From the NCBI GenBank assembly GCA_026026165.1, contig JAPEUD010000050.1, positions 172,281 through 192,280 of the forward strand: DNA of 20,000 nt. Direction: 5' to 3'. Below the pieces are notes generated by a model, which worked only from the letters and a program-made list of their open reading frames with translations, did no database searches and was not told where the DNA came from. Both the position numbers and the translations under genes were made by a program. How positions within the stretch are numbered: position 1 is the first letter of the stretch; the number at the start of each line of letters is the position of its first letter. This DNA is from Sarea resinae. Lineage: Eukaryota. Of this stretch, positions 1-20,000 are shown in pieces.

Positions 1-3000
1 ATGGCCTCGTTTCCTGCCACCATTTAGGTAAAAGAGCGGTATTGACTTTGCGGCTAATGGAGTCTGTCATTCAAAGGTTTTCACCTGCACCTGCAATTAA
101 CGTGGTGCATCAAAATGGACTGCCAGAACCCCACCAGCCCCGGGGTTACTCCGGTGCTAACATGGATGGGATGCGAGCTACGGCTTCTTGCTCTCTTGGT
201 CGGCGCAGAGATTCTAGAAAAGACGACCGCGCAGGTCACCGTATGCCGATGCTTACCAACGCCCAGCCATGGGCCCTGGATGAGGTGGGAGCTGGAGCTG
301 TTGCATTACGAGTAACCCTTCAGGTCAGGCCCATTTGCTCTCCGGCCGCGGCCACCTGACAATACCACCCGGGGGCATGGATGTAGTCCGGAAGCCGTGA
401 AGGTGCTTGATGGGTCGATCCAGCGCTGTCAACAGATCCATGCTGGGCTGCCTCGGACATCGGCTGGGAGCAATGGGCCGGTACTACGGAGCAACCAGGT
501 AAGATTGTGACTCCTCAAGCTATCACTGCTATTCGCGAACATCGTCATCTTGCAGAGCAGGGATCCTTGCTATCATCGCATAATCGCTTCAATTCGATCC
601 AGACTCCTGGTACCTTTTCACGATGGGGAGATTCGTAAGCAGGGCAGATACTGGGGCGGCTTAGGCCGGGTCAAGCGCTCTAGAAGGCCATTTCTGCCAG
701 TTTCTAGAGCAGAGCACCCTTACCTACAGGTACTCTATCCTGAATCAAAGAAAGACTTATTCCGATTCGGAAGCAACGTCCGCAGTGACATGGTTTATCC
801 GCGACATGTGGCCACGCGGCTGTCGATGGCCTTATCTGATCGACTCTCACGGCTTCTCCGATTCCCTTGGCATGATCTTTTGATGGCCTGACCGACGTTG
901 AGCGTCTGGATATCATGGCTGACGTTGAAGCATGATGGGGCGTATTGGGCTACTGCCGGCATTCGACAAGCCACACCACGCCAGATCTCCCTTTAAGATA
1001 CGAGAGACCGTGGGAAGTGTTTGAGTCTGGAAGCCGGTCGGGCCTCATCGGTCCGAGAGATCCATGCATGGATGTGTTGAAGGACTGGATGGGAAGCGTG
1101 TACGGAGAATTCCGCAGAACGCGCGCGCTACTACCTCCAGGGCTGTGCGAAATACCACCTCGGTCGTTCTCGCCTCCCGTCTGTTTGGTCTACGAGAAGA
1201 ATAGCCCCGGAGGTAATGGTGGGAAGATGACTCGTGACCTGATGCACTGACGGCCCAGATCCAAGAGCTCTCGTGCCCATGAATCAAGCCTGGATTGAAG
1301 TTGGCACATTCTAATACTAAGTATGCGGTTGAGGCTGTCGATAATGCTTTCGCACAGCCCTGGCCACTTTGCACCTCGAGTACTGCCTTGATGTACCAGA
1401 AATGGATTGCAGATGCGACAAGTACTCTGTACAGACTATGGGGCCCTCGGACCTTAACTCCTTAACTTCAGTACCCTCCACTTTTGTCTTGTTCGCCCCA
1501 CCAAAGAGAATTTCGTGCTACCCCCATCTGATAAAGGGTACAAATAAACTCGGACAATATTACAGTATTATTGGCCTGCTGTCTCCTACTAAATAACCTA
1601 CTGTGCCTCCTGGTGGGAGCGCTGCTTGGTGCGTGTAACATCTCGAATTCAATGCTAGACCAATCAAGCGATAGCTTATGCTGACGGATTAGATGATGGC
1701 ATTGGAATCTCTAAGGTACCTGGTAAGCGAAAGTTCCATACCCTACTTTCTCCCACCAAGCAGCACCACCATGTTGAGTCTGGGCCTTGTCTCCCTCCCT
1801 TGAGACGTTGAAATGAATAGAAGGTGGGATCAAAGTCACTCGTGCTCTGATTGTTACAAGGGTCCACAGGTTCACAAAATTTAAGCACTGTGAAAAGACG
1901 AGCGGTCGCCCGAGAACATAAGCATGCACAGCATACAGTCTGGCCACACAATGTTGACCTTTTAAAATGCTTCATAGTTGCATCGCCCTATGGTTTACGT
2001 TGGCCATACTTCGACATGACAATTGCAAGCAATTACAGAGACTTTCTGCATTCTGTCAGGTCAAGAAGTAGGGATCAAGGTTAGATCTGCAGCCTCCTAA
2101 CGCCAAATCTTTGCTTCTAAACCCGTGTTATAATTACCTGTAACGTTCAATCCAGCAACAGTGGCTTCGTACCTTATCTATTAGCAGTCTCTAGCGTCTG
2201 AAATGCCCTGCTTATCGTGGCTATCTGCTCATTGATCAAGAGAACTGCCACAGTAGGAGTCGGACGGCCTGGCAGGCCTCTTTGGTGGTAACAGTCATTT
2301 GAGGGTGTAAAGTAGCAGTGATATATCCGCAGAGGACCTTTTTTTAAGTATTATCACGGTTGCAGCGGTCCTTGGGCATTGTGACAGGTCGGAAGCGGTG
2401 TGGGGTGGCCATGTTTATAAGGTAGTCATCGATCGTGAAACAGCAGGAAGTGGTGATACTCAGTACTGTGTTTGTCCAAAACCTCTAGGGGTCTCTAAAT
2501 TGCCTTGGCGAGCGATCGAGCGATCGTTTGAAATTCGAGAGGCCGGACTGTACTCTCTTGTCAGATACCCTACCTCACCGACCTTACCTAGGTATGGTAT
2601 CTCACAGCTCACAGTTCTCCACAAGGTAGGTAAGATAGGTATTGAATAAGGGTTGCGATCTAAGAAAGAAAAAGCCCTGGAGGTTTCCTCAGACGAGGCA
2701 TCTCTACTCTAATACTCGTATCGTCATCATCGCGTACAATCATGAAGACATATGGTAATTTCAAAACAGGTCTTTTCGCTGAGGCACCCTTGTATCGACG
2801 ATCGGCGTTGATCTCGCTCCACAACAAACATGTCATGGTGGAGCAACTACTGAATGCCATGGTCGCAGACTTACTATTACTAGTACAGGATTTTCACCGG
2901 TAGCAGAGCGAACATACCGGGTAAAGATTTTAGCGACACGTGGGGATGGAGTCGAGTGAGCAAATGCCAATAAGCTTGCTGTGCGGATTACCGCATCGAG

Positions 3001-3488
3001 ATATCCCCACGACTTGGAAACGGACTCGAGTTGGTCCGCGCGGAACCTGAACGCACGGAGAGGCACTGGAATTACACTGCGGACTCAGATATACCGGTGC
3101 ATGGACGAGATATACGCATGTGGGATGCATCCTGCATACTCCGGTACTAGCCCTAGAGAGCTGGGCATGCCGCGCTTGACGTAACTGGTGAGATAATACC
3201 CTGTGGCCCCTGTGGGCCTGCCTCTTTCAGCCTGTCCGTTTGCTGGCATCGTCAAATGCGCATAATCATGGCCTTAGTCCTTCAAAACCAGTCTTTCGCT
3301 ACATACTTCCTCCATCTTTATCATTTCCCTAGAGTTTCCCCCATCATTATCATCACTTCTGCACCAGCCGAATCGTAAACTTCAGGCCTCGCCGGGAGGA
3401 GATTCACGACTCGCGAAGCTGGGAGCGTTCTCAGACCCGTTTCACGAGGCAACACAGACCTTGAATAAGACGCCCTCCCCATCTCAAG

Positions 3489-5864
3489 ATGGCCCCACGA
3501 ATCCCCCGGCGGTTTTTCAAGCCGCTCCTCTACACCTCTGGTGCGGCCGCAATGGGCGGTGGGCTGCTATATATCCAATGGAGACCGCGAGAGATCAAGG
3601 GAGGCGAACCTGCCGCGGTCCCACCTCCTGGTTACGGAGCAGGAGGAACATTCGTGCCTCCACACTTCCCACTGGTAAAGTCTCGGGAGGAGCAAATAGC
3701 GGATCTCAAGCGGTCAGGAGGAGTCAAGCAGACCGTTGAGAAGGCCAAGGATGGCATTAATGGCATATCCGAAGGCATCTCAGAATGGCTGGGCGTCAAA
3801 GGAGACGAAACTTATGACGTTGCTGACGAGGATGGTGCTGAACCGTATGATCTTTTGATCATTGGCGCTGGCGCAACCGGCTCGGGCATTGCTCTCGATG
3901 CAGCGACCAGAGGCCTCAAGGTTGCTGTAGTCGAGCGAGATGATTTCAGCAGCGGCACGAGCAGTAAGAGCACAAAGTTGGTACATGGTGGTGTAAGATA
4001 TCTTGAGAAAGCCGTTTTCGAGCTCGACTATAACCAGTAAGCCGATAATTTGCGTTGAACGCATTTCCATCTCATGACTGATTATGTGACATAGATATTC
4101 CCTCGTCAAAGAGGCATTACGAGAGCGGAAGTATTTCCTGGATACTGCTCCGCATCTATCGAACTGGTTGCCCATCATGGTCCCCATCGACAAGTGGTAC
4201 AAAGCACCATACTTTTGGACTGGTACAAAGTTTTACGACTACCTTGCTGGATCGGAAAATATTGAGAGTTCTTATTTCCTGACCAGAAGCAAGGCTCTTG
4301 ATGCCTTTCCGATGTTAAAGAAGGAAGGCTTATTTGGCGCTCTTATATACTATGGTACGTTTGGCCGCATCAGACAAACTTTTCGAAGCTGACTGTTGAA
4401 GATGGCGCGCACAATGATTCGCGAATGAATGTCTCCCTAGCAATGACTTCTGCGCTCTACGGTGCCACTGTGGTCAACCACATTGAAGTGACAGGGCTGG
4501 AAAAGGATGCGTCCGGAAAACTGAGTGGTGCACGAGTGAAGGATCTCGTGACGGAAAAGAATGGAAGGACGCCCAAGGAGTTCAGTATCAAGGCAAAGGG
4601 CATAATCAACGCCACAGGTCCATTTACCGACTCGATCAGGAAGATGGACGACCAAGCGGTCCCTGAGATTGTTGCCCCTAGTTCGGGAGTACATATCATC
4701 TTGCCGGGATATTTCAGTCCATCTAGTATGGGCTTGATTGATCCCTCAACATCCGATGGCCGTGTCATTTTCTTCCTCCCATGGCAGGGTAACACGATCG
4801 CCGGAACTACCGATGCGCCGACCAAAATCAGTCAAAATCCTGTGGCTGGGGAAGAGGAAATCGAGTGGATTCTCAAAGAAATACGTGGCTACCTCGCTCC
4901 TGATATAACCGTTCGACGAGGAGATGTCCTAGCAGCCTGGTCCGGAATCAGACCTTTGGTCCGTGACCCTAATGCGAAGAATACGCAGTCTCTTGTTCGA
5001 AACCATTTGATTACCGTGTCGGATTCAGGCCTGATGACTTGCGCTGGTGGTAAATGGACCACTTACCGCCAGATGTCCGAAGAAACGGTTGATGAGGCAA
5101 TCAAGTACTTTGGTCTCCGTACAAGGGCTATTACGGATCCGCCAAATGTGAGCGGCATGGGATTTGCCAACGACGAAGCGATTCTGGATGGATCATGCCA
5201 GACGCATCGCGTCCGGCTTGTCGGTGCACACGGCTTCTCTAGGACTCTGTTCATCAACTTGATACAGCACTTTGGCATTGAGACGGATGTTGCAAAACAC
5301 TTGACGGAGTCTTATGGTGACCGTGCCTGGACCGTTGCTTCCCTATCATCGCCAACGGATAAACATTTCCCTGTTCGAGGTATCCGTCTTTCTCCTCTTT
5401 ACCCTTTCATCGATGGGGAGATTCGTTACGCGGTCCGTCATGAATATGCCCAGACTGCAGTTGATGTCTTGGCTCGACGGACGAGACTTGCTTTCTTGAA
5501 TGCACAGGGGGCATTGGAAGCCTTACCGTCGGTCATTGATGTCATGGCGGAAGAGCTGCACTGGGACAAGAAGAGAAAAGATGTCGAGTGGAAGGAAACG
5601 ATCAATTTCTTGGGCTCGATGGGCTTGCCACAGAGCAAGCTTGGTCTCTCCCGAAAGCAGGTTGAGAGTGGCATCTTGAGCAAATTCCTGGCGAAGGAGG
5701 ATAACACGTACGCTAGGCATGGTAAGCTGTAACGCCCCACCTCGTCGAATATATCGAGCTAAATTTTCCATCTAGATTCCCCGGCTGATACTCTGGAGAG
5801 TGACTCAAAGTTCGAATCGGGGCAAAACCCCGTAGTTGGGACCGAGTCTCCTGTAAACAAATAG
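3489..5864 (+). CDS. GUT2: Mitochondrial FAD-dependent glycerol-3-phosphate dehydrogenase, 738 aa; exons 3489-4036, 4095-4354, 4402-5721, 5776-5864
   Basis: FAD-binding motif [23 protein letters not shown], plus [54 protein letters not shown] and [12 protein letters not shown]. The N-terminus is Arg-rich with a hydrophobic segment, resembling a mitochondrial targeting sequence and anchor. Introns 4037-4094 (gtaagc..tag), 4355-4401 (gtacgt..gctgac..aag) and 5722-5775 (gtaagc..tag) join the exons in frame, 2217 nt in total. Confidence 0.95.
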
Positions 5865-6470
5865 TGGCATAGCGGTGGCGCGTTGGGTCGATCACGGAGT
5901 GGTTTCAGCGTTCAGCGTATATTCTATAGACCATCACCAGTAGATTTAAATGATGAGCTGTATATTTCAATAGGATGGACGAATGAGTTTACTCTTTTCA
6001 CATCCAGAAATCGGGACGGGCGGACTTGGACTCTACTGAACCGTTCGTGGACCGAGACGTTCGACGAAAGAGAGCCCGAAACTCGCTTGCGATGGTCAAG
6101 CATACATTAGTCAGCAACGCTGAGGACATAAGCGGATTGCTGCGAATAGATTTCGTGCTGCCTTGAAGATAGCCATCTCAGGTTAACCTCAAGACTACCT
6201 AGCCACCTGGTCATCGGAGGCGTTCGTTCTTCTGATCAGGCGATGGCGCAAAGTGCAATACTGCGTTTTCGTCATGTTATCAAATGGCCATCTCATCCTA
6301 ACCTGAAGCTCCTAGTCACCTCCCGACGAAGTCGGGGATCATACAGAGTACACATTTTTGCGGGGTAGAGTACCTTAAGGTATGCTCGCTTGAAGATCGA
6401 CCATCAGTGATGGGCACGCTAAAGGAAGATCATGATCGTGGCTGGGCCTGTGTACGAAGTACTGCATTGG

Positions 6471-6500
6471 TGTGTGCTGCCTCCATGTGTGCTGCCTCCA
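6471..6500. repeat. Perfect 15-bp tandem duplication (TGTGTGCTGCCTCCA x2)
   Basis: Copies at 6471-6485 and 6486-6500, read directly. Confidence 0.9.
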
Positions 6501-7062
6501 ATGTAGAGGAGAGGAGAGCAGGTACTGCGCTGTGACACGCCTAACGAGAAAGGGAAATGGGGGTGAAAAGATGATGGCAAAGAGCTTTCCCATCCAAACC
6601 TTAAGGGGGAATCTCCGAGGTGGACCTATTCCATAGCGCAGACTCTTCCATCTCACTCTGCCGGACCGTATGCTCTAAGGTAGATGCGAGCCTAGCCGGC
6701 CATGCTGCTACGGCTCCATCCCCTCGTTGCCCTGGACTCCTGGGCTCGGGCCAGGCAAGGCTTGCCGACCAGACTGTCTCAATGCTCGGCCCCGATGATC
6801 GCTTTTCTTCGCCATGGCAGACGTCGGCGTGCTAGCAGCAGGCTTTCTAGGAGATGAGAATCGAGGGCGATGGCTGTCTCTACCGGCTTCCTTTTCTACT
6901 CCTTCTTCTCCTTCTTTCTTCATCATCGTTGTCATCTCTGTAATTTTACCCTTGGAAGTGGCAAAATCTATTTTGCTGTCATGCTGAAAAGCGTCAGCTT
7001 ATCACGTCCTGGACGATCATCATGACTTGACTCTGCTCATCTCTATTGAAGCTGGAAGAAGC

Positions 7063-9800
7063 ATGTCTGGCACGGGCGCCCATGCCGCGAACAGAGGTCC
7101 AGCTGTCATTGGTGTGACGACTGCCACGATTGCCGCCGCTACTATATTCGTCTTCCTCCGCCTATGCTCTCGTGCGTTCATTGTTAAGAGGATCTCATGG
7201 GACGATTACGCCATCTTGGTAGCATGGGTCTGCATCTCGCTGGTCCGCATCAGGGTTTTGCTAATTGAGCCCTAGATTGTCTGCCTCGGCTTTTCCTTCG
7301 TCATCTGCTATGCCACCTCTGTTGGCTTAGGTCGTCATGAAAAAGCCGTACCAGCAGACTCGGAGCCAGCTCTGAGAAAGGCCGAGTTCGCCATCTCGAT
7401 TCTCTACGTATGAGTCCCATTCTGGATATCGTCGTCTTAGCTAATCTGATCAGAACCCGGCTTTGATGTCAACGAAGACCTCTGTACTGCTATTCTACCT
7501 TAGCCTATCTAAAAATGATCCAGTCTTTCGATGGGAGTCCCTGATCACTCTCATTGTTGTGAACGTTGCTGGATTAGCTCTGACCTTGCTCAATGCCTTC
7601 CAATGCCGTCCGGTCAGGGCAGCATTCCAGTATCCAACCTCCGCCACGGCACACTGCACTGATGTTGTTGTACTCTACCTCTCGTCAGCCCCGGTCAACA
7701 TTCTTACGGATATGGCTATATTTTTCATCCCGCTGCCGATCCTGACATCTATGCGTCTACCTCGAAAACAAAAGATCATCTTGATCATCACTTTTGGCGT
7801 TGTGGCATTCGTTGGCGTTGTTGATGTCATTCGAGTTGGATTCCTCCAGCAAGCATTCTCAGCTCGTCTGGAGGAGAGCCGGACTGGCAATCGCCTTTAT
7901 AGCGACGATCCTGCCAGTTTGACGGACTTCTCCTGTATGTTAGATTCCTTGCCTTCGAGCACTTCCACTGATACGCTTAGGGTACGGGTCATACTCATTC
8001 ATGTGGTCGGCTATTGAGGCAAACGTTGGACTCCTTATTGCCAACGTCCCAGGCCTCAAACCACTCGTGTTTCGTTTCATGCCACAAATTCTCCGCGATA
8101 CTACCCAAGATAGCGACGGCACGGGAACTAGGTCCTCTGAAGCTCAGAATCAAGCCTTAGCTGAGGCACCAGCACAGCGGTTACCTTCGGTTGCCGAGCC
8201 TCTACGCCGACCTCTCACTGGAAATAATGAGCAAATCAACGTCCTAGATTTTTTAACGACTCCAGATATGGCCTCAGCAAGTCCGGACGTGGCACTAGAT
8301 AACCCAAGAAGCCGAACTGCTACCACCGTTACCCACAGTACCAAGGCCGAGGGTGCTACGTCCTTTGATTTCGTCAATATCAAAAATCCGAAAAGTATGG
8401 TGAAGATGAACGCTAAGGAATCACTATTCCCGGTGGGTATCATAACGATCATCTTCTTTCTATGGGGCTTCGCCTACGGATTACTTCAAGTTCTGAACAT
8501 GCAGTTTCAATCTCTCGAGGGTTTAAGCACCGGCCAAACCTATGGTCTCCACAGTATATACTTCGGAGCTTATCTTATTGGACCACTCACTCTGGGACGA
8601 TATACACTCAAAAAATGGGGTTTCAAAGTGACTTTTATCGGTGGCTTGGCTATATACAGCTGTGGTACTCTTATCTTCTGGCCATCGGCAGTGCTGACCT
8701 CCTTTGCTGCATTCATGGTATCTAATTTTGTTGTCGGATTTGGCCTCTCTATTTTAGAAACTGCCGCAAATCCATTCATAGCTCTCTGTGGGCCTCCAGA
8801 GTATGCGGAGGTTCGTCTCAACTTCGCACAAGGCATTCAGGGGATTGGTAGTTTGGTATCCCAAATTCTTGCTCAGAGAGTGTTCTTCCGGACTGCCACC
8901 GGACCCGATTCTCTTACAGACGCTCAGTGGACCTACCTTGGTATTGCGCTATTCGTCAACTTGCTTGCCCTTGCCATCTACTACATTCCTTTACCAGAAG
9001 TCTCTGACAGCGATCTCAGGGAGCTTGCATGGAAGCAGCAGTCTGAAAAGCCCATCAAGATTGGCGGAATATCTATCGTGAATATCACCCTGGCTCTAGG
9101 TGTCTTCTCTCAATTCTGTCTTATTGGTGCGCAAGAGACAATCTCCGTTTCTTTCAATACCTTTATAGGTGCGATGCATCCTAGGTAAGCTCAACTTCCC
9201 TCTGTTACAACCTTCTGCTCACGAAAAAGCCCCACGCCTCTATCAGACTCAGATTACCTAGCCCTAGGGCACACGACATTTGCTGTTGGCCGTTTCGTTG
9301 CTATGGGGGCCTGCTTCGTGATCAAACCGCGTTGGGTCCTGCTTTTCTTCTACATTGGAGGAGTTGTCACATCAGCGCTGACGATGACCTATACGGGAGA
9401 CACCGGCATAGCAATGCTTATCCTGGTTTTCTTCTTCGAGGTGTGTGTACCAAGCTGCACTCGCGAACAGTACTAACCTTTCCAGTCCGCCATCTTCCCT
9501 ACCTTGTTCGCTATATGCCTGCGCGGGCTCGGCGCCCGGACAAAGACTGCTGCAGCCCTTCTGACCGCCGCCGTCTGCTCAGGCGCAATCTTTCCTCCCG
9601 TCGCAAACCCCATAGCAGAAAACCGAGGACCACTGTACTCCTTTTGTATTGTCGTTGCTCTTTTCTCTTTTGGATCCATCTTTCCAGCTTATCTGAATCT
9701 CGTTCCTGCGGCAAAGAAGCATGTCGATCCAGTGTCGGAGGACACAAATGCCCTCTTTGAACAAAGCTGGCCCGGCCACCGCGAAGTTCCCCATCAATGA
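7063..9800 (+). CDS. Fusion protein, 835 aa: N-terminal Pth11-like 7-TM domain, Ser/Thr-rich linker, C-terminal FucP-like (L-fucose/glucose-galactose permease) 12-TM MFS domain; exons 7063-7227, 7276-7407, 7454-7934, 7981-9184, 9230-9440, 9486-9800
   Basis: Pth11-like motifs: FLRLCSR, WDDY, GLGRH, KTSVLLFYL, FQCRP, NILTD..IFFIPLP, LPRKQK, WSAIEANVG..ANVP. FucP motifs: FFLWGFAYGLL, YFGAY, GLSILETAANPFI, RLNFAQG, QFC.IGAQ, FAVGRF, FESAIFPTLF. Five introns of 45-48 nt have branch points (ctaat, ctaat, ctgat, ctcac, tactaac) and give 2508 nt in frame. The domain junction lies inside exon 4. Confidence 0.88.
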
Positions 9801-11128
9801 GAATTTCGACATATACTAGCGACTGTATAATTGGTTAACAAGAATGGGAGGCGAATTAGGTGTTTTGTTATTTTCCCTTCTGGGCTGTTGCATTTTGGCG
9901 CGGAGTCTAGCATTTGGAGCTTTATATCTGATACTCAGCCCGGGTAGCACAGAACCGGCATTACAGGGTGTTGGAAAATTTCGCAATTCCATCACCCTCG
10001 TACACAATTGTCTAGGCATTTTTCATTGTCATCAACGGTCATGTTGAGTGCTGTAGTAGATTCTTCTCATACAGTAGCAATAGTTAATCATCAGACGAAT
10101 CTCATGTCAAAAGGGAATCTAGTTGATGGTTTGAGTTCTGTTGCCTTTCCTGATAGCACAAAGTACCACGTTGTCTTCATCACGAATAATCCAAGAAGCT
10201 CAATCTTCTACGAAAGGTGAGAATATGGGGCTATGGGTATACTGACAGGACTGGTCGACCAATCGCCCTCCAACGAGTTTCGACACACGCGTTCATCGAA
10301 CGACTCAAATAGTACCTGGAAGCTTCGATCATGACGCCTTCATGAGCTGCTCTCTAGACCAACCTCCATCGAACGTCTCAAGCATCAGAAGCGTCTCGGG
10401 GCCACGCCTTGTCGAGAGTCTTGGTATTGGAGAACGCAGCCCGAGCAGTGGCTTTGGCTTTCGAGCACCAACACCGCCGCTCCTGATCGTAACTCTACAG
10501 TACCCCGCCTCCTAGGTACGAAGTACAGTACGGAGTCTGAAGATTAAGAGCGAATTCTCCCAACCCAACCTTTCTCTGCCACCGTCACCGACATCTCAAT
10601 CGTACAGTAAGGCAGGTAAAGTAAGCTCCAGACCACAGTCTCGCCCGCCTTCGTCCGAGTCCCATCCATCAATGCTTTTACTACAACTAGAGACGCACGA
10701 CTGACGCAGAGGATCGCGGGGTCGTCGGCCGCGGAGGGGTACAGCTGAGCGGGGTACGCGGCCGAGTCCAGCGTGTGTTAGGTGGGGCACTGTCCAATTT
10801 ACCTCGTAGTACTTCGTACTCTACTCCGATAGTCACTTAACTCTAGAGAGACTGAGGACAGCGTATCGCCATGTTTGGGCTCTGGGGCAGCAGTGGCAGG
10901 CTTGAGCGCGAGCGTGAGGACCGGGGGAGACAGACTCCTTGCCTGCCATTGCCATTGCCATTCCTCGTACGAGAAATGCTTTCGTGGTCCGGCCCCGCGG
11001 TCTACTCATAGTACTTCATTCGACGGAGTACTTCGTACCAAGGTCACTTTACCCACCGAAACGTGTGGAAGGGTACACGATACGCCCCCGGACTTAACGG
11101 GAGATAATGACGTTCGACTCTGCACCCT

Positions 11129-11134
11129 TATAAA
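11129..11134 (+). promoter_or_regulatory. TATA box of the aldo-keto reductase gene
   Basis: TATAAA lies 127 bp upstream of ATG 11256 and is followed by a pyrimidine-rich tract and a CA-rich leader typical of fungal 5' UTRs. Confidence 0.6.
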
Positions 11135-11216
11135 TTCGCTTTCCCTCTGCTGCTTCTCAAAGGGATCCAGCAAACAACACTCGAATCAATCTTCTCTCCA
11201 TTGTCAATCTTCCAAC

Positions 11217-11253
11217 TCAGCATCGGAAACCTGTCAGCATCGGAAACCTGTCA
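11217..11253. repeat. Perfect 17-bp tandem duplication (TCAGCATCGGAAACCTG x2 plus TCA) in the AKR 5' leader
   Basis: Copies at 11217-11233 and 11234-11250, with the partial third copy ending just before ATG 11256. Confidence 0.9.
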
Positions 11254-11255
11254 TC

Positions 11256-12464
11256 ATGCCTCCACAGCTAGCTACGCGTCAACTGGGCAAGGACGGCCCC
11301 AAGGTCACTGCCATTGGCTTCGGCGCTATGGGTGAGTTGAGAGTACATATAGTCTTTGGAACCTAAGGGCAATGCAACTGACGAACATCTGAATGCAAGG
11401 CCTGAGCGCTTTCTACGGAAAAACTGCCTCGGACGAGGAACGGCTGAAGGTCTTCGATCGAGCTTACGAGCTGGGACAGACCTTCTGGGATAGCGCAGAT
11501 ATCTACGGCGACAGCGAGGATCTCATCGGAAAGTGGTTCAAGAAGACCGGCAAGCGGGACGAGATCTTCCTTGCCACCAAGTTCGCCAATGCTGTCAACC
11601 CCGACGGCTCTCGCAAAATCGACAGCAGTCCGGAGTACTGCAAAGCGGCCGCCGAGAAGAGCTTGAAGAGGCTCGGGATCAAGACCATTGACTTGTACTA
11701 TTGCCATCGTCTCGACCAGAAGACGCCTATCGAGAAGACCGTGCAGGCCATGGCGGATCTCAAGAAGTGAGTTGATTTCCATTCCTATAGTCATGCGAGT
11801 CATATCACTGACATCGTCGACAGGGAGGGCAAGATTCGATATCTGGGATTGAGTGAGTGCTCGGCTGAGTCGTTGCGTCGTGCATATGCCGTCCACCCGA
11901 TTGCCGCTGTGCAGATGGAGTACAGCCCCTTCTCGCTCGACATCGAAAGCCCCCAGACCAACCTCCTCAAAACCTGCCGTGAGCTCGGCGTGGCCGTCGT
12001 CGCTTATAGCCCTCTTGGACGTGGCTTCATGACCGGTCAGTACAAGGGCCCCGAAGACTTCGACGAGAATGACTTCCGCCGCGTGCAACCTCGCTTCTCC
12101 AAGGAGAACTTCCCCAAGAATCTCGAATTGGTTGAGAAGTTGAAGTCTATCGCCGAGAAGAAGGGCTGCACGGCTGGCCAGCTCACGCTGGCTTGGCTGC
12201 TGGCCCAGGGTGATGACATTCTTCCCATCCCTGGAACCAAGAAGGTCAAGTACGTCGAGGAGAACCTCGGCGCTCTCAATGTGACGTTGACCCCCGAGGA
12301 GGAGAAGAGCATCCGGCAATCGATTGAGAGCTGCGAGATTCACGGAAGCCGATATGCCCAAGTGTGAGCGTCCTCGAAGTCCGCGCATGTTCTGTCCGGC
12401 ATGATACTGACTTGATCGCAGTGCGGGTCTGTCTCTTTTCGCGGACACCCCTCCACTGCAGTAG
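11256..12464 (+). CDS. Aldo-keto reductase (YakC/plant auxin-induced-like AKR), 341 aa; exons 11256-11331, 11400-11766, 11824-12363, 12422-12464
   Basis: Starts with IGFGAMGLS and keeps the catalytic tetrad in WDSADIYG (D, Y), FLATKF (K) and LYYCHR (H). Also [38 protein letters not shown] and a C-terminal FADTPPL. Introns 11332-11399, 11767-11823 and 12364-12421 give 1026 nt in frame. Confidence 0.93.
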
Positions 12465-12670
12465 AGGCGAGCTGGGCTCAAAGCGTCAAGTGAGGAGCTA
12501 GCATATGTATGGCAACGTGCCTGGATGAATAGACATGCCCAAGGACACCTTCACGTAGCATGACAGAAAACCAAATTGCAAGCTCTCCAACATATCATCT
12601 CTTGTGCGCAAGTCACCTTGGAAGTCGTAGCAATCAAGGAGAGATGTCTCATGTATCATCCAGTTCATTA

Positions 12671-12726
12671 GGCTTATTGGATTGGATTCTTATTGGAAGG
12701 CTTATTGGATTGGATTTGGATTGGAT
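12671..12726. repeat. ATTGG/GGATT low-complexity array with an 18-bp direct repeat; contains six reverse CCAAT boxes
   Basis: GGCTTATTGGATTGGATT at 12671-12688 and 12699-12716; ATTGG at 12676, 12681, 12692, 12704, 12709 and 12720. Confidence 0.8.
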
Positions 12727-13081
12727 CCTACCTCACGATGCAGCCCCGAGGCGATGTAGTTTCGGGAAAATAATATTCCGGCCCATGTATCCCGTCAGGT
12801 CCTGGATCGTCCGTCCCAGCAGATTCGATGGATCTGAGATGGCGAGGGAGTACAGCATATACATAGTAGAGTGACTGTCTGCGTGGTGGATGAATTCGAG
12901 GACGGGGGCCCGTGGGGATGGAAGATATATTGAAGCAAATGATGGCAATCATCGATTCCGGCCTGACAACGTGATGTCGACCAGAGGCGTTGATGGATCC
13001 GGATCATTGATCACGGATCGATCTACGGCGGAGAATAAATATGCAAGGACGGCTGGCAGCACGGGTGGTCGCGCGACGGCC

Positions 13082-13090
13082 ATTGGCGGA
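13082..13090 (-). promoter_or_regulatory. Putative galacturonic-acid-responsive element (GARE, TCCNCCAAT) upstream of the repressor gene
   Basis: The + strand reads ATTGGCGGA, the reverse complement of TCCGCCAAT, about 495 bp upstream of ATG 13586. Confidence 0.5.
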
Positions 13091-13179
13091 GAAATATCGA
13101 AGGGGGGTGCCGCGAAGGGAAAGACAGGCGAAGAGTGGCCGATCTCCGTCCGTGTCGGCAATTTGGCGATGGGATGGGT

Positions 13180-13209
13180 GAGGGAGAGGGAGAGAGGGAG
13201 AGGGAGGAG
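13180..13209. repeat. GA-rich purine microsatellite
   Basis: The stretch reads gagggagaggggagagagggagagggaggag. Confidence 0.7.
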
Positions 13210-13398
13210 CTACGCAGGTCAAGCTAGGGAATTCATCATCATAATCTCCCTCATCCGCCCCCTCCCCATTGCCTCCACGCCGACCGAGACCGTATTATTG
13301 TCGACCATCATACGGAAAAAGCTACCAGCCACTTCCGATAGATCATCCGCTCGCTGGCCTTTGCGGGGAAAGGAAAGACAGAAAGAAACACCTCAAAG

Positions 13399-13450
13399 CC
13401 CTTTCGCCTTCTCAGCCTCCCTTCTCCCTCTTTCTTCTTCTCTTGCTCCG
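13399..13450 (+). promoter_or_regulatory. CT-rich (pyrimidine) core-promoter tract upstream of the repressor gene
   Basis: The tract ccctttcgccttctcagcctcccttctccctctttcttcttctcttgctccg lies 135-190 bp before ATG 13586. Such CT boxes commonly precede fungal transcription starts. Confidence 0.4.
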
Positions 13451-13585
13451 CCCAATCAACCTAGCGATGAGCTATCTCGTTGCGCATTCCCGTCAGCTGA
13501 ACACCTCGCGCCGTGTTCTCTCCGAGCTTCAACACCGGATCAACGGCTTCAACATCTACGGCTGAGCGCCTTGCTCCCACGACCG

Positions 13586-15646
13586 ATGACCGTACTGGAC
13601 GAAAAGCATTCCATTGCTTCTATTATGCGAAATGAACCCTCGCCGACCGACTGCCAGGTAGACTCTGGGACCGGAAGGAAGCCCGACCACCGCGCCGTTG
13701 TCGTCGTCTATGAGGATGGCCAAGAGGATATCATAGCTCTGGTGGCCGACGTCTTGGGGAAGCCGTCGCAGCTTGTGTCGACGATATCGGCGACGGAGGA
13801 GACAGGAAGCCCGGCCGTGTTCGGGATTGCGGGTGAATGCGCCAAAGACGGCCTGAGGGGACGAGCGAAAGACGTAGTCGTCGTTATCAATACTCGATGT
13901 ATGGATGCGCGCAATATTTCCGACAAGACTCTCTCCGACGAATGCGATTACGAGTTCCTGTATACGCATACGCCTTTCTTGCGAAGGGACCTGACGCGCT
14001 TTCTCTCCTTTGTCCTGGGGCAAAAGAATCATCACGATGACCTGTTGAAAAAGTCCAGAACGTCTTTCATCTCTACGACATTCCCTGATGTGCGCACAGC
14101 ATTATCCAATCTCGACATCCTTTCCGTCGGCTCGGATGCCGTGGAGATCAGGGTCGACCTGCTCCGAGAGCCCAAATGCGATGGCACCTTTAGTGCAGTG
14201 CCGAGCTTGGAGTACGTTGGAGAACAGGTCATGCTGCTTCGACAGCGTTCCGAACTCCCAATTATATTTACTACGAGGTGCACCAAAGAGAACGGTCGAT
14301 TTCCTATGGATAACCCAACCCTATACTATGACTATTTATACAAAGCTCTGCAGTGGGGATGCGAATACATTGATGTCGAATTGTGGCTGCCCGAGGATAT
14401 TAGGATGCGCCTGGCGGAGCAGAAGGGCTACAGCAAGATCATCTCCGCTTTCCATGACTTTTCAGGGAATTGGAAATGGTCGTCTCCAGAAGCACAGAGG
14501 ATCTTCAAAGAGCTAGCGAAATATGGCGATATCGCGAAGATGATTGCGCTAATCACGTCGATGAGTGAGAATTACGAGCTGGAGCTGTTCCGATCTGGCA
14601 TCAAGTCCAATTACGCTCATCCTCCCCTATCTGCCGTCAATATGGGTCCCATGGGACAAATGTCTCGAGCTCTCAATTATTTCTTCACGCCGGTCACACA
14701 TCCTCTCCTACCGATGATAGCCGCGCCAGGACAGCTGAGTGCAGCAGAGATCAACGATGCTCTCCGCATCATGGGCCAAATTCCCAAGCGAGATATCTTC
14801 GCCATAGGGACTTCTAGACCTACGCCTCAATCCGTGTTCTTTGAAAAGTGCTTCAACGAGCTGGGCGTACCGCACAGTTTCGCGTGCGTCGACCGCGGCC
14901 CAAAGGGTTCAGTGGAGGCTATCATCAAGAAACCTAACTTTGGCGGCGCCTACCTCAATCCACCACTGAGCAGTTCTTCCGCTCCTTATTTGCCTTCTTT
15001 AAGTAATGCTGCACGGTCTATCGGTCACATAGATACCATTACCATTCATGGCGATGAATGCGAGCAATGTCCCTCTCTGACTGGCCACAATGCCTCCTGG
15101 AAAGGTATCCGCGCGACGCTCACGAGAGACTTCGTCCCTTCGGCGTATCGAGGCCGGGCAGCGCTCGTCCTATCCAGCTCCGAAGTTGACGCTTCGGCGG
15201 CAATCTTTGCCCTGCAAGATCTCGCGGTTCAGCCCATTTACACGATCGGATTCAAGGCTCAGGGACCCTTGGCATCGATGTCGGCACTGGAACCATTGAC
15301 TTCTGTTGAAGATGCCTCAAAGATTGAACAGCCCTTTGCGCTCGTCTCGGCCCTACCGCCAGAGAAGTCCCATTTCGCAGTTCCTTTACTCAAATTCTTT
15401 AGTCAAACTAGTGGCAAGGCGCGCTCGCCCTCCCCTTCGGAGAAAATGACGGGAAGAGTCTTTGTAAATCTCGCGAAGGGATCGAGTAAGGGGGACCCCG
15501 GAGCTGTTGCTGCAACTACGGGCTGGACTGTGTATGGGAGCGACGAAGTGAGCGCTTGGACGACGGTCGAGATGATGAGGTTGTTGGTCGGGCAGAATGT
15601 GCCGTGGGATTTTGTGCGCATGGCTTCGGGAAGGTGCCTTTATTGA
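13586..15646 (+). CDS. gaaX: AROM-derived repressor-type protein (degenerate shikimate-kinase-like region, type I 3-dehydroquinase domain, degenerate shikimate dehydrogenase domain), 686 aa, intronless; probable GaaX orthologue
   Basis: Type I DHQase motifs AVEIRVD, PIIFTTR..ENG, YIDVEL, ISAFHDF, DIAK, NMGPMGQMSR and AAPGQL, followed by an SDH-like region (FGGAYLNPP, IGHIDT, GHNASWKGI). The domain order matches the C-terminal half of AROM, as in QutR/QA-1S, GaaX and TanX. It lies next to a Zn2Cys6 gene and has a GARE upstream. The start is set at the ATG after a CT-rich tract. The family call is strong; the gaaX orthology is inferred. Confidence 0.75.
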   Translation: MTVLDEKHSIASIMRNEPSPTDCQVDSGTGRKPDHRAVVVVYEDGQEDIIALVADVLGKPSQLVSTISATEETGSPAVFGIAGECAKDGLRGRAKDVVVVINTRCMDARNISDKTLSDECDYEFLYTHTPFLRRDLTRFLSFVLGQKNHHDDLLKKSRTSFISTTFPDVRTALSNLDILSVGSDAVEIRVDLLREPKCDGTFSAVPSLEYVGEQVMLLRQRSELPIIFTTRCTKENGRFPMDNPTLYYDYLYKALQWGCEYIDVELWLPEDIRMRLAEQKGYSKIISAFHDFSGNWKWSSPEAQRIFKELAKYGDIAKMIALITSMSENYELELFRSGIKSNYAHPPLSAVNMGPMGQMSRALNYFFTPVTHPLLPMIAAPGQLSAAEINDALRIMGQIPKRDIFAIGTSRPTPQSVFFEKCFNELGVPHSFACVDRGPKGSVEAIIKKPNFGGAYLNPPLSSSSAPYLPSLSNAARSIGHIDTITIHGDECEQCPSLTGHNASWKGIRATLTRDFVPSAYRGRAALVLSSSEVDASAAIFALQDLAVQPIYTIGFKAQGPLASMSALEPLTSVEDASKIEQPFALVSALPPEKSHFAVPLLKFFSQTSGKARSPSPSEKMTGRVFVNLAKGSSKGDPGAVAATTGWTVYGSDEVSAWTTVEMMRLLVGQNVPWDFVRMASGRCLY

Positions 15647-15890
15647 CTTGCTGTCTGTCTGTTGACTTTTACGGCGTCTTGATCTATACTCGGACGTATT
15701 TGGAAGCATGTTTTGAAGGCATGTTTCGCTCGATTGAGATCATCGGTAGAAGCATTGATTTGAGTAGCACTCCGTATATTGTCGGGTACACCAACTTTGC
15801 TACTTAAGGAGCAAATCTTCTCTCTAGCCCTTCGATCAGGTCGTCATTCTGCTCTCGACGGTCAACGATGACAATGGTCAACGTTGCCAG

Positions 15891-15899
15891 ATTGGTGGA
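15891..15899 (-). promoter_or_regulatory. Putative GARE (TCCNCCAAT) upstream of the Zn2Cys6 gene
   Basis: The + strand reads ATTGGTGGA, the reverse complement of TCCACCAAT, about 510 bp upstream of ATG 16411. Confidence 0.45.
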
Positions 15900-16410
15900 C
15901 GGGTCAACAAAGTATCATACATCATGTGCTTTGATTATCAAGAGAGACAGAGTCTTAGACCTCCGATGAGGTGATAAATTCTATTCCCCTTCCGGCAAGC
16001 CCGCGAGATGCAGACAGGGAAGGACATGACTGTACCGCGTGCACCGTATGTCTCTTGGGGGGTACGCCCGTACCCGTGGGTACCGTGCCTTCGATAGCCA
16101 CGCGATGGAAGCCGCTGATGTTCCATTCCCCCCCCGCTTTCGCGGTGGACACCAAGAATGAACTCGTTACGAGATGCGAGAACTACAACGAGTTATCTCA
16201 GGTACTAAACTGCGAAGAGTACTCGCACCCATGGCGCCAGTCTGATTCGACTGTCGCATTCGAGCATTGGACGCACATTGCCTCGTTTCAATTCCCCTGC
16301 CATCCTCCCCATCCTTCCCATGTCGTCCTTTTGGTTCTGGTGATGCTTCTTCTTCTTCCTGTATCGATGGAATTTCACATCCCCTGCCAGTCAATCGCTC
16401 CGAGTGCAGC

Positions 16411-19116
16411 ATGTCGAGCTCGCAGGTCGGTATTGAGCGGCTGCCAGCTCGATCGATGAGCAACGAACCCCGCGAATCGATGAACTGCAAGTCGTGTCGC
16501 AAGCGAAAGGTAAGAACGGGACCCTGCAGCAGCTGCCAAGGCGACTCGTCGCACGACGGCAAAGAGAGAGAGATTTGATCATTGACATCTCATCCAAGAT
16601 CAAATGCAATCGAATCCGGCCAGCCTGCAAGGCGTGCCAGGTCTTTGGCTGCTCGTGCATCTATGGTACGCATAAACACGTGCACCTTTCCATGTTCGGC
16701 ATCTCGACACCTCGACACGCCATGCTCATCCTCTTCCAGATGCCGTGCCGAAGAAACGAGGCCCGAAGACGGACGTGCTCGAGGCACTGTTGAAACGGGT
16801 CGACGGGCTCGAGAAGCGGCTACAAGAAGAGACGAAATCAGATGGACCGGGCGTTGGCGCCAGTGGGACAGCGAACGTCTCACCCAAGTCGGAAGATGTG
16901 GTTTCACAGCCAAGGGTGCAACATGGCCTGCCTGCTGAGAGCTTTCCTCTTCAGGCAAACCCTAAACAAAGGTGCGAATAAATCTTCATGTTGGCGATGG
17001 ATAGATGGATCTCCGAACTGATGGCCTTTCGTAGCGAGGATCCGAATACCAGCTCGGATATATCGCCGGACGACCTCTTTGATTCGTACTTTTCACACTT
17101 GCACGGGAAGCCATTGTACATTTTAGACGAACGGGTGGTCCGACAAGGCCATCAAACAAAACAGCTGCCATCTTGTCTTGCAATGGCCATCTATGCTCTC
17201 GGCGCACGGTGAGTAGAAGACGTTCATGGACGGAGCTTGACTGACATGTCCAGCTATGCCATGCATCCTGGAGGATATAGTGCCGCAGAGAGACTAAGCA
17301 GAGATTACGCACTGAGAGCGCGAAGCGAATTAGACCTGGATGATCCGACCATCGATAACCTACAGACTGCTCTCCTACTATCACTTACTTTCTTCGCCAT
17401 TGGACTGTGTAAAAAGGCATACATGGTGTTCGGTAGGTTTTGCTCTTTGGCCCAGTCAATGACCTCCACTGATAGACTCTAGCTACCGCTGCGGGAATGG
17501 CGATTGCGCTTGAACTCCATCGCGAGGTCTCTCCCAAAGCCGCAATGAATCCGACCGAGCGAGAGCTCCGACGAAATCTTTTCTGGGCGTGCTATACCAT
17601 GGATCGATTTCTGGCATGTGGTTCTAAAAGGCCCTCGTTGCTCGCCGACGAATCTATCACCCTGAGATTACCGACGTGGACACCCCATCCGACGGCCAGA
17701 CCTGTTGAGGGGGAGGTATTTTCAAACGGATCGAACCTTCAGTACTACTCCGCCTCCGGTAGAAAAGGACAAGGAGCTACTGGAATGCTTATCGACATCG
17801 TTCGGATTCTAGGCATTACGAATCGATACCTTGCCGCAGGAGGCGTGAAGGGGGACTCCCATTTTCCCTGGCATTCCCTCTCGAACCTCTCGAAAATAAG
17901 ACAAGATCTGGACCTCTGGGCGTCTGGGACCCAGGACATGTTCAGCTCTGTCGAAGCGTTGTTTGGCCAGGGGCAAAGCACCGTCCTGGTTTTCAGCAAA
18001 CTGATATACCATCTCATCCATTGTCTCATATACCGGCCTTTTCTCCCCATCGATCTAGCCGAGCTTTCGGGGACAGGGGAGCACCAGTCCTGGCAAATCG
18101 AAGCGACGAATCTATGTTTTCTTCATGCTAATGCCATCGCCGAGCTTGTGGAACTTGGCCGTAGCTCTCCAACAGTCGAATGGCCGTCCTTTGTTGGATA
18201 CTGCATCTTTACTGCCGCGACCGTGCACGTGCACGGAGCATGCTATCGTGGAGTGTCCAGCGAAGTTTTTACTTCTAGCAGCGAATTCTTAGGACGAGAA
18301 ATGAATCTGCTGTCGGAATTGGGGTGTCTGTGGCGCGGGGTGCGGCATCAAGGTACCACGCTGCAGAAGATATATGACTGCCATTCGCATATGGTCAAGA
18401 CACTGGCGAGCAATTCGATGCGCTTCTCCCCAATCTTCCATCTCGAAGACTTCTTTGAACGATATCCCGGCCAAGTCATTTGCGCGAGCCATTTAGAGCT
18501 GAGGGATGTGCAGGATGGAGATGGACAATTGGACGGATCTGGCCCGTATGCTGCAGTGGGGGTGGTTGGCGCTCCTTTGCAGCAGCAGCAGCAGCAGATA
18601 GGTGGTCCACTGTCATTCGATCCATCAATCATAGGCATCCAAGCCGGGCCTTCTCAACCAAACTCGATGCAGCCGCCTACTACGCAAGTTCGAAACGATG
18701 ACGACTCCAATTCCAACTCCAATGGCCCGTTTCAGCTAGACCAGGCATACAGCAGCAACGAGATGGCACCTCCCCAACCATTCTCACCTAGCTTTGACTT
18801 CTCACTGCCTTCAGGCTCTGCGGAGCCCCAAGGATCGTTCGACCCGATTTTTGGCATCTCCACCCCGTCTGCTACCTCGGCTCTCACCTTTGGCCAGCCG
18901 TCTAATTCGTCGACCTCGACGCAAGCCCAAGCCTCTTCAGCCAACACGACGTCGCCCAACGCTACCACGACCAGCACCAGCAACACGGACACAGACCTCG
19001 ACGGCACCGGCACCGGCGACCCTTTTCTTTCGCTGCTCGAGCAGCTGGCCGAGAACGAGTATTCTCAGGGTGAAGGGCCGAGCGAGTTGGACTTCTTCCT
19101 CGGCGGCCAGGAGTAG
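16411..19116 (+). CDS. gaaR: Zn(II)2Cys6 transcription factor with fungal-specific middle-homology domain and acidic C-terminal tail, 794 aa (alternative starts 16456 or 16480); probable GaaR/PDR-2 orthologue; exons 16411-16509, 16599-16665, 16740-16971, 17035-17208, 17254-17432, 17483-19116
   Basis: The spliced Zn cluster reads [28 protein letters not shown], followed by KKRGPK (NLS-like) and a coiled coil [15 protein letters not shown]. The middle domain has [22 protein letters not shown] and [17 protein letters not shown]. The tail is [20 protein letters not shown]. Five introns give 2385 nt in frame. The gaaR identity is inferred from adjacency to the AROM-like repressor and the GARE sites, not from an alignment. 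Confidence 0.75.
18580..18597 (+). repeat. (CAG)6 polyglutamine tract within the transcription factor
   Basis: Six consecutive CAG codons give QQQQQQ. Confidence 0.9.
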
Positions 19117-19357
19117 CTGTGGTTTCTGAAGGTTCACCTGTCGTTGGCTGGCTGGTGGCAGGCGCAGGACAGGTTGAATATGGCGCATATGGCTTGTTTG
19201 GTCTGATTGGTTTGATTCATCAGGGTTTTCTTTCTTCTAGGCTCGAGACCATCTTGGGATTTTGGATTGGATTCGATCGAATTGGCGGTACTTTTGGACC
19301 GGGCGGGGGAAAATTGATTATTTAGGTTCATCTAGACGAGGTATAGCTACGGGATAC

Positions 19358-19765
19358 GACAGGATAGGACAGGACAGGACAGGACAGGACAGGACCGTAC
19401 CGTACCGACAGCACTGAGAGGACAGGACAGGACAAAGGAAGGCAAGAAGATATAGGTGGACAGCGGCGACGGTGACGGCGACGGCGACGGCGGTATCGTG
19501 TTTTCAGCTAGCTAGCTAGGCAGTCTGCTGTTTCTCGTTTGGAAAGATGACGACTACGCTACATCCCGCATCTGAGATGTCTTGAGGATATTCGAGGATA
19601 TTCGAGATATGTACTAAAGGCAGGGAACGAATGTTATAGTGGCGCTTTATATCCACATACACGTATATCGATCTATCTATATCTATACGTGTATAATCTC
19701 TCTATCTTCTTCATATTGTATTCCTACCTTCCTACCTTCCTACCTTTCTACCTTTCTACCATCCT
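19358..19765. repeat. Microsatellite-rich intergenic region: (AGGAC)6, (CGTAC)2, (GACGGC)n, (CTAG)n, (GAGGATATTC)2, (TCTA)n, (TTCCTACC)n
   Basis: AGGAC x6 at 19366-19395, more GGACA units near 19420-19434, GACGGY units near 19465-19493, and ttcctacc/ttctacc units near 19721-19765. Confidence 0.85.
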
Positions 19766-20000
19766 ACTCGCCATTCCATCCGTACGCTAAGTACTCGACC
19801 CGCTCAAAACCGAAACCAGTATCATTCGCCCAAATCCAAAACCCGGACAGCATTCCCCCTACAGAACTTCCCAGGGGCTACACGAGACAGATAAATCAGT
19901 GCTAATCCTGATCACCGATCCCAATCATAATGAGAAGGATACCTAAGCTCGTCTCTCTCCTGTCTCCTACCGGTGGTTTGCTAGAAGATATTTGCTGTTG

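Follow-up and report, generated by a model that had tools for sequence, protein, structure and literature searches.

Pth11-like proteins constitute the fungal GPCR class XIV (Pfam PF20684). Few receptor-like families of filamentous ascomycetes, a group to which many plant pathogens and lichen fungi belong, are as large. To our knowledge, almost all of them are orphans, without a known ligand or partner. Carriers and carrier-like proteins that act as nutrient sensors are familiar from yeast, where Snf3/Rgt2, Pho84, Gap1 and Mep2 serve as nutrient transceptors or transporter-like sensors. In animals, a 7-TM domain follows the transporter domain in GPR155. The structure of human GPR155, with its concatenated transporter and GPCR domains, has been solved, and the protein is termed a 'transceptor' in the preprint that describes it (bioRxiv 10.1101/2024.09.24.614577). 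In the yeast transceptor concept (see PMC3824880), a carrier fold reports nutrient occupancy to signalling. As for sugar carriers related to bacterial FucP, the L-rhamnose transporter RhtA of Aspergillus niger is introduced in its paper (PMC5161314) as the first FucP-domain (FHS) transporter from a non-bacterial organism to be characterised.

Here, we describe a gene from Sarea resinae in which a Pth11-like 7-TM domain is joined to a FucP-type MFS carrier. The preliminary description of this DNA knew of no functional study of such proteins, and our literature search likewise found neither a description nor a functional study of a Pth11/Fung_rhodopsin-MFS fusion; the supplements of a bioRxiv preprint on GPCR classification may list such architectures. 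Through automatic annotation, the architecture is already in databases.

Gene structure and transcripts

The analysed window comprises 20,000 nucleotides of contig JAPEUD010000050.1 (172,281-192,280, forward strand). The gene extends from 7063 to 9800 on the + strand of this window. According to the spliced model derived from the window it is composed of six exons (7063-7227, 7276-7407, 7454-7934, 7981-9184, 9230-9440 and 9486-9800), encodes 835 aa and ends with the stop codon TGA at 9798-9800. All five introns have GT..AG borders and are 45-48 nt long. The translation is 100% identical to the annotated S. resinae protein P0002.

The junction of the two domains is located in exon 4 (7981-9184, +), which comprises TM7 of the 7-TM domain, the entire linker and MFS TM1-6 without a break. 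The frame 7944-9188 is open across this junction, and the 400 residues translated from 7983-9182 lead from YGSYSFMWSAIEANVGLLIANVP... through the linker to ...IIFFLWGFAYGLLQVLN... without a stop codon. TM7, linker and MFS TM1 had been assigned to one exon before; the codon starts computed from the reading frame, 8004 for W268 and 8454 for F418, agree with the positions stated there. It is almost certain that 7063-9800 encodes a single, real fusion protein of a Pth11-like 7-TM and a FucP-type MFS domain.

RNA data were obtained from one run of the wood-decay metatranscriptome X1, which contains 5% of the sampled words, and two contigs align to the gene. The first is identical to the window over 7167-7375 in spliced form and joins 7226/7227 to 7275/7276 at GT..AG borders, in agreement with the 48 nt intron 1 (7228-7275, +). 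The second, which differs from the window at 11 positions and by one gap, corresponds to 9657-9900. Together these contigs cover the splice between exons 1 and 2 and the gene's 3' end, and 7388-9618 is uncovered.

Two neighbouring genes were considered. The adjacent aldo-keto reductase is AKR13/perakine-reductase-like; as it has no clear link to sugars, it was dropped as a hint at the substrate. For the downstream transcription factor, the ESM Atlas returns only 'fungal-specific transcription factor'.

The Pth11-like 7-TM domain

The Pth11-like or Fung_rhodopsin 7-TM domain together with helix 8 is encoded by 7096-8093 (+; residues 12-297) and interrupted by introns 1-3. Residues 32-289 match Fung_rhodopsin (PF20684) with 177.1 bits (cut-off 27; E 5.4e-52), covering profile positions 1-235 of 237. 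In the AlphaFold2 (AF2) model, the TM helices comprise residues 12-41, 46-70, 82-117, 122-147, 170-198, 203-243 and 258-281 and are followed by helix 8; the hydropathy peaks of the 835-aa protein are further evidence for these seven helices. Over the whole chain AF2 yields 7 + 12 long helices, exactly the number of segments counted previously.

Seven residues are common to all four standalone or CFEM-bearing Pth11-like proteins aligned: K107 in TM3, the cysteine pair C150/C167 in the outer loop, D185 in TM5, R226 in TM6, and W268 and E272 as a W..E pair in TM7. On our reading of this small alignment with four comparison proteins, they may define the family. By contrast, M104, S177, P179 and D223 are conserved specifically in the fused subfamily. 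A search of the 835-aa protein for a CFEM domain (PF05730) gave no match at E <= 0.01, and in the AF2 model only 11 residues precede TM1. Therefore, the protein is designated Pth11-like and not a Pth11 orthologue.

When the 7-TM model of an orthologue was used for fold comparison, GPCR-type bundles were retrieved, with Ste2 as best match (Z 17.0, rmsd 4.2, 249 residues aligned). Designed GPCR-like folds, TAS2R14, AdipoR2 and class A GPCRs followed at Z 13-16, a range to be read against the Z of about 13-14 that unrelated helical bundles reach in this tool. Foldseek of the 7-TM model against the PDB retrieved nothing at E <= 1e-3. It is solely the fold resemblance that suggests a GPCR nature of the 7-TM half, and G-protein coupling is putative for all Pth11-like domains. 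Beyond the fusion family, the nearest named, non-partial standalone relatives of the 7-TM half share 25-33% identity with it. One Purpureocillium protein with 45% identity may represent a split gene model, and the shorter, closer matches are partial forms wherever they are labelled.

The FucP-type MFS domain and the putative proton site

The FucP/FHS-type MFS domain with 12 TM is encoded by 8412-9725 (+; residues 404-811) and interrupted by introns 4 and 5. MFS_1 (PF07690) matches residues 417-767 with 41.9 bits (cut-off 33.4); the Pfam search proposed in the preliminary description thus finds both the fungal rhodopsin and the MFS domain above their cut-offs. By sequence, Escherichia coli FucP (3o7q) is the sole relative with a solved structure (E 1.1e-30, residues 405-793), and it also ranks first in a Foldseek search with the MFS domain (E 4.5e-13, TM-score by target 0.76). 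The NCBIfam models fucP, PRK10133 and gluP score best. With its 12-TM MFS fold and FucP/GluP as nearest relatives, the domain belongs to the FHS family. The fucP equivalog model TIGR00885 scores 149.6 bits, below its cut-off of 280.4; this means that the protein is an FHS member whose substrate cannot be inferred from FucP.

Asp46 is the putative H+ site of FucP (PMC4882079). It aligns to Gln429 (codon CAA, 8487-8489, +), i.e. the Sarea protein has no carboxylate at this position. The same column contains D 51, Q 5, A 3 and S 1 in 60 orthologues, and D 114, N 42, Q 25, S 9, G 9, A 8, T 3, F 3, E 1 and L 1 in 215 complete fused proteins. In standalone fungal relatives, Asp is found in 32 of 50. 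Glu519 (codon GAA, 8757-8759, +), which aligns to FucP Glu135 of TM4, is Glu in 60/60 orthologues and 208/215 complete fused proteins. The Sarea protein also retains LETAANPF, a motif of the same helix.

Because the Asp46 equivalent is Gln429 and varies in the family, canonical H+ symport by the Sarea protein is doubtful, and we infer from the alignment that it would not be a canonical H+ symporter. More likely, the carrier facilitates the passage of a hexose or deoxy-hexose or, as a poor transporter, senses such a ligand. Since the Asp46 position is variable in standalone relatives, too, proton coupling in the family may reside at another site, and Gln429 does not necessarily abolish transport. 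Accordingly, of the initial premise of a FucP-family sugar:H+ symporter, the family assignment holds and the H+ symport is weakened.

Linker and topology

The two domains are connected by a predicted cytosolic linker (8094-8411, +; residues 298-403) of about 105 aa, most of which is predicted to be disordered: AF2 assigns pLDDT < 50 to residues 306-393. Ser, Thr and Pro account for 28 of 95 residues (29%) in 301-395. A Ser/Thr/Pro-rich linker of about 110 aa had been proposed; its presence and length are retained, and its richness is moderate only. Among 60 orthologues the linker is 104-155 residues long, with a mean conservation of 0.45. It contains two motifs. Motif 1, DFLTTPDM (8247-8270, +; residues 349-356), is predicted to form a short helix (347-352 in AF2); F350 and L351 are invariant in the 60 sequences and P354 is conserved in at least 90%. 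Motif 2, FDFVNxK..KSMV....ES (8364-8423, +; residues 388-407), is located directly ahead of MFS TM1. Here, F390 is invariant in the same 60 sequences, and the conservation of D389, V391, N392, E406 and S407 reaches at least 90%. Two standalone Orbiliomycetes proteins carry, as judged by eye, a similar FV..(4)..KS.V..(5)..ES ahead of TM1. In-frame Met codons are present at residues 356, 399 and 402.

The distribution of basic residues is consistent with the compatible topologies proposed before, with the receptor C-terminus and the MFS N-terminus both in the cytosol. In the MFS loops, 19 K/R are found on the predicted cytosolic side vs 3 on the opposite side. For the 7-TM loops the signal is weaker (13 vs 11), with two short loops carrying 4 K/R each. 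The full-length AF2 model reaches pTM 0.78 despite 122 of 835 residues with pLDDT < 50, a value that would be hard to attain unless both domains were confidently placed relative to each other and that we take as a hint only.

Distribution and origin of the fusion

Both PF20684 and PF07690 are present in 120/120 long homologues among the matches listed. Among the best 150 cluster representatives (50% identity), 80 have both domains and 70 are MFS-only, 52 of the latter being fragments. Out of 80 metagenomic loci, 64 contain both the end of the 7-TM part and the beginning of the MFS part, and in all 64 these parts and the linker share a single open frame; in 17 loci, the entire two-domain protein is one open frame. 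The fusion is kept in hundreds of filamentous ascomycetes. As anticipated, such proteins are deposited under names like 'fucose permease', 'MFS monosaccharide transporter' or 'Rhodopsin domain-containing protein', and the many full-length two-domain orthologues found clearly dispose of the idea that other genomes lack them.

In 60 orthologues, the 7-TM half has a mean conservation of 0.684 and the MFS half one of 0.682, equal values that are no proof of an interaction between the fused domains. Judged from these alignments, constraint acts on both halves as well as on the length and the motifs of the linker across a large, old crown Pezizomycotina family.

In a first tree of 101 MFS domains (FastTree), the label 'fused' changed 18 times, because one-domain rows fell inside fused clades. 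Four one-domain rows (P0162, P0172, P0244 and P0237) come from contigs with a length of 1.6-2.1 kb, and P0262 carries the label partial. Before later trees were calculated, 18 of the 101 rows were dropped: these five, seven classified as 'alone' and six as 'alone with linker'. With these 18 rows dropped, a single fusion origin was not rejected in the AU test (p 0.578); since the grouping was picked after the first tree, this result is post hoc and indicates compatibility with one origin only. One ancient fusion event in crown Pezizomycotina would fit the data.

Proposed role of the fusion and alternative explanations

The protein is one 19-TM chain with its N-terminus outside, the C-terminus of the 7-TM domain in the cytosol, the linker of about 105 residues and a complete 12-TM carrier. 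Within this chain, the 7-TM module could assist the carrier in a sensory or regulatory capacity, as an integral partner that either reports carrier occupancy inward, as in a transceptor, or controls carrier activity, stability or trafficking. We consider it the best explanation overall, and somewhat better than an even bet, that both halves of the 19-TM polypeptide work together in cis and that the carrier is not a canonical H+ symporter. Functional coupling of the halves in cis is, by itself, probable to about the same degree. A transceptor reading goes further, as the architecture itself is not evidence of signalling. Signalling via G protein/cAMP in the strict transceptor sense appears rather unlikely. 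In its boldest form, the hypothesis would make the whole family true 19-TM transceptors: the 7-TM module would read the occupancy or conformational cycling of the carrier, or gate it, and helix 8 and the linker motifs would relay the signal to partners in the cytosol. As a corollary, orphan Pth11-like proteins would partner transporters or enzymes. This proposal, too, we regard as rather unlikely. A cluster of CFEM/Fung_rhodopsin/GMC-oxidoreductase fusions with 52 members points in the same direction as the corollary.

Alternatively, the fusion is real and its 7-TM module is merely a structural, biogenesis or trafficking accessory that contributes to folding, targeting, oligomerisation or endocytic control, without sensing or signalling. 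The high pTM would fit a tightly packed accessory domain, and the linkage of Fung_rhodopsin to an unrelated enzyme in the same 52-member cluster suggests a general-purpose membrane module. Furthermore, G-protein coupling of the family is putative, and a table of a 2026 FEMS review lists Pth11 as 'non-classical' (PMC13308352). However, the buried polar hallmarks K107, D185, R226 and E272 are all retained, which exceeds the needs of a passive anchor, and the conserved motifs of the cytosolic linker suggest regulated interactions. Hence, an accessory role is conceivable and clearly less probable than cooperation in cis.

An improbable alternative is that the halves are independent: the linker is cleaved or an internal promoter yields a standalone MFS carrier, and the fusion just ensures co-expression of two proteins. 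The predicted disorder of the linker, the three in-frame Met codons shortly ahead of MFS TM1 and the existence of standalone FHS relatives whose N-tails span 19-62 residues would be compatible with this scenario. Both RNA contigs lie off the junction, and an internal MFS transcript may exist. On the other hand, the narrow range of linker lengths and the motifs are kept across many classes, and separate frames were found in 0/64 loci holding both parts. Co-expression alone is insufficient to explain such a long retention of one frame.

That gene prediction merged two adjacent genes, for which nothing was found except that some database entries carry one half only, is practically impossible and already refuted by the sequence itself, as the preliminary description had argued: TM7 and MFS TM1 are connected without a stop in the window and in 64/64 loci, the complete protein forms a single open frame in 17 loci, and the one-half entries looked up are 'partial' or located on contigs of 1.6-2.1 kb.

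A conserved single-chain fusion with a sugar carrier, possibly of single origin, turns cooperation in cis into a testable hypothesis, namely that this 7-TM fold works with a transporter. At the same time, the fusion is an experimental handle, as yeast or Aspergillus allow its two halves to be taken apart, exchanged and assayed. If the transceptor hypothesis is true in its boldest form, hundreds of orphan standalone Pth11-like proteins of filamentous ascomycetes may in general be partners of membrane transporters or enzymes instead of classical ligand-activated GPCRs. Should the carrier half have lost proton coupling in roughly every second member, the family would provide a natural series that leads from transporter to sensor. 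Even if the 7-TM half is only an accessory, the 'GPCR counts' of fungal genomes need re-reading.

Comparison with known systems

With the Pth11 family, the Sarea protein shares the full-length domain, the seven helices, the hallmark residues and the Pezizomycotina distribution. It differs in the lack of CFEM, in a C-terminus that runs on into a 12-TM transporter, in an identity of 25-33% and in residues of its own subfamily. E. coli FucP (FHS, TC 2.A.1.7) resembles the second half in its 12 TM, in being the best relative in both sequence and fold, in Glu135, the counterpart of E519, and in LETAANPF. In contrast to FucP, the Sarea protein is below the equivalog cut-off, has Gln429 instead of Asp46 and carries a 400-residue N-terminal extension with the 7-TM domain. 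RhtA is likewise a fungal FucP-domain MFS carrier and indicates that fungal FHS proteins can carry deoxy-hexoses; compared by description, it is portrayed only as a FucP-domain transporter, and the passages on it mention no 7-TM part (PMC5161314).

The yeast transceptors embody the same concept, and a sensor-like carrier that has lost a coupling residue would parallel them. However, they signal via their own carrier fold and cytosolic tails, and none of them is known to have a fused 7-TM receptor-type domain. In GPR155/LYCHOS, one polypeptide combines a membrane transporter with a GPCR-type 7-TM domain, as in the Sarea protein. The animal protein is lysosomal and has a PIN-like transporter, whereas the Sarea protein uses an MFS carrier and has its 7-TM domain at the N-terminus. 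GPR155/LYCHOS is an analogue and not a relative, as homology is limited to the general 7-TM fold, and the fusion described here would be the fungal counterpart of this transporter-GPCR chimera.

Structure of the fused gene and its product

The fused gene (7063-9800, + strand) comprises six exons (7063-7227, 7276-7407, 7454-7934, 7981-9184, 9230-9440 and 9486-9800) separated by five introns of 45-48 nt each, all GT..AG. Its spliced translation yields an 835 aa protein that is letter-for-letter identical to the database entry 'MAG: hypothetical protein M1819_005072 [Sarea resinae]'. S. resinae belongs to the Sareomycetes (leotiomyceta, Pezizomycotina). Exon 4 (7981-9184, + strand) encodes TM7 of the 7-TM domain, the entire linker and TM1-6 of the MFS domain in one open frame. 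The codons of W268 (TM7, 8004) and F418 (MFS TM1, 8454) lie in this same frame, in agreement with the preliminary description, which had placed TM7, linker and MFS TM1 in a single exon. A wood-decay metatranscriptome contig covers 9657-9900, i.e. the 3' end of the gene and sequence past the stop codon. It differs from the window at 11 positions within 244 nt, has one 1-nt gap and probably stems from a related strain or species.

Pfam assigns Fung_rhodopsin (PF20684) to residues 32-289 (E 5.4e-52, profile positions 1-235 of 237) and MFS_1 to residues 417-767 (41.9 bits vs. a cut-off of 33.4). Among solved structures, the sole sequence relative is FucP, the L-fucose:H+ symporter of E. coli (3o7q, E 1.1e-30, residues 405-793). 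An AlphaFold2 model of the full protein built on 60 orthologues (mean pLDDT 80.5, pTM 0.78) displays seven long helices at residues 12-281 followed by a short helix 8 (283-297), a linker with pLDDT <50 over residues 306-393 that includes one short helix (347-352), and twelve MFS helices (404-811). This corresponds to the 7 + 12 hydrophobic segments counted before. Lysine and arginine residues have a strong inside bias in the MFS half (19 vs. 3) and a weak one in the 7-TM half (13 vs. 11), where two short loops carry 4 K/R each. The pattern agrees with a 7-TM domain in N-out/C-in orientation and an MFS domain with its N-terminus inside, i.e. the compatible topologies proposed earlier.

The best PDB fold match of the full model was FucP (E 4.5e-13, TM-score 0.76 by target). 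The 7-TM fold was modelled from the database protein P0298, a partial orthologue containing only the 7-TM half and the linker (pLDDT 79; 59% identity to the 7-TM half from the window). In an exhaustive structural search with this model, Ste2, the fungal class D GPCR, ranked first (Z 17.0, rmsd 4.2, 249 aligned), followed at Z 13-16 by designed GPCR-like folds, TAS2R14, adiponectin receptor 2 and many class A GPCRs. Because unrelated helical bundles can attain Z ~13-14 and Foldseek with the P0298 model found no PDB match at E <= 1e-3, the modelled 7-TM half is best termed a 'GPCR-type 7-TM bundle' and no more.

Distribution of the fusion

Sequence comparisons argue that the fusion is genuine, ancient and widespread. 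Among 80 metagenomic fungal contigs, some of which are near-duplicates from related samples so that the independent number is lower, 64 include the end of the 7-TM part as well as the start of the MFS part. All 64 have 7-TM domain, linker and MFS domain joined in a single open frame, and 17 loci encode the complete two-domain protein in one open frame. A gene-prediction merge, already dismissed in the preliminary description, is incompatible with this continuity. In 10 of the other 16 loci, the upstream DNA is too short for the 7-TM half (5 matches at the contig end, 5 short contigs). The remaining six have at least 1 kb of upstream DNA with the 7-TM match absent and look like standalone paralogues.

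When exon 4 was used as query, 1314 matches were found among proteins >700 aa, and all 120 of those listed (722-1130 aa) contain PF20684 and PF07690. Their named sources include Aspergillus, Penicilliopsis, Venturia, Hortaea, Aureobasidium, Macrophomina, Xylona, Coniosporium and Friedmanniomyces as well as many lichen-forming genera. As had been anticipated, such two-domain proteins of other ascomycetes carry permease-type names: labels among the 120 listed include 'MFS monosaccharide transporter' and 'fucose permease', besides 'Rhodopsin domain-containing protein'. Divergent fused members (33-43% identity) were found in Pseudogymnoascus, Hymenoscyphus, Chaetomium, Fusarium oxysporum, Microsporum, Penicillium and a bin labelled Tremellales. 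We take the range of the fusion to be Eurotio-, Dothideo-, Lecanoro-, Leotio-, Sordario-, Xylono-, Candelario- and Sareomycetes, with the placement of Sarea and Candelina checked.

Searching 1.84 billion cluster representatives exhaustively with HMMER yielded 189 matches at E <= 1e-30. Of the best 150 of these 189, 80 hit both the 7-TM and the MFS profile and 70 only the latter, 52 of these 70 being fragments. Among the same best 150, many open-frame-only proteins start at 7-TM profile position ~89-93 (14/150) or ~249 (11/150), which are the sites of introns 2 and 3 in the window. From this match, both intron sites appear to be conserved.

Conservation and origin

Across 60 aligned orthologues, mean column conservation is nearly the same for the 7-TM half (0.684) and the MFS half (0.682); it amounts to 0.454 for the linker and is lower still for both termini. 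The linker, 104-155 residues long in these orthologues, contains two motifs: DFLTTPDM (residues 349-356) with invariant F350 and L351, and FDFVNxK..KSMV....ES (residues 388-407) with invariant F390. In the 7-TM half, K107, C150, C167, D185, R226, W268 and E272 are common to all four standalone Pth11-like or CFEM-Pth11 proteins compared, and M104, S177, P179 and D223 are specific for the fused subfamily. Short proteins near the 7-TM half (47-69% identity) are mostly unnamed, many of them on short contigs, and both labelled ones are designated 'partial'. A Purpureocillium protein, named and full-length, shares 45% identity and may represent a split gene model; the other nearest named standalone relatives show 25-33% identity. 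On these grounds, the 7-TM half is not a decaying appendage.

Standalone relatives of the carrier half, which belong to the Fucose:H+ symporter (FHS) family, occur in Orbiliomycetes (Drechslerella, Orbilia and Dactylellina, 499-519 aa), Basidiomycota (Mycena, Pholiota) and Mucoromycota (Blakeslea). In crown Pezizomycotina, standalone FHS paralogues are present beside the fusion (Hortaea, Tricladium/Hymenoscyphus varicosporioides). For the MFS-domain tree, 18 of the 101 rows were taken to be truncated models and dropped, and the grouping by architecture was chosen post hoc after a first tree. The ML tree of the remaining domains requires two architecture changes. An alternative tree in which one branch sets all 25 standalone rows apart was slightly better (lnL +4.23) and not rejected (p-AU 0.578), so that a single ancient fusion is compatible with the data, not proven. 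By eye, the Orbiliomycetes proteins have a variant of the second linker motif directly before TM1.

The carrier half and its putative proton site

PMC4882079 names Asp46 of FucP as the putative carboxylate for H+ binding, with LacY Glu325 and XylE Asp27 as its analogues. In the alignment to FucP, this position is Gln429 in the window protein. FucP Glu135 is kept as E519 (60/60 orthologues, 208/215 complete fused proteins). The Asp46 column of the 215 complete fused proteins comprises D 114, N 42, Q 25, S 9, G 9, A 8, T 3, F 3, E 1 and L 1; Asp is found in 32 of 50 standalone relatives. Because of Gln429 and the variation of this column across the family, H+ symport is not transferable to the window protein. 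The initial premise of a sugar:H+ symporter has to be divided: A FucP-type carrier is upheld by the FucP match (E 1.1e-30), H+ symport is doubtful for this copy. By analogy, the carrier could act as a facilitator, use another site for proton coupling or be sensor-like.

In MFS TM7, E645 (window about 9135-9137) follows a conserved Gln, yielding a Q644-E645 pair vs. Q-T in E. coli FucP. Glu occupies this column in 204 of 215 complete fused proteins vs. 17 of 50 standalone relatives, 25 of which have Val. This acidic residue is enriched among the fused proteins and might provide an alternative site for protonation or for the substrate.

Neighbouring genes

Upstream of the fused gene, an intron-split FAD-dependent glycerol-3-phosphate dehydrogenase-like gene (3465-5732, + strand) is located. 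Its ORF 3465-4040 matches DAO, and ORF 4302-5732 matches DAO and DAO_C (C-terminal domain of alpha-glycerophosphate oxidase, E 9.4e-46).

About 1.4 kb downstream on the same strand, an aldo/keto reductase gene (11250-12367, + strand) was found with PF00248 in ORFs 11393-11770 and 11771-12367. Its closest solved relative is the AKR13-type perakine reductase (E 1e-46). Of 42 metagenomic loci in which 2 kb or more of DNA follows the fused gene, 9 have a homologue on that side, as do two loci with shorter flanks (together L002, L004, L010, L023, L024, L026, L027, L028, L032, L050 and L058); identity to the window reaches 58-69% in the better-matching ones. The synteny is partly conserved and gives no clear hint at the substrate.

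A 923 aa open frame (12875-15646, + strand) contains a type I 3-dehydroquinase domain (residues 398-630, E 6.9e-56), and its layout resembles that of the quinate-pathway repressors QutR/qa-1S, which stem from the C-terminal portion of AROM. A fungal-specific transcription factor gene (PF04082; 17476-19116, + strand) located 7.7 kb downstream of the fused gene may form a qutR/qutA-like regulatory pair with the 923 aa frame. In 5 of 80 metagenomic loci (L047, L055, L061, L062 and L069; L061 and L062 are near-duplicates), a homologue of the transcription factor (65-67% identity over 160-356 aa) precedes the fused gene by 2-4 kb, both being on the same strand. An ESM Atlas look-up returned a generic name only. 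The factor could be a dedicated regulator.

Possible coupling of the two halves

The two halves would be functionally coupled in cis within one chain, and we regard cis-coupling of some kind as somewhat more likely than not. The pTM of 0.78, reached despite 15% disordered residues, hints at a confident docking of the two membrane domains in the AlphaFold2 model. The 7-TM module might signal as part of a transceptor, gate or stabilize the carrier, or steer its trafficking. The original proposal that sugar binding or transport is coupled to signalling is plausible in this general form; a strict G-protein/cAMP transceptor seems unlikely.

Comparison with known systems

The architecture has already been catalogued automatically, as precomputed Pfam pairs on homologues and as an ESM Atlas cluster of 60 members auto-named 'Fungal rhodopsin/Major Facilitator Superfamily domain-containing protein'. 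Full-text literature searches found no paper describing or testing the Pth11-like/MFS fusion. A second ESM Atlas cluster (52 proteins, ~1015 aa) combines Fung_rhodopsin and CFEM with the N and C domains of GMC oxidoreductases. Considering both clusters, the Pth11-like module is fused to at least two unrelated kinds of partners, an MFS carrier and a flavoenzyme.

The 7-TM half belongs to the Pth11-like family; since the CFEM domain is absent, the fused protein is not a Pth11 orthologue. Likewise, the carrier is a member of the FHS family and not an equivalog of FucP (149.6 vs. a cut-off of 280.4), from which it also differs by the lack of Asp46. The paper on RhtA, an L-rhamnose carrier of A. 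niger, presents it as the first FucP-domain transporter to be characterised outside bacteria (PMC5161314). In architecture, the nearest analogue is human GPR155/LYCHOS, described in a preprint as a transporter domain concatenated with a GPCR domain (bioRxiv 10.1101/2024.09.24.614577); its domain families are unrelated to those of the fused protein.

Follow-up and report, generated by a model that had tools for sequence, protein, structure and literature searches.

Repeated change at the FucP Asp46 site in fungal fusions of a Pth11-like receptor domain and a FucP-type carrier

Introduction

Asp46, in the first transmembrane helix (TM1) of Escherichia coli FucP, is the proton site of this transporter, as stated in the original prediction on the locus described here and confirmed by the accessible parts of PMC4882079, PMC3824880 and PMC8784342. 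A stretch of 20,000 nucleotides from Sarea resinae (contig JAPEUD010000050.1, positions 172,281 to 192,280 of the forward strand; hereafter the window) contains a gene that joins a Pth11-like seven-helix receptor domain to a FucP-type carrier, and in which glutamine is read where FucP has this aspartate. The locus thus raises the question of whether loss of the carboxylate goes with the fusion, and of what a carrier half lacking it would do. The fusion is already visible in automatic annotations. No paper dealing with it or with its Asp46 site was found in our literature search, mention in supplements or subscription papers being possible, and term look-up in the accessible parts of PMC12842992, PMC6459559 and PMC5425790 returned no mention of the fusion or the site.

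Results

Gene structure and fusion architecture

The five GT-AG introns of the gene (Table 1) measure 45-48 nt each, and the spliced model, open over 835 residues, agrees letter for letter with database protein P0001. Intron 1 is removed in one RNA contig, and a second RNA contig, with 11 differences, spans the 3' end; the RNA run contains only 5% of the words, the Gln429 codon lying outside its coverage. A public DNA contig is identical over 7000-9900 (0 differences, depth 355), although the sequence may derive from this very contig, which is hence not independent.

The receptor domain (PF20684) scored 105.7 bits against a cut-off of 27. A single open frame (7944-9188) takes in the last helix of the receptor, the linker and the N-terminal half of the MFS domain, so that the fusion does not depend on any doubtful splice between the domains; in addition, both Pfam domains are present in 120 of 120 longer homologues among the matches listed. 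The AlphaFold model (mean pLDDT 85.1, pTM 0.85) shows 12 MFS helices at residues 404-811 and an intact 19-helix fusion overall. Although 98 residues fall below pLDDT 50, the whole-chain pTM reaches this height, a hint that the receptor and carrier halves may be packed together. A CFEM domain was also looked for, with no match in the exon pieces scanned.

Table 1. Features of the fusion gene and of its neighbours, in window coordinates. Fractions refer to the close fused and the stand-alone homologues described in the text.
Feature	Position	Strand	Basis or remark
Fusion gene, six exons, 835-aa product: Pth11-like 7TM + FucP-type MFS (12TM)	7063..9800	+	
Exons of the fusion gene	7063-7227, 7276-7407, 7454-7934, 7981-9184, 9230-9440, 9486-9800	+	GT-AG introns, open frame
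Pth11-like Fung_rhodopsin domain, about residues 12-295	7096..8087	+	PF20684 E 3.5e-30 on exon 3 alone; helices in AlphaFold model
Low-confidence linker, about 100 residues	8088..8411	+	pLDDT <50 at 309-389; same exon as last receptor helix and MFS N-half
FucP/FHS-type MFS domain, residues 404-811	8412..9725	+	PF07690 (MFS_1, exon 4); TIGR00885; best fold match 3o7p
Gln429 (CAA) at FucP Asp46, TM1	8487..8489	+	Reading frame; phmmer and HMM alignments
His450 (FucP Gln67, TM2)	8550..8552	+	His in 237/240 close fused; Gln in 125/130 stand-alone
Asn508 (FucP Leu124, TM4)	8724..8726	+	Asn in 240/240 close fused; M/T/I/L in 129/130 stand-alone
Glu519 (GAA) = FucP Glu135, TM4	8757..8759	+	Glu in 240/240 close fused, 129/130 stand-alone
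Leu640 at FucP Tyr270, TM7	9120..9122	+	Tyr in 238/239 other close fused, 129/130 stand-alone
Glu645 (FucP Thr275, TM7)	9135..9137	+	Glu in 239/240 close fused; 0/130 stand-alone (Val in 125)
His675 (FucP Met305, TM8)	9270..9272	+	His in 128/135 close fused with the column; Gln in 127/129 stand-alone
Glu731 (FucP Met361, TM10)	9438..9440	+	Glu in 134/134 close fused, 126/127 stand-alone; common to both groups
FAD glycerol-3-phosphate dehydrogenase-like gene	3465-5860		Pfam
Single-exon type I dehydroquinase-domain protein	12875-15646		Pfam
Fungal transcription factor domain	17476-19116		Pfam

Glutamine at the Asp46 site

The original prediction had placed Gln at the Asp46 position and a conserved Glu at that of Glu135, and had read TM7 as QFCLIGAQ against QFCYVGAQ in FucP; all of this was borne out. 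The frame from 8463 reads W-G-F-A-Y-G-L-L-Q, ending in the CAA codon, and further on E-T-A-A-N-P-F, beginning with the GAA codon. TM1 was aligned without gaps to the FucP PDB chains 3o7q/3o7p by phmmer (E 2.8e-24), with W421=W38, Q429=D46 and E519=E135, and the identical mapping, together with L640=Y270 and Q644=Q274, emerged when FucP, as translated from the MG1655 record, was aligned by HMM. In the AlphaFold model TM1 forms one unbroken helix (404-439), and the top PDB matches of the model in Foldseek were 3o7p and 3o7q, that is, FucP itself (E 2.8e-13; TMt 0.80 for 3o7p). The prediction had also considered that a structure-based alignment might bring another acid to the Asp46 site. As TM1 is ungapped against the crystal chains and no second Asp or Glu was found at residues 422-434 of the Sarea protein, misalignment or a shifted TM1 acid is ruled out as the cause of Gln429. 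Leu640, for its part, is private to the Sarea protein among its close relatives.

Asp46 is lost in part of the fused but in none of the sampled stand-alone eukaryote-type homologues

Homologue sets, all of them top hits of similarity searches, were then compared at the Asp46 column. In the 120 closest fused proteins, among which is that of Sarea, the column reads D 84 times, Q 21, A 7, S 5 and N 3. Another 120 hits are shorter, and 104 of these show part of the receptor domain; D stands at the column in 104 of this second set, and Asp is thus found in 188 of 240 close fused relatives. Among 76 receptor-bearing representatives (50% clustering) the count becomes D 15, N 31, G 12, S 9, T 5 and other 4. 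Among the stand-alone hits, which are for the most part named proteins of fungi, D is found in 120/120, the stand-alone profile having been built from 9 rows of which none is non-D at this column.

A FastTree tree was calculated for 471 of 510 sequences, 39 being dropped because the column was absent or fewer than 230 columns were covered. Asp occupies the site in 131/131 rows outside the fused clade (E. coli FucP included) versus 211/340 inside; restricted to the eukaryote-type homologues sampled, it is lost in 0/130 stand-alone proteins versus 129/340 members of the fused clade. Support for the fused-clade node is weak (0.047) owing to two stand-alone rows that adjoin it, the node above being supported at 1.0. 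The receptor domain was detected in 295 of the 340 rows, with D in 189 of these 295, and many of the remaining 45 resemble partial gene calls. The expectation that loss of Asp46 tracks the fusion consequently stands only in part: among the eukaryote-type homologues sampled, loss is confined to the fused clade, but it is not fixed there. For the same reason, Gln as a marker of the fusion was rejected, Asp being kept in 84 of the 120 closest fused hits.

Other features of this column and its surroundings may be recorded here. A large Asn-bearing fusion branch (P0258, P0278, P0286 and their tree neighbours) includes proteins of Halenospora, Pseudogymnoascus and Chaetomium, and a separate fusion branch has mostly Gly at the column; the Asp46 equivalent may be absent from whole fusion lineages. 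Moreover, 22 of 120 fused relatives, e.g., P0017, have Glu at W+3 in TM1 (8472-8474, Ala424 in Sarea), mostly alongside Asp.

The site has moved from invariant to ordinary

For a controlled comparison, 130 stand-alone and 240 close fused rows were used, with mean pairwise identities of 63% and 64% and tree lengths of 21.7 and 32.9, respectively. On the stand-alone tree 24 of 404 columns never change, and the Asp46 column tops these, with 25 parsimony changes among the close fused rows, 21 of which are between D and non-D; the three columns that follow show swaps among mostly hydrophobic residues. Fourteen of the 24 are also unchanged among the fused rows, including those of R154, Q274 and R312; these three and E135 show 0 changes on both trees (one Gly among stand-alone proteins for E135). 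At the fused rate, about 16 changes at Asp46 would be expected on the stand-alone tree, against 0 observed (rough Poisson 7e-8). Since the average column changes 22.5 times among the close fused rows, the 25 changes at the Asp46 site indicate that it has passed from invariant to ordinary.

The Gln of the Sarea protein is separate from a 20-member Gln clade, and its sister, P0006, has D; a single Gln lineage was rejected by an AU test in which both Gln groups were joined (p 1e-28, 18 rows). As reconstructed on the tree, the Sarea Gln is one of some 20 or more independent losses of Asp46, and no special event. The non-Asp close relatives keep E519 in 52/52 cases. The mean number of departures at conserved columns is 0.69 in members without Asp, versus 1.26 in Asp-bearing members, a figure biased by near-identical non-Asp sets. 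General decay was rejected as the class-level cause of Asp loss, because members without Asp are no more degraded than those with it.

Titratable residues gained by the fused clade, and bacterial family members

The fused clade is near-fixed for four polar residues, His450, Asn508, Glu645 and His675, which are almost absent from stand-alone members (Table 1). Both histidines stand for Gln, and they occupy comparable positions, one in TM2 and the other in TM8. Close members lacking Asp keep His450 (52/52), Glu645 (52/52) and His675 (39/39), which could carry protons in place of Asp46. The residues fixed in the fused clade may either take over as a proton site or form a new pocket for a ligand.

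Stand-alone members of the family in bacteria were represented by 31 distinct proteins from profile searches that did not require Asp, 30 of which could be aligned. D was found in 17/30 and another residue in 13/30 (G 5, S 4, P 2, N 2, no Q); of these 13, 8 have Glu at the Q274 column in TM7 and 2 have Asp elsewhere in TM1. Two further bacterial sets, with Asp in 54/54 and 78/78 aligned rows (unaligned 5/59 and 2/80), carry little weight, the former consisting of close enterobacterial kin and the latter having been found by a pattern containing Asp. The original prediction would have been contradicted if stand-alone active symporters commonly had Q or N at this site; the 130 stand-alone eukaryote-type proteins all have Asp, and the bacterial sample contains two with N among its 13 members without Asp. 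Two bacterial FucP-like proteins (L157 and L160) have their TM1 Asp at W+5 or W+7, not at W+8.

Discussion

Family membership and closest systems

Several FHS profiles matched the MFS half (TIGR00885, E 1.4e-43; gluP, E 2.6e-29; NagP, E 6.3e-20). With TIGR00885, the FucP equivalog, the Sarea protein scored 149.6 bits, under the cut-off of 280.4, as did the stand-alone fungal protein P0319 (220.5). By its fold and by the profiles, the carrier half is a member of the FHS family, but it fails the FucP equivalog on score, on Asp46 and on Tyr365. This last residue, the partner of Glu135 in FucP, is Phe735 in the fusion and also Phe in 120/120 stand-alone fungal hits, which means that the FucP mechanism cannot be transferred unchanged.

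E. coli FucP (TC 2.A.1.7; PDB 3O7Q/3O7P) is the best sequence and fold match of the MFS half. The equivalents of W38, E135, N139, R154, Q159, Q267, Q274, F308 and R312 are common to both, whereas the fusion differs by D46->Gln, Y270->Leu, W278->Ser, Y365->Phe, T275->Glu and M361->Glu, and by its extra 7TM domain. Stand-alone fungal FHS permeases belong to the same family, and on the tree no outgroup is nearer to the fused domain; they share with it the TM10 Glu and the Phe at 365, but the stand-alone hits all have Asp and almost wholly lack His450, Glu645 and His675. Pth11-like receptors (PF20684) match the N-terminal half, and differ from the fusion in the whole MFS domain at the C-terminus of the latter. 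In the yeast sugar sensors Snf3 and Rgt2, an MFS sugar-carrier fold has been put to sensing; these proteins are members of the sugar porter family and signal via a cytoplasmic tail, without a fused 7TM domain. The architecture of the fusion also recalls human LYCHOS/GPR155, a transporter-GPCR hybrid according to the accessible part of PMC11525196, with no homology implied; LYCHOS has a PIN-type transporter and a class B2-like GPCR, and its domains stand in another order.

Within the FHS family, A. niger RhtA and N. crassa FRT-1 are stand-alone permeases for rhamnose/fucose uptake, as far as the accessible parts of PMC5161314 and PMC10774165 go; proton coupling of RhtA is not described, nor CCCP mentioned, in that part of PMC5161314. 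Magnaporthe Pams1 was considered as a studied orthologue and ruled out, being a 727-aa MFS protein of 14 helices in the accessible part of PMC9500233. The Neurospora "fucose permease" NCU04310, of 1050 aa and twice the length of its family-mates in the supplement of PMC10774165, may be the fusion, judging by length only.

Coupling and the function of the MFS half

The consequences of neutralizing Asp46 have been described for FucP. In the accessible part of PMC8784342, the D46N variant shows no steady proton translocation but retains fucose-specific binding currents, and in that of PMC5770559 neutral Asp46 variants are exchange-only, not uniporters, as are neutral variants of LacY and XylE; in GLUT uniporters, the residue found at the analogous position of TM1 is neutral. 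That work also presents the proton site as necessary, not sufficient, for symport, so that Asp-bearing members of the fusion need not be symporters. A single-site swap does not account for symporter versus uniporter in XylE/GLUT1 in the accessible part of PMC5491310.

Our preferred reading, to which we give about an even chance, is that the MFS half would serve a putative transceptor as a module that binds sugar and is either uncoupled or exchange-only. In filamentous ascomycetes, a FucP-type permease would have been joined to a seven-helix domain of the Pth11-like type, after which selection on the TM1 carboxylate would have been released, with the residues of the sugar cavity and of gating staying fixed. 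What is observed is the pattern of residues and the repeated changes that the tree shows; from these we infer that the MFS half may bind sugar and change shape without Asp46-driven symport, acting as a carrier that is loosely coupled or capable of exchange only. More tentatively, this change of shape might be passed on to the receptor half, presumably packed against the carrier, which would make the protein a sugar transceptor. The original prediction had proposed an uncoupled uniporter or a non-transporting sensor. Its sensor arm, extended to an exchanger, is favoured over the uniporter by the exchange-only behavior of neutral FucP variants (PMC5770559, accessible part), whereas its step from a missing Asp46 to an uncoupled carrier is weakened by the three conserved titratable residues gained in the fused clade, by the frequency of stand-alone bacterial members without Asp, and by the Phe that even stand-alone fungal members have in place of Tyr365, a residue of the published FucP mechanism. 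The transceptor reading itself is tempered by the persistence of Asp in most close fused relatives.

These same residues bear on a different possibility, which we regard as rather unlikely, namely that the MFS half is a rewired symporter or a pH-gated module in which protons pass via Glu645 (TM7) and His675 (TM8) of the C-bundle, perhaps with His450 or Glu731, making Asp46 redundant. Besides the fixation of three titratable residues, nearly absent from stand-alone proteins, Glu645 and His675 co-occur in the 340-row clade (both in 160 rows, neither in 20, Glu only in 32, His only in 1, uncorrected for kinship), and the Glu of 8 of the 13 bacterial non-Asp proteins lies just one column earlier in TM7. 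Nevertheless, divergent fused members lose these residues more where Asp is lost (His450 present in 76/129 non-Asp versus 205/211 Asp rows), bacteria often have the TM7 Glu together with Asp, and the trio could equally shape a new ligand pocket. It is quite improbable, in our view, that the protein is a plain facilitated-diffusion sugar carrier for uptake with an independent receptor half, even though it retains its cavity residues and the full 12 helices and may be the sole FucP-type carrier of its genome, in which a search for a stand-alone FucP-type gene gave, among the top candidates scored, nothing beyond a weak 27% match (L156). Fungi usually import dilute sugars by proton symport, and the model hints that both halves may pack together. 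The neutral TM1 site of GLUT uniporters would suit such a carrier, while the exchange-only FucP, LacY and XylE variants argue against it (PMC5770559, accessible part).

There remains the case of the Sarea protein itself, in which Gln could be one of several mildly harmful changes in a drifting domain, with little functional meaning. Among 120 proteins, that of Sarea is joint highest in departures from highly conserved columns (7 of 94, Tyr270->Leu included), 47 of the 120 having 0; its end branch is long (0.91 vs a median of 0.15), and each of its halves ranks with the ten of the 120 that least resemble the consensus. However, the frame is intact through six exons, intron 1 is spliced in RNA, and the same site has been lost about 21 times in close relatives with an otherwise intact scaffold, so that a species-level accident cannot explain the class pattern, though it may still add to the Sarea case. 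As an account of the Gln, such lineage-specific erosion is improbable.

Returning to the putative transceptor, a more specific and more doubtful version, rather less likely than not, would be a conserved 19-helix transporter-GPCR hybrid of filamentous ascomycetes in parallel to LYCHOS, whose FucP-derived half acts as an allosteric sugar (or sugar and pH) sensor, the Asp46 switch having been repeatedly lost and the His/Glu/His set defining the sensing site.

Significance and neighbouring loci

The single Gln is of modest interest, being one case of a pattern; it is the clade-wide release of a proton site that is the useful result. We know of no ligand for most Pth11-like receptors, and one that carries an attached sugar-carrier domain makes the ligand question testable; if the sensor reading were true, an orphan receptor of this type would have gained a built-in ligand-binding module. 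In addition, nature offers the site with Asp, Asn, Ser, Ala, Gly or Gln, the scaffold being otherwise intact, and these variants provide a ready series for following the path from symporter to uncoupled carrier or sensor.

Around the fusion gene, Pfam searches identified three further genes listed in Table 1, among which the dehydroquinase-domain protein presumably resembles quinate repressors. Finally, an exact 17-bp tandem duplication (11218-11251) is found immediately upstream of the start codon (ATG) in an aldo-keto reductase gene, also assigned by Pfam.
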